A DNA stretch of 63,525 nt, counting the filler, from Reticulomyxa filosa (taxonomy: Eukaryota; Protista; Foraminifera), in the NCBI GenBank assembly GCA_000512085.1. It is 17 parts of 17 records of this genome, joined end to end, with 100 filler letters (N's around TTAATTAATTAA, not from the genome) between each part and the next. Parts side by side here need not be neighbours in the genome. Positions count along the whole stretch, not along the records: positions 4,450 to 11,012 come from ASPP01007554.1; 16 more parts are not named here. One strand, given 5' to 3'. The translations under genes and the position numbers were made by a program. The notes beneath the pieces were generated by a model that was given only the letters and a program-made list of their open reading frames with translations, did no database searches and was not told the origin of the DNA. Numbering within the stretch: the stretch's first letter is position 1; every line of letters begins with the position of its first letter. Positions 1 through 63,525 of the stretch are shown in pieces.

Positions 1-496
1 ATTCTATCTTTTGATAAAACAACAGCATTTCATATTTTTTTTTTATTTGTTTTCATTATTTCTTGTTCATTTTTTGACTTTGATACAAAGCAATGATTAC
101 TAAAATAATTACACGGTAAAGTACCATGTTTAATATATTGAAGCGTATTTAAATCAAACACATTTATATTAGAAGATAAGTGATAAATAACAAACGATTG
201 TTGCTTCCACTAATCAATGCACGTGCTCCTTCATAACCTCCATCTCTTTTAATTATAATTGAATGATTGTGATTGTTTGTGAAAGAAGTCCATTGACTGC
301 AATGGTTTGTATTTGTTTTTGAGCGTATGATAAGAATAACATTTACGTTTATAAAGACCCCACAAATGAGGATTTCATGTTTGTGTAGCACGCATTGAGA
401 CCGATGAAATGGAATGGGCAATTTCTTCAAAGTTTGAAAGGGAGTTGAAGTAATAAGATGTTTATGAGATTTTTGTGTCGTAGTTCGATTGGCCAT
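1..496 (-). pseudogene. Degenerate kelch-like beta-propeller gene of an expanded family
   Basis: TPFQTLKKLPIPF-RSQCVLHKHEILICG and GARALISGSNNRLLFITY are kelch-like blades. The frame breaks and segments are missing; truncated at the window start. Confidence 0.55.
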
Positions 497-739
497 TTTG
501 TTGATGTTGCTGAATTTTTAAGTAGTTTTTAACAAATTCAAAAATTAAATTGATGCCATTATTCAATAGCAAAAGAAAAAAGAATATAGCTCATTTACAT
601 TAACAATCTTGCCATTACTACTACACTATAATTGCATGAACAAATTACTTCTGTGGATTTTTAGTTTAGTAATCATTATTTCATTACATATTCTTTTTCC
701 AGCCAACAATTCTTTATATTATTCGTCAAAGTAGTTTGG

Positions 740-1422
740 CAAACCCCTTCATGGACAGAAAAAAGTTCCAAGTTGAAATCTTGCGTCATCTAAGAAAAGT
801 TGGACACAAAAGTTGGATGAACAGTATTTATTGTTCAATAATTGATTGTTTTCAATTACTTTGTCTGGATCAGAAGATAATACAGTCAATCATTCAAAAC
901 CTATGTGTTGTGTAAAACTTTCATCATATCATTATTATAATCGTCATAATGTCATTTGTTCTTCATCACATAACAAAGTTATTCTTTTTTGGGATATTAA
1001 ACATAATCAACAATTACAAAAGTTAATGGATGCAGATCAAATGAAGTGTAATCATTGTTCATCATTTACAAAATAAATAATTATGAGTGTAAAATATGGA
1101 CCAAATGAACTAGGAAATACAATATTATCTGGATCGAGTGATCATAGTGTTCAATGGACATACAAGTTATGTATTGTCTGTTGAATATTCACTATTTGTA
1201 ATAAATAATATTAAAATTGTGGTAATTCAAATGTGATATGTTCTGGATCAAGAGATAATACAACTCGATCTTGGGATATTCGATCAAATAAGAATCAATT
1301 GTATGTGATCAAAGGAGATGACGAAGATGATGGAATAATATGTTTTAAATTTCTACATTCAAAAATAGAAATGTAATCTTTGTTATTGTTCATTGAAGGG
1401 TCTTATTCGTATTTGGGGATAA
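740..1422 (+). pseudogene. WD40-repeat pseudogene, paralogous to the downstream gene
   Basis: Fragments GHKSWMNSI, CVKLSSYHYYN-RHNVICSSS, SVKYGPNELGNTILSGS, SNVICSGSRDNT-RSWDIRSNK and GLIRIWG* occur in different frames with stops and deletions. Confidence 0.8.
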
Positions 1423-1634
1423 TGTTGTTGACTGATTGATTTTAAAAACTATTAAAAAAAAGAATGATATTTATTGTATTAAAATATTTCTTTACAAACG
1501 TTTCTAAATTCTACTTTTTATAACGTTAAAGTGTTTTGACCGTCCCTTCATTAATTTTGATCTAAAAAAGTTTGAACATTTTTTCATCTTACATCCTTGA
1601 AGACAATCCCAAAAGAAAAAAAAAAGTTAAAAGA

Positions 1635-2609
1635 ATGAGCCTTATCAACGAAAAAGAAACTTCAACTCAACTAGCATTGGTAAACTTCATTTCAAGTTTT
1701 CAGAAGATTGATTCTATTGTATTTATGATTTGAATTAGTCAGAAGAAAATATACAAGCAATTATTCAATATTGGATCCGAGTATTAAAGATTAAATTAGG
1801 ATGGATTCATGACTTTGACAAACTTGTTGTCAATTATGTTATGTTTCATTTGTTTTTGTGTTTATTTATATGTTGTTATTATTCATATTCACTATTTAAC
1901 ATAGGCAACTGTTTTTATGTTTGAAACGTTTCGTTCATCATCAAAATTACTCACAATATTTCGTGGTCATACAAATTGGGTGAAAAGTATTGATTATTCA
2001 GCATTTAATGATTGTCAATTTCTTTGTTCTGGGTCAAATGATAAAACTATTCGTGTATGGGATATTGAAAATAGCAAACAAATTCAATTATTCGAGGGAC
2101 ATTCAAATAGCATAAATTGTGTAAAATTTTCATCATATCATTATCATAATTATCGCCAAAATGTGGTTTGTTCTTCGTCAGAAGACAAAACTATTCGTTT
2201 TTGGGATATCAAGGACAATCGACAAGTGAAAATATTCAATGAACATACTGGTAGTATTTATAGTATTGAATTCTCACCATTTAATGGTGGTAGATACTTA
2301 TGTTCTGGATCACTTGATAAAACTATTCGTTTATTGGATGTTGAAACATACAAATCATTACATGTTTTCAATGGGCATGAAAATGGTGTTTTGTGTGTTG
2401 GCATTTCACCATTACAAAGCAATAATAACAATGATAATAATAATAAAGTAAATAATATTGGAGTGATTGGTGGAAATGGATATACAATTTGTTCTGGATC
2501 ATATGATAAAACTATTCATATATGGGATATTGAAACAACTAAACAATTAATTATTTTTAAAGGACATAAAGGTAATGTGTGGAGTGTAAAATATGGATCA
2601 AATGAATTA
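1635..2609 (+). CDS. WD40-repeat protein, 3' truncated; exons 1635-1679, 1739-1837, 1905->2609
   Basis: Repeated GH...WD units, GT-AG introns of 59 and 67 nt in frame, and the N-terminal module SEENIQAIIQYWIRVLKIKLGWIHDFDKLVVNY. Confidence 0.9.
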
Positions 2610-2709
2610 NNNNNNNNNNNNNNNNNNNNNNNNNNNNNNNNNNNNNNNNNNNNTTAATTAATTAANNNNNNNNNNNNNNNNNNNNNNNNNNNNNNNNNNN
2701 NNNNNNNNN
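2610..2709. other. Artificial contig spacer N44-TTAATTAATTAA-N44 (first of 16)
   Basis: Identical 100-bp linker with six-frame stops at 2610, 4350, 11013, 13296, 15225, 21900, 23124, 25215, 31005, 32187, 33461, 35458, 39974, 56836, 58137 and 62067. Confidence 0.99.
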
Positions 2710-2828
2710 TAAATAAGCTAAGTCTATATGTTCAACCCCTTTTTCAGACAATCAAGAAACTTTCATTATTAACAATGTACTTCAGGTTTCAAAGATTATA
2801 CTAACAGTCTTGGATAGAAGCAGCACAC

Positions 2829-2936
2829 AAAAAAATGAAACGATAAAACAAAATCATGCGGCACTACGTGTTCACTACGTGCCGCATGATATATAGCTTT
2901 ATTTTTTTTCGGTTTGTTTTATCGTTTCATTTTTTT
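2829..2936. repeat. Nested perfect inverted repeat (24-bp outer and 12-bp inner stems)
   Basis: 2829-2852 pairs with 2913-2936. 2853-2864 ATCATGCGGCAC pairs with 2879-2890 GTGCCGCATGAT. Confidence 0.9.
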
Positions 2937-3099
2937 AAAATTTTTTTGTGATGCGTATGAATGTTGCTATGCACATAATTTGTCCAAAAAGTTTTGTGAC
3001 TAATCTCGCTTTTTCCGATATGAATAAATTTGTCAATGATTCTACTATTTTTGATAAAATGAAGTGGAAAAGATTATTTTATTTGATTGTCGATCGTGC

Positions 3100-4349
3100 A
3101 AAATACTGATGATAAGATTGGTCCGTTGCAATATATCTTCATCTTTCACCACTCAATTTTTAGCACTCCAATATCTCATCATTTGCCACAACAATGACTG
3201 ATTCATTTTCTAATTTCAATTTTGAGCATCTTCACCACCAATTCCGACAAGGGAAAAAGGAAGTTTTTTGCCACACACTACCATTGTATAGCTGCAGTTG
3301 CCAATCTTATCAAATTTCTGACGAGGTTTAGTTGCAATGCATTCCAATGAATATACAACCAGATTTCATTTTGTCGAGCAAACGACACAATTCTATGCTG
3401 TTATTTAGTGTAACTATTTCAAAGAGGACAATTAATCAATCATTAAGGAGGAAAAAGAAGTTAAAAATATATTACCAATCGGACATATCTCAGCTCAAAT
3501 CGTTAATTTGTAATTCATGAGGCAAACTGAGTTTATGAATGAAATCACTCCATCACCTGCAGAAGCTGGCTTCTTTGCGCCACCGCGCTTTTTTGCTTTT
3601 TGATTTTTTCTCGAAGCCACTTTTTACTTTAAAGATTTGTGCCACGAATAATTCTTGCAATCTTTATTTTCCCCAAATGCACGCCACGCACAATTTTTAT
3701 TTGCTTGTTATTTATCTATTTATGTGAATATTGTTTGCTTATAGAACCTTTGATGATGCGCGACCAGGTCATTGGCTTGCAAGTGAACATTTATTCTCCA
3801 TTTCGTGCGCGCAAATGTCCTATATTGTTGTATGAAGATCAAAAATCATCGACACTGTGATTGTGTCTGTTTGAACATTGATTCTTTTTGCACTCATCTT
3901 TTTCGTAAAAGGAATACGTAGAGTGTGTTGTATATTGCATACCATATGCTGTGAAGCCATGGTTTGGTCTATGTTGAAGGTCTCCATATGCGAAGGTCGC
4001 AAATGCGGGGTCAATGACTTTCATTACAGCGTATACAGTTTCATTGTAGTCTTCAATCTGAGTATTGACTGATTTCCACAAGCGATTGTTCAGCTATCGT
4101 TTCAACAACTCCTGTGGTGTTAATTGCATAATGCCATCCTCAGATTTACTTGTATCCTTTTCGGGCTCTTCTTTTAAGTTGATCAAGTTTTTCAATTTTT
4201 TCGTTTGCAATCCGTTGACTATTTTCTGCAACATCTCAAAATAAGTGAAAGTATCACTCCATTTCCGGAGGACTCGTCACTGTGTATGAGTAAAAACCAC
4301 AAGACAAAGTCTGGGAGTTGAAGAAAACATCAAAGCATGTACACAGACA
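3100..4349 (-). pseudogene. Disrupted coding sequence of unknown family
   Basis: Protein-like stretches (VLRKWSDTFTYFEMLQKIVNG...ELLKR*LNNRLWKSVNTQIEDY...) are broken by stops and frameshifts. Boundaries are approximate. Confidence 0.3.
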
Positions 4350-4541
4350 NNNNNNNNNNNNNNNNNNNNNNNNNNNNNNNNNNNNNNNNNNNNTTAATTA
4401 ATTAANNNNNNNNNNNNNNNNNNNNNNNNNNNNNNNNNNNNNNNNNNNNAAGTCTGCGAAATATCGTAGCTTTTTTTTTTACGATTTGAATTTGAACCAA
4501 TATCGATAAAACTCAAACCAAACACTTAAACAATTTTCTGG

Positions 4542-5189
4542 GTGTGTTTTTTTTATAAAAATGACAGCCACTTTGTAGGTGTAACAGATATTACAACATT
4601 CCCGTGGAGACACTGTGTAATGAGCAAATTTCAGTCTAGAGAAGAGTCATTTTATGCGATGAGTTGCAGTATGCGCGTTTTACCATTTTTCAAGAGTCCT
4701 GGCTATATGCGAGGAATGTTTTTATTAGATGGAGTATTCAGTGCTATATTTACCATACCTCCAGATCAAAACGAGGACTATGTCATTCGAATTACACCTT
4801 GTTCAAATTTGCTAAGTGGTATTCGTGCTGATATTCAGCCGGATGTTTATGACAAAGATGAATACTTCAGGATTATTGATATATTAAAAGTACCTAACTT
4901 AGAAGAAATATTGATACAATTCCGGCAAGGATATAAAGATGCACTGCGAAGCAGAGATCGTCTGATTGCCAAAGGCATGATCCCAAAGAAAAAAGATACA
5001 CCAAAAAGTGATAAAACAGGGACCAAAGATCATGACACCTCAGAAAATATGATGTCTTTGGAACAATGGCTTTCCTACATTCGAATGCATGGTCAAAAAA
5101 TATTGAGTGACGTTAAAGTTGCACCTGGCAATCTGTTTGTTGGAGATGTTGAAAAACTCAGGAAACAAGACTTTTCAGCGTTGATGTGA
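4542..5189 (+). CDS. Hypothetical protein, probably the terminal exon of a 5'-truncated gene
   Basis: 215-codon open frame of normal complexity in AT-rich DNA; no family recognised. Confidence 0.6.
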   Translation: MCFFYKNDSHFVGVTDITTFPWRHCVMSKFQSREESFYAMSCSMRVLPFFKSPGYMRGMFLLDGVFSAIFTIPPDQNEDYVIRITPCSNLLSGIRADIQPDVYDKDEYFRIIDILKVPNLEEILIQFRQGYKDALRSRDRLIAKGMIPKKKDTPKSDKTGTKDHDTSENMMSLEQWLSYIRMHGQKILSDVKVAPGNLFVGDVEKLRKQDFSALM

Positions 5190-7120
5190 ATTAAATCAAG
5201 TAAAAAAAATTGTAATTCAAATTTTTTTTTTCACACAATAAAATAATTTGTTGTTTTTCTCTTTCAGTTGTTCCGTTTGTTTTTGGATTTGTGTTGTGTT
5301 TTTGGAGGGAAAAAATTTGTGAAAATACAAAATACTTTTGTAAATGCAAGCAACAGTAATTCAATAAATCGCATTGAAGAGACAAAAAAAAAAATAAAAT
5401 AACATTTAGTCTATTACAACTCACAGTTTTATAGAAAAAAAGAGTATGTATTGGTTTAAAATAAAAATTGACAATGTAGAAAGAAAAAAATGGATACTTA
5501 ACGCGTAGTTGTCTGTTTTCACATTAAAGAAAGAGATGTTTGGAATTCCATTCAATTGTGGTTCTTGTTTTGTTTGTTTTCTAAAGACATATTTTGTTTA
5601 AGCGAACATCATTCATATTTTATTTTTTACTGATTAAGTTTAAAAATACGAATATGAACAAATTAATTAATTTATTGAAAAATCAGCATATTTTTACATT
5701 GACAAAATTTTGTTTAAAATTCAATATATTTTTTAATTTATATACACTTTTATGAAATTTAAAGTATTATTACATTTATCTATCACAAATTTTAATACTG
5801 TCTTGTTTGTTATTCACAATTTTTTTTTTTTGAATTTTTATACATTTTTGTCGAATAAAAAGAATTTAATCATCATGTAATTATTCTGCATATAAAAAAT
5901 CTTATTACAAATATCTATTTTTAAAAACATAACTTTAATTATTCACTACGTCAAATAGTACTCAAATATTTCATTTTCCTTTTTTAATTTTAATTTTTTT
6001 TTTTTTTTTTAATTAATTAAATGAAACAATTCTATTTTCTCATAACTTGCAAATAATAACTATGAATATTCAAAAAATAATTTTAATTAACTTATTATTA
6101 TCAAATATCAAATTAATACTACGCACCTCAATATTGGTGAATGTATTGATTAATTTTGATTATTGAAATAAATCAAATATAAAGACATTTTGTAACTATA
6201 TATATATTTTTTGGTTTATATTAAAAATAAATAAATAAATAAAAAATGAAATAACGTAATTGACAAAGTTTGTCAAATTCATGTATCCATCCAAATTTAA
6301 TTTGTACTAATTTAGTACAACGTTTCCTAATTAATTGAATTTTTTTTCTGCTGACTGTTTGAATCACAAATTAAATACAACAAATAAAATAATAAAAAAG
6401 TAAATTAATTAATGAAAACTTACCTACTGTAAAGTTTGTATCATTTTGTTTTTGATGATGCAAAATGAACAAAATTATAAAAGGTGCTTTCAAAAATAGA
6501 TTTTAACAACACATAATATTTAAAATTGAAAAATATAAATCATTTGATATTATAAAAATAATTAGCTCCTTCAGAATATGGAAAAAGAAAGCATTGCAAA
6601 TCATTCTTTTGTCAAAAAAGTAAAATATAAGATTTTATTTTTTTAACTAATTAGTGTCACTTGTGCGAGCATCGAAGAAGTTATTGTTTATTATTTCTAT
6701 GTTATTGCATAGATTGCTATGTATTTTTTCCATCTGACTCCGAAAATGAGTGTAGAAATTTTTGAGAATATATTATGACGAATTTCAATTTGTGGTTGAC
6801 TTACAAAGAGTTTATCACAAGACTTAATTGTGAAAAAAAAATATACCAACATTTCATTTGGATAATATCTAATAGATAAAAGCCACTATAAAATATTTGA
6901 TATATTGTACCACTCGTTGATGTAGTTAAAAATATTGTGGTCTTGGTCACTTACCTTTTATTATTTTTCATGCACCACATTTTTTTTTATTTTTTTTTAT
7001 ACACAAGAAGTAATAATGCTAAGAAAATTGAATGAAATAAACAGCCATTTTTAGTGTAACAGACCCAGAAAACAGGCTAGTAACCGTAGAATTTTTTAAA
7101 ATGGAAAACATCTAATAGCA

Positions 7121-7915
7121 ATGTCAAGCAATCAAGTACCAACAAATACTGGACCATCAAGAATAGTTGGAGGTTGATTTTATATTGTTATAATAGTATA
7201 CATCTACAAAAGGTTAATAACAACAGGGAGAGTTATAAGAGGCGACGAGCCCAGATCAACAATCCAACGAACACAAGAAAGCGGATGGGAAGTAGTGAAT
7301 GCAATAGGACTCTTGTATGTTCAATATGTTATGTTTTTCAAACTGTAACATTATAATTAATAATTACAAATATATCCCAAAATAATTTTCATAGCTTTCG
7401 ATCACTTTTCAACGTTAAGTAATTTGTTGTTATAATACCCTCCAAGAAGGGTTACATGATAATTTCAACGTGGTTTGAACAATACAGCCTTCTGCTGTGG
7501 ATGACGCAGTAGCTGCTCGTAATCGTCAAACAGACGCTTTTCCTAACCCTTTCCCACAACAAAGACCAGGGGGTAGTCAAAGAGGACAGCCATTAGGACG
7601 GAGGATACACGGAATTTCGAACGTTCAGCGTATGTTGTTTTACCACGACCCTACTTTTTTTAAGAAAAAAGAATTACAAAAATTTCTAAATAAGGAAAAT
7701 TTTTTTGAGAATGAGTGAGAGGCCGAACAAAATTTATTTAATGTGATAAGCGTGTTAGGAGTTCTGTAAGATGATGACGTGGCCAAAATTTAATTGCGTT
7801 ATACGTGCTTCAAAAAAAAAAATAAGAAAAATAAATAAACTGATTAAAATAACATAATAAAATGTAATTTACAGCCGTGAATCAAATTGGATGTGGTGGA
7901 GGAAGCTGAGGATAG
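7121..7915 (+). CDS. SELENOK: Selenoprotein K/G-like protein, 113 aa; exons 7121-7172, 7227-7314, 7395-7413, 7488-7629, 7875-7915
   Basis: Spliced product MSSNQVPTNTGPSRIVGGRVIRGDEPRSTIQRTQESGWEVVNAIGLFFRSLFNPSAV...RPGGSQRGQPLGRRIHGISNVQPVNQIGCGGGS(U)G*. All four introns are GT-AG and phase-consistent. In-frame TGA at 7907-7909 is followed by GGA TAG. Confidence 0.8.
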
Positions 7916-7917
7916 AT

Positions 7918-8085
7918 GACTAACTTCTGACACCTTCAAGCTATACCATTTGTCTATTTATATGTGTTTCTACATATGTATGATGTGTTTTTTTTAAAAT
8001 TCGTTTGGCTGTGACATGACAATGATAAATAGAAAAAAAAATTGAGGGAAACCACTCATGAAATTTTTGAGTGGCAGAGTTAGTC
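7918..8085 (+). promoter_or_regulatory. Structured 3' UTR with a weak SECIS candidate (7980-8020)
   Basis: Nested complementary segments surround an ATGA-N12-AA-N20-GA pattern, but helix II pairing is poor. Confidence 0.3.
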
Positions 8086-8662
8086 GCTTCACTGCAAACT
8101 TTATCTTATCGGAAGAAGAAAAATACAAAATAATTGAAGTGAGATTCAGCTCTTACTGTTATCATTTTGTAACAGTTGGAAGTGAATTGTTGGAACGCTT
8201 CGCTGTTTCAACAACATTTTTATCATGAGAAGTAATCTCGAGTATTCAACCTAGAGATTGCGGATTGATTTTCCACTTCACTTTTTTGGCTTTTTTTTCC
8301 TCCTCACATTATCTATTTTTTTTCAACTCTCCAGTGTTAGTCGAATTATTGCTTGCTGTTTTTGTTTTCGATTTTATTTTGTTTTTTTTTGGGAGTATTT
8401 CAAAGTCATTGGATTTACTGAAGTAACAGCCATCCCTACTTTCGTTTGAAAAACGTATGTCATTTCCCTAGCGTTTTTCTTTGAAATTTTGCAAACAATC
8501 TTTACACTGTTCATATTGTTCGATATTTACATATCACAGACTTACTACTTGTTATAATAAACACAGTGTTGACGGCTGTTGTTAAATCTTTTTTGACAAC
8601 CGGGGTCTTGTTCCCAAATAAAGGAACATCGATATACAGAAGGCAAAAGCACAGAGTTAGCA

Positions 8663-10168
8663 ATGTCACTTGATTTTGCAGCCATAAAAACTCTGGTGGC
8701 AACAATTTCTTGCGTGTTTTCTCTTTGTGGAGCGCTTGTAATTATGTCTAGTTATGTGTTCTTCCCTGTACTTCAAAAACCTGGGAGAAAACTGTTAACA
8801 GTTAAAAAGAAAAAGTAAAATGTAGAGTGAAAGAGTTTCAAAGCTATCTTTTTTACACATAGCACAGATAGCGTGATGTATACATGTATATATTACGTAT
8901 CATAAATTATATATTTTATGTATGCGTGAATATGTAAACATAATGGACAAATTAAAATACGCACAGTACTTATCAATATCCGATATGTGCACGTCAATCG
9001 TGTATTTGATATCGCTGCATTATTGTAACATAAACAGATTGAGAACAGTGGACGTGGCGCAAGCGTTCTTAGGAATTTATTTTCCGTGTACAATGCTTGT
9101 GTGGACAAGTTGTATAGGTTATTTCATTTACAAAAGCATAATGCAATCAAATAATGGAAATGTCAAACTAAATATACAAAAGCATTTTCGACTGTATCAT
9201 GTGATATCTTGGACCACACCGATTGTGTTTAGTATTGGGCCATTGATTCTAATTTTGAAATTAAAAAAAAACAACACAGAATTTAGTTCGAGTATGACCA
9301 CAGGTGGATGGTGCTGGGTCGACCATTGGTATTACCAACTGCTCGGCGGCAAATGCATTGAAGTCGTAAGTCTCACGTGTACCATGTATTTCTATGTCAA
9401 CAGCTACATCTTATTGAAAAGGCAGCAACAGCAACAAAAAAGCTTGGACCAACAGTTGAATGAACAGTGGAACAAGTCGGGCCAGCCTTTTTTGAAAGAC
9501 CATCACTATCTCCCCACTTCAAATAATAGTTCAGTTTCTTGAGGTAATTAATTGTTATTTTATTATTATTGTCATTACTATACAAATGAAAGATCAAAGC
9601 AAACAAAAAAAAAAAAAAAAAAAGTGTCGGACAAATGTGTTGTCGATAATGACGATGATGAAGATAACGAAGATGATAATGACGATAAAAATGCTAATGC
9701 TCCATCGAATTGGTATCCCAACGATGATCGAAATAACAACAAGGACACCCGAAAATTCAAAAGGACAAGGAGAGCTTTGCAAATTTGTTGTACGTTCCGC
9801 TGATTTTGATGCTTGTTCGTTCGTTTGGTACTCTCAATATGATCTATCAACCGATTTGCGCTCAAGTCATGTACGGAGGCAATAAAAGCTTGACCGATTG
9901 CAGCAATGACACTATCTTAGGCAAATCCTTGAGCTTGCTTCAGGCTATATTTGACCCCTCCCAAGGGTTTTTCAATGCCATTGCGTTTGTGTTCATGGCC
10001 AAAGGCGTGAGAAAGGTTATGCTAAGTGCGTGTTCAAACTTATGTCGACGATTGTGTTGTTTCCGTGCGAGATTACCCAAAGTAAATAAGGTCGTTTTTT
10101 ACTCGCAAATCAAACAAGCGAAAAAAAAGAAAAAAAGTTATGAATTGAGTGTAAACAGCTCGGATTGA
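8663..10168 (+). CDS. 7TM GPCR, cAMP receptor/GCR1-like (multi-exon)
   Basis: Exon 1 (8663-8800) MSLDF...ISCVFSLCGALVIMSSY...PGRKLLT splices to YLSISD at 8967. Further motifs: FRLYHVISW, GGWCWV, LLYVPLILMLVRSFG, FDPSQGFFNAIAF. The third intracellular loop exon structure is uncertain. Confidence 0.85.
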
Positions 10169-10578
10169 GCAAATAAACATCTTTCATAAATATTATCCAA
10201 CCGTCTACACAACTATGGACAAATATACAAGAATATTTCTCTTCCTTCTTTTTTCCACAACTATTGTTGGATTTTTTTTTTTATAGTCAGTTTTATGTTT
10301 TTTTTAGATTTCAATTTTTCAAAATACAATAAAAAACACCACTTTTTTTTTTGTACATTCAATGTAAATGCTTCTTTCTTCACTGTCAGAAGACAGTATT
10401 TCCAATACATTCAAAAAAAAAAAAAAACTGATGTTAAATTGCTTAAACTAAAGACAATTTTTACAACTGCAACTGACTCTGTCATTTAACGAAAAAAAAA
10501 CGGAAATAATAACGCAAAGCAAAAAAAAAAAAAAATCTAAGTAATCAACACGGGAACAATAGATGTTCTTTCCTTTCT

Positions 10579-10970
10579 TCAATCATCGTCCAACCAATCG
10601 TCTTGGTTTTCTTCGCCTCCATCTTGTTCATCCATAACAAATTCGCGATACTTATCCAAGCTCTTCTTCAAAATGTTTTGCATGTCTTGAGGCTGTATGG
10701 AGGCTCGTCGGACATCGTTCGCATCCACAACTCTTAAACTGGTTTCTTTGCTGAAGCCACGAATACCAGCCAACAAAGTATTTCTACCGTTGGAAGGGCT
10801 GAGTTTGTTACCCGAACTGGACAAGGGGGGAGGTGGAAGTTTCGTAGGATTATCAATGGGCGGAAGAGACTTGGATGGCACCATTGCCGTCGAGCTTTGT
10901 GGAAGTTTCGGTGGAGAAGATACGATATTGGATCTCTGCGTCGTTATTCCCGCTTTGGAACAACGTTAAT
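10579..10970 (-). CDS. C-terminus of a WASP/SCAR-family Arp2/3 activator (Pro-rich, WH2, central, acidic); 5' truncated
   Basis: PPPP; WH2 GRNTLLAGIRGF-SLRVV; C helix DMQNILKKSLDKYREFV; acidic tail ending DDWLDDD*. Confidence 0.8.
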
Positions 10971-11112
10971 ATGTGTATCCATGTGTCAGCCATTTTTTTT
11001 TTTTTTTTTTTTNNNNNNNNNNNNNNNNNNNNNNNNNNNNNNNNNNNNNNNNNNNNTTAATTAATTAANNNNNNNNNNNNNNNNNNNNNNNNNNNNNNNN
11101 NNNNNNNNNNNN

Positions 11113-12930
11113 TGAATAAGGCAGATTTACAATTGTATTATTTTTTTGTTATTTTCCACTTTTCCTTCTCTTTTTTAACAAATGGTAGCCATTATGGATA
11201 GCATATATCGCTGCAAGTTCAATGCTAGTATATCCTTGAGGCTATTTCTGCAGTAAACATTAAAAGTAAATTGATAACAATTGCAATAACGTCTTCCAAT
11301 AAATTCTTTTTTTTTTTTTCATATTTTTTTTATTGTTTGCTTGCTTTTTCCATAATTCAAAGAGAGATAAGTATGGCTTGTTCAGAGCTATTTCTCCTTC
11401 AAGTAAAGTTGCATAGATAATGTTAGGAGCAATTGCATGATTCAATATTGCACTTATTTTCATAATTTGTTCGATATACTAATTATATCTTATTTATGCC
11501 AATAATATCATTTGTGTATATTCGTCTTCACTATCTATTTTTGCGCTTATGCAATTTGTTCTTTACATGCTGTCTCTTTATCATAACCACTGACAAAAGA
11601 TCTTGCAACAAAATTTCACGTTTATGTTTGAACGGAGATATCCACGATATATTACAACTATAAATATTATATGATCTTCTCATAGAAAGATGAAAATGCC
11701 AAATCATCCTTGGTTACTTCTGTATATTTTTGCAACTTCTATATTGTCAGAAATACTTACATAACTTATGAAAAATCCTTGCTTGATTTCTTTCTAAATT
11801 TGATTTGATCATGACTGAATTGAACATTACATGATTTACCACAATACAATAAAATTGCACAAATATGAAATAATTGAAGTGGATATTCCATATATTTATG
11901 AATATCATCATGATACAATGTCTTCAATTCATTTAATATCAATTCACCATTTCATCCTTTTCATTATAATTAATTTGTTGCTTGATTATTTGTTCACCAT
12001 TTGAGTAGGTCTTTAGGAATTAAATCAATCAAACAATTATTTTTTATCACTTTATTTAGCAGTTTCTATAATTGTTTATTTCTTGTCACCTTTACATTTA
12101 CTATGCCTTGAATATGTTTGAGTTTGTGCAATTCAGATTCGTACAATAATGAATTGAATTTAGTTTTTTGATGGCGTATGAATATCTTGAATTGGAACAC
12201 TTTTTGGTAAATTATTTCTTTCAATATCAATTGTGCGTTTGTAGGGTACCATGAATACATATTCTATTTCCCAATGTACTTGAATAATTGGATAATGAGG
12301 AAGATGTTTGTAAATATCATGTAATAGACATTTTCATTACTTATTTTTGATGATAGCTCTGTTTTACATTTAAAATATATTGGCTCGTCGCTTCCATGCA
12401 CAAAACGGTCTCTCACTTGTAGCTTATCTTTAAAGTGTCGTATTCCATGTTTAAAAGTCACTGAATATGGATTCAATGGCTCTTTGAATATTTTCTTATA
12501 GCTATCTTTCCAAATGACATGGAAAGAGTTAAACTCCTATATATTTTTATGTAAGTATGAAAATTGTATCATTTGAAAGTACAATTAAAATTGACAAAGG
12601 CATTGACGTTTTTGCTTTCATTAACTGATACAAAATTTGACAAAGAATTTCGATCATCACATTTAATTGTGCGGAAGTGCCGAGTATGATTGATAATGAG
12701 ACAAGTCCATTTAGTATGTGTCATGTACATTGTCAAAATCATTAAGAATTGAATATATACATTGAATTCCAATGAGGAATTTTTTGGATTTCCAACTTGT
12801 AATGATTTAATTTTTAATTTTTTTTCATTAAATAACATTATTGTTCGATGTTCATAATCAAATACCTTTCATAAGCTTTCCATTTTCCATTCGATAACAT
12901 ACACACTCTTCTTTGGATACCATATATTGT
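11113..12930 (-). pseudogene. Degenerate member of a lineage-specific multicopy gene family
   Basis: Series of short same-strand protein-like fragments (NPYSVTFKHGIRHFKDKLQ, IRHQKTKFNSLLYESELHKL, ISAILNHAIAPN) separated by stops and frameshifts. Confidence 0.5.
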
Positions 12931-13494
12931 TTTATATCTATTTAAAATGATTGGTTAAAAAATGTTATTTTATTATTATTTATTTGTCAAAAGTCTCAAA
13001 AATTGTTTTGGATTGTGTTGTCCTGTATATGGACAAAGAGACTCTATCGCCGTGAAGTGAGAACGTGAACAGTTCATCGAAGAAGACAAACACAAAAATT
13101 CTAGACTCCTTATCTCAAGGTCAGAACGTGACCAAAAAGTTTTTGACCATCCTGAGTTTTTTTGATTTTTAGAGTGTTCCATAAAACAACTACCTTCCGT
13201 TTTTTGAGTATTTGTGTTTATATTCTTTTCGTAAAACAAAAAAAAAATTCGTTTCGTTTAATTTAGGAATGAACAGAAAAAAGAAGGTAGAAATTNNNNN
13301 NNNNNNNNNNNNNNNNNNNNNNNNNNNNNNNNNNNNNNNTTAATTAATTAANNNNNNNNNNNNNNNNNNNNNNNNNNNNNNNNNNNNNNNNNNNNTTTTT
13401 TTTTTTTTGTGTAATGTTAATACACAATGTAAATGTAGTTGTTATAACATTATATTTGCAAAAAAAAAAAAAAATGTTGTTTTCCTTTTAAATA

Positions 13495-15224
13495 AGGACT
13501 CACCCGCAATTTCGTCTGCATTACCTTGTTTCGTATACCAAAAATCTTTTGAGTTGGTCAAATGCAGTGAGTTCAGTTGTTCCGGGGTTTGAACGATAAA
13601 GAAAGAGTTGGCAGAATCAATGAAATTGATGCGAATTGATAGTGAAATGATGGGATTGTGGGCCATCACTGCCGGTGTGTTGAACATGGGCAACATTGAA
13701 TTCAAGAAGGAAGGAGATGGGTTTGCAAGTGTCAAAAACCCTGATGTAGTGAAAAAAGTGGCTGACTTGTGGGGCATTTCGGATAAAGCGTTAGCAGAAC
13801 GTTTGACGACAGCAGCCATGGTGGTGATGAAGAAAAACATTACTAAAAAAGTAAACTCTGATGAAGCCGCAACGAACAGAAAAATGTTTTTACGAACAAA
13901 GTTTTTTGTATTTGTGTGAGCGCATCAATGTGGAATTATTTCAAATGGGTGAGACGGATAACGAGGATGAAGAACCTAATATTGAGTCGCACTTGTTTAT
14001 TGGTATTTTGGATGTGTTTGGATTCGAAAACTTTTATATCAATTCGCTGGAACAGTTGTGCATCAATTTCACCAATGAAAAATTACAATAATTTTTCAAC
14101 TTCTACATTATTCGAAATGAGCAAGAAGAATACATCAAATAATCAGTCTTTTGGACTACCTTTGCATATTCCAGATAACACTGCATACATTGAAATGGTA
14201 GAAGACGCAACTAAAGGCTTTTTCACACTTTTGGATAGCGCTTGTAAAGCTCCACAGCCATCAATTGAAGCATGGATGCAAGAATTAATGAAAACACACG
14301 GTAAAAATCCCAACTGTGCGCACCACCACTCAACCAGGAAGTGGTAATGCCAGAGGTGCACCCAAGAAATCAAAGAAAAAAGGGAGGGCCGAAGGAAAAG
14401 TTGACTGGTTTTATGCTCATCCACTTTGCTGATAATGTGACATACGACTCAACTAACTTCTTAATAAAAAACAATGAAGCCGTTCATTCCCGACACGGCA
14501 AAAATGTTGGCCAAGTCTACAAATCCACTGGTTTTAACATGTATCGCAAATTGGTGTTGGTGAAGTTAGTCACTTAAGCAAAACTTTTTTAAAATGTATT
14601 GAAGTACTTTGGGGATAGGGTGGAGGAAGGGGAAATCGAAAACAAAGCGAATATTAAAAAAAAAATGTTTGATGATATTGACAATTTAAAAAAAAAAAAA
14701 ACAAGGAAAATTAAGTGTCACCGGTGTATTCAATAAAGGAAACAGGTAAAATAAGTGTATTGATAATTGGTGCATTTGATCTATTTCGAATATTTGAATG
14801 TATGTGTGTATGATTGATCAATGGGATTCAGAGCCATTCTTTGTACGATGTGTGAACCCCCCAAGAGGTATTAAGAATGCAACTGGATGGCAAGAATAGG
14901 TTGTAGTGGTTTGGTAGAGGCACTAAAAGTGTTGGCTTTGGGCTATCCCAACTTCGTGTGCCTTATAACACCTTGTACGAAACGTATCACTCTACTGTCA
15001 ACAATCCATTGATCCGAAATATGGGCCCCGGATCTTTTTCGACTGCTTTGTTGATCGCATTCGACGTCAGCGAAGACGACTACGAATTGGGGTTTGACAA
15101 AGAATCTTCTTCAAACCCCGCCAAAGCAGCAGTTTTGAAAACAATCATGGCCCAAGCCGAACGTCCACGTTTCGCCCGAGCAAAACGTAAAAATCACCAA
15201 ATGGGTGGTCCAAAAAAGAATTAA
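13495..15224 (+). pseudogene. Myosin motor-domain fragment with nonsense codons and frameshifts
   Basis: [67 protein letters not shown] and PFFVRCVNP. TAA at 14089 and 14140 plus several frameshifts. Confidence 0.85.
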
Positions 15225-15324
15225 NNNNNNNNNNNNNNNNNNNNNNNNNNNNNNNNNNNNNNNNNNNNTTAATTAATTAANNNNNNNNNNNNNNNNNNNN
15301 NNNNNNNNNNNNNNNNNNNNNNNN

Positions 15325-15356
<32 letters not shown>

Positions 15357-15480
15357 AGAGAGAGAGAAAGAGAAAAAGGGGTGATGGTCGACAAAGCAGA
15401 GGGAGGGGAAAAATGATAATATATTTTCTTTTTTTTTTTTTTTTTGTGTGTAGTATACGTTTTATTCTTATTAGTTCTTT

Positions 15481-15511
<31 letters not shown>

Positions 15512-16202
15512 ATGGCTTCCTCTCCCACTTTTCTACAACTGGATAAGAGGAGGGAACACAATTTGAGACTTGTGACTGTCAAGGAGGGACAAAAAAAATA
15601 ATAATAAATAGGTGCAATAGAACATCCTCCTTCTTGTTTGTATTTGCTTTCCTGTATGTTGGTTGCTGTTGGTTGTAACTTAATCTGTCGCTTTTTTTTT
15701 TGGTTCCTCCTTCTTTATGGCTCTTCTTTTTTTCTTTTTGTGAAGATCTTTTTTCTTCGTGCTTTGCTCTATTTTTTTCCCTTTTAAAACAAACAAAATG
15801 TTTGCGTAATTTCCACTTTGTTTACATTGCATCTTTTTTTTGAATACTTTGTCTGTATTTGATGTGTTTTAAAGTGCATATTTTTTATTTTTTGGCTCTT
15901 GACGGTACGGCTATCATTTCGTTGGTGGATAAGTGAATCGATGCAAAAAATTCTTAAATCCACTTTTTTTTTTGTGAATTGTAAGCAGATGAACAACTTG
16001 GATACCTTTCAACTTTTTCTAACCTCCTTTTGTTTCATGCTCGTTGAGTTACTGCGTTTTGTAGGATTTTAAAGAAAAAAAAAAAGAAAAAAGGGTATAT
16101 TGTTTTAAGCAATAAACCCAAAAAAAGGTGAGATTTCGACAAACTCAAATTGTTTCAACACTTCAAGCATCAATTTGTAATCTTTTGGATATCAATAGAA
16201 GA

Positions 16203-17375
16203 ATGAGTACTGTCAGTAAAAAAAAGATTGGAACATCACAGCTGGTAGGCTTTGTTCGGTTTCAGAGGCTTATCGTACACCAAAAGAATCGATTTTTTTG
16301 GTAACCTTTGAACTAGTCAGAAAACGAGATAAAATTGATAATTCAAAATTGGTTTCGAATTTTGAATGCAAAATTAGGATGGATCTATGATTTTAACATA
16401 ACTATTATCAAATATGTTGAGAATAATTTGTTTTTTGTTGTTGAATTCAAGATGCGCTTTTTATTGCTATAACAAATATCTTTACACACAGATTAAGTAT
16501 TTCCAATTGTTAAAATTTTTCAAGGGCATGACAGTGCAATAAACAGTGTGAGATTCTCACCAGATAGTCGTAAGATTGTTTCAGCATCAACTGACAAAAC
16601 TATTCGGATATGGAATGTTGCATCAGGAAGACAACTCCAGATTTTCAAAGGACATTCTGATTGGATCAACATGGCAGAATTTTCATCAGATGGGAATACT
16701 CTTATTTCATGTTCATGTGATAATACAATTCGATTATGGGATATACAATCCGGAAGAGAAAAAATGAAATTGGTGGGGCATTTAGACGCAGTATGGTGTG
16801 TCAAATTTTCCCCAGATAGTAAATATATTGTATCATGCTCGTTTGACAGGACAATAAGACTGTGGGATGTGAGTTTTGGGAAAGAGATTAAAAAAATGAT
16901 AGGTCATTCAAGCTCTGTGCGAACTACACAGTTTTCGCCAGACGGTCAAATGATTGCGTCAACATCTTGCGATAAAACTATCGCTTTATGGGATGCAACG
17001 TCGTTTGAAATGTTGAAACAATTGGCTGGACATTCCAATTATGTAAAATATGCAAGATTTTCTCCAAATGGTAAATGTATTGTATCATGCTCAAGTGATA
17101 AAACAATTCGAATATGGAGCGCAAAATCTGGGATTATATTAAAAGTTTTGGAAGGACACTCAGATGTTGTGAATGAAGTGGATTATTTTCCAGATGGTCA
17201 ACGGATTATATCATGTTCAGATGATAATACAATGTGTTTATGGGACGTTGAAGCGGGCATTGAAATACAAAGATTGGAAGGACATACATCCTATGTTAAC
17301 AGTGTACATATTTCACCAGATGGTAAACTAATTGTGTCATGTTCTCACGATAAAACAATTCGGATTTGGTGTTGA
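16203..17375 (+). CDS. WD40-repeat protein; exons 16203-16244, 16317-16415, 16492-17375, with a 1-nt frameshift at about 16512-16515
   Basis: About seven regular GH-FSPDG-S-D-TIRLWD repeats and the shared 99-nt N-terminal exon. One A is missing for [13 protein letters not shown]. Confidence 0.88.
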
Positions 17376-17627
17376 AGGGTTTATTTTTTAACTACAAATT
17401 AAATTTGTTTACGACGAACAGTATCTTATAATTAAAAATGTTCCACCAACTGTCAATAAAAAAAACCTTGCTTATACTAGCATAAAAACATTAAATATAT
17501 GAAATGCATTCTCAGAATAAAGTATCTTTGATTGTACAAGATAAAAAAGGGAAAAACAAAGTTAAAGAAATTAAGTTCGCTCAATTCATAATCTTTTTAT
17601 GAACCCCTTTTATCTGCAATCATTTAA

Positions 17628-18950
17628 ATGAAAAGCCAAAAAGAAATGGATATTGGCATTAATGAAGCAGAACATGGAGATGGAAAGGGACTAGACTATC
17701 AGAATTACGACAGCCGAGGAAGACACCAAAGTGACCAAAGATATTACAAATACAGTAGTTTGTTTTGGAAACAAGGAGACAAAAGACGAAATCGGAATAG
17801 ACCTTACAACAGTCGTCAAAGGCTGTTATTTTCGGTAATTAACAAAACAAACCTAAAAATATTGAATTCTTATTTTTTCATAAGACATATAGAAAACAGA
17901 CAACACAAGAGGCAAATCTGATAATCGAAAAATGGGTTCGATCTTCGATAATTAGAAGTGGATGGATTAATGAGTTTAACAAAATTATTGCAAAATATGT
18001 TATGTTATTTATTTACATATTTTTTATATTCAGTGAAATTCTTGTCACTATCAACTATTGAACCTTTCACACAGGCTAAAGGTTTTAAATTGTTTAAAGT
18101 TTTACATGGGCATTCTGCTTACATGAAAACGGTAAAAATTTCAGCTGACTGTTGCAATATTTTTTCGTTGACAAATGATGGAATACTCGGAATATGGGAC
18201 ATCTCGTCAGAGAAAAAAATTCAAACTTTTAAAAGGCAGCACATTTTTAACGATAATATGAAATTTTCGCCAGACCGAAATACTGCTGTTTCGTGGTCAG
18301 ATGGCAAAACTATTCAATTGTGGGATGTAAAATCAGGAAAAGAAATGACAAAATTTGGAGGTTTACATTGGATATTGAGCGTAGACATTTCTTCAGATGA
18401 TAGATATGTTGTATCAGGTTTAACTAACGGAATAACACAATTATGGGATGCAAATTCTGGGAAAGAAATTAAAAAATTAGTCGAAGATTCAGGTCCAGTT
18501 AATAATGTACAATTTTCATCTGACGGTCAACTGATTGTATCATCCGTTGGTGGTACAATTAGTTTATGGGACACAAAATCGGGAAAAGTAAAAAAACTAA
18601 AAGAATTGTTTAATATAATAAAACTTGTAAAACTATCTCCGGATGGTAAATCGATTTTGTTTTGTTCATGGGATGACACAATTCGAATATGGGACGTTGA
18701 GTCGGATAAAGGACCAAGAATATTAAAACGTAATTCAGATTTTGTAAATGATATCCAATATTTTCCAGATGGTCAAACTGTTGCATTTTGGTTATGTGAT
18801 GATTCGATTCAGTTGCAGGATGTGAAATCAGGATATGAAACACAGAGATTAAGAGGACATTCTGGTTCGCTAATAGGCATGGATATTTCATCAGATGGCA
18901 ACCTAATTGTAACGTGTTCTCAGGAGGAAACAGTTGAAATATGGGGATGA
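17628..18950 (+). CDS. WD40-repeat protein, tandem paralogue; exons 17628-17834, 17900-17998, 18075-18950
   Basis: More degenerate WD40 repeats, GT-AG introns in frame, and the 99-nt module TTQEANLIIEKWVRSSIIRSGWINEFNKIIAKY. Confidence 0.85.
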
Positions 18951-19399
18951 CAAAGAATACATCCATAAACAAAAATTAATTTCATTAGCGTTATTGTGCC
19001 AAGAGTGTTAAATTTTTTTGAGTTGTTTAAGTGCAAATGCAAAAGTTGTAAGTACATTGATTAAATAAAAGATTGAATATTTCTTTAAATGGTGAAGCAA
19101 GTTGATCATGGACAAGATTCAAAGTTATTTTGAAAATAAAAACAAGCTTCTAGATTTTTTGTTTCTCTATTTTATGTTGCAAGCAATATTTTTAATCTTT
19201 TTCAAATGCAGGACAGAATGTTGTTAACTAAAACTTTTTAAAACAATGAAGTAACTTTGAAGTACTTGTACATTTTAGATTGTTACAAAACGTTGTTTTT
19301 TTAAGAAAATCGATTATACTCATAAATATCATTTCAACTTCATGATTTATCAGAATCTATAATTTTCGAATATTGGAATCTTTTGAAACAAATGATAGT

Positions 19400-20045
19400 C
19401 TTAAGAGTTAGCTTTTAAATCAGTAACACGTTTTGTTTAATAATATTATTCGATTAAGCATATTTCTTTCAGCAAGCACCAAATATTTTGTTCCTAGCTA
19501 ATTAATTTTTCCACTTTTTCTTTTGCCCGTAATGCTACTTGCTCCTATTCTCTAATGTTCTACTGTACACTTTCCATGACATTCAATTGCATTAGAATAG
19601 CATCCTTTATTATAAGTAAAGCCTAAATTATTGTAAAATCAGCAACATCAATATGACATTTCCAAAAAGATCTAATCTAATTTTTAAAGCTTTCATGACA
19701 TTGTAGGGCAAGGCCCTATAAATATCTGAACGTTGAAGGACCTGGGAGTGGGCTAAAACTCCTCAACCAACTTCACTTACTCTTTTGTTTTGTTTTCTTC
19801 TTTTGTTGCGTCATTCATCTTTCTTTTATTTAATTCACTTTTGTTTTACCGAACACTGGTTTCCTGAGTAAAACTCTTTTCGTATTACATTTAGTATAGC
19901 CTCTTCCAGCTGACGTCCCACAACATTGAATTGCTTCATCATATTGTCCCTTATTAGAATAAGAATAACCTAAATTATTATATGATGAGGCAACATCGCT
20001 ATGATTATTTCCATAGATATCCAATTTAATTTTTGATGAATATTT
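19400..20045 (-). pseudogene. TPR-repeat (KLC-like TPR_12) pseudogene interrupted by a solo LTR
   Basis: IKLDIYGNNHSDVASSYNNLGYSYSNKGQYDEAIQC|HE; downstream repeats are frameshifted. Confidence 0.8.
19702..19922. mobile_element. Solo LTR, 221 bp, TG...CA ends, 4-bp TSD ACAT
   Basis: ACAT at 19698-19701 and 19923-19926; ends TGTAGGG and TCCCACA; internal TATAAATA. Excision restores the TPR codons AIQCHE. Confidence 0.8.
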
Positions 20046-20772
20046 AAATGGTCCACTAAAAGATAATAATAATTTCATTTAACTTATTATTATTGTTATT
20101 ATTAATTTTCGCTACACAATGTCCATGTAATATGATATCTTTTGGATAAGAACAAATAAATTTGTAACTTTTTTTAAGCTTCCTAATACTCTGACGCTTT
20201 GACTGTGACGAAGTGCAAAGTGTAAATAAAAGAAAAATTTGTTAGTTTTTGAAGGAAAGTATCTGATATTTTCCACACAATGTACAATTAAAATTGGAAA
20301 TGTTTAAGCAATACTTTCGACTAAACTTTGTCTTCATAAGATAACACCATTTTGTTTTCTTTTTACAAATATAAATATCCCAAAATTTAGTCTTTAACAG
20401 TTTTTTATTTGTTATTTGAATTGTGCAAAGATCATCAAATTCTTGTCGAATTCTTGTTGCGCATAAATTTGTTGAAATTAGGTACCAAAACTTAAGTATC
20501 CATCACTATTTCACAAAAAACTATAACAAAGAGTTAAATAGCAAAAAAGGTGATTTTGTGGAGGTATTAAAGTAAAAATAACAGAGAATAAAATTACAAT
20601 GCAGAGAAAAAAAGGGTCACTTGAAGTAGAGTGTAAAAAAAACACCAAAAAAAAAACAACATAATTTGCAAATCTTTCAAAGTATTCCCATTTTTCTAAA
20701 AACGTTGTTCAATAACATCACTAACAAATAAAGGAAAAGTAAAAAAACTAAGTATAACAAATTAAAGAAAAC

Positions 20773-21865
20773 ATGTCTGCTTCAACGAACAATCATTCGT
20801 CTAGTCAGGCTTCAAGCAATATTCAAGCAGGGCTTCATCCAGAAACAGTCAAATACATTGAATCAGCGACATTATACCGTTCAACTACAATATCAGTTAG
20901 GCTCTTTTTTTTTGTTTGTTTGGTGTGACACTTAGTTCACAAAGTATGAAATATGAATTTTTTCCGTTGATATAAATGTTGATGTTACAAAACAACTGTT
21001 GAAACAAGGAGCGCGTACTTACGGTGGCAATGGAGTTTGCCAAAGAGGGTGAAGTGAAATTATTTGTAAAATTATTGACAGAATATCGAGGGCGATACAA
21101 TATCAAGGATACCGTTTCATTGCAAACAAGAGGACAAATAGTTTATTGCAAAACAAACACATATATTTATATATATATATATATATATATATTTGTATAT
21201 AATATATTGTATATTATATGTTATATTTTTTTTTTTAATGAAAAAAAAAATGAACGAATAAACAAATCAAAATGAATAACAAAGAAATATTGGTCATTGG
21301 TTCATGCCCTATGTTCGGAATACCCGCATGTGCAATGTCTGCGGTACTTGCTGCAATTGTATCCACACGAGCGATGCCACAAGACCATATACGAGGAATA
21401 CACACCATTGGATTTGGCGATAAGTTATGAGAATTATGAGATAATCCAAGTGCTATTGCGTCACGAGGGGTTACATAACCCAGACTGTTACCATCACTCA
21501 TTGTATGCAGACAAATACTCGACACATGCGAGTATTGTGTACATGTTTTTAACTCGAATGCGAGCATTGTTAAGTAGTGAAGAAGTGGATGGCATTATGA
21601 ACGGTCTGCGAACAGTGTTGATCACATTGATCAGAGAGCTGCAGTTGTTCCCGGCCGAAATCTTCAATCTGGTTTGGATCTATCAGCAACATTACAAACA
21701 CGACCGATCTTTATTAACGGCGGTGGAAAGTAAGCTCACAACTATATTGGACGGCAGTAAGTTGTTCCAATCGGACCAAAATTGGGAGTGGTTCAAAACG
21801 ATGTTTCTAAACGGTACTTTTTTTAAACAAATTTTAGAAAGTAAGAAAGGGGAGGATAGGAGAAG

Positions 21866-21899
<34 letters not shown>
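20773..21899 (+). CDS. Ankyrin-repeat protein, multi-exon, 3' truncated
   Basis: LTVAMEFAKEGEVKLFVKLL, LVHALCSEYPHVQCLRYLL and YTPLDLAISYENYEIIQVLLRH. Confidence 0.7.
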
Positions 21900-21999
21900 N
21901 NNNNNNNNNNNNNNNNNNNNNNNNNNNNNNNNNNNNNNNNNNNTTAATTAATTAANNNNNNNNNNNNNNNNNNNNNNNNNNNNNNNNNNNNNNNNNNNN

Positions 22000-23123
22000 A
22001 CAAAGTTGACGTGGGCTTCGTCGGTCAAGTGGTTCTTCAGTTTTTTTTCCAAGCTTTGTGGCAGTTCAATTAATTTCACTGTTTCTGGAACGTGTACTTT
22101 GTCGTTGTCTAACTCCACTATTATTGTTTCTCTCTTTTTTTATTTTTTTTATTTTTAAAAAAAAAAAAGGATCAAAAGAGCCCGGTCTAAAAAAAAAAAA
22201 AACATAATAAAAGAGTGTGTGTGTTTAGTTTAAAAAATAAATACAACGAACCTCTGCCAAGAAGAACTCTGGACGTAATCTCAAGGTGGGCATTCCACAA
22301 AGAACTGGCACAGGCGCATCTAGTATGCTGAACACAGCGTAGGGTAATACCGGGACATCTGTAAACGACGAAGATAAATATATACATATATATATATATA
22401 TATATACATATATATAAAAGATAAGAATAACGAAACAAAACGTAACATGTGAATTGCCATTCGAAAGGTCGAAGCATAGAGATGAGCCCTTCAGCGATTT
22501 CAGTGATGATGGAGACATAGTTGGAAGTGAGGACAATTTTATACATTTGTGTCAACAAAGCTCGAAAGATGAGCAATACATTGTCGACGGACAAGCATCC
22601 AAAAATGCGTTCCAAATCTACGTCTAGCAATGGGAACTCGCTCGGGCCAGGTCTATTGAACGTGATGGACCGATGCGCATACTGCACCGTTACTTCTCGA
22701 ATGGTGGGCAATGGCAAAGGAATTTCCTTACATAAATGGACTATAAACCGCTACAAACAAAAGAGAATCAAATTGATGCAATCTCTCTAACCTATTTGAT
22801 CATACAACAAAACTTCAATGGGCGTTTTTCCCGGGGAGCAAGCGACACGATAAATTTCTTTTAGACATTCGCGAAAGCAGCGAAAGAATGGATAGTACGA
22901 CAGTATGCACACGGACTTGGTGCAGTAGAACTTTTTGGCTCCATCGGGCCACAGTGGTTTCCATGTGCTGTAGGTGTCCATGGCCGCCTTTTTCGCCAAT
23001 TCCACCATGTGTTCTTTCATTTCCTCGAAGAATGTTATCGTCACTGCATACATCTTCTCCCCTTTTTTTTTTTTTTTTTTTTGATAAGACTTGAAGAAAT
23101 GGGAAACAGTCAAAAGTACCTTC
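22000..23123 (-). CDS. DENN-domain protein (Rab GEF family), internal fragment
   Basis: YAVTITFFE, KSVCILSYYPFF, EIPLP, FPLLDVDLERIFGCLSVDNVL-FRALL, LRPFEWQ and VPVLP-ILDAPVP. Confidence 0.9.
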
Positions 23124-23669
23124 NNNNNNNNNNNNNNNNNNNNNNNNNNNNNNNNNNNNNNNNNNNNTTAATTAATTAANNNNNNNNNNNNNNNNNNNNN
23201 NNNNNNNNNNNNNNNNNNNNNNNTTTTTATTTGATCATTGAAGGTCATAGAATAATCCAAAAAAAAAAAAAATAGTGTCCTTATTGCATTGGAAATAAGT
23301 AAAAAAAAAAAAAAAAAAGTAGAGAAAATTGTGAGTTAACCTGAGTTTTGAAAATGAAATCTGGAATAAACGGCGGCAGCAAGACAAGAGCTGACCATTC
23401 GAATATTTTGAATTTGTGCGATTTTAGCTGCGTGTATCAACGCCTGACTAACACAAAACCAAAATCATGGGAAGTGTTTAACATTCAATACACACTGTTT
23501 GGCAATGTTTCTTTTTTTTTTTTTTTTTTTTTTTCGACCGTGAACCAAATACAACATACAAACAAACAAACAAACAAAAGAGAGGTATAAAAGATAAGGA
23601 CCTTTTTTTTGGTCCCCAACTCATCGAACTTTTTTAAACCCACTCCTTTCTACTCCCTCCCTCTCTCCA

Positions 23670-24461
23670 CATAACTTGTCTCTGTCTTTGTCCAAAGGTA
23701 TTTGGCACGGCTAGTGCAATGGTATCAATTTGACAGGATAGCTCTTGAGACACTCTTTTTACAATATGTTCCAAGAAAAGAGAGACGATTTGGATCGGTG
23801 TGAGTATGGTTTGATCTGACTTAGCGGCATTTCCATCCGATTTGTTTTTATTTTTGATATTACTATTATTACTCTTATTGCCATTGCTATTGCTTGTGTT
23901 ATTGGTATTTCTATTGCTATTGCTATTATTATCCATTTCACTATGCCGAATCAATATTCCAAATTTTCTCTCATTACACTATCGCTACGACTGTACTTGC
24001 GATCCAAGCGGCCTATTCGATACGTCACGTGTCGTGCCATACGCTGTACGGATCGATCTTCATATCTTTTTTTTTTTTACATTTAAATTTTTATCGTTTC
24101 AAAAAAAAAAAAGGGGGGGAGAAGGGCAGAGAGAAAGAAAAAAATCTTGATGGGATTACCTTTTTCCTAATAGTCCAAAAAATCCATACACTGTGTTTTC
24201 AATGTTATTGAGACCGTGCTTGAGTGCTTCATGGCCAAAATATGTGTTCTTTGGTGCGAATGTTATCACTGATACCATCTTTTTTAATGCATCCGAAACA
24301 ACCCCGTTTCGAAACACCGAGACGTATGTTGCAAGATCACCTATATGCATCCCAATGGCCACTCGTGTCGATTTTTCAGAACCATAATCTTTTGCCTCCC
24401 AATGGAAAGGTTTTCCTGTGGCAAAATCTTCCATCTGTTGCTTGGGAGTTTTAAAGTTCAA
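23670..24461 (-). CDS. Atypical Hsp70-superfamily protein (Hsp110/Ssz1-like N-terminal ATPase lobe), partial
   Basis: VAIGMHIGD-TYVSVFRNG, SVITF-FGHEA-NIENTVYGF-LLGK and TPIQIVSLFLEHI-IALAVPNTFGQRQRQ. The start is uncertain. Confidence 0.7.
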
Positions 24462-24724
24462 CCTCCATGTTTTTTTTTGTTTTGTTTTTCTTGCTCTTTT
24501 TTATATTTGAAGTGCAGTACAATGCCACTAACTCGTTTACATGCACGCAAAAAACATAGTTTACAAAGAAAGAAAACTGCCAACATTTTTGAAAAGTATT
24601 TTCATTCACAATTCTCTTATCACCAAAGGAAACAAAATAGCCAACTGAGTCCTACTAGCTTTTTTTACACGTAAAATTTCCATAAGATTTTTTTAAACTT
24701 GGAAAACGTAATAAGAAGTAATAA

Positions 24725-25214
24725 ATGTCATCAACTGAATCGATTTTGACAACAGAGGTCGCTTTCGGCTTCTTTCTCTCTGTTGTTTTGTACAACAAAA
24801 AAAAATATCGTTAATACATTGTGCTTTGCTTTCTTGACAGGAGTCTAAGCTTATCAATGACTTTCTCGAATTTGTAAATTCCTCGGTTACGCCATTCCAT
24901 GCTGTCCATACAATTTCGAAAATTTTGGAGAGCCATGTAAAAATAAGAATGTCAAACAAGACAACTCAAAAAACAAAAAAACCCAACTGATTTGTGTACG
25001 TCCTTTTTAAATCCTGTTGCAAGTGTTGTGTCTGTGACTTTTGGTAACCTTTGCAGAAATTTACGAAACTGGATGAGCGTGACAGTTCTTGGGATTCATT
25101 GAAACCAGGACACTACTACTTCACAAGAAACCAATCCACGATTGTGGCCTTCAGTATTCCTGCCAAATATCAAAAAGGAAATGGTTTACTATTATGGCAG
25201 GTCTGTACTTTTTT
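24725..25214 (+). CDS. DNPEP: Aspartyl aminopeptidase (M18) N-terminus, 3' truncated
   Basis: DFLEFVNSSVTPFHA (exon from 24841) and FTKLDERDSSW-LKPGHYYFTRNQSTIVAF. Confidence 0.85.
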
Positions 25215-25370
25215 NNNNNNNNNNNNNNNNNNNNNNNNNNNNNNNNNNNNNNNNNNNNTTAATTAATTAANNNNNNNNNNNNNNNNNNNNNNNNNNNNNN
25301 NNNNNNNNNNNNNNAAAAAAAAAAAAAAATTGGTGGACAAGTAGCGAAATTGCGCGGAGGATAAAAGTGA

Positions 25371-26106
25371 CTAAACTTGGGTTCCCATGCTTCGTGCGAC
25401 TGATGCTTCTCTCATGACACTGTGAGATCTTAAAAGATCTTCCGATCTCTGAGCAATGACGGTTTTGTTTGTAGACGAGCTGAGCAGTCCACTGCTCCCT
25501 CCTCCACCTCCTCCTCCTCCGCCACCACCGCCACTGCTTTTGCGCGAGTTAGTGGCGTTGTTGTTATTTCCAAGAAGAGAGGCACCAGCTGAAGAAGAAG
25601 AAGAAGAGATGGTACCAGTAGAAGTGCCAGTAGTGGCAGCAGCACTCCCACCACCTCCAATTGCATTAGCATTTGAAGAAGATAAAGCAGATGATGATGA
25701 CGACGACGATGATGATGATGATGATGAAGAAGAAGAAGAAGAAGAAGAGCCGCCCAAGTTGGTAATGTCGTCGCGTTTCTTGTCGTGACTTCGACTGCGA
25801 CTTCGCGACTTGCTTGTCCTATCTTTGCCTTTGTCCGCACGATCTCTGTCCCGATCACGTCTGATATTGTTTGCAATGCATACACACCACATGTTTGCAT
25901 TCGTATGTGTCCGCACACAAATGGACAATGCAAACAAAAGATTCGAAAAACTGTAAGCGAGAGTGGTGACCACGATCACGATCACGATCACGATCACGAT
26001 CGCGATCACGGTCGCGGTCGCGTCGGGTGCGACTTCGACTACGACTTCGGCTATGGCTGCTTCGGCTTCGACTGTGACTATGACTGCGACTATGACTGCG
26101 AGGCAT
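25371..26106 (-). CDS. RS/RD-repeat low-complexity protein, probably a splicing or nuclear factor, 3' truncated
   Basis: MPRSHSRSHSHSRSRS...RDRDRDRD exon, an intron, then RDRDR...SRSRSRS and poly-S/poly-G. Confidence 0.6.
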
Positions 26107-26557
26107 TGAGAGATGCGGTGTGGACGAACATTGTTTTTTTTTTTTTTAGTTGCAAGTTGTCCCCCGCTGTTTTTTTTACAACTATTTTGGCATATGACCT
26201 TTTAGCCAACTAACGCAACAAAGGAAAATTTAAAAATAATAATATGCTGATAACAAATGCTTTTTTTTTTAAATTGAAGGCCCCTTTTGTTTGAAGGGCA
26301 AATACTTTTGGCCACAGATAAAGAAAAGTTAAAGTGGAACAACGATAATATAGCACTGGACTCTTTTGGAATAAATTGTAATTTTAATACAACTACAAAG
26401 AGAAAATATCAAAATCCTTCAGCATTAAAACAAAACGATAACACACAAATAACGTTCAAATATCGTTGAAACAAAGAAGCGTAAACACCTGTAGCGATTT
26501 GATTCCGTTACTTGTCCCTGTGGCACTCAGAGTAATTTAAATGTTCCGATTTCAATT

Positions 26558-26964
26558 TCATTGCGCTTTATGTGCGACCTCTGTTGCATGTAAATACATA
26601 TACAAAAAAAGGTTAAAAATAGATGCATCGATCACAGGTCAAATCAAAGCGAATGAAAACCACTTCAAATCAATTGTCAACTTACCATAACGTGGTCGAA
26701 TTTTGTATAGAATGCTGAATTGGCATTTTGGGCACACAGAGGAAAAGGTCTTTGCAGGATTACATTGCGTTCCGCAGTCTATTGTTGGTTTATATGTTTT
26801 GCACTACACTATTGATCATTGAAAATCCGTCTGAAGACAGCCACCTAACTCCCACACATAAACAGTGAAGCGCTTGTCAACGGTTCCACTCTTGCAAGTC
26901 CAGTATCAAATATAAATTTTGCTTTAATCTCCTTTGGTTCTGTTTCTTTTTTTTGTGAGGTCAT
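26558..26964 (-). CDS. RPB12: RNA polymerase I/II/III subunit Rpb12 (RPABC4), 76 aa; exons 26964-26850, 26778-26686, 26580-26558
   Basis: Spliced LFMCGNCGTQCNPAKTFSSVCPKCQFSILYKIRPRYEVAHKAQ* gives a CxxC...CxxC zinc ribbon plus ILYKxR. Absent from the ORF track. Confidence 0.75.
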
Positions 26965-27388
26965 ATTATAATCCTTAATAATGGTATATTTGTATTTTTA
27001 TTTCTTAGGAGAAAAAAAGGGACTACTTTCGTTGAACGCAGGCCGAAACTTGGCGTTGTGCTTACTTCTTTCGTTTTTCCGTGCTTGTCAACAAGGTTCA
27101 TTTTCAAAAAGTAGATGATAGTTTTGCAGCAACAGTATTGTTGATCTACGACTTAAATCTAAAGAAGACGATTGAAGTGTTTTTCATTTTATTAAGAACA
27201 AACAAGTCTGATACATTTTTGGATGGCCTGTTTAAAAGAAGTACTTCAACACAGGACTTTCATCAACCACACCAACTTCTTTTAACTTTTGTCTTTGTTT
27301 TTTTTTTTTTTTGCTTGAAAGAAAAAAAGCATGCAGAAAAAAAAAAAAGAATCCAAAAACAAAACAAATAAAAAAATACAAAGTATTG

Positions 27389-27806
27389 TCATCGAAGGAT
27401 ATGATTAAAAAAATTGGAATCGGTGATCCAAATGTTCATTCCAATTTTGACGGCAGCATGATCACCGGCGACGGCGTTGGCTTGGTGCATCAAGCGAAAG
27501 TCCCCGGCATTGACATTGTTGGGAAAGACATTGCACCAAAACACGGCCTTTGCGGTCTGAGGTTTGACGGACAAGCGGAGCAGTGGAAACTCGGTTTCGC
27601 CGCCAGCGGCAACGTCATTGAGATATACAAAGATGGAGAACAGGCGTCGAGGCTTCACAATTTTGACATGATACGACGTGGTGTGTGGGTCATCAGTGGC
27701 TTTACTTACTGTCCCAGCCACGTCATCGTCACTTTTATCATTCTTCTTATTGCCATTTGTACTGCGTTCTTTCATCATACAATCAATGTTATTGTCATGA
27801 GCCCCC

Positions 27807-27844
<38 letters not shown>

Positions 27845-28800
27845 GTTGTTGTTATTATTATCATTGTCATTATCATTGTCACTTGTGAGATCAATAAAGA
27901 TTGGCTTGGGCACAGTTGGACATGTTTGGATCAAATCGATCTTTGCCTTATCAGAACGAGTACTCGCGTTGTTATCCTCCTGTTTTCCGTGGTCGCATTT
28001 ATCGTCGGTCATATCATCGTCGCTAATGCACACAAACTTCTCCCCATGTTCGTCCGCGAAATGCAGGTCCTCCATAATGGAACAGGCATTGGAACACCGC
28101 CATAGTGGAGAGGAAGACGACGATGATGATGATGACGACGGTAGTGGATGCGCCATTGGAATCAATGTCCCCGCATCGTGATGCAACGAAAAGCACTGCC
28201 CTCGCTTGTACTTGACCAACTGAAAAGGCTCAACGTTTTCAATCGGAAACCCCGTCAGGTCACTCACACGCTGCGTGATGCGTCTCGTGATACTGTCTTG
28301 CAAGTTGCTCACATAAATGAATGTGCTTGTCCTCTCTTCCGAATATATCTGTTTGCAAACGCGAGTGTCGGCCAACAAACATTACATTATATTACCCAAA
28401 GGGTAATATAATGTAATGTTTGTTGGGTCCTCCGAAAACTTCAAACAAACAAACAAAGGTCAACTTTGTCATTTTGCTTTTCTTGTGTAAATGACTTTTT
28501 AAAGTCATGCTTTCGTGCGCGTACAATCGATTGCAAATGCAAGGTCTCCTTTTCCGTCAGGAAATTCTCAATCACGTATACGTTAGGGTTTACATGTACA
28601 CATTCCAATATACGGCTACGCACGCGCATTTTCTTATCGTCTTTTAACGTCTTCGCCGCTTTTTCTGGGTCGAACAGGTTTTGACTATGCAACGGCAATG
28701 CGCATTCACGCCGGTGTGACAAATAGCGCCGCTTCGATCGTCGCACGGACATGTACGTCCCATCTTCACATTCTCGTACTACTTCCAGCATTTGCAATAT
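27389..28800 (-). CDS. Prolyl 4-hydroxylase-like 2OG-Fe(II) dioxygenase
   Basis: PNVYVIENFLTEKE, RTS, EPFQLVKYKRGQ-FSLHHD, RRLFSIFVYLNDV-GGETEFP, AVFWCN and HQA-V-KIGMNIWI. The start is not resolved. Confidence 0.9.
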
Positions 28801-29504
28801 TCAGTTTGTTGTTATTAGTATTGTTAGTGTTGTTTGTGTTTCTATCAATTTCTTTTTTTTTTAGGTTCCGAAAGGCTTCGAGGAAAGAAATGGGAATGGA
28901 AAGACAAAAAAAAGGGAAAAACGAGCAATTCAAACAGCACAAAACAAAAAATAGAAAAAAAGAAAGAAAAGAAAAAAACACGAGATGATGTCTACCAGGG
29001 GTGAAATTGAGATATGGAAGGATTTTTTTTTTATATTGATTTAAAATACTTTTTAATTTTTTGTTACAGCGTTTAGTTTTGGGATAAACTTCTTTTGCAA
29101 ATTGATCACAATGCTGTATTTTGACAATATCTACATTGCCAATCGACCCCTTCCGGAGCTTTGAATTATTAAAAACTACTGCACTCGTAATTTTTAAAGC
29201 TAGGTTGTGTTTTTTCGAGTAGATAAGTATGTTTATTGCGGATTAACTTGTTAGTTAGTCACCATTTCAAATTATACATTATATCTTTATATCTTATTAA
29301 CAAAAATTAAACACATTCTCATCACATCAATTCTTTTAACAGTAACTCTCACAAAAATGCCAAACGATTTCTGAAAGAATCAAATTTGAAAAAAGATTTT
29401 TATTAATTAAATTTTGTATTAAGCAAAACAGTTATAAACAAGCTACTAACATTCAGAAAATCAGCATTTCTTTTCAGTTGAATAAAAATAACGACGTGGT
29501 GAAC

Positions 29505-30708
29505 TTATCCGTGCATACGAATCGGGCCCTTTTTTGATCCATAGCATAAAGCATAATTACCATTAAAGCCATTTTCAGCATCTTCCAATGGAAAAAATTT
29601 GAAACAAGTTATTCCTCCATCAGTGTCTTTTCCGTTGATCTTGTGAAATGTTTCAAGCTTTCGAATGTCCCAAAAGCGGATTGTGTTATCATATGATCCG
29701 GAGCATATTGCTTTGGTACTACCAATTAGACAAGAGCTACTTTTCCTACTTTTTAATAGCAAATATTCAACACAGCTCACAGTATCACTGTGTCCTATGC
29801 ATGCACCACATGATTTTTTGCTGCGAGTGTCCCACAAGCGAACAAGTTGATCTGATGACCCAGAGATGATCATATTTGCATTATTACTAACCCCTGCTTC
29901 ACAAGGTAAGTATTTGACAGTATTTACAACATCTTTATGTCCTTCAAAGACAAGAGATTCTTTGGCAGTTTCGACATCCCATATTCGAATTGTTTTATCA
30001 CCCGATGCAGAGCAAATTTTATATCCATTACCACCAACCACATTGGTTTTATTTTTATCGCTATTACTTGGCGATGGTGAAAAATCAACACAATAAATCC
30101 AATCTTTGTGTCCTTTAAAAGAATGTAATGATTCGAATGTTTTAATATCCCAAAGTTTGATTGTACTGTCATCAGATGCAGAACACAAATATCGGCCATC
30201 ACTGAATGGTGAAAATTGAATACTTGTAACTGTTTTTGGATGTCCGTGAAGTGATTTAACAACTTGCATACGTTTAAAATTCCAAAAATGAATTTTTTTT
30301 TCAGACGAAAAGCAAACAATTGAACGATTGTTTAGGTGATAATGATAAGGTGAAAATTTCACACAATATACTTGCCCCGAAACATTTTTTTAGCTTTACT
30401 TGCGAAGCTGTCTTTACATTCCATACTCGTAATGTTTTGTCACGTGATCCCGAACACAGATATTGTTGACACCCATTCGACAGTAAATAATCAATACTAT
30501 GTACCTTCTCAGTGTGCTCCTTAAATTTTTTGATGCCTTCAGAATTGCGACCAAATGTGGGAATGCTATGTCTGGGCAAGGGCAATGTCGGCAACGAAGA
30601 TGACAACTCTTGATCTTCAACGTCGGAGATGTTATCCACCATTTCATTCTGCTTGTCCACTCTTTGATAACATCTTGTATCTTTTTTAATCTTATTTTCT
30701 TTGTTCAA
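29505..30708 (-). CDS. WD40-repeat protein with a frameshift near 30385-30391
   Basis: Same subfamily as the gene at 1635 (CVKFSPYHYH, FSPFSDGRYLCS, VVGGNGYKICS). The two ORFs join at an A7 run. Confidence 0.85.
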
Positions 30709-31105
30709 ACTTTGCTTGTCTTTCGATTGTATACTCTCTTTTTGCTTGTTAACTTCGTGCTATTCATTTTTTTTGCAATGCCACTCCCGTCTTTGTCCAA
30801 TTAAAAAAAAAAACGACAACATAAAAAACTAATGAGTTATATATATATACTTAAAAACCAGAGTAGGATGAGACGATTGAGTTTGAGAGAAGGACGAAGT
30901 GGTCTTTCCTGCCGATATCACTGAGATCTCTTCATACTTTATTTCATCCTTTATCTGCTTTAAATTGTCTATTTCCAATTGTAATTCTTTTTTTTCCTCC
31001 TATCNNNNNNNNNNNNNNNNNNNNNNNNNNNNNNNNNNNNNNNNNNNNTTAATTAATTAANNNNNNNNNNNNNNNNNNNNNNNNNNNNNNNNNNNNNNNN
31101 NNNNT

Positions 31106-32080
31106 CCTACTCGACATCCCACACAACCACCAACTCGTCATCCAACACAACCTCCAACTCGTCATCCAACGCAACCTCCAACTCGTCATCCAACACGACA
31201 CCCAACTCGTCATCCGACACGCCACCCTACTCGTCACCCAACTCGACACCCTACTCGTCACCCAACCCGACATCCAACCCGACATCCGACGCGACATCCA
31301 ACGCGACACCCAACGCAACCTCCTACCCGACATCCGACTCGTCATCCAACACGACATCCCACCAGACATCCAACTCGTCATCCGACCAGATCTCCCTCCC
31401 GCAATCCGACACCACATCCTACCAAAATTCCCACTCGTCGTCCCACTCGCCTTCCTACACACTCTCCAACACGTCATCCTACGAGACATCCCACGAGACA
31501 TCCGACCAAACACCCCACTAGGCATCCCACCGCACATCCTACTTACAATCCCACTCGTCGTCCTTCTTCGATTCCCACCCCCATTCCGACCAAGCGCCCC
31601 ACTCAAAGGCCAACCCAAAGGCCTACCAAAAGACCCTCGTCTCACCCGACAACATCTCCCACGCAAAAGCCGACTCAAAGGCCGACGGGAAAACCCTCGT
31701 CTCATCCAACTAAACCTCCCACTCGTCATCCTTCTTCTCCTTCTTCTCCTACTTCTACCAACATTCCAACTTCAGTACCAACTAAACGTCCAACTTCAAG
31801 ACCAACTTCAAACCCGACTAAACATCCAACTGCAATGCCAACCAAACGTCCAACCTTTCGTCCAACTTTAAAGCCAACCTTTCGTCCAAGTCTACCTCCA
31901 ACACGCTTAAGTTTTGCACTGATGTTCTTTTACGTGCGATATCTTCACCTTTCCTCTTCTCTTTCCCTCCCCCCCCCCATACACGCGACTATCCAATGTA
32001 TGTATACGTGTACAAACATTATACGTCATACAGACAGCTCGCACCCACATCCGACAGCAGCGCCCACAAACGGAACTATT
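31106..32080 (+). CDS. Pro/Thr-rich PTxx tetrapeptide repeat protein (mucin/extensin-like), internal fragment
   Basis: Stop-free frame from 31106 reading PTRHPTQPPTRHPT...PTKRPTFRPT. The called minus-strand ORF is its antisense shadow. Confidence 0.8.
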
Positions 32081-32440
32081 TCACAATTTGGAAAGAAGAA
32101 AAGCTCAAATAACCTAAGTTTAAAAAAAAAAAACATTACATTTTGGTAATGAGTGTGATTGGAACTCCTCCAAAAAAAAAAAAAAANNNNNNNNNNNNNN
32201 NNNNNNNNNNNNNNNNNNNNNNNNNNNNNNTTAATTAATTAANNNNNNNNNNNNNNNNNNNNNNNNNNNNNNNNNNNNNNNNNNNNGCACGTGTGTGTAT
32301 ATGTATACATATAATATATATATATATATGTATATGTGTTGTGTATTGTATGCATTTTTCTTTTTGTTCGGTTAAAAAAAAAAAAAAAAAAAAGGGGTAA
32401 TTCACATTTGAAGAGAGCCGTTTGTTTTAAAAAGTTACGT

Positions 32441-33369
32441 CTACTTCTTTGCAAAGGTATCCCTAACCTCTCCAGTCCAGTTCCCATAAGTGTACAAGCC
32501 CAAAGCCTCTCGAAACAGAAGGGCGGTGTTCCGGTTGTGAGTGGTCAGGTCATCATAAATGATGAACGAATGTCCGCCATAAAACTTGTAGAAATCTGCT
32601 AAAGCGGCACCGGCATAAGGAGCCAAATAATGCATAGTTGAGGAATCATCATGTTTCGTCGCGACAATGCACGTATATTCCAAAGCGCCATTGCTTTTCA
32701 GCAATGAAACTATTCTTTCAATTTCTTCGTCCGACTTTCCAATCATTACGTATACACAGTACGTTTCTTTGTTTATTTGTTTTAAGATCAATGATTATAT
32801 ACAATACATATATAATATATATGTATATATGCATATATGTATACGTATAATTAAAGTTTTTTAAAACTCGATTGGCTTTGTTGTTGATTGTTTTCATTAG
32901 CAAAAGACAACAGCAAATCGATGGCGATTTCTGATTTGTTGGAAACACCCGGAGGGACAACAATTCCCAATCGACAACCGCGACTCATTGGATAGAATGA
33001 ATCAATAACTTTAATCCCCGTAAATATTTGCTGTTGCTGCTTCGGTAGCTCGTAGGTGTTCCACTTTGTCATGAAGCGCTTGTTCGGGAACATTCTCACG
33101 CGATAAACCGGTTTTTCAAACCCATTTGTTTTTTGCTCGTTGCTATTGCTGCGGTCCTTTCGTATTACACTTAACTCTCGACTCAATGGATCAAACACGC
33201 GACCACATGTCCCCGGCCCGACAATTATTTCCGGAGGTTTCATGTCCTGGTTGTCGTCCAATCGTATCATTGTTCCGATTTTCATATTTGTTTTTGTTGG
33301 ATCGTCGATTAAGCCGATATTGCAACCTTTGCCTTTCACTGACAGCACTAGCCCTTTACACATACACAC
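32441..33369 (-). CDS. Divergent F1 ATP synthase alpha-like protein, nuclear, intron-containing, partial
   Basis: GRVFDPL, FTGIKVIDSFYPMSRG, YCVYVMIG, GALEYTCIVA, YLAPYAGAALA and HSFIIYDDL. The P-loop position reads VVPPGVSNKS. Confidence 0.8.
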
Positions 33370-33423
33370 AAAAAAAAAATTATATATATATATACATATA
33401 TATGTATGTGCACATGTATATAC

Positions 33424-33460
<37 letters not shown>

Positions 33461-33571
33461 NNNNNNNNNNNNNNNNNNNNNNNNNNNNNNNNNNNNNNNN
33501 NNNNTTAATTAATTAANNNNNNNNNNNNNNNNNNNNNNNNNNNNNNNNNNNNNNNNNNNNTTTTAAAAGAC

Positions 33572-35395
33572 TTAATATGGCACCTTTCTTGCAGAGTTAT
33601 GCTTGGATCTTGGTGTCACTTCAGCAGCTTTAATTTCTTCAGGCGTTTCAACGCAATGATCAATTTCTTCCAAATTTAAATACTCCGAGACAGAGTTTTC
33701 TTTTTCATCGCCTCCCAAAGCATACAAATACTTTTGATTCACCAAGCACAGCGACAAATGTGCCCGCTTTTGTGACATTCTCGGATAGCTTGCTTTCCAG
33801 CTCACAAAGCCATCAACATTGTCATCTGCATCGAAGCATGTCACACATCACACATCACACACATAGTTAACATCGAGGAAAAAGTAAACTTGATATTAAT
33901 ATTAATTATTAGTTATTACTTATTGTTGTCATTGCGTGAATACAAAACTGAACGACAGCTCTTCCAAACTGGACAGTTTAGTTTTTGTGGCGCTGTTCCA
34001 GCCTCCGGCAACAATGATTGAGTTTTTCTTTGGGTAATACACGAGCTGAGCATACGAACGGTTTGTATTCAATTCCGGCAGCACAAAATACTCGCAATTG
34101 TAATTACCATTTCTGCCGCGAGTATCGAACAAGGCAAGTCCATCGCATTGATACAACGACTTCGGGTCCCAATGCATTTCATCGTTGGAAGAGATCCCTC
34201 CAACGCGAATGAGTAGTCCAGGCGTTGGTTGTAACTCCTCATTGGGCGATAGCGGTGATTCGGGTGTAATTTGATGTTGCGAGCCATACACCAGTCTTGA
34301 CCAAGCGTCCGTTTGTTGTATCGGTCCCAAGTCACTGTTTGCTCTGCGAAAAGTCTGATGACGAAAGTTGTCCAATTCCTCGTCGCTCGTACCTGTCGTC
34401 TGTCGATTTAGCACAAGTTCATTTTACGACAAACAGTGACAACAAATAAATTTGGCATATATGCATATACGTATACATATACATTATATATGTGTAACAT
34501 CATCAGTGATTCGTTGTTGCTGTGGCTCAATAACACTCAAAGTGGTGGACTTGGCATTGCTTCTATTCAAACTCGAACTGGTGGTATTGGACTCGCCATT
34601 GTCCAAATAATGCGGCGCAAATTCCTTGGTGATGTACTTTGCAATCGATTTATATCCAATATCGTCGGTGTACAGCATGGCGCTGCCTTTGAGATCAAAG
34701 TACTTGCTTTCCATGAAGGGATGGCCTTGGCCAATGTACCTCCTCCTCCTAGCCTGTTGAGAGTCGGCATTGGACAAGGGGACCATTTCGATCCGATTCA
34801 ACGATGGGGTTTTGTTTTCGTAAGACCCGATTATCAGTCCGATCGTCGGATGATTGCACATTGGACCTAGTGGCATATCATTTGCATAGCCGTGGTTGTA
34901 GTTGCTAGCTTTATTGTTATGGCGGTAATCAGAACTGAAGCCGAGGCTGTGGCTATGATTGTGATTATGATTATGATTATGACTGTGACTGTCGCGATGC
35001 GGGTTGTTGGAACGTCGTGTGGCCAAAGTAGAAGTTGACTGCAATGCACTGACTTGTTGCAACAGCAATGCGTTTTTGGATTTTTCTGTGGCCAATTCCT
35101 TTTCCAAATAATCCAGTTTCCACGACAAGTGCGTATATGCAAATTCGTTCAAGTGCGCCTGCAGCGTCAGCGCCGTCATCATCTCCGTGGTGCACCCGTA
35201 CTTTCGAAATGGACAATCGATCAAACGGTATTTGCATTCTTTCGTCGAATGCGTTTTGCTGTTTTTGAATCGGATCATTTCATTGCACTCTTCATTTACG
35301 CACTTCACCAAACGATTTTCACATTCGTTCCGTACATGTTCTGTTATTTCTTCGCGACAAATCTTTTTTTTCTTTTTTTTTTTGAATATTAACAT
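33572..35395 (-). CDS. TRAF-type zinc finger, coiled coil and kelch-repeat protein, partial
   Basis: HVRNECENRLVKC-C-H-CKYRLIDCPFRKYGC, followed by kelch blades IIVAGGWN, MSQKRAHLSL and YLYALGG. Confidence 0.75.
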
Positions 35396-35398
35396 AAA

Positions 35399-35457
<59 letters not shown>

Positions 35458-36625
35458 NNNNNNNNNNNNNNNNNNNNNNNNNNNNNNNNNNNNNNNNNNN
35501 NTTAATTAATTAANNNNNNNNNNNNNNNNNNNNNNNNNNNNNNNNNNNNNNNNNNNNATTGTGGTGGGTATTATGGTGTAGTACTTTGGTTGTATGGACG
35601 ACTTTGGTAGCGACTGGTGACATGAGTACATGTCTGTCAGACGATCCTTGCATTGGGTGCAATCAAATGCTAAAGTGTTCAACAAAAGGCTGGGTGTATA
35701 TGAAGGTGCCAGCAAACCGACACAATGTAGACACTCATGACAAGAGTTTGTTAGTGGAAAATGAACTGAAAGAATTACGAACATGGCCACACTCCATATC
35801 GTATAGTATTCCACAATAACAAACTGACTTATCCTTGCGACACCAATTTATTTAGGTTTTGGTCAGCTTTATTCCGGTTATGCAAATATCACGCATTTTC
35901 GGACAGCGTAAGTACTTTTCAATTCTCAAATATATGTAGATCCAAGGTGATATGATTGATATCTTATGAATATGGATTGAAGAGGTTACTAAGCACATTT
36001 GTAGCATTTGAGACGGTACAACCTAATTCCACAAGAAAACATGTCTGGCCATCTGATTAGTTTTTGCTATACTTTGGTAGCACTAAAACCACAACACAAC
36101 CTGTTACTACGTTGATACTTGCTTATCCTTTTTTTTTTGAATTAGTTATAGTCTTGTATTATATATGTTCTAGGCGATTTTTTTTTTTTGTGTACTTTGC
36201 ACATTTTATATACTTTGCAAATTTTATAAGCGTTGGTTGATATGTTGACTCATTCTTTTGTATGGCCAAATTAATTTAAAAACATTGTGAAAAAAAGAAG
36301 AACTATCCTTTTATTTTTAAAAAAGAAAATGATGCTGTCTTTTTTTTTCAAATAACATTATTCGTCGTAAAAGTTTGGGGAAACAGAAAAATGAATACAC
36401 AAACGAACTTTCCAATGAGGAAACACTTGGAGATTAAAGATATTTTCAACAGCACCAACAGAGCGATTGCAAGAAGTATTAAAATCTGGATCTTATTTGA
36501 ATTGCTTTTTCAGAAATCAAAATACAACTGCACTGGAAAACGACGACAATCATTAGAGCCCAAATTTCAACGAAAATAACCAACACAATGAAATAAATTG
36601 CATTAAAGAAACAAACAAAAAAAAA

Positions 36626-39600
36626 TCAATGTGTTGATTTGTTATACATTAAAGAAACCAGGCAGACAATATTGCCAAATATGTATATTGTGGCAATGTC
36701 GATTTCATTTTTGTCTTGTGTGCAATCCAAGATTGTGATAGCCTTCCTTTGCTTCCATCGGTGCAGCCATAACATGATTTGCGATAAAGATTGGTCTCGA
36801 TGATAACGACGGTAATGCAATCGAATGTATGTTTGGCAGCAGCCAATGTAATCAGCGAAGAAGAAGATAGAGAAGGTAGCTGATGCAACTGTGATCCCAA
36901 CATTATACCATGGTATCGACATCATCTCAAATACCCCATTACGACAATAGCGACGAAACAGTGCCAACAGAAGTGACAATCGATTGGAAGGCAGTATTTA
37001 TAGCCTTATTTTTATTTACATTAAATACAATGACTTGGTCATTGTTCAATGTGTTGAATCGTCGCTTTGTCTTGGGCAGGTGATCGTCTATTTCAATGCG
37101 AAATCTTCTTCTTCTCCATTTGCGGTTTCATTAGACACTACTAGTGGACCTAGCATATTCTAATTGTTGTAAACACAAAAACAACAAACAACAACTTAAT
37201 TCAAACTGCCTTAGACAAAAGTAATTATGTTGTTTTAACTTCAATCTCCTTTCAAAGGTATTATGATAATCGAATGAAATTATTCAATTCAATTACTGCC
37301 AATCCCCATTGACGACAATATCAACGATAATTTTGCAATACAATTGCAATATTCCAAAGCTTTGATATCTTCCACCAAATTACGAAGATCATAACAATTT
37401 TATATCGGAAATGCATCCATGTATCTTTGATTTGTCGCAATCAGGGGTCGCACATAAATAATTGCAAATACATATAAATGACAACGACTAGTATTTGATT
37501 TATTATGCATATGACTACTTGAGTGAAAAATAGTGTATATTAAGCTGGATATTGTTGGTGCAATCATAGGCACATAATGTTCATTGCCACTGCGCTTTTA
37601 ATTAATATCATCCATAACAACTAATCATTTTGGTTTCTTTGTTTGCACTGCACATTTGCCTCTATCGATAAGTTCATCTTGAGCGGTTCGTGAGTACTTA
37701 TTATATTTTTGACATAATTCATATGCTTGATCGATACTATTTCTTCTTCTTAGTATACTTTTCTCTTTATTTTTTTTCACTAGAAGCCTAAAAGATCAAT
37801 GTTTATGTTGTTTTGATTAATACACATTACAACAACTGAAAATATAAAAGGTAATGCAGACCTTGTATGATCGACCCTGTTTACTCGAATATGCACATAG
37901 TCAGCACCACTTGCCATTTGCATTCACCACAACTCTGGTAAAGCTGTACTTCATGGATTGAATCTATGTTGTGTATAGATTTATGAATGTACCACAGCAA
38001 TCCACTTTTGAATTGTGATTGTAACATACCAAGAGAAGATCGAGTCATAATTGTTAATAGATTATGTTCACATCGTCTGTTATCCTTGATGGTGGCTCAT
38101 GATACGGTTAATTTTAAGATCGGTAATGTAATTGTGGATTGTTTCTAGATGATGGATTTGTGGAGCCAATCCGGAATTATTTGTTTTTTTGGACATTACT
38201 ACATGCAATTGCATTCCATCTTTTTCCAGAAAAATAATAAATTTACTTGACATAACAAATTTAAAGCAACGTTAATAAATCTATTGCCATGTTCGATATT
38301 TAATTGTTTGTGGCACACGATTTGAGTAAGAGACAATTTGAGTAGTACTATGCTCTGGACATATTAATAATTTCTAACGCTCTCACTTGGCATCTATATA
38401 TATGCATATACACATATATATGAATAACACATCAATTGAAGATTATCAAAGAAGAGTAGGATATAACTACTTTTTCCAAATTGGATTCAACAGTCGACTT
38501 TTTCTACTTTTGATAGCAAGCAGGATTTGATTAATTGGATCGGAATTGTTTCAATGCGGAATGATTGGTAGCGTTCGTGTTTACACTGGCAGACTGGTCA
38601 TATATTGACAAGACTAGTGATCCTTGAGAACGCAGACATTACTACAGCCACAGGATATGTATTGAAAGTTTATGCAATGTAAAAATAATGGACTTTATTT
38701 TCTTGACTAGAATGTCGCATTGGAGGATATCCATTAATTGACTGAAGATCGTACTCCCGATATTGTAGACCGATCCAACATTTTCACATGTCTTTCGCAT
38801 TGAAGTAGAGTCACCATATTATTACGTTCTCATATCTCTTGCACGTAGTCTTGCAACGTTCTCGGTCTAATCAAGACAGCAGGTTTGATTTTGTATTTCT
38901 ATGCATCAACTTCTTCTTCTTCATTTGCGATTCCACCAGTGGATTTAGCGTATTCTAGTTGTTGCAAGCACAAAAACAATAATGCAAATTGTAGAAAGAA
39001 AGACCAAAATAATCAACGTTTTTTTAACCATAATATTTTTTGAAAGGTATTCCATCACATGGCGAAATAACATATTCAATAATTTCCTTCCAGCCTTCCT
39101 TGATGACAATAGCCACTGTTATTTGCAATCAAATTGCAAATATCACAACTTTACTATCATCCACGAAGTTCATATCAATTGTTTCTTGGAAATATCTACC
39201 TGTATCGTTGATTTTTTTTCTTCTTAATTAGTCGACTCTTCTACTTCTTCGTCTTCTTCTGCTTTTTCCTCTTCTCTTTGTTTTATTCAATACCTGTACA
39301 ATAGACAGGTTCATGTTCACATTGTTTATTAAGATATATTACAACAACTGAAAATATGACAAAAATAAAATATGTACCTGGAAATAGAACTACCATGATT
39401 AATCCTTGCATTTGTATTATTGAGTTTAATAATAACAGGACTGCATGTCGCAAGAGATATATCCACTGAATATGATTTGCTTGCTAGTGACTTGTAATAC
39501 TAGCTACAATTTAAGACCAGGCAATGCAATATCAAATTGATTTTCAGATTCCAATTGACCAATTTGATTAGCAGACACCATGATTACTGAAACTGATTTC

Positions 39601-39800
39601 AATTCATTTGTGATATTGTGTTGAGTTGATGTTATGTTATTGACTAATAAACAATTCATCGACACTTTGTAATATTTGATCGAGCTTGCACAAATTCCAT
39701 GATTTTTGAGAATGGATAAAACTGGACAATTATGAAAATGGCTTGCCTTTGTCGTCGTGTGCAATACGGTAGGATAAGCAGTTGAATTTCTATAATGTGA
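36626..39800 (-). pseudogene. Heavily degenerate secreted or membrane protein gene remnant
   Basis: Short hydrophobic and Cys-containing fragments (36626-36979) with dense stops; no family recognised. Confidence 0.25.
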
Positions 39801-40869
39801 TAAGTATGTCCCAAATTTTTTTTTTAAACAAATACAAATAAAAAAAAGGACATAACACTTAACTTTGTCGCTATCCTCGCGCAGGGTAACAACTTTTTTT
39901 TACTTTCATATTATTATTTTTTATTTTTCTTTATTATTCTTTTTTCATTGTGTTCTTTTTTTTTTTCATTATTNNNNNNNNNNNNNNNNNNNNNNNNNNN
40001 NNNNNNNNNNNNNNNNNTTAATTAATTAANNNNNNNNNNNNNNNNNNNNNNNNNNNNNNNNNNNNNNNNNNNNTGCTTTTTGGAACTAAGTTCCTTTCGT
40101 ATTATACTTAGTCGTCACTGTTCCTACAATTATGACAAAATAAAATTAAAAAAATTAATGCTTTGCATATTATTTCATCATTTTTTTCATTAAAACCGTT
40201 TTTTCTTTTTTGTTCCAAAACATTTGATAATTTTTGAATTATAAAAATAAAAGCATATGTATTACAACAGCGACATAAAGTATATTAAGACATAACCAAC
40301 CAGCTATTGAACCGCGTCACTATCAATAAGATAATTATATGTTGACGTATATGACAATCAATTCAACATAAATTGTCGCTTATAGAACACGTAGACATTA
40401 TTATCAATTTAGTCTAGGACCAAAAAGGTTAAACGCAGTACAGCCGACTATGCTACAATAAGCTCCAACTTATGTAGGTTCTATTATGCAATCGCTTTAA
40501 TATAGTTATTATATCTCATATAATTTATTAACCAGTTTATGTACTATTGAAGTAATTTGTGTTAGCTGAAATATTCAGATTAATTGAAACAAAATACTCT
40601 CTTGTTTTATTTATTCATCGTATGTGCATTGTAATATCAAAATTTTACAAATAATTGAAACACATGTTTGTCTCCGCGCCCTTTTGCAAAGCACCATACT
40701 AATTAATTAGTTTTCAACAACCAGATTTATAAAATTACACAGAGCCAACTATCCGAAAAAAACTAATGATCTCCCTGAACAAAATGGAAAAAAAAGCTAA
40801 ATTCAGTCAAGTAACCGACATCAGTTTCAGTCTTCTCGCTTCACTTGTATTAAGCCAGTAATGATAAAA

Positions 40870-43800
40870 TCAACAATGATCACTTTTTTGTTCGTCAGCA
40901 TCATCATTTTTGTGACTGCTTGGCTCTGTCTTTTTAAGTGTTTTGTCTGTAGTTTGAGAGCTTTTGTCATTTTTCGTGTCATCTTGGTCAACTTCCCAAA
41001 TTTCTTTAACAACTTCCAATTTCCGCATCAATGATCTCAATGGAATCAAGGACGTCACAGCCCAGTTTTCAAGTCCAGAAATGCATTGAGAACGGCGTTT
41101 GTATTGATTCACGATTGAACTCCACTCATCTGAAGATGTTTCTATACATTTTATAACAGCACTCAAAGGCATGCCGGAAGCAATTAGATCAGTGCAAATA
41201 TCAATTAACTCTGGAGCCTTTGCGAGCCACTCAAATAAGGAATACTTCATTAAGTCTTTATTTGATTGAGGGCGATCCAATCCATCAAAGTCATATTCCA
41301 GGATCAATTGTCTAGTTTTTGCTCTCAATAATAAGCAGGCATCCATACAACTAATTGGAAGTAATCGATGAACCCGACATTTCACGTGGCATTTAAAGTC
41401 AAATTTTTCAATTTCGTTGCAAACGCTGAAACGACATATTAACAAAATACGAACACTCCTCAATTCAGTTAATAAGCGATGAACGACATTCCAAAATCTA
41501 TGCAAGTGTTCTTGGAGAAAAGTCAAATGATCGAATACGAACAGCGTTGCCCCTTGGCATTTCTCTCGGATTTGTGAGTATATAAATTTGTCTCCTTTCG
41601 AAGAAAAAAGTATTCTCCGTGATTCTACTTTTTTAGTTTCCGAGTCTTGCCAAACCTCTTTGGGGAAATCGTTTGGCATAATTGTCAGCCAAACTTGTGC
41701 TTGTTCGTATATTTCTGATGGTAATTTATTTTTCAAAGTTAAGCTGTGATTTTTGTGTTCGCGGAATAGAATGTATCGATTTTGTTGTTTATCGTCGACG
41801 TACACTATAACCTTGGGTGTATCCGAGTGTTGTTCTTGGCAAATTTGGTGATGGATTTCCGGAGGATAATCCACCATGTCTTTGGTCTTGCTGTCGCGGT
41901 ATTGAAAACGTCCCGAGTCAATCTCCATGCAATCGGCCATGAATTCGAGTAAGCCATCAGGATCGGATTGCAATTTGCTTAAATCGATCCACCACACCCC
42001 ACCGGGAAACAATGGAATGTACCAAGGCCGTGTAAAAAATTGCGCCGCACTTTTGGCGACAGTGGTTGCGCCAATGAAAGGATGTCCCGTTAGTACTGTG
42101 ACATCGTGCATCGGTCTAATCTCAGGATGCAGCAGTTGGATCAAAATATTTATATCGGTCTGTCTTCCCAGCACTTTGCGATGGTCTTCATACCAGCCTG
42201 GACGACAATTGGAAGGAAACTCATACGATATGACCTTCATTTGTTGTTTTTGTTCAGTGACTAAGTCCAAGTCTGCCAATAGTGTTTGTTTGTGATCACT
42301 GTTTCCCAATAGCAAAAATTTTTTGCTGTGTTCGTGAGGAATGTCAGGTTGACAACATTTTAACTTTTTGAATCCCGGACATTCACTTGAGTGATCCTTT
42401 TCACAGCAACGTATGCTTTTGCAATATGGACATCGACACTCGGGCGTGTGTCCTTCGTGTCGACAACAGCAGTCGACTTTTCCTTGCAACGTGATCCCTG
42501 TCAATTGCACGAATGCAATATATGTATTGTATGTATTGTATGTATTGTATGTTACATATAAGATATATTCATAGTATGCATACGTATAGAGAAAACAAGG
42601 AAAATGGATAAGCACATATAAGTCGTTACCAGATCGAGCATTTTTGAACGCCTCTAACACAGTTGTTTTTTGTCCTAATAAGTTTTGATAAAAACTGTAC
42701 GCAAATTCGATGGCCGTTCTGTTGTTGATTTGTACCAGAGAATGTACGGCAACAACGTGTGGTACACCCAGATCGACAAAGGCTTTGGCTACTTGTTCGC
42801 TGAAGCAAGTGGACACAAAGACCAACTTTAATTGAAACAGATTCCCCTCCAATGCCTGTCGAATGCCATCAGCACTAATTGTGGTCATGGCTCCCCAATG
42901 ATCCTCGACCTGTAGCGTTTGCGAATTGGATCCATGTCCACCGATATGCAGTATCTGTGCCCCTCGTTGGATGCACGAAATGAGTGATTGTTTGGTCAAT
43001 ACGCCAAAGAACACACCGAAAGACTGTTCGCATTGGCGGAGCATTGTCTGAAGAGAAATCTGTTCTCGCTCAAAGTCCAAGAAGGGATCGCCGCAGTTCA
43101 AGGGACTCGAATGCAGTACCGCCATGTCCAACTGTTGTTTGAAAAAAGGCTTGTTTCGTCTTTCGTGACCTTTTTTTGCATATAAGCAATACGTGTCAAG
43201 TCATCAAACATTTAATGTTGCGTTTCGACATAAAAGATAGGAAAAAGATAGGAAAAAGATAGGATATAGCAAACATAAAATAAAATTATTATTTTTTTAC
43301 CTAAAAGGTCGAGGTCATAGTGATTGCGACTTTGTCCGTATTTTGCATTGTTCTCTCGATCATTCGAAGAGAGAGGCTGGGATAGCGCTGTAATCAGTCT
43401 TGGCGGCGCCGAATGGGAGCAGTGGATGCAAATGTTGGGCCGAAACGAGTCGCTAAAGTGCTCGCGAAAATGTGGACTGTTAGAAGGAAGCCGATGATGA
43501 TGTCCCGATTGAGCATTTGCTCGGGGATTTTTTGGATACGTAATGACAAATGAAGGCGGAGGAGGAGGGGGAGGAGGAACAGGAGAAGGGGGAAATACAT
43601 GGTCGTTGGCAGAGGTGCTCGGCGAAAAATCAAAAGGTAGACTGGGTACGCTTTTGATTTCGATTTCACTTTCGCCCGAAAACTGCTCGAATGGATCGAC
43701 ATTCTTTTCTTCATTGGAAAAGGGAAGAAATGATGTTGGTGCTTTGGAAAGACGAGGATAGCTTCGATGAGAAGGACTACCCACCTGCTTTTCCAATAAT

Positions 43801-43949
43801 GGCTCTTTTTGCAAAATATCAACGAGGATTGGTATTAACTTTGTTTTGTCGTTGGCTTCGTCAAATCTCTTTGCTTTGCACAAACGCCAGATTACTACTG
43901 ATAATATTTGCGATGGCAATGACATTTCACCACAAACAATTTGATACAT
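40870..43949 (-). CDS. CHAT (caspase-HetF-like) peptidase, Cys/His cluster and degenerate STAND/NB-ARC-like NTPase
   Basis: AVLHSSPL-LDFERE, ILHIGGHG and LVFVSTCFS (His/Cys dyad); GRQTDI, VLTGHPFIGATT, FPGGVWWIDL, LFVFDHL and RILLICR. Introns at about 43132-43299 and 42498-42629. The start is uncertain. Confidence 0.8.
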
Positions 43950-44153
43950 TTCACTTTTTTTTTTTTTTTAAAAAAGAAATGTTTGGTTGTCATTTGCTCT
44001 TTTTTTTAAAAAATAAATAAAAAATAAAAAAAACAAAACTTAAATTTTTCAGCTTTGTACGATTTCATGCCCATCCCTTCCAAAAATAATTTACAATTGT
44101 TTCTTACAGAATGGTCTTGATCTTGAAAACATCCAACACACAACAGAGTTCAC

Positions 44154-45120
44154 AAAAAAAAAAAACAGAAGACACACACACACACAAACACACAAAGGAA
44201 CAACTCTTACATACGCGTCGTGCTCAAATTATATGCTCGTTCAACCAAACCCCATCGTGCACAATTCTCTTGCAGCATTTCTATTCGTTGTGTTCACACA
44301 GACACAAAATACAATGAGTCAATTGCACACACAAAATAAACAATTCCAACTTGTATTGATCGATGATATCGTGGCAAGCAATGAAAAAATATTTGCAATA
44401 ATGCTGATTGCGCCATCTTCAATATTTGCACATTTGCACAACAACTCCAAATTCTCTCGCTTTTGCCAAAACTTTTGCAAAATCACTTTCTTTTCTGTAA
44501 AGTCGTCTTTCCATTCAAAACAGATTTGATTCAATACAACCAAACTTGCCTCCCACATCTCCATTTCCTACATCCGCACACACTTCACTTTCGCAATGCT
44601 TTTTCTCCATTGAATCTACACAAAACAAACCTGAGACTTTTCGAAAAATTGAACCATCAAATCCAATATATTGTAACGGAATAACACCTCATGCAGCTGT
44701 GGCTCTGACGATATCAATGCCAGTGTTTGCAACGCTTTCAATTGCAATATTTCGTCACTTTCTTTTTTTACAAATTCTATTATACGAGGAATATGCAACT
44801 TGAATGCCAGCATTTCTGTTGGTTCACAAATCCAACTCACAGTCTGATCATCTTCAATGTAGAGCCATATATACACCAACGCAAAAAGTATACTTTACCA
44901 AACTATGATTAAGCTGTGAACAGTACCACATTTGCGCTATCTTTAGATAATGCTGACATGCCTCACCACTTGGCATACTATTGGCTGCATTTAGAACCTT
45001 GAATTGTTTGGACATGAATGGTCAACGAGAGGATAATTGGTGTTAGATCTTTCCTCTCTACAAACACAGCTTCAGAAGCAGATTCACTCTCTTTTCTCCG
45101 TGTTCGTATAGCCACAAGTC
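44154..45120 (-). pseudogene. ARM-repeat/importin-alpha-like fragments
   Basis: IBB-like VAIRTRRKESE and ARM-like IPRIIEFVK-EILQLKALQTLALIS-NILDLMVQFF, with stops between fragments. Confidence 0.35.
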
Positions 45121-45433
45121 AAGTCTGTTCTTAAGATAATTTGTTTAAATTTGAAACTTTTTATGTCAAATTTAAAGTTTTGAACAAAAGCCAACCACTA
45201 TGACTTGAATTTACAAATGAAGATTGGATGTTGAGGGTTGCTTTCATTGGTTAAACTGTTCATCAAAGATATAATCCAATTTAACAACACAAATTTAAAT
45301 TAAAAACAAGAGAACATCTGCAACGACTTTTTTTCAAATTAGGTACGATTACTACTCTTTCGGTGGTGACGATAGCAAATGTTTTTTTACCATCATCCTT
45401 TGTTCACCAAAAAGGGTCTTGGGTTGTCGAAGG

Positions 45434-47152
45434 TTATTGACGAGATTGTTTCATTTTAATCCATTTTTTGTATTTAATTTTATTAATCTTTTCTTTTTGT
45501 TGAGTCAAAATAGCTCCTTTCTTTTTCAATAAATCATCAAAGATGGTATTTTTCGAGTTATTTTTGGCATTGAGTTTTTTATCTTTATTTTTATTTTTGC
45601 GTTTGTTACTACTGTTGTCGTTGTCATCATCGTCGTTTTCTTCGTCATTATTACGGCGGTTATTGTGTTTGGATTTGTTATTGGTGACATTGTTGCCAAT
45701 AGGTTTTCGTTTTGCTTCTTGCAAGGTCTTTCTCGCCAACGAGCGAATTTTCAACTCCGGATGATCTCTCCATCGTAATTTGTTCATCTGTTTATCTCTT
45801 CCCTTATGCCGAAATTTTTTGATTCGATTGAGATCATCGTCTTCTGTGGCTATTACATGTCCATGATCACCTTCGAATCGTGCAAATACATGTCCGCGAG
45901 ATGACTTTAGCATTTTCGGATGTGCAGACAATGCAGTTTTCAAATGTTCTACCTCTTTGTCTGCATCATCTTTTGCTCTTTTTTTTTTGTTGGTTTAGTT
46001 TTGTTTCATTTACAAAATAAAAAAAACACGTTGAAACATACTTTTTAAAGTCTTTGACATAAGGCAACACTCGCAGTTTTTTAGAGTCCGTTTTGCCTAA
46101 GAAATTGGTGTTATGCAAATCCAAGGCCCGATGCACACCGAAAATGTTGTCGAATTCAATAAAACCACATTTTTTGCTAACAAATGTTTTGGGGTCTCTG
46201 ACGATGCGCACGTTGACAATTTTGCAAGTGGACTCGTCGTTTCCCTTGCAGCAGTAGTTATCAAAGTGCTGTCGCAAATCGTCCTCGGTGGCGTCAACGG
46301 GTAGTCCTCCAACAAAGACACAATGGTCGGATATTCGCGCGATGTTGCTGTCGCAATAATCGACTCGAATTGTAAATCGACCTTCGACCACCGTGTTATT
46401 TTTTTCCAACGCGATTTTTACCCATTTAGGGTTGTCAAAGCGCACCCAGCAGTTCATATTTTGCTTGCTCGCATTGGTGAGTTCCTTTTACGTGAACGTC
46501 GCACATTCAAACAAACGCGTTTCAGCTCGGTACAATCAACAGAAAAAAAACAGAGTTGACAAAGAACTGTTGTCTCGTCGATGTGACCTCGATTTAATCT
46601 TGATGTGTAAATCGACTTTTCTTTGCGGTTTCGGTGTGCCTTCAAATAATTACTCAAGAAAATATCTTCAATGTGTTCCTTCAAATCTGGAAATAGTTCC
46701 TCTTTGATATGTGTCTCCTTCCAACGGTCGGGAATATTTCCCACAAACACCGTCCTGCGATCCAATTCTTCTCTTTCGCGCTTTTCTTGTGGCGTCAGCT
46801 CTATTTTTGCTGTCGGCTCCTTAAGCTTTTGCTTAAATTGCTTTTTCTCTTTTTTCATTTCTTTCACCATTTTTTTTGATAGTAACGGCTTTCGCTGTCG
46901 AGAAAGTCGAATCTTGCCTTTATAACCCATTGTCATGTCCTTGTCATTTCCCATGCCGTTTTCTTCTGTCCCATTGTTTGATTCTAGTCGAATTCTTTTG
47001 TTTGGCACTTCTATTTTCTCACTTTCTTTTTCTTCTAACAACACTTCCGACAATTTTCTTTTTCGAGGCTCGAGCAAGTGTATGTTTAGAGGTTTCACAG
47101 AAGCTGGATCTGCCAGCATTTTTGAAAGATCTCCTGGTTCATAATCGTCCAT
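45434..47152 (-). CDS. Nucleolar two-RRM protein, Nop12/RBM34-like
   Basis: RRTVFVGNIP, MNCWVRF-IRVD and CVFVGGLP-VRIVRDPKT-CGFIEF, then a basic tail with FEG. Three exon blocks. Confidence 0.8.
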
Positions 47153-48386
47153 CTCAAATTATTACAGAACTTACACACAAGAACTAGACCCTTTCTGCAA
47201 CACAAATTATTTTTTGTCGATGTTGAACCATTAATTTTCTTTTTCAAATATAACAACTGAGGATATTCACAATTTTTTTAGAAAAATGCTAAATTAGTAC
47301 TTTTGACGCATTCATCACTTTTTTTTGCATTTATGCACTGTTTCTTCATTTTTTTTGGATCTCTTTTTCTCCGATATAAATAGAAAATTATAGTATTTGC
47401 GAAGATTTTTTGAAAAATTTCTTTAAATCGAAGATCAAGTTCAATTTTTCTAACAATAAGACCATTTTATTGTAACACAAGTACACTTCAAATTAGAAAT
47501 AGCAAACAAATCTAATTTCCTTTAATGCAATAGTTCACGTGCGATATTGCGTGTGCGCAAATTTCAGCCTATTTATTTTTTTTTATTGCGCTTGTTTTCT
47601 TCATTCCAAAAAAAAAAATTCAAAATGTTGTATTTTATCAGAAATAAAAGTTTTGTCATTTTGTGTCCGCGTAGCTGATTCAGTCGTCTCATCACAACAA
47701 AAAAAACAATAAATGAAGATCAAACATACTTTTTTCATTGTCTTTGGGCAAAATACTGTCAATAAGAAAAAAAAGATAAAAAACAAGACAAGGTTTTTTT
47801 CCTCAAAAAAACTTTTGAACAAAACTTCCTTGTTCAAACATCCTTTAAAAGTGTTCAAGATTAAGAAATCTCAAAACTGACAGCAAATTCAAGTTTAAAA
47901 CACAATAAATTAGTTGATCATTTTAAAAAATAAATAATATTAACAATTAATAAATATCGATGTATTTAATAAAACAACGAGCATCAACATGCAAAGGAAT
48001 TCAATTGGACGTGCGTATCGAGTTGCCATTCAAAGATAACACAGAAACTTTCTCATAACAATTACAGCAGAAATTAGACGTTACCAGGAATAAATTCAAA
48101 AATCATTTTTGGTGCTTTTAAAAATATGCGCACGTTAGTGTTGTTACACTCATAGAAACATTGCCAATTTAAGTTACTTAATTACAATTATTTTATAATG
48201 CTAGAATTTGCTTTTTATAAAAAGGTGAGACGCCTAATCGTTTACTAAAAGTAGTACAAGGTAAACTTCTTTGAAAAAAAAAGTGACGGGGGTACGACAA
48301 AGGTCTCTTCAAAAAAAAAAGAGAAAGATTTATTTATTGTAACACAATTGCAAGTTCTGAAATTTGAAGGCAATAAGTGATAGACA

Positions 48387-49831
<1,445 letters not shown>

Positions 49832-50224
49832 ATTCATCTTCATTTGGTTTCAATTTGGTTGAATTCTAACACTTTTTTCCAATACATTTTGCCATTTTGG
49901 TTTTATTGTGAACTGTTTCAACCTTCAGTTTAAAATCTCACACATTTCGATTACACAACGCAAAAATTTTTTGTTTTTTGACCAGTTGAAATCGCAGTTT
50001 TTGTAGTTTTGAATCTTTGCCAGGATAATTCTAAACATAGTCCACTGTTTTCTTCGAGCAGTGTTGATGAAATCACTGAATTTTTAAAATCGTGCATAAA
50101 TTTAAAGTATCCAATTATTACAATTGTACGCAATAATATTTTCTAGGCATGTTAGTGTGAATATTTGTCTAATAAATTTTGGCGTTTTTTTGAAAAACAG
50201 TGGTTGGGCTGCAAAGGCGAAAAA

Positions 50225-52574
50225 ACACGTTAATAATAATTGTAATGGCTGATATAGATAAGCAACATACCCACCGTAGCAGTGGGACTTTTGATAAAAA
50301 AGATTTAATGAATGAAGATGATGCAAAGCTTATCATAATGCATGAGTACTTTAGACAAGGATTTCTTTACCGCTTTCGCAATGCATTGAGCGTATTTTTA
50401 TTTGCAAGTCAAATCGTGACGGACATATTACTGGCGATCCAGTTTTATGAAGATCAGCATACAAAATTTAGCATGAGTATAGTAATGATTGAGGTGTCGA
50501 TGCAGTTGTTCACATGGTGGTGTACAGTAAAACCGGTAGTTTCATTTTACCAAGTGAAAGATCGATCCAAAGAATTTTTATTTCACTCTCGAGACCTGAA
50601 AGGAAATAAAGCATTGGATACGGAGAAAGACGACAAGTTTAAAACACAAAACAAAGGACAAATGAAACAAGCAAGACAACAAAACAAACAAATAAAAAAG
50701 GGCATGGTATTGCACAACGTCAAGAGATATCCGTTTGAAGCTACGATTGGACACAACATTGAACCGCATTCAAGGCTTTCTGTTTGCAGGAAGAACAGGG
50801 GCGTTGCTGGTAGTATTGTTGATACTATTGTATTGCCACAACTACGAAACGATCTCGTCATTGCAGACGTACACAAAGTCGGTGTACTACATATCATTGG
50901 TGGTAAGTCTGTGCAACTTTCTGTATCACTTGTATTTGAGTGTGGACTTTCAATATTTCATGGAAATGGGAAATGTGTACCATTTGGGATGGAGTGATCT
51001 CTTTAAATACCTGATGGTATTTGGCGCATTTGTGGTGAGTACCAATGCGCGTGTTGAGGGCGGTGACGCTTTTTGGCTGTCTGTTTATTTCGTTATTATG
51101 CTGTTGGAAGAAGCGTGTGTCTATCAAATGATCGGCAAATTCGGAACCTCGAATGTCATATCCCAATTGAGTATGTTTTTAGTCTTTTGGGCCGTGTGCA
51201 TGTGCATATTTATTATTCAGCTGGGTCTAAGCAAGACGTCCCATGACGTCGCGCTGGTGCTGTTTGCCATGTGCGGCTTGCCGAGCTTTACCCTTTTGAG
51301 CAGACTCATTTCCACTATCAATCGATCTGCATTACAAAGTCTGCAAGGCAACATGACCGAAAAAGAGCTCTTCTTCTATGGATGGATTCTGTCCAGCGAA
51401 ACCGGTTTGTTTTGTGGTTGGAAGCATTCCCCCCTTTCCCTTCCTTCACAAAAATATCTTTTAGAGTATACGTTGTTCTGTGTACGTATGTTTGGCTTTT
51501 CAAAAAAAGGTAAATCCACAGCGCGTGGTCATCACACGTATGAAGACTTTCGTCACAAAATTTTAGCAATCAACACGCTCATTGTGGACCTGTCTCCTGA
51601 CGAAAATGAGTTGATGGCCAAACTCCACACGCGGGCATTTGATAAGGTGTTTCACTTAACTAAGCTACTCGCATTCACAGAAGCAAAGTCCTTTTGGAAG
51701 CATAGACCACTCTACTTGCGAGCACTTGCCGCTTGGTGGCACAAGATGCCAATGGCAGAGCAAGGGAAGAAAGAGCTCGCTTTTCATGTTGTCATGTTCA
51801 TTGTTTGTATGCTATTGCGAGTCGCGTCGTTCATTGCCCCTTTGACCACCTATTGGTTTGTTCAAGAATGGAACCCTTTTCTTCATGTTATTGCTTTTGC
51901 TTTCCATGCTTGTGTATATATCACAAAAGGGGAAAGGCTTACATATTTTTTTGGAATGGAAACTGCCATATACTAATGTGCAGTAGAGAGGGCGGCAAAA
52001 AAAAAAAAAATAGGCCTGTGCTATATGCTATGTGGTTTCAACTGCAGTGGCTTTGATTTTATATGTACGATATGCATATTTCGTGTTTGCACTTTGGCAT
52101 ATAATGGATCATTCAGGAACAGAATTAACCTTATTTGCTTTGTGCAACATTTTGGAAACGATAAAAGCGCAAGAAAAAATGGACAGTGTGACTGACCCAT
52201 CCACTCGTGACAGTCTCCATAGCAATACCAAATGGCCAAAAGCTCAGCCTACCGAATCACTGGCAAACACCGTTTACGGTAATACTGTGGAAGATGCGGA
52301 GGACGAAATGGAATCGATTGTAAATGCATTTACTGAGAAAGTAGATGAGGATGAAGAGGAAGAGGAAAAAGAAAAGGAAAAAGAAAGAATTGAAGCGTTA
52401 GATTTGCAGATTACAGATGACATCCCACAATCAAAATCTGCAAATGAAAATAAGGATGACATCAACAAACACGATCAAAATACCTTGCCATCAAGCATAA
52501 ATAATGAAGATGGCACTACTTCCCTTGAAATGGCCATTGTGAGTGAAATTCCAATGCTCAAGGCAGAAACATAA
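50225..52574 (+). CDS. Multi-pass membrane protein with an acidic C-terminal tail (weakly XK-related-like N-terminus)
   Basis: Three long ORFs with many hydrophobic helices; motif QIVTDILLAIQFY. Splice sites are approximate. Confidence 0.65.
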
Positions 52575-52988
52575 ACTTTTTTCACGATTGCAAATCAATT
52601 TTTTTTATGTGTTTATTTGTTTGTTCACAGAACTTGTTAAGCTGTTCTTTTTGTTGCCCCCCGTTTTTCATTTTTTTGATTGTTTTCTAAAAACAATCAA
52701 TAAAAATACATTTGTACGTTAGTTTATCGTATATGTTTGGGCTCTCAAAATATCAAAAACGAGGTTGTGTAAATCGGTATTTATCCAACTCAACTAGTTC
52801 TGTCTTTTGCTTTCTTTTATGTCCTGACAAAAATATAAACATATAACAACGTTTTGTATTTCTAATTGGTTCAGTATTTAATATTTAAATAAATTGCATC
52901 AAGCAAATAAGACCTTTCCCAAATACGTAAAGGACGTCGCTCTGTTCGATCGAATCATTTTGTTTTAAAATAGATATCGCCTTCTCCG

Positions 52989-53859
52989 ATGGTCAAAATC
53001 TTTACAAACACTCATATTTTCAAATTTCCTTGGGAAAGGTATATTTATTGGTTATCTACGTCTTGATTTCTGCCCTTCAACAAAAAAGAAAAGTTGGATT
53101 GAAAAACGGAAAAACATAACAAAATTCGTCAGTGTCACAAATGTATGGTGGCAAAAATATCCCAATCCTCATTCGTTGCAAGTGGAAACGGCTGATACAA
53201 TTGATCGTTCACTGGACAAATCGACAGGAGAATTAATAACTCGTCGATTAATAGCAGCGTCTTTAGTACCTCCGTCGTGGATGCAATCTTTGGGGTTTCC
53301 TTCGTATTGTTATGTTTTGGAAGAAGCAAGAGTAAATCCCAAGACAAAAGAAATGGTATTAAGATCTGTCAATGTCACAGGAAATTCTTTATTGCAAATC
53401 CGAGAAACGTGTCGATACACGCCTTGTGAAAAAAACCCAAACGAATGGTGAGTTGTGTATGTTATACAAAAAAAAATATGTATACTAAAGTTCATTGAAA
53501 AGAATTTTTTGCGCGACCCCAAAAAAAAGTCTGTTTTGTGACATTAGTTTATTTGATCATTTGATTTTAGTTACACAATAACATGTTGAAATATATAGCA
53601 ACACACACAAAATAGGACAAGTTATCAGCAAACAGCCGAAATAATATCTGGAATACCTTTGTTTAGCACTCCTATCGAAGGTTTTAGTTTCAGTGTGCAT
53701 TCTTCAAATGCTGTTAAAGGTTTAATTGCCATGGAAGAGTTATGCGAAAGATGGGCTAAAGAAGGGATGGAAGGTTTTCAAAAACGACTTTGCAATAGAC
53801 TAGATATGGTCTTGCTGATGGATAATATACATGACATACGAAAACAGCGTAAATCGTAG
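52989..53859 (+). CDS. PRELI/Ups/MSF1 mitochondrial lipid-transfer protein
   Basis: MVKIFTNTHIFKFPWE|SVTNVWWQKYPNPHS-V-DTIDR-G-LITRRLI, YVLEEARVNPK-EMVLRSVN and E-CRYTP. Confidence 0.9.
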
Positions 53860-54395
53860 CTTTTCTTTCACTTTGGTGACATCGGAGATTACAGTAGCTT
53901 TTTTCTATTTTATCACTCACATAATGTATGTTGTCGGTGTATGTGTGTATTGGTTGTTTTTTCCATTGGCTTATTCTTGATCTATGACTTTTCTCGCTAA
54001 ATGATTATGACCCAACAAAGATATTTCTCCGCAATCACTTTCTTCGGTTCTGTGAGTATTTCAAAAAAATTGGTCGTAAACTGCTATATAGTTTCGTACT
54101 CAAACAGATTTCTTATTAATGAACCATTTATCATTACGAGATGTCGTCGTATCTGAGAAATTTAAAATATGAACATCTTTGTAGTAATATCATTAAATTA
54201 AAAGACTTATCAAAATTTTTCGATTTTAGTAAGGAGCAGTTATTTGTATTAAAGTTATTTTTAAAAGAAAAAGTTTTTCAAAAGCAAAATCTCAGGATGC
54301 TGTTATGTTTTTGTTAGACAATAAAATGTATTAGAATGGAATGAAAAATTTGACCTTTTTCGAAGGAAGAGTAAAATTTTCTTAGTGTGAAAATA

Positions 54396-55062
54396 ATGTC
54401 TCGGCTGGTTTGTTCATTGTTGGCAAAATCCCGGTCTAATCCATTTGCACCGAATAATCCTTTGTTCCATGGGGCTAATTGTGCAGCTCCGGTCTTCCGA
54501 CAGTACCGTTTTTTCTCGAAGAAAAGGGACGAAGAGGCTTACGAAAATGTAGACACAGAAGCACCAACCAACAGAAGACAACAATCGCGTGGCGGCAATC
54601 CAAATCGCAACTCAAACAGAAGAACTAGCGACAATGACTTTTCTGGTTATGTAAGGACACAACATTCTCGAGAAAAATCGCAATTCAGTTATTTTCGTTA
54701 AAGAATGAGAGGTGAAGAAAAAACTTCTAGATGATAATGACTTTTGTTGCCATTGGGCAACAGATGATGACAAAATTCAGATTAAGACGCGAGTATGTAT
54801 TCGAAATGTTAGCTTCAATGCAACGCATAACGAAATTAATGATTTCTTGAACGCACAATTCGACGAAATGGCCATACGTTCTAAAATCAAGGGAACTAAT
54901 CTGATCAGCGGTCCTGATGGTAAGTTCAAAGGGCTTGTCTTTGTTGACTGCCAAGATGAGCAAATAGCTCAGCAATTGGTTAATAATTTGAATAAAAAGC
55001 TGTATTTTAACCGTCCTCTCTACGTGGATTTTGCGCATGAAAAACCTAAATTCAAGGGTTAA
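54396..55062 (+). CDS. RRM protein with a mitochondrial-type presequence
   Basis: MSRLVCSLLAKSR...RQYRFFS presequence; RRM RVCIRNVSF...FKGLVFVD...FNRPLYVDFA. Confidence 0.7.
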
Positions 55063-56159
55063 AAAGCCTAAACTTAAACACAATTTCAGTCTTGAAATAT
55101 TCCATTTATTTGATGAAGGAGTGTATTGAAAAGGATTTGCTGATATATTACAAAGGTTATTTCGCCCTTGTTTTTGCTTTCTTTTGACATGTTTTATTTG
55201 GACTAATTTCGAAAACGACATTCTGCTCACAGTTGCTCTTGTTCGTCTTTTCACTAAATTTTTTGGATTTTAAAAAGAAAGCAAGTTTATAAGTGGGTGT
55301 AGGAGTAGTTTTCCACGATTAAAAGGATGAAAACTCTTACAAAAAGAACGTGCTAACAATTGCTGAACAAAGCAAGTTAATTGCATCATTTAGAATACAC
55401 GGTATTCAAAAAAGCAAACAAAAACAAAGAAGTAAAGGGATTTCGGCCGAACTTATTTGCAATATTTTTAGCAAAACAAAAAGTTTGTGTCCGGTATTTT
55501 GCATATTGCGATTTGTTATTTTTGTGTGCTATATGTCATCGACCTTTACTCACAAAATCTATTTTCACAATATTGTATTTTTTACGTACATTGAATACAT
55601 CCAAGTTTTGCACCAAATATTTTAGTTTCATTTTTTTGATGTTTAAGTTGTGTACGCTCACTGCATCACGAAAACCATTGTAATATTAATACTTCATTAA
55701 GAAATGGTCAATAATTTTGGATGCATTGTACATAAATCATGACTTGGAGAATTGCCACAATTAATTGCATGTACTCAATGATTTCATAAAGCTTTACTGT
55801 TACTATTGCAGGGACAAAAGTGCTGACACTAAAATGGCACATTATAAAAATGATTACAGTAACCTAATAAATAAATAAATATTTTTACGTTGGAAGGGCG
55901 TGTCCGTTTTAATCATTCACATCTCACTGAATTTTAGCATCAACATATATCCCCAATGCAAACAAAAGCAAGTTAAAAGTACATGGATCAAAATAAGTAA
56001 TGGCACTAAAATAAAAAAATGTAAAGTTACAATAGTTTCACAAAAAAGTAGTCACACAAAATTTGTAATAAAACTTGTCAAAAAATTTAATAATTAAATT
56101 ATTTAAATTATACTTACAGTTGCCAACGAACTTTGCAAGTTCCTTGATAACTTTCAATG

Positions 56160-56835
56160 TATTTGGTTATGAATCGTGTTGGGTGGAAATTTCATGTACT
56201 GATCAAAAGAAACCGTTATTATTCTGCAGTTTATATCGAAATTTGTAGTGTAAAACATTCAACTTTCAACCATTCGAACAAAAATTACAATTTGCTATGA
56301 CTGAATACATTGTCATTGGAGGAGATTGGAATGTACATAATCACGCATGGTTGGACCAGAATACTGACGATGTGGGTGAGTGTATTCTCGATTTCATTAC
56401 ATACAATGGATTACATATTATCAATATATTGCCATTTGATTGTACATTCATGAAAGATAATGCGACATCAAGCATAGATATCACATTATGATCATCATCT
56501 ATTCTTCCATTAATTAAGCAGTTGAATTTTGGACCAAATGTTGTTGATGCTGGAGACGCAACCATTGGTATTCGAACTATTTGGAAAGATAATAAACCTT
56601 GGTGGAGTGATAGTTTATGTCGATTACGAAAGATAGTTCAGAAATCAAAGAACAGATTTCGTAAACAAAGGACACCAAGGAATTTGATTATGTATAAGAA
56701 AATTGCCAAGCAATTACAACGGAAATTGTTATTAGAAAAGCATCAGCACATGGTAAAAAGCATTGACTCATTGCATGAAGGAAATACAAATAACTTATTC
56801 ACGCAATTTAAGGCATTGAACACCAATAAAATATG
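56160..56835 (+). mobile_element. Non-LTR retrotransposon (LINE) ORF2 remnant: APE endonuclease and KPWW linker
   Basis: ESCWVEI, LFCSLYRN, IVIGGDWNVHNHAW, G-ILDF-NGLHIIN, TF-SSIDITL and KPWW. Contains stops and an internal deletion; cut by the contig end. Confidence 0.85.
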
Positions 56836-58236
56836 NNNNNNNNNNNNNNNNNNNNNNNNNNNNNNNNNNNNNNNNNNNNTTAATTAATTAANNNNNNNNN
56901 NNNNNNNNNNNNNNNNNNNNNNNNNNNNNNNNNNNATTGTCATTTCTTTTCTTTGTTTTCATGCGTCGTCAAACAAAAAAAGGAAAAAGTTCCTTTTTAA
57001 AAACTGTTATCAATTTTTTGATAAATTGTGAATTTTATTTAAATGCAAAAACATGATTTCGATTGTTAAATATTAGTATTGATTATATGAAATACCAAAA
57101 TTTGCATGATTGATATTTTTCACTTCATCCAACTGAGGAACAGTTTTCTTTGATTCAATTACAAACGAAAAACGACAATGAGAGTTCTAGTATTTTTAGA
57201 TTGGAATCACTATGTGAGATAACAAAAAAAAATCTAGATCCTTTCTTCTATTCAATATATATATATTTTTTTGGACAAACTGATAAAGGAGTTCAACGAT
57301 TTTTTTAACAATTACAAAAATACGATTGATGTATCAAAACATTTTTTGATTAAAACTGGAACATAAATGTTGCTTTAATTCAACTTTTTTGGTTATATTT
57401 ATCAAAAAAACTATTTTAAGCAGGCTTAATTAGAAATCTGCACATTAGAACAGTGTATTGCAAACACTTTAACTTGATCAATAGCAGCCCTACTGTTTTC
57501 TTTGAACAGAACTTAGTTGTGAGATGTCAACTAGTAAACAAAGAAAACATATCATTTTCTATGTTATCACCTAACAAGTACTTTTCCAAAGACGATGTAT
57601 TTTTTTGTTCAAGTCACGTCCATCATCGATGGAAAGTACTGACAATCGCTGCTTAAGAGAAAAACAATAATTCGCATCAAATGACTATGCAGAGTCAAGA
57701 GAAAGTATTGTTCAATTACTCCATTTTTCACTTAATTATCAAAATTATTTGCGTATTCGTATGTATATTCTTTATTAATTAATTAAATGATTTTTTATTA
57801 ATGTAAAATCACTTATGATTGGATTGCAATCCTTGAAAATCTTGTTACTTTTTCGTTGTTACAATGTATAGACACTTCTTCCTTGTTAAAGTACGTCTCC
57901 TTTATCGATAGTAATCAGTTTAGACTCTCGTTTGAAATTGGCTTCGTCCAACAAATAAACTTCTTATTGTGTTTACAATACAAGTTTTTCATTTCAATAC
58001 TAAGTTAAAATAATTCATACTTTGATGCTTTTGAAACAAAGTTTTTATGGGAAATATGTTTAGAATTTGTCCTGTATCAGCGTGCATGCTGGTCATTTTT
58101 CACGTTTGTACGAACACGAGTGTATAATTTACATAANNNNNNNNNNNNNNNNNNNNNNNNNNNNNNNNNNNNNNNNNNNNTTAATTAATTAANNNNNNNN
58201 NNNNNNNNNNNNNNNNNNNNNNNNNNNNNNNNNNNN

Positions 58237-59568
58237 TATATTTATGTAATTCAATGAAAACAAACCCAAAGAATCTTTCAAAATATGAGTAAGTTTGCTG
58301 TCTCTGTAAGGAACGTGCCCTTTTCCATCTGCCAAAGCAAAGATGACTCTTCCCAACACGGACAAGGACGAATTGATTTTTTTGGCCTCTTCCAATCTTT
58401 CCCCTGTGGCATTGGTTTTGCCTACTTTTTCACTCCCCGCCAAGTCTGCGAAATTCACCGTGCCAATTCTGCATGAGCCGTCTTCCATCTGCAAGTGACA
58501 AAACAAGTACGTACACTCGTGTCATGATGAGAAGGGGAGGGGTTTTATTACAAAGCCCTTCTCGTCGCACTTTGCGATGCTCGGATTCAAAAGAGACGTT
58601 GTTTGAGCATAACTCTCATGGTAACGGTCATCGTCATAAGCATATGACTACGCGAGCTGGTTGCATTCATGTTCGTCTCCGCTCGGGTTCGATACGTAGC
58701 TGCCGAATCAATCAAATTTAATACGTCCAGCAAGTTGGATACTCTTGTCTCTGTTACATTGTGTTATTACCATGTTGTACATCATTCATTACTCATCAAA
58801 CGACAAATTACGCACCCATTTTTTTTTTTTTTTTAGAAAAGATATAGGCATTATGTGGATTCATTTATACATACATGTATATGTATATATAAACATATAA
58901 ACATATACATAAACATAAGTATACGTACCTGTCAAACCAGCGACTCTGGTGTCGCCGTTTGGAAGAAGCCGAATCTTCAAATCTGTTTGAGATGGGTCCA
59001 ACAAATCTTTCAAACGCTCTTTGTAAATTTCAAGAAAAGAAACCTTGTATTTCGCATCCACGACGCTACTTGCTTCCTCGATTTCACTAAATATATACGA
59101 AATGCAGCGTGGAATTAATCCCATTTGCACTGCATTGCTCGGATCGTCCTCCGGTCCAAGCATTGTAAAGGTTTTGCCACTTTTTGTTTATTTTAATTTT
59201 TTTTATTTTTTTTTTTTATCTTTTTATACATGTTATGTATACGTACTTTTTTTTTTTTTTGTTTACCTGCCCGTCTGGCCATATGCGAAAACCGTGCAGT
59301 TGTATCCTTCCATGACATGATCACATAGTGACTCACCAACGCCTTGAAACACTTTCTCTTGTGTTGCTTCTGATGGTATTACATTGTCAAACGTAAAATG
59401 AAAGGGTTCACCATCTCCCTTCCCTTGTATTTCAATAGTGCCGTGGTCTTCTTCTTGTTGCATTTTTATTGGCACGTCTTCCAGTTTTTGCTTTTTTTGC
59501 TCTTTTAATTCTCGCTCATTGAAAGGTCTGAAACGAATTACCACGCGAATACTCTCTTTTGTGCTCAT
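58237..59568 (-). CDS. Kinesin motor domain (kinesin-1-like), 3' truncated
   Basis: [28 protein letters not shown]|[39 protein letters not shown] and [18 protein letters not shown]. Confidence 0.95.
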
Positions 59569-60868
59569 TTCTCCCTAGATCAATTCAACCAACTGCAACA
59601 AAAGGCACTATTATATTTAGATTTTTTTCTAGGGACACTGATACGCTGACTCCTGCAAGGAACTAGTGACGCAAGCTGCAAAAAAGACACTTAAAGGTAA
59701 GAAACGGCAAAAAACAATTTGACAATATCGGAAAAAAAAGGCAAATTTCAATAATATTTGCATAGATAGGAAATCTTTAAATCGAGCTAAAAATACAGGC
59801 TGCCTTTCATATTGCAAAAAAAAAAAAATGAGTAAGCCAGTCAGACTAATACAATTTCTAACCGGTATTGTTTTATCACTAACAGCAAATACAGATTCAC
59901 AAATTTGTGGATTATCATGGCAAATTTTTTAATAAAAAACTACATGTCTTATTCAACCAAAAGTAATTGGATTCAGAAATAGAGTAAGCACGAGCAAAAC
60001 AATCAGATTTGGGAAAAAGTATTGTACTTGCTAACTTATCACAATTCTTATCAAAAGACAAATTCAAATATTGCTGATTATTCCAACTATGATGTAGTCT
60101 GTTGTTTTTTGTTTTTTTTTATTATGATATTTTTTGTTATCTTTTGATTATTTTTTTATAGTTTGTTGTAATTTTAAGGACATTTCTTTTTTTGCAATTT
60201 TTTAGCTGTTTGTGTTACATTTTTTTTTATAGCATAATTTTTTTTTTTACTTGTGTTATTAGTTTTTATTTACTTAAATTCTTTCATATTTGTGATTTAA
60301 GTTGACAATGTCACTGCATATGAGTGTCAGTTCTCAAATACAACACAAGTTTCATTTATTGTAAAACTTTTGTTTTTTTTAGGATTTAAATTATTTTTTA
60401 TAAACTTTTCACTGGCTATGGTTGTGATATCTGCTTTTGTATAATGTAAATCAAACCGTATGAGTTATAATTAATTCTGAGCCTCATCAATCTCCTTCCG
60501 TTTTGGAACTGTTAATTTTTATTATTTAAATAACGACATTTTTGAAACTCTTCGGACTCTAGTACTTTCTATATTCGTACCCTTTGTTATTTGTTTTCTT
60601 TCTGTGTTGTATACAGACTATGACGATGTTGCGGACTTTCTTGCAAGCTTGTATCTTCGGCTTCTTATATTTCTAAAAAAATGATATCAACTATTTAAAA
60701 AGTAAGTACACTAAATTTTTTGATCCTTGTTGAGAAAGTGCTTTAACTGACAGTGATTGAGCGTGTCAGTGAGTTTGTGAAAGGAGTTTTTGTGAAAGTT
60801 AGAGCGAAAAAAAACTTAATTTGAAGATAAATCCACCAAATTTTGGTATTTCTTCTTTGTCCGAAATA

Positions 60869-62066
60869 ATGTCTCAAGCACCTGCAACAGCATCGAATGC
60901 AATCCGACAAGTTCCATATGAATATTATACACCTCGTTTGTTACCCCCGGTCGTGTTTAGTGACGATGAAAGGGAGCCTGGTGAAAAGGAAACGTCGCAA
61001 GTAGATTCCAGTGATACAAAGCAAGAGATAAAAGAAGAAAAGGCGAGCGAAGAAGACAACAGTGGATTGGAGGAGAGAATTAAAGCGCAAAAAAGGGCAT
61101 ATGAGCAAAGAAAACAAGAAACACAAAACATGCGTCTAAAGCCCAAAAAAAAAGATCCAAGCAATGGAGAGTTGACACCGATATTTCGCTTAGTTCACGC
61201 CATTGTTCGTCGAGAGCATGATATATTTGATGACTTGATCAATCGTATTGACATCAATGAAAAGGGTCAAATGGGATGGTCCCGTACGTGTTTTTTGTTT
61301 TTTGCCATTTCATTGCATTTTGAAGCAAAAAGGGTCAAACAGAAATAACACTTGCATTTTTTTTTTTTTTTCTTCCCCCCTTCCTTCGCCCTTTGAACAT
61401 AGCATTAATGTGGGCGGTTTATAAGAACCGAGTTGAATTTGTTCGCAAAATTTTGGTGCGAAATCCAGACATGTCGCCCCGCGACAAGAATCAGAGAACG
61501 GTGTTGTTGATCGCATGCGAGAATGCGTATGTTCGATTGGAAAGTATACGCCTGTTGCTCGACCATATAGATTCAAAGGAGGCATTAAATGTCCAAGACA
61601 AGACTGGTGCTACTGCTTTGTTTAAAGTTTCTCACAAAGGTTGGATGCATGTGTGTATGTACGTATACATGTATATATTAAACAAAACAATGGAAGGGAA
61701 AAAGAAATAGAGGTTTATCCTCCAAGGGAGGAAAATAAAAAAAATTATTTGAAGTCTAAAAAAAAAAAAATTAAAAAAAAAAAAAATGGTGCATGAAATA
61801 AATAAGGCATATTCGAGGTGATGGAGAACTTGCTCCAAAAAGGTGCAGATCCGAATATTTGCAATGACGAAGGGATATCACCATTTATGATCGCATGCAA
61901 AGGTGGCCACCTGAAAGCCGTGCAATGCTTGCTTGCTCCGAGGTTTAGTGAGGATAAATACAACCCATACAACGTTGACATCACGTTGAGAGATCATAAG
62001 CGTGGACGTGATGCTTGTGCGCTTTCACTTATTTGTCTATTTTTTTTAATTTTTTTTTTTTTTTTT
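60869..62066 (+). CDS. Ankyrin-repeat protein, 3' truncated
   Basis: ALMWAVYKNRVEFVRKIL, DKNQRTVLLIAC, DKTGATAL and GADPNICNDEGISPFMIACKGGHLKAVQCLL. Confidence 0.88.
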
Positions 62067-63233
62067 NNNNNNNNNNNNNNNNNNNNNNNNNNNNNNNNNN
62101 NNNNNNNNNNTTAATTAATTAANNNNNNNNNNNNNNNNNNNNNNNNNNNNNNNNNNNNNNNNNNNNGAAGTCTCTTTTTTTTTTTTTTTTTGTCGTTGGG
62201 ATAAAATAACTTTTAACATTGTTTCAGTTTCTATAAAAAAGATAACAATCATTGGTCTAGTTATCATTTTTAAACTTTTTAAGCATTTTACTCCATATAA
62301 ATCTTCATTGTTGGTTTTTGTCTACGTTGCTACGTTATGTCTTTTATCATTATGGCGATCACTTTTATTATGGGTAATCTTTGTATTTGGGAGTTTGAGT
62401 TCTTTATATATTGGTGGTTTAATTGAAAAAGAAGCACGCTTTAAAATTAGATGAAGAAGAAGAAGAAAGAATAATCATGGGCTCAGATCAACAGTATGAA
62501 ACGGTTATATGAGCAAATCAATGTCTCAATCATATGCACAAATATTTTGTTGACATTTACAATCAGCAGTTGGGATCAAGTTGAGTATATTACAAAAAAA
62601 ATAAATAAATGTTCACAATCCGAAAAGTCGCTTTTTTTTTTAAAAAAAAGTTTTTGAGAGAAAGAGGTGTGAGAAAAAAAACTTAACAAAAAAAAAGAAA
62701 TTAATGCAAGGATTGCAGAAACGCTAAAAAAAAGTTAGAGCAATATATTAAAAAAAGCATTGTATATGGAAATAAAATATTGGTTTGAAAGCACTAGTGA
62801 TAACCGAGATACGATTTGTGAAGAATTTGCATTGGGTGGAAGACAATGAAAAAAAGGTAAAGAAAAAGAAAGTACCGACACAAGAAACTCATCCTAAGTC
62901 GAACATGTTCGACGTGTTGACAGCCAAGTTTGGAACAATACATAGAGGATGATATAGGAAGCACTTTAGATGAATCAAAAACTCAACACACATCAATTGA
63001 CAAATCACCAGCTCCGCTTGAAGACGAAAAACGCATTGATGCGAATGCGATCACTACGCGTAAAAGAGAAAACACTGTTCTTGTCACTTCTATGAGAGAT
63101 ATGAAAGATATGAATTAGTGCGTATGCACGTGTGTATAACATAGAGAATGAGGGTTATAACTCTTCTTACTTTAATGATGTTGCACACACAATAGAGAAA
63201 TAACAATATATATATATATATATTAATTTATAG

Positions 63234-63525
63234 CTCAAAAGATCCTGCTTGCACAAAAGTAAAATCGGATCGTCCCAATGCATTATACTTAGATGCAGAA
63301 ATATGTTGGTTTATGGATGGTAATATGAATTGGAAAATTATTCATGAATGGAGTGGATTAAAAATAGAAGGATCTATTTATGATATTTACATTCGTGGAA
63401 AAATTCGTATTGGTTTACTTAATTGGATTGAATTAACATCAACATATAAAAAACAATTACATACTGATATTCCATTTGATCAAATCTCTTGGTCTCTTTT
63501 AACACCTTTACCAGAAATATCTTTT
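63234..63525 (+). CDS. Exon resembling an SMP (extended-synaptotagmin/TULIP) domain, truncated at the window end
   Basis: Stop-free frame LYLDAEICWFMDG...IEGSIYDIYIRGKIRIGL...PFDQISWSLLTPLPEISF after a TAG acceptor. Confidence 0.45.

Follow-up and report, generated by a model that had tools for sequence, protein, structure and literature searches.

A spliced selenoprotein K-like gene of the foraminiferan Reticulomyxa filosa and its conserved terminal UGA, a candidate selenocysteine codon or a plain stop

Selenoproteins S and K end with selenocysteine (Sec, U) in the arrangement U-G-stop or U-G-R-stop. Human SELENOK has Ile77 15 residues before its Sec and a tail that reads MAGG-U-G, and selenoprotein S ends in ...GGUG, with an upstream Cys that forms a selenenylsulfide. 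The SECIS element exists in a GGGA-type variant in Toxoplasma. Human SELENOK is a protein of 94 aa with His79 and U92, and its helix has been argued to be amphipathic (bioRxiv 10.1101/2021.05.15.444318). Use of Sec elsewhere in Rhizaria is indicated by the 23 selenoprotein genes reported in Bigelowiella natans (PMC7539508), and all fungal genomes are stated to lack selenoproteins (PMC5330540). Our search of the literature on Reticulomyxa and other foraminifera found no report on selenoproteins.

Here, we describe a SelK-like gene of R. filosa at 7121-7915 on the plus strand of the window, the whole stretch of 63,525 nt that was analysed, in contig ASPP01007554.1 of assembly GCA_000512085.1 (Table 1). 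A first-pass annotation had proposed five exons, four GT..AG introns and a 19-nt micro-exon, in a gene that standard annotation would miss, and the model proved exact by sequence and by exon translation. Moreover, a 281-nt contig of public run X1, the RNA label of which is only a guess, maps to 7232-7314, 7395-7413, 7488-7629 and 7875-7911 and joins exons 2 to 5, micro-exon included. An intronless orthologous coding sequence (L001, positions 38-406, encoding protein P0001) is collinear with the five exons over all four junctions. GC content is 0.19-0.32 in the four introns versus 0.37-0.51 in the five exons. The motifs RIVGGRV, GWEVVNAIGLFFRSLF and GRRIHGI named in the first pass were all found in the exon translations, and a Cys codon (7892-7894) indeed lies five codons before the TGA (7907-7909). 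There are 333 nt, or 111 codons, before that TGA, and the protein would have 113 residues if TGA and GGA were read. The public annotation of the contig has no gene call at the locus, and a 19-nt micro-exon is of a type that gene finders typically skip. We conclude that the five-exon gene is real, expressed, spliced and publicly unannotated.

Table 1. Features of the SelK-like gene and its 3'UTR, in positions of the window
Feature	Position	Strand	Remarks
Exon 1	7121..7172	+	ATG start at 7121; reads MSSNQVPTNTGPSRIVG + G, first base of Gly codon (phase 1)
Intron 1	7173..7226	+	54 nt, GT..AG; junction implied by collinearity with intronless L001; outside X1 contig
Exon 2	7227..7314	+	Reads (G)RVIRGDEPRSTIQRTQESGWEVVNAIGL + TT; conserved N-terminal motif, start of amphipathic helix; X1 contig covers 7232-7314
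Intron 2	7315..7394	+	80 nt, GT..AG; joint in X1 contig
Exon 3	7395..7413	+	19-nt micro-exon, (F)FRSLFN; X1 contig joins both sides
Intron 3	7414..7487	+	74 nt, GT..AG; joint in X1 contig
Exon 4	7488..7629	+	PSAVDDAV...AFPNPFPQQRPGGSQRGQPLGRRIHGISNVQ; Gly/Pro/Arg-rich tail; ends GRRIHGISNVQ + C
Intron 4	7630..7874	+	245 nt, GT..AG; joint of 7629 to 7875 explicit in X1 contig
Exon 5, coding end	7875..7915	+	(P)VNQIGCGGGS-TGA-GGA-TAG; X1 contig reaches 7911
Cys codon TGT	7892..7894	+	Context I-G-C-G; candidate counterpart of the family Sec under the rival reading
Conserved block AGC-TGA-GGA-TAG-A..GACTAACTTC	7904..7927	+	23/~25 nt identical to L001; third codon positions 47%
In-frame TGA	7907..7909	+	Either Sec codon or true stop; kept in L001 at 404-406
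Second conserved 3'UTR block CTATACCATTT	7941..7951	+	L001 has CTTTACCATTT
3'UTR hairpin 1 (AUUGUUGGAAC / GUUUCAACAA)	8187..8214	+	Counterpart L001 655-688, matched by eye
Second X1 contig	8205..8388	.	Probably part of the 3'UTR of the SelK-like gene
K-turn-like (SECIS-like) hairpin	8222..8269	+	Counterpart L001 694-738; ~300 nt after TGA in both

The protein is maintained by selection. P0001 was recovered by phmmer with exon 4 alone (E 7e-7, 66% identity), and its N-terminus reads MSAGTQSNTGANAPPRIVGG, with exon 1 aligning to L001 76-96. The exon 2 protein is 71% identical to P0001 and the micro-exon protein 100%. Identities between the window and L001 at the three codon positions are 0.78/0.86/0.47, and thus the SelK-like protein is under purifying selection; the same codon is used at 34 of 59 identical residues. 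A word-index protein search for further orthologues gave no candidate with the 73-aa ORF containing exon 4 and only P0001 itself with P0001, and two JGI metagenome scans with exon 4 and P0001 as queries gave no further relatives.

On sequence grounds, the gene encodes a member of the SelK_SelG family of 111 or 113 residues. For the family searches, the natural orthologue P0001 served as the query in place of the joined five-exon protein, and window exons were scanned singly. P0001 matched Pfam PF10961 (SelK_SelG) at 21.5 bits and E 3.6e-4, below the gathering score of 23.3 bits, in an alignment of residues 29-107 to profile positions 15-75, and its N-terminal half alone scored 18.9 bits (residues 20-57 on profile positions 7-43). 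Window exons 2 and 4 gave no Pfam match singly, and an ESM Atlas feature search with exon 4 alone recognised no family. The same search with P0001 returned nearest clusters that were all SelK_SelG (score 0.90, 208/256 shared features), and PF10961 was carried by 10/10 of the best family-bearing matches. The nearest clusters were Ascomycota proteins named 'Selenoprotein K homolog', 115-120 aa in length. No SelK structure turned up when the PDB was searched by sequence with P0001. The kinship to SelK/SelG claimed in the first pass is supported by the Pfam E value of P0001 together with its nearest language-model clusters.

The architecture fits the family. The N-terminus is short and carries a GxV motif, and after it come a helix, WEVVNAIGLFFRSLF, a disordered Gly/Pro/Arg-rich tail and a reactive residue at the very end. 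The tail has the Gly/Pro/Arg-rich composition of PF10961 and reads ...GRRIHGISNVQPVNQIGCGGGS(-U-G), with either Cys 5 residues before the end or Sec penultimate. The helix had been described as a membrane helix with a polar N-terminal end. The polar end is there, as the first half reads RSTIQRTQESG, and the conserved helix motif can be read in the window exons and in P0001. The membrane helix did not hold up, however. The highest 19-residue Kyte-Doolittle mean in P0001 is 1.09, such that a transmembrane helix is not predicted, and the segment is amphipathic (Eisenberg mean hydrophobicity 0.36-0.38, hydrophobic moment 0.43-0.48). By analogy to SELENOK, its role would be that of a redox protein or an adaptor associated with membranes.

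Human SELENOK is among the closest known counterparts. Both proteins are small, with a short N-terminus containing G-x-V, the conserved helix W-x6-LFF[KR][ST]L and a disordered, Gly/Pro/Arg-rich tail that includes RRxGxI, and both have a reactive residue a few residues from the C-terminus and Gly after UGA. The amphipathic helix is likewise shared, if the human helix is as argued (bioRxiv 10.1101/2021.05.15.444318). Differences from human SELENOK are a polar first half of the helix, a Cys 4-5 residues ahead of the UGA that has no human equivalent, a UGA that stands four residues further from RRxGxI, the absence of a canonical SECIS and a Pfam score slightly under threshold.

The coding sequence ends in GCGGGS-TGA-GGA-TAG in the window and in ...GGCGSS-TGA-GGA-TAG in L001, and conservation of the tail is highest at AGC-TGA-GGA-TAG, not at the Cys. 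The Cys stands at different positions in the orthologues (G-C-G-G-G-S vs G-G-C-G-S-S), but they share S-TGA-G-TAG exactly. An orthologue with TAA or TAG at this position had been named in the first pass as evidence against Sec, and the only orthologue found carries TGA-GGA-TAG. The 3'UTR base composition predicts a Gly codon and then a stop directly after a true stop at well under 1%. We note in favor of Sec that TGA-GGA-TAG is exact in L001 though just 47% of third codon positions match. The U-G-stop ending of selenoproteins S and K and the Sec use reported in B. natans also speak for Sec. The triplets are sited inside a conserved block that extends beyond the TAG by 20 nt or more and holds a 2-nt indel, and therefore the conservation past the TAG is non-coding in nature. 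Coding read-through beyond the TAG was rejected, because the indel shifts the frame between the window and L001. Global reassignment of TGA was also rejected, as TGA is the ordinary stop of all three neighboring ORFs. A stem-loop directly after the UGA was only weakly predicted (-1.6 kcal/mol), and from invariant bases only.

Sec and a plain stop are about evenly balanced for the terminal TGA, because the standard SECIS signal is absent. We favor, at about even odds, the reading in which the conserved UGA (7907-7909) is decoded as Sec, which would give ...GCGGGS-U-G. If the UGA is read, the protein would resemble selenoprotein S in having Sec penultimate, Gly next and an upstream Cys as an available partner, and the Cys five residues upstream may act as a resolving partner. 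Unlike selenoprotein S, however, the protein has no sequence kinship to it, and the Cys here is only 4-5 residues away.

Canonical SECIS elements were sought in both 3'UTRs. SECISearch-like pattern and fold scans for AUGA/GUGA-N9-15-AA-helix-GA gave no match in either one. Rfam covariance models at a cut-off of E=10 matched no SECIS in stretches down to 111-176 nt long, namely 7880-8700, 7960-8135 and 8170-8300 of the window and 380-1000 and 650-760 of L001. No tRNA was found in the piece carrying the gene. Individual candidates picked out by eye were rejected. The ATGA at 7980 has a helix of a U-run and an A-run that is A-U only (about -0.5 to -3.5 kcal/mol), those at 8016/8022 with the GA at 8112 form a long weak stem in which the GA itself is paired, and the ATGA at 8058 is within a simple hairpin. 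The GTGA at 8139 and the GTGA at 8182 are without an adjacent 3' GA. The ATGA at 8225 with the GA at 8267 has a canonical look (U.U, G.A, A.G), but neither half is kept in L001. In L001, the ATGA at 674 followed by N10-AAG works only if a bulge of 3 nt separates helix II from the GA, and better folds compete. Finally, a strong SECIS-like match at 9906-10011 falls within another gene's coding sequence.

A different element is conserved in the two 3'UTRs. The hairpin at 8222-8269 consists of helix I (8222-8225/8266-8269), an internal loop, helix II (8232-8239/8254-8261) and an apical part (8240-8253), and MFE folds agree in the window and in L001, where it folds at z = -4.2. The internal loop is 5' UGAGAA (8226-8231) / 3' GGAU (8262-8265) in the window and 5' AAGAA / 3' GGAG in L001; it is purine-rich and permits tandem G.A/A.G pairs in both species. 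All 12 pairs form in both (24/24 cells), where 2 changes are compensatory and 6 one-sided, and slid controls reach only 33-50%. With two sequences the covariation is statistically weak, as 122 of 500 shuffles reached the observed value. The hairpin has the layout of a K-turn, in which two helices flank an asymmetric loop that can hold tandem sheared G.A/A.G pairs and covariation maintains the helices. As two sequences were compared, the evidence is suggestive and falls short of proof. Hairpin 1, just upstream, was judged conserved by inspection, because MAFFT left its 3' arms unaligned.

The K-turn-like hairpin resembles the eukaryotic SECIS (RF00031) in part. It likewise has helix I, an internal loop, a helix II of ~11-12 layers and an apical loop, it allows four non-Watson-Crick purine pairs including tandem G.A/A.G, it is placed ~300 nt downstream of the UGA and covariation is seen in both helices. 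Unlike in the eukaryotic SECIS, the core is AGA in both species where the SECIS has a near-invariant UGA, and the apical loops (GAGUAUUCAACCUA in the window versus UUGU in L001) have no conserved unpaired AA(R). Moreover, the Rfam SECIS model does not recognise the hairpin or its L001 counterpart. That a covarying K-turn-like hairpin is common to both 3'UTRs is an observation on the side of Sec. In the reading of the UGA as Sec, the hairpin would be a lineage-specific SECIS-like element that directs the decoding.

Alternatively, and with a probability we put a little short of even, the gene might encode a Cys-type SelK homologue. The Cys (TGT at 7892-7894; Cys119 in P0001) would then be the counterpart of the family Sec, the TGA at 7907-7909 a plain stop three to four residues on, GGA-TAG part of a conserved non-coding 3'UTR block, and the hairpin either a regulatory element with no link to Sec or a former SECIS that has been exapted. 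Cys-type homologues need no SECIS, and a canonical one was found in neither species; TGA also ends 3/3 neighboring ORFs, and the conserved block past the TAG, with its 2-nt indel, is what non-coding conservation would give. The tail of P0001 (...RRIRGLGDIQPVTQMGGCGSS) places Cys119 15 residues after the Ile of RRI, the same spacing as from Ile77 to Sec92 in the human protein, and MGG-C-G matches MAGG-U-G. The Cys near the TGA in this way competes for the Sec column of the family. The Pfam match points to the same residue, as it reaches profile position 75/86 at P0001 residue 107, and an ungapped extension would end at about residue 118, just before Cys119. The Ascomycota SelK homologues nearest by language-model features are of similar length, and fungal genomes are stated to be all without selenoproteins (PMC5330540). 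Here, however, the Cys is followed by an in-frame TGA-Gly-stop that the orthologue shares. A Cys-type protein requires that a Gly codon and an in-frame stop came to lie right after the true stop by a coincidence of well under 1% and were kept in both species. It also has the Cys shifted between orthologues whereas S-TGA-G-TAG is identical, and it does not account for a covarying K-turn-like hairpin in the 3'UTR of an mRNA of the SelK family. Nonetheless, the claim in the first pass that UGA is recoded and a Sec machinery works in R. filosa is not supported, given that neither 3'UTR has a canonical SECIS, that TGA stops three neighboring ORFs and that the upstream Cys offers a rival reading.

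Two further explanations are each very improbable. The TGA might be a leaky stop with a selected back-up, at which most ribosomes terminate and near-cognate read-through adds one Gly before the TAG two codons on limits the extension, with no involvement of selenium. Some eukaryotes are known to have tandem stops behind UGA, TGA-GGA-TAG is conserved and no SECIS was found, but G at +4 is not a context that promotes read-through, an extension of one residue has no evident function, and the wider conserved block and the 3'UTR hairpin would be unexplained. Lastly, the gene might be unrelated to SelK and its short protein of low complexity might resemble the family by chance, as the sub-threshold Pfam score, the exons that singly have no Pfam match and the unpredicted transmembrane helix would allow, but the Pfam E value comes mostly from the non-repetitive N-terminal half, the language-model search reached the same family independently, and length and architecture are consistent with SelK_SelG.

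What the gene means for foraminifera depends on the UGA. With the UGA as a stop and nothing more, we would be dealing with an ordinary SelK homologue of the Cys type, and 'TGA, one codon, stop' beside a family-typical Cys would be no proof of Sec. If the UGA is Sec, then Sec use would be extended to foraminifera, with a form of SECIS outside the accepted consensus. We speculate, at somewhat less than even confidence, that foraminifera use Sec by way of a SECIS without two near-universal invariants, having the core R-AGA-A / G-GA-K instead of AUGA / GA and no AAR loop, and that the SelK gene is the first example. An AAR-less SECIS with an AGA core would imply a co-evolved SBP2, and foraminiferal selenoproteomes would be systematically missed by current SECIS finders. 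Ultimately, a Sec codon at this position would bear on how selenoproteomes are predicted in divergent protists.

How the 7121-7915 gene is built was examined by reading 6900-8300 and translating every exon by itself, and the five-exon model of the first-pass annotation was reproduced exactly (see table). There are 111 codons ahead of the TGA at 7907-7909, and reading TGA and GGA would give 113 residues. The introns (54, 80, 74, and 245 nt) are GT..AG in all four cases and AT-rich (GC of 0.19 to 0.32, versus 0.37 to 0.51 in exons). A single public sequencing run, X1 (2015, "organism A"; RNA label guessed), covers part of the stretch. When X1 contigs were compared to 6800-8600, a 281-nt contig aligned as 7232-7314/7395-7413/7488-7629/7875-7911, joining exons 2 to 5, micro-exon included, exactly at the predicted junctions. 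Because that contig has seven mismatches to the window, it comes from an allele, a paralog, or a close strain. A second X1 contig covers 8205-8388. We note a short upstream open reading frame (ORF) (7102-7116, +; ATG GAA AAC ATC TAA) that ends 5 nt ahead of the start codon. Retention of intron 2 would continue the frame (7313-7345, +) as ...GLLYVQYVMFFKL-stop, an ending more hydrophobic than the spliced form, which alone is found in the X1 contig.

Exons of the SelK-like gene, in window coordinates
Feature	Position	Strand	Translation
Exon 1	7121-7172	+	MSSNQVPTNTGPSRIVG + G
Exon 2	7227-7314	+	(G)RVIRGDEPRSTIQRTQESGWEVVNAIGL + TT
Exon 3 (micro-exon, 19 nt)	7395-7413	+	(F)FRSLFN
Exon 4	7488-7629	+	PSAVDDAV...GRRIHGISNVQ + C
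Exon 5	7875-7915	+	(P)VNQIGCGGGS-TGA-GGA-TAG

The gene sits on NCBI contig ASPP01007554.1 (6563 nt; assembly GCA_000512085.1; prefix ASPP, the Reticulomyxa filosa whole-genome project), on which genes are called only at window 4620-5189, 8943-9803, and 9869-10489. Because the NCBI record has no call at 7121-7915 and a word-index search found no protein matching exon 4, we conclude that the gene is unannotated, as had been predicted. Upstream, the ORF at 4542-5189 (+) supplies the C-terminal exon of a gene that the edge of the piece truncates; its own protein is P0003 (189 aa). Its relatives, found in an MMETSP transcriptome and in the foraminifer Bolivina argentea (58% and 45% identity), have a patatin domain (PF01734); the in-window stretch had no Pfam match. 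Downstream, a multi-exon gene (8663-10168, +; ORFs 8663-8818, 8922-9542, and 9785-10168) has several hydrophobic segments and poly-Q and acidic low-complexity runs with no significant Pfam match, and it is split in the NCBI record into the genes at 8943-9803 and 9869-10489. Finally, an ORF at 10579-10884 (-), where NCBI calls no gene, has a WH2 motif (weak Pfam match, E 0.014) and after it an acidic terminus, ...DDWLDDD, and resembles the VCA tail found in actin nucleation factors of the WASP/SCAR type.

Exon 4 alone matched P0001, an orthologous protein of 122 aa (full-database phmmer; E 7e-7, 66% identity). The P0001 coding sequence is intronless (38-406 of L001, a 1774-nt JGI contig), and by blastn and protein alignment, all five exons are collinear with L001 over 4/4 junctions. 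Protein identity is 71%, 100%, and 66% for exons 2, 3, and 4. Nucleotide identity at codon positions 1, 2, and 3 is 0.78, 0.86, and 0.47, and the same codon is used at 34 of the 59 identical residues, which together indicate that the SelK-like protein is under purifying selection at substantial divergence from its ortholog. L001 also carries a convergent thioredoxin-domain gene (914-1774, -; PF00085, E 1e-23), with a long T-run (about 770-812) between the two genes, and that neighborhood is absent from the window. L001 may be genomic DNA whose genes lack introns, or it may be two transcripts joined.

Single exons of the window gave no Pfam match, and P0001 served as the stand-in for the joined protein in family searches. 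P0001 matched Pfam SelK_SelG (PF10961; E 3.6e-4), but its 21.5 bits fall slightly under the 23.3-bit cutoff. The non-repetitive N-terminal half (residues 20-57; profile positions 7-43) contributed most of this, 18.9 bits. Moreover, in an ESM Atlas feature search, the P0001 neighbors were SelK_SelG clusters in all ten of the best family-bearing hits (0.90, 208/256 features). The protein is very probably a SelK/SelG relative, and a gene unrelated to SelK is highly improbable. The membrane helix claimed earlier, which is a family feature, did not survive as a transmembrane one; none was predicted (top 19-residue Kyte-Doolittle mean, 1.09), and segment AWEIVNAVGLFFRSLF is amphipathic (hydrophobic moment, 0.43 to 0.48). 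The human SELENOK helix has likewise been argued in a preprint to be amphipathic and peripheral (10.1101/2021.05.15.444318). SelK ranks among the most widespread selenoprotein families of eukaryotes, and the gene is therefore a further, unannotated member of an established family.

Whether the TGA encodes selenocysteine (Sec) is evenly balanced in our judgment. SelS and SelK proteins end in "U-G-stop" or "U-G-R-stop." L001 ends ...GGC GGT AGT AGC TGA GGA TAG and so keeps the TGA-GGA-TAG of the window rather than a TAA or TAG stop, which would have spoken against Sec. The Sec-Gly ending of the first-pass annotation has its codons conserved; a canonical SECIS was not found in either 3' untranslated region (UTR). 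Given the 3'UTR base composition, a Gly codon and a stop would directly follow a true stop well under 1% of the time, which argues against ordinary termination. Alternatively, the gene may encode a Cys-type SelK homolog that stops at TGA, a reading to which we give somewhat less than an even chance. The Cys is in a family-typical place (G-C-G in the window, GG-C-G in P0001), and in P0001 it lies 15 residues past the RRI isoleucine, a distance that also separates Ile77 from Sec92 in human SELENOK, whose tail we take to be MAGG-U-G-R. Published SELENOK residues His79 and U92 and the 94-aa length agree with that sequence (10.1101/2021.05.15.444318). The local Pfam match stops at profile position 75 of 86, at P0001 residue 107, and the ungapped profile would therefore end near residue 118, just before the P0001 Cys. 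Yet the Cys is displaced one position between species (GCGGGS versus GGCGSS), and tail conservation is highest at AGC-TGA-GGA-TAG. Also consistent with an ordinary stop, three neighboring ORFs end in TGA, and identity around the TGA extends through GACTAACTTC and CT.TACCATTT, a 2-nt indel included, a pattern indicating that the conservation is non-coding in kind. A leaky stop with a back-up stop is very unlikely.

The approximately 45 nt after the TGA (window 7904-7951; L001 401-446; blocks AGCTGAGGATAGA, GACTAACTTC, and CT.TACCATTT) are far better conserved than coding third positions. Only a weak hairpin of invariant bases (GAGG/CUUC) is predicted there, and the block may set the context for recoding or termination or provide a binding site for a protein.

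The 3'UTRs otherwise align poorly but have collinear blocks in common, and both contain a two-helix hairpin about 300 nt past the TGA (window 8222-8269; L001 693-738). In a MAFFT alignment, both sequences form 12/12 of the proposed pairs, with two compensatory and six one-sided changes, versus 33 to 50% pairing in slid controls. Independent MFE folds gave the same architecture (L001 version, z = -4.2), and covariation across two sequences has little power, with 122/500 shuffles attaining the observed value. The internal loop (window, 5' UGAGAA/3' GGAU; L001, 5' AAGAA/3' GGAG) would allow tandem G.A/A.G and flanking purine pairs, the geometry of a K-turn or SECIS core, and helix II has about 11 to 12 layers. 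Unlike a SECIS, however, the hairpin of both species has A where AUGA has its U, and it lacks a conserved unpaired AA, the L001 loop being UUGU; absence of these invariants fits the Cys-type reading. An AUGA at 8225 and a GA at 8267 overlap the window hairpin, but L001 keeps neither. With Rfam, searches of the whole piece, of window 7880-8700, 7960-8135, and 8170-8300, and of L001 380-1000 and 650-760 returned no SECIS at E<=10, and SECISearch-like scans found no AUGA/GUGA-N9-15-AA-helix-GA element in either 3'UTR. A second hairpin just upstream (window 8187-8214; L001 655-688) also seems to be conserved (one compensatory change, several one-sided ones), as seen by inspection only because MAFFT left its 3' arms unaligned.

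The conserved UGA-Gly-stop and the K-turn-like hairpin favor Sec. Nonetheless, because a canonical SECIS, a defining feature, was sought and not found, we stop short of classing the gene among established selenoprotein genes. No tRNA was found in the piece examined, and we found no mention in the literature of selenoproteins in Reticulomyxa or other foraminifera. Elsewhere in Rhizaria, Sec is used by Bigelowiella natans (PMC7539508).

By analogy with SELENOK, the amphipathic helix may hold this small protein on the membrane surface while the tail, disordered and rich in Gly, Pro, and Arg, would display a reactive Sec or Cys at its very C terminus, for redox chemistry or to help partner enzymes. 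If Sec is inserted, the nearby Cys could act as the resolving residue for a selenenylsulfide. Ultimately, the interest of the gene lies in a possible non-canonical SECIS, and possible Sec use, in foraminifera.

What the first reader, a model, noticed from the sequence alone, without database searches (positions are those of the whole stretch)
40870..43131. CHAT protease-STAND ATPase fusion: an NLR/apoptosome-like protein with no sensor domain
Seen: a caspase-fold CHAT domain with an intact dyad (HIGGHG, STCFS), followed by the ordered STAND/NB-ARC motifs GR, Walker A position GHPFIGATT (Lys replaced by Ala), FPGGVWWIDL, Walker B LFVFDH, sensor ILLICR, HRLLPI-DACLLL and a degenerate GxP (LAKAPELI). 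The protein then ends without TPR, WD40 or LRR repeats. Known: effector-STAND-repeat proteins, including CHAT-bearing ones, act in bacterial, fungal, plant and animal immunity and cell death. Inference: a protist caspase-like signalling hub with a pseudo-ATPase, possibly activated in trans by the expanded stand-alone WD40/TPR proteins. This is the best candidate here for an undescribed system.
Basis: partly seen in the sequence, partly recalled or inferred. Interest (0 to 1): 0.8.

Follow-up and report, generated by a model that had tools for sequence, protein, structure and literature searches.

The report
Foraminiferal CHAT protease with lysine-less NOD
The ORF is the last two exons of an eight-exon Reticulomyxa-type gene for a roughly 1,170-residue protein that joins an armadillo-like N-terminus, a caspase-like CHAT protease, a zinc-finger-like Cys/His module and an NLR/apoptosome-type nucleotide-binding domain that has lost its catalytic lysine, a rare lineage-restricted variant of the protease-NLR theme known from bacteria and fungi.

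Summary
The CHAT domain is real: Pfam E 4.6e-10, and its His/Cys dyad aligns to solved SAVED-CHAT 8tl0. The C-terminal half matches no Pfam family. With an 18-sequence family alignment it folds confidently (pLDDT 85, pTM 0.79) as an AAA+/STAND-type NBD plus helical lid. Best PDB matches are ORC/Cdc6 (Z 15-15.7) and ZAR1, NRC2, Dark, CED-4 and Apaf-1 (Z 13-14.7). ESM Atlas neighbours are almost all NB-ARC/STAND.

All 12 P-loops read lack the Walker A lysine (A/C/L/T). The sensor-1 Arg is not conserved. About 110 residues are inserted before Walker B.

No C-terminal repeats exist. Relatives, including a full-length mRNA-like contig, stop at the same point.

The TTG is not a start, and 44 ORF residues are an in-frame 132-nt intron. 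Six upstream exons (to ATG 45015) add an ARM-like domain and a Pro-rich linker, so "no sensor domain" does not hold.

An exhaustive search found only 20 cluster representatives, from R. filosa and unnamed metagenome or transcriptome contigs. Paralog comparison shows purifying selection.

Likely function: a regulated cysteine protease whose pseudo-NTPase NOD acts as a scaffold or switch. This is a new variant of a known kind.

The parts
44899..45015 (-). Exon 1 (39 codons), with the proposed start ATG at 45015-45013
   Evidence: Nucleotide similarity to the R. filosa paralog locus L006 begins at 45016. The piece matches P0022 aa 11-39 weakly on its own (24 bits; E 1e-17 only as a linked three-piece set). 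Donor GTAAAG; no stops.
44631..44843 (-). Exon 2 (71 codons), ARM-like N-terminal domain
   Evidence: tblastn of P0022 aa 42-169 on window 44819..44373, E 1.7e-14. Acceptor CAG, donor GTTTGT, phase 0.
44351..44567 (-). Exon 3 (217 nt), ARM-like domain continued
   Evidence: Same tblastn match. Acceptor TAG; weak donor GTTGGA. The junction gives a length that fits P0022.
44215..44280 (-). Exon 4 (66 nt)
   Evidence: P0007 aa 25-51 aligns. Donor GTATGT. The junction 'NLSTT-H-QDHSVRNN' matches P0007 'NLKSC-H-RDRAVRKN' in length and keeps the His.
44040..44121 (-). Exon 5 (82 nt)
   Evidence: P0007 aa 52-75 aligns. The junction 'KF-NE-MYQ' matches P0007 'VF-ND-MHA' and P0022 'KY-NE-MKK'.
43301..43953 (-). 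Exon 6 (653 nt): end of the helical N-terminal domain (EMYQIVCGEMSLPSQILSVVIWRL...), then a Pro/Ser-rich low-complexity linker
   Evidence: P0002 aa 11-85 aligns, E 1e-13. ATG 43949 is internal. No Pfam family.
42630..43169 (-). Exon 7: CHAT caspase-like protease domain, with catalytic His in HIGGHG (42948-42931) and Cys in VSTCFS (42816-42799)
   Evidence: Pfam PF12770 E 4.6e-10. The family profile hits solved SAVED-CHAT 8tl0_A at E 7.6e-7, with GHG and the Cys aligned. His and Cys are invariant in 6 of 6 homologues.
42498..42629 (-). Intron 7: 132 nt, in frame, GTAACG..ACAG, contains a (TACAA)n repeat. It was read through by the ORF as 44 spurious residues.
   Evidence: Absent from all homologues. 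Not conserved in the paralog locus L006, whose flanks align. GC 0.29 against 0.41 in exons.
42307..42497 (-). Start of exon 8: Cys/His-rich module (CCCxHxGHxxxCxCxxCx4CC...C...CCxPxxPHxH-KFLLL), a putative zinc-binding linker
   Evidence: 10 Cys/His columns are invariant in 7 family members. No Pfam family. Zinc binding is inferred from the pattern only.
41350..42192 (-). NOD-type nucleotide-binding domain: GR motif 42174-42160, lysine-less P-loop GHPFIGATT 42087-42061, strand 2 FPGGVWWIDL, Walker B LFVFDH 41544-41527, sensor-1 strand ILLICR 41448-41431
   Evidence: AF2 model pLDDT 85.3. VIA Z 13-15.7 to ORC/Cdc6 and STAND NBDs. Atlas features and shapes are almost all NB-ARC/STAND. A P-loop alignment to NadR kinase 9x6f has E 9.5e-4.
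41596..41928 (-). Inserted alpha/beta subdomain of about 110 residues (model residues 108-218) inside the NBD, between helix 2 and the Walker B strand
   Evidence: Confidently modelled (pLDDT above 90). Conserved in the family (RFQYRD...YILF...FPKEVW...RRI.F). The best PDB alignments cover only 210-257 of the model's 459 residues, which would be expected if the insert is left out, but no per-residue alignment was seen.
40960..41349 (-). Helical lid (RNBS-C-like HRLLPIS..DACLLL; GxP-like LAKAPELI 41226-41203) and a C-terminal helical bundle ending in the conserved V[KR]xIW
   Evidence: Model helices 301-430. Aligned to HD1/WHD ranges of ZAR1, NRC2 and CED-4. No beta-wing is predicted.
40870..40959 (-). 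Disordered acidic/Lys-rich tail and stop codon (40872-40870)
   Evidence: pLDDT about 35. Homologues stop within 0-30 residues of the same point. There is no ORF of 62 aa or more downstream, and the sequence is AT-rich to the piece edge.

Best explanation
The finding is the 3' part of an eight-exon nuclear gene (window 45015..40870, minus strand, 3,516 coding nt, about 1,171 aa) of a Reticulomyxa filosa-type foraminifer. The domains, in order, are: an ARM-like alpha-solenoid; a Pro-rich linker; a CHAT (clan CD, caspase-like) cysteine protease with an intact His/Cys dyad; a conserved Cys/His-rich, probably zinc-binding, module; and a STAND/AAA+-type nucleotide-binding oligomerisation domain (NBD, helical lid, small helical bundle). 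There are no C-terminal repeats. All 12 family P-loops read have lost the Walker A lysine, the family has lost a conserved sensor-1 arginine, and the NBD carries an insert of about 110 residues. Shown: the gene model, the domain identities, the fold, the motif losses, the conserved C-terminal end, purifying selection, and the narrow distribution. Inferred: the protein is a regulated protease. The NOD no longer hydrolyses NTP and serves as a conformational or oligomerisation scaffold that holds CHAT inactive until a cue releases or clusters it. That cue would be sensed by the N-terminal ARM-like domain and/or the Cys/His module. Release or clustering would follow the proximity or filament activation seen in apoptosomes and SAVED-CHAT. 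The biological role (cell death or immunity versus another proteolytic pathway) is not established.
For: Gene model: tblastn of full-length relatives and collinear blastn to paralog locus L006. All introns are GT..AG, the exon pieces are stop-free and the total is in frame. CHAT. NOD fold: model pLDDT 85.3, pTM 0.79; Foldseek hits to CED-4, Apaf-1, NRC and ZAR1 at E 2e-5 to 4e-4; VIA Z 13.1-15.7; ESM Atlas features 0.96 to NB-ARC, NACHT and nSTAND clusters; Atlas shape search with 8 of 10 rows carrying STAND-type NTPase families or names. Sub-threshold Pfam matches to AAA_16, AAA_22, KAP_NTPase and nSTAND3 occur in family members. Lysine-less P-loop in all 12 sequences read. Conserved C-terminal stop. 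Selection: pN 0.13-0.15 against pS 0.64-0.86 versus the paralog. ARM-like N-terminus in orthologue P0022: DUF7377 E 2.4e-6, ARM_PUB E 0.002, and ARM/HEAT feature neighbours at 0.95.
Against: No experiment or RNA evidence is available; no RNA run was listed. The window protein's C-half has no Pfam hit even at E 10. PDB fold scores tie ORC/Cdc6 with STAND, and Foldseek ranks RuvBL1/2 first. No winged helix with an MHD-type His was recognised. The self-association test gave no answer. The ARM-like call rests on an orthologue, since the window's short exons give no Pfam hit on their own. Loss of NTP binding is inferred from motifs only.
Confidence: 0.6

Rival explanations
1. The NOD is still a working nucleotide switch with a non-canonical P-loop. 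A basic residue inside the loop (G-x-x-[KR]-x-G-[ACLT]-[ST]-[ST]) would replace the missing Walker A lysine, so activation is nucleotide-dependent as in Apaf-1 and NLRs.
For: 11 of 12 family P-loops carry K or R at loop positions 2-4. The Gly scaffold, the [ST][ST] after the lost Lys and the Walker B Asp are conserved. The P-loop geometry is modelled confidently.
Against: The window copy itself (GHPFIGATT) lacks that basic residue. Walker B is hhhhD[HQ], without a second acidic residue. The sensor-1 position varies (R/T/S/N/H). No precedent was tested here.
Confidence: 0.2
2. The C-half is not a STAND module but a divergent ORC/Cdc6-, TnsC- or RuvBL-like AAA+ domain. RuvBL also has an insertion between Walker A and B. 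On this reading the protein has nothing to do with NLR-type signalling.
For: The top VIA Z-scores are ORC/Cdc6 (15.1-15.7) and TnsC (14.4). Foldseek's top hits are RuvBL1/2, which carry a domain inserted between the Walker motifs. There is a weak PADLOC TRIP13 hit at E 0.01.
Against: The Z differences from ZAR1, NRC2 and Dark are under 1, so they are tied. RuvBL is absent from the top 50 by Z, and its Foldseek TM is 0.30 at rmsd about 15. Atlas feature and shape neighbours are almost all NB-ARC, NACHT, nSTAND or AAA_16/22 STAND proteins. The motif order GR, P-loop, hhhWhDL, Walker B, hhhhxxR, RhxxIS..A..LL, xP is that of NB-ARC (established knowledge, Leipe et al. 2004). Fusion to a CHAT effector is typical of STAND proteins.
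Confidence: 0.12
3. The locus is a decaying, non-functional paralog of an expanded family, and the motif losses are simply pseudogenisation.
For: The paralog locus L006 has stops in its P-loop stretch and is split into four gene models. The window copy has the most degenerate P-loop.
Against: All eight exon pieces are stop-free with consistent phases. Synonymous sites are saturated while pN is only 0.13-0.15. The same motif state, including the lost Lys, is shared by distant relatives at 24-33% identity, so it is ancestral and maintained.
Confidence: 0.05

Closest known systems
CHAT-bearing NLR-like (STAND) proteins of fungi and bacteria, e.g. HET-Q2-like CHAT or S8 proteases that cleave gasdermins (PMC8851545)
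   Same: A caspase-like CHAT effector sits in one polypeptide with a P-loop NOD module, and repeat-type domains are present in the same protein.
   Different: In those proteins the repeats (TPR, WD40, ANK) follow the NOD and the P-loop is canonical. Here the only repeat-like domain (ARM-like) is N-terminal to the protease, and nothing follows the NOD. The Walker A Lys is missing in all 12 family P-loops read, the NBD has an insert of about 110 residues, and a Cys/His module links CHAT to the NOD. No gasdermin-like neighbour is present.
Apaf-1 / CED-4 / Dark apoptosome and plant NB-ARC NLRs (ZAR1, NRC2)
   Same: NBD plus helical-lid fold (Z 13.1-14.7), the NB-ARC-like motif order, and a functional link to a caspase-fold protease.
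   Different: The protease is fused in cis instead of being recruited through CARD. There are no WD40 or LRR repeats. The catalytic Lys is absent and the sensor-1 Arg is not conserved. The WHD and MHD-type His were not identified. No Pfam NB-ARC hit.
SAVED-CHAT of type III CRISPR (PDB 8tl0)
   Same: It is the closest solved relative of the protease domain by sequence (E 7.6e-7). The His (GHG) and Cys align. It is activated by ligand-induced oligomerisation (bioRxiv 10.1101/2024.05.08.593092 cites the oligomeric structure).
   Different: Its regulatory domain is a cyclic-oligoadenylate-binding SAVED domain, not a NOD, and it is prokaryotic.
Nucleotide-independent AAA+/STAND pseudo-ATPases, e.g. 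the Sir3 AAA+ domain (3te6)
   Same: An AAA+-type fold is kept as a scaffold after loss of catalytic motifs. Sir3 appears among the fold hits (Z 13.6).
   Different: The biology is unrelated (chromatin silencing). That Sir3 does not bind nucleotide is from my own knowledge and was not tested here.

Membership tests
CHAT (Pfam PF12770, clan CD caspase-like peptidases) | Profile match above the curated cut-off | tested here: met
   39.9 bits against a cut-off of 24, E 4.6e-10, on exon 7. Paralog P0002 scores 41.4 bits.
CHAT (Pfam PF12770, clan CD caspase-like peptidases) | Catalytic His (in the HG motif after strand 3) and Cys (after strand 4) are present | tested here: met
   HIGGHG and VSTC align to ILHFIGHG and LNAC of solved SAVED-CHAT 8tl0_A. 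Both are invariant in 6 of 6 family members.
CHAT (Pfam PF12770, clan CD caspase-like peptidases) | Caspase-haemoglobinase fold with the dyad juxtaposed | not tested
STAND NTPases (NB-ARC / NACHT / AAA_16 class; Leipe et al. 2004) | P-loop NTPase alpha/beta core followed by a helical lid (HD1/ARC1) | tested here: met
   Model pLDDT 85.3. Z 13.1-14.7 to ZAR1, NRC2, Dark, CED-4 and Apaf-1 over 213-257 residues. Atlas neighbours are almost all STAND. ORC/Cdc6 scores equally (Z 15-15.7), so the fold alone does not discriminate.
STAND NTPases (NB-ARC / NACHT / AAA_16 class; Leipe et al. 2004) | Canonical Walker A GxxxxGK[ST] | tested here: not met
   The Lys is replaced by Ala in the window copy and by C, L or T in all 11 relatives read.
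STAND NTPases (NB-ARC / NACHT / AAA_16 class; Leipe et al. 2004) | Walker B hhhhD[DE] and a sensor-1 Arg | tested here: inconclusive
   The Walker B Asp is conserved but is followed by H or Q. The sensor-1 position is R in the window (ILLICR) and T, S, N or H in relatives.
STAND NTPases (NB-ARC / NACHT / AAA_16 class; Leipe et al. 2004) | N-terminal hhGRExE motif and a GxP motif in the lid | tested here: inconclusive
   VLGRQ, IVGRG and IVGRA are conserved upstream of the P-loop. The lid carries the conserved W-L-x-[KR]-[SA]-P-x-L-I between two helices, with Gly replaced. ORC/Cdc6 has a similar GR-type helix.
STAND NTPases (NB-ARC / NACHT / AAA_16 class; Leipe et al. 2004) | Winged-helix domain after the lid, with the conserved His (MHD/LHD) | tested here: inconclusive
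   The model shows only helices at 362-430 and no beta-wing. No conserved His motif is seen in alignment A2.
STAND NTPases (NB-ARC / NACHT / AAA_16 class; Leipe et al. 2004) | Significant match to a curated STAND profile | tested here: not met
   The window's C-half gives nothing at E up to 10. Relatives give only sub-threshold AAA_16 (20.5 bits against 32.6), AAA_22, KAP_NTPase and nSTAND3.
NLR tripartite architecture (effector-NOD-C-terminal repeats) | Superstructure-forming repeats C-terminal to the NOD | tested here: not met
   The protein and its relatives end 0-30 residues after V[KR]xIW, or in low-complexity tails of up to about 130 residues in P0007 and P0008. The mRNA-like contig L002 ends its ORF at 3985 of 4086 nt. 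There is no downstream ORF of 62 aa or more.
Armadillo/HEAT-type alpha-solenoid (N-terminal domain) | Profile or feature match to ARM-type repeats | tested here: inconclusive
   Orthologue P0022 aa 1-300: DUF7377 at 27.9 bits against a cut-off of 27, ARM_PUB E 0.002, and ARM/HEAT feature neighbours at 0.93-0.95. The window exons alone give no hit. No structure model was made.

The most novel reading that the evidence does not exclude
A retarian (foraminiferal) 'one-polypeptide apoptosome'. A caspase-like protease is permanently fused to a NOD that has given up nucleotide hydrolysis. Instead, the NOD is switched by its family-specific insert domain, by the Cys/His zinc module (for example redox or metal sensing), or by a relocated P-loop lysine. 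Target recognition has moved to an N-terminal ARM-like domain. This would be an independently evolved NLR logic in Rhizaria.
Probability: 0.2. Interest if true: 0.75.

Novelty: new variant of a known kind. Interest (0 to 1): 0.52.

Why it matters
Protease-NOD fusions are known from bacteria and fungi, and the apoptosome is known from animals. Nothing comparable has been described in Rhizaria as far as I could find. Full-text searches pairing Reticulomyxa with CHAT or NB-ARC returned no title or abstract describing such a protein; those papers were not read. This family shows the effector-NOD theme in a different order (repeat, effector, NOD). Its NOD has lost the catalytic lysine in all 12 P-loops read yet is kept under purifying selection. 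That makes it a natural test case for whether a NOD can work as a nucleotide-independent scaffold. It also gives a defined entry point for studying regulated proteolysis or cell death in foraminifera. In addition, the published R. filosa annotation splits such genes into fragments, so the family has been invisible to domain-architecture surveys.

Tried and rejected
- **Profile and sequence scans of the C-half:** Pfam, NCBIfam and single-sequence PDB searches found nothing. PADLOC gave only a weak TRIP13 hit.
- **First AF2 model:** with 4 paralogs it was unusable (pLDDT 44.5). Only the 18-sequence alignment gave a good model.
- **Family-profile search of the PDB:** the only hit was a marginal P-loop kinase, NadR 9x6f, E 9.5e-4.
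- **Complex prediction:** two copies of the C-half gave 'no answer' (score 0.00). This is not evidence either way.
- **RNA evidence:** The look-up of sequencing runs listed no RNA run, so read laying was not used and the splice model has no read support.
- **Alternative splice junction:** joining exon 6 to the TTG at 43131 through the acceptor at 43133/43132 breaks the frame. The acceptor at 43171/43170 restores it.
- **Separase:** considered because it combines an alpha-solenoid with a clan CD protease. Rejected because the Pfam match is CHAT and a NOD follows the protease.
- Exons were searched one by one by reference. In one script the exon pieces were strung together in memory to compute GC content only. 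The string was not translated, searched, printed or saved.
Full report
**Observation**

The ORF 40870..43131 on the minus strand (753 aa) exists as described, and all quoted motifs are at the stated places. Pfam finds a CHAT domain (PF12770, E 9.3e-9 on the ORF; E 4.6e-10 and 39.9 bits against a cut-off of 24 on the exon alone). Pfam, NCBIfam and a single-sequence PDB search find nothing in the C-terminal half. PADLOC gives only a weak TRIP13 (AAA+) match over the P-loop area (E 0.01).

**Organism and family**

- A word-based search with the last exon found three Reticulomyxa filosa proteins: RFI_21069 (77% identity), RFI_01212 (47%, 910 aa, CHAT plus the same C-half) and RFI_11353.
- An exhaustive phmmer search of 1.84 billion cluster representatives found only 20 proteins at E up to 0.001. 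These are the R. filosa paralogs plus unnamed proteins from metagenome or transcriptome contigs: TARA and other ENA assemblies, JGI and Logan.
- The long ones (P0004, P0022, P0005, P0007, P0008, P0012) share the order CHAT, Cys/His module, C-half.
- The family is therefore rare. As far as sources can be named, it is foraminiferal. The taxa of the unnamed contigs were not determined.

**Gene model**

The ORF is not the whole gene. Full-length relatives carry a long N-terminus that maps by tblastn onto the window upstream of the ORF:

- P0022 aa 42-169 on 44819..44373 (E 1.7e-14)
- P0007 aa 1-72 on 44356..44057
- P0002 aa 11-85 on 43994..43752

Reading the sequence gives eight exons:

| Exon | Coordinates |
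|---|---|
| 1 | 45015..44899 |
| 2 | 44843..44631 |
| 3 | 44567..44351 |
| 4 | 44280..44215 |
| 5 | 44121..44040 |
| 6 | 43953..43301 |
| 7 | 43169..42630 |
| 8 | 42497..40870 |

All seven introns are GT..AG, with lengths of 55, 63, 70, 93, 86, 131 and 132 nt. The coding total is 3,516 nt, which is in frame and gives about 1,171 aa. Every exon piece is free of stops.

Junction residues reproduce those of the relatives. Examples are NLSTT-H-QDHSVRNN against NLKSC-H-RDRAVRKN, and KF-NE-MYQ against VF-ND-MHA.

The R. filosa paralog locus L006 (ASPP01018417.1) is collinear with the whole gene at 68-77% nucleotide identity. That similarity starts exactly at the proposed ATG and drops out in the introns.

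The TTG at 43131 is not a start. ORF residues 168-211 are an in-frame intron (42629..42498) that every homologue lacks.

No RNA run was listed, so the splice model rests on homology and splice signals only.

**CHAT domain**

Six family members keep His (GHG) and Cys (STC) invariant. The family profile hits the solved SAVED-CHAT structure 8tl0_A (E 7.6e-7), with both catalytic positions aligned. The identity of 8tl0 comes from bioRxiv 10.1101/2024.05.08.593092. The domain is compact, about 180 residues from the first strand 'AVLHS' to 'FKNARS'. Its fold was not modelled.

**Cys/His module**

Between CHAT and the NOD lies the conserved pattern CCCxHxGHx3CxCx2Cx4CC...C...CCxPx2PHxH-KFLLL. Ten Cys/His columns are invariant in seven sequences. 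No Pfam family matches. Zinc binding is an inference from the pattern.

**C-terminal half**

- **Model quality.** With four paralogs AF2 failed (pLDDT 44.5). With an 18-sequence family alignment (A2) it gave pLDDT 85.3 and pTM 0.79.
- **Foldseek against the PDB.** The search returns RuvBL1/2, then CED-4, Apaf-1, NRC2/4 and ZAR1. The best superposition is 6j5t_C, with TM 0.41 and rmsd 5.6.
- **Exhaustive VIA-align search.** Scores are ORC/Cdc6 Z 15.1-15.7, ZAR1 14.7, TnsC 14.4, NRC2 14.3, Dark 14.1, WRR4A 14.0, CED-4 13.7, Apaf-1 13.1 and Avs 12-12.8.
- **ESM Atlas.** The feature neighbours (0.93-0.96) are mostly NB-ARC, NACHT, nSTAND or AAA_16 clusters. In the shape search, 8 of 10 rows carry STAND-type NTPase families or names.
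- **Sub-threshold Pfam matches in relatives.** These are AAA_16 (E 1.2e-4), AAA_22, KAP_NTPase and nSTAND3.
- **Motif placement in the model.** The P-loop lies between strand 50-55 and helix 61-71. 'GGVWWIDL' is strand 2. Walker B is on strand 235-242, 'ILLICR' on strand 266-273 and 'HRLLPIS..DACLLL' at strand 5 and the first lid helix. 'AP' lies between two lid helices, as GxP does in NB-ARC.

The P-loop NOD reading is therefore confirmed. STAND membership is favoured but not proven, because ORC/Cdc6 ties on Z and no winged helix or MHD-type His was recognised.

**Degenerate catalytic motifs and the insert**

All 12 P-loops read lack the Walker A Lys. It is Ala in the window and C, L or T elsewhere. 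Walker B is hhhhD[HQ]. The sensor-1 residue varies.

Eleven of the twelve keep a K or R inside the loop (G-x-x-[KR]-x-G). The window copy (GHPFIGATT) does not.

A conserved, confidently modelled alpha/beta insert of about 110 residues (model 108-218, window 41928..41596) sits between helix 2 and the Walker B strand. The best PDB alignments cover only 210-257 of the model's 459 residues. That is what would be expected if the insert is left out, but no per-residue alignment was seen.

**C-terminus**

The family ends 0-30 residues after a conserved V[KR]xIW, or in low-complexity tails. P0022 lies on a 4,086-nt mRNA-like contig whose ORF runs from 62 to 3985. Downstream of 40870 the window is AT-rich and has no ORF of 62 aa or more up to the piece edge. 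No TPR, WD40 or LRR repeats are added.

**N-terminus**

In orthologue P0022, aa 1-300 match DUF7377 (27.9 bits against a cut-off of 27) and ARM_PUB (E 0.002). Their feature neighbours are all ARM/HEAT proteins. The window's short exons give no Pfam hit on their own. A subfamily (P0012) has a Cys-rich N-terminus instead.

**Selection**

Against paralog L006, pN is 0.13-0.15 and pS is 0.64-0.86, so synonymous sites are saturated. Where it could be computed, dN/dS is 0.12-0.25. The gene is maintained, not decaying.

**Context**

The neighbours are housekeeping genes: RRM proteins and a 26S proteasome Rpt-type ATPase. There is no gasdermin-like or other obvious partner nearby.

**Interpretation**

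The protein is best read as a regulated CHAT protease. Its NOD has become a pseudo-NTPase scaffold or switch, and an N-terminal ARM-like domain and a Cys/His module are candidate input domains.

CHAT-bearing NLR-like proteins and CHAT proteases that cleave gasdermins are known in fungi and bacteria (PMC8851545; PMC10907252). This family differs from them in four ways:

- domain order (repeat, effector, NOD, with no C-terminal repeats)
- loss of the Walker A Lys in every P-loop read
- the NBD insert
- the Cys/His linker

Self-association could not be assessed (no answer). Full-text searches pairing Reticulomyxa with CHAT or NB-ARC returned no title or abstract describing such a protein; those papers were not read.

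**Verdict**

The finding is real, and its core interpretation (a CHAT-NOD fusion with a pseudo-ATPase) is supported. The claim 'no sensor domain' came from seeing only the last two exons. This is a new variant of a known kind, of moderate interest.

Noticed in passing
L006 (R. filosa ASPP01018417.1) 2499-7029: A paralog collinear with the whole window gene is annotated as four separate gene models (183 aa, 259 aa CHAT, 303 aa RFI_21069, and more). Its P-loop stretch has stops in the best frame. It has an extra intron of about 68 nt at the position of window 41317. It is either a pseudogene or an assembly or annotation problem.
   Followed up: partly
window 42087-42061 and the family P-loops: 11 of 12 family members have K or R inside the lysine-less P-loop (G-x-x-[KR]-x-G-[ACLT]-[ST]-[ST]). 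The window copy, GHPFIGATT, is the exception. This may be a relocated basic residue.
   Followed up: no
window 48387-49862 (+): A split ORF pair encodes a 26S proteasome regulatory AAA ATPase (Prot_ATP_ID_OB_C E 1.5e-11; AAA E 3.7e-21; AAA_lid_3), with at least one intron.
   Followed up: partly
window 45966-47152 (-) and 54712-55062 (+): Two RRM-domain protein genes (RRM_1 E 7.5e-13 and 1e-4). The first ends about 420 nt upstream of the proposed start of the CHAT-NOD gene.
   Followed up: partly
window 50200-52574 (+): Overlapping long ORFs (265, 413 and 180 aa) encode a hydrophobic, probably multi-pass membrane protein with no Pfam match.
   Followed up: no
window about 44190-44165 and 42560-42520 (-): Simple repeats lie inside introns: (GT)n in intron 4 and (TACAA)n in intron 7. 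The latter is why the in-frame intron translated as 'TYNTYNTYNTY'.
   Followed up: no
L003 (TARA metagenome scaffold) 1205-3382: A subfamily (P0012, P0014, P0017, P0020) has Thr at the lost-Lys position and, in P0012, a Cys-rich N-terminus with no ARM-like region.
   Followed up: no
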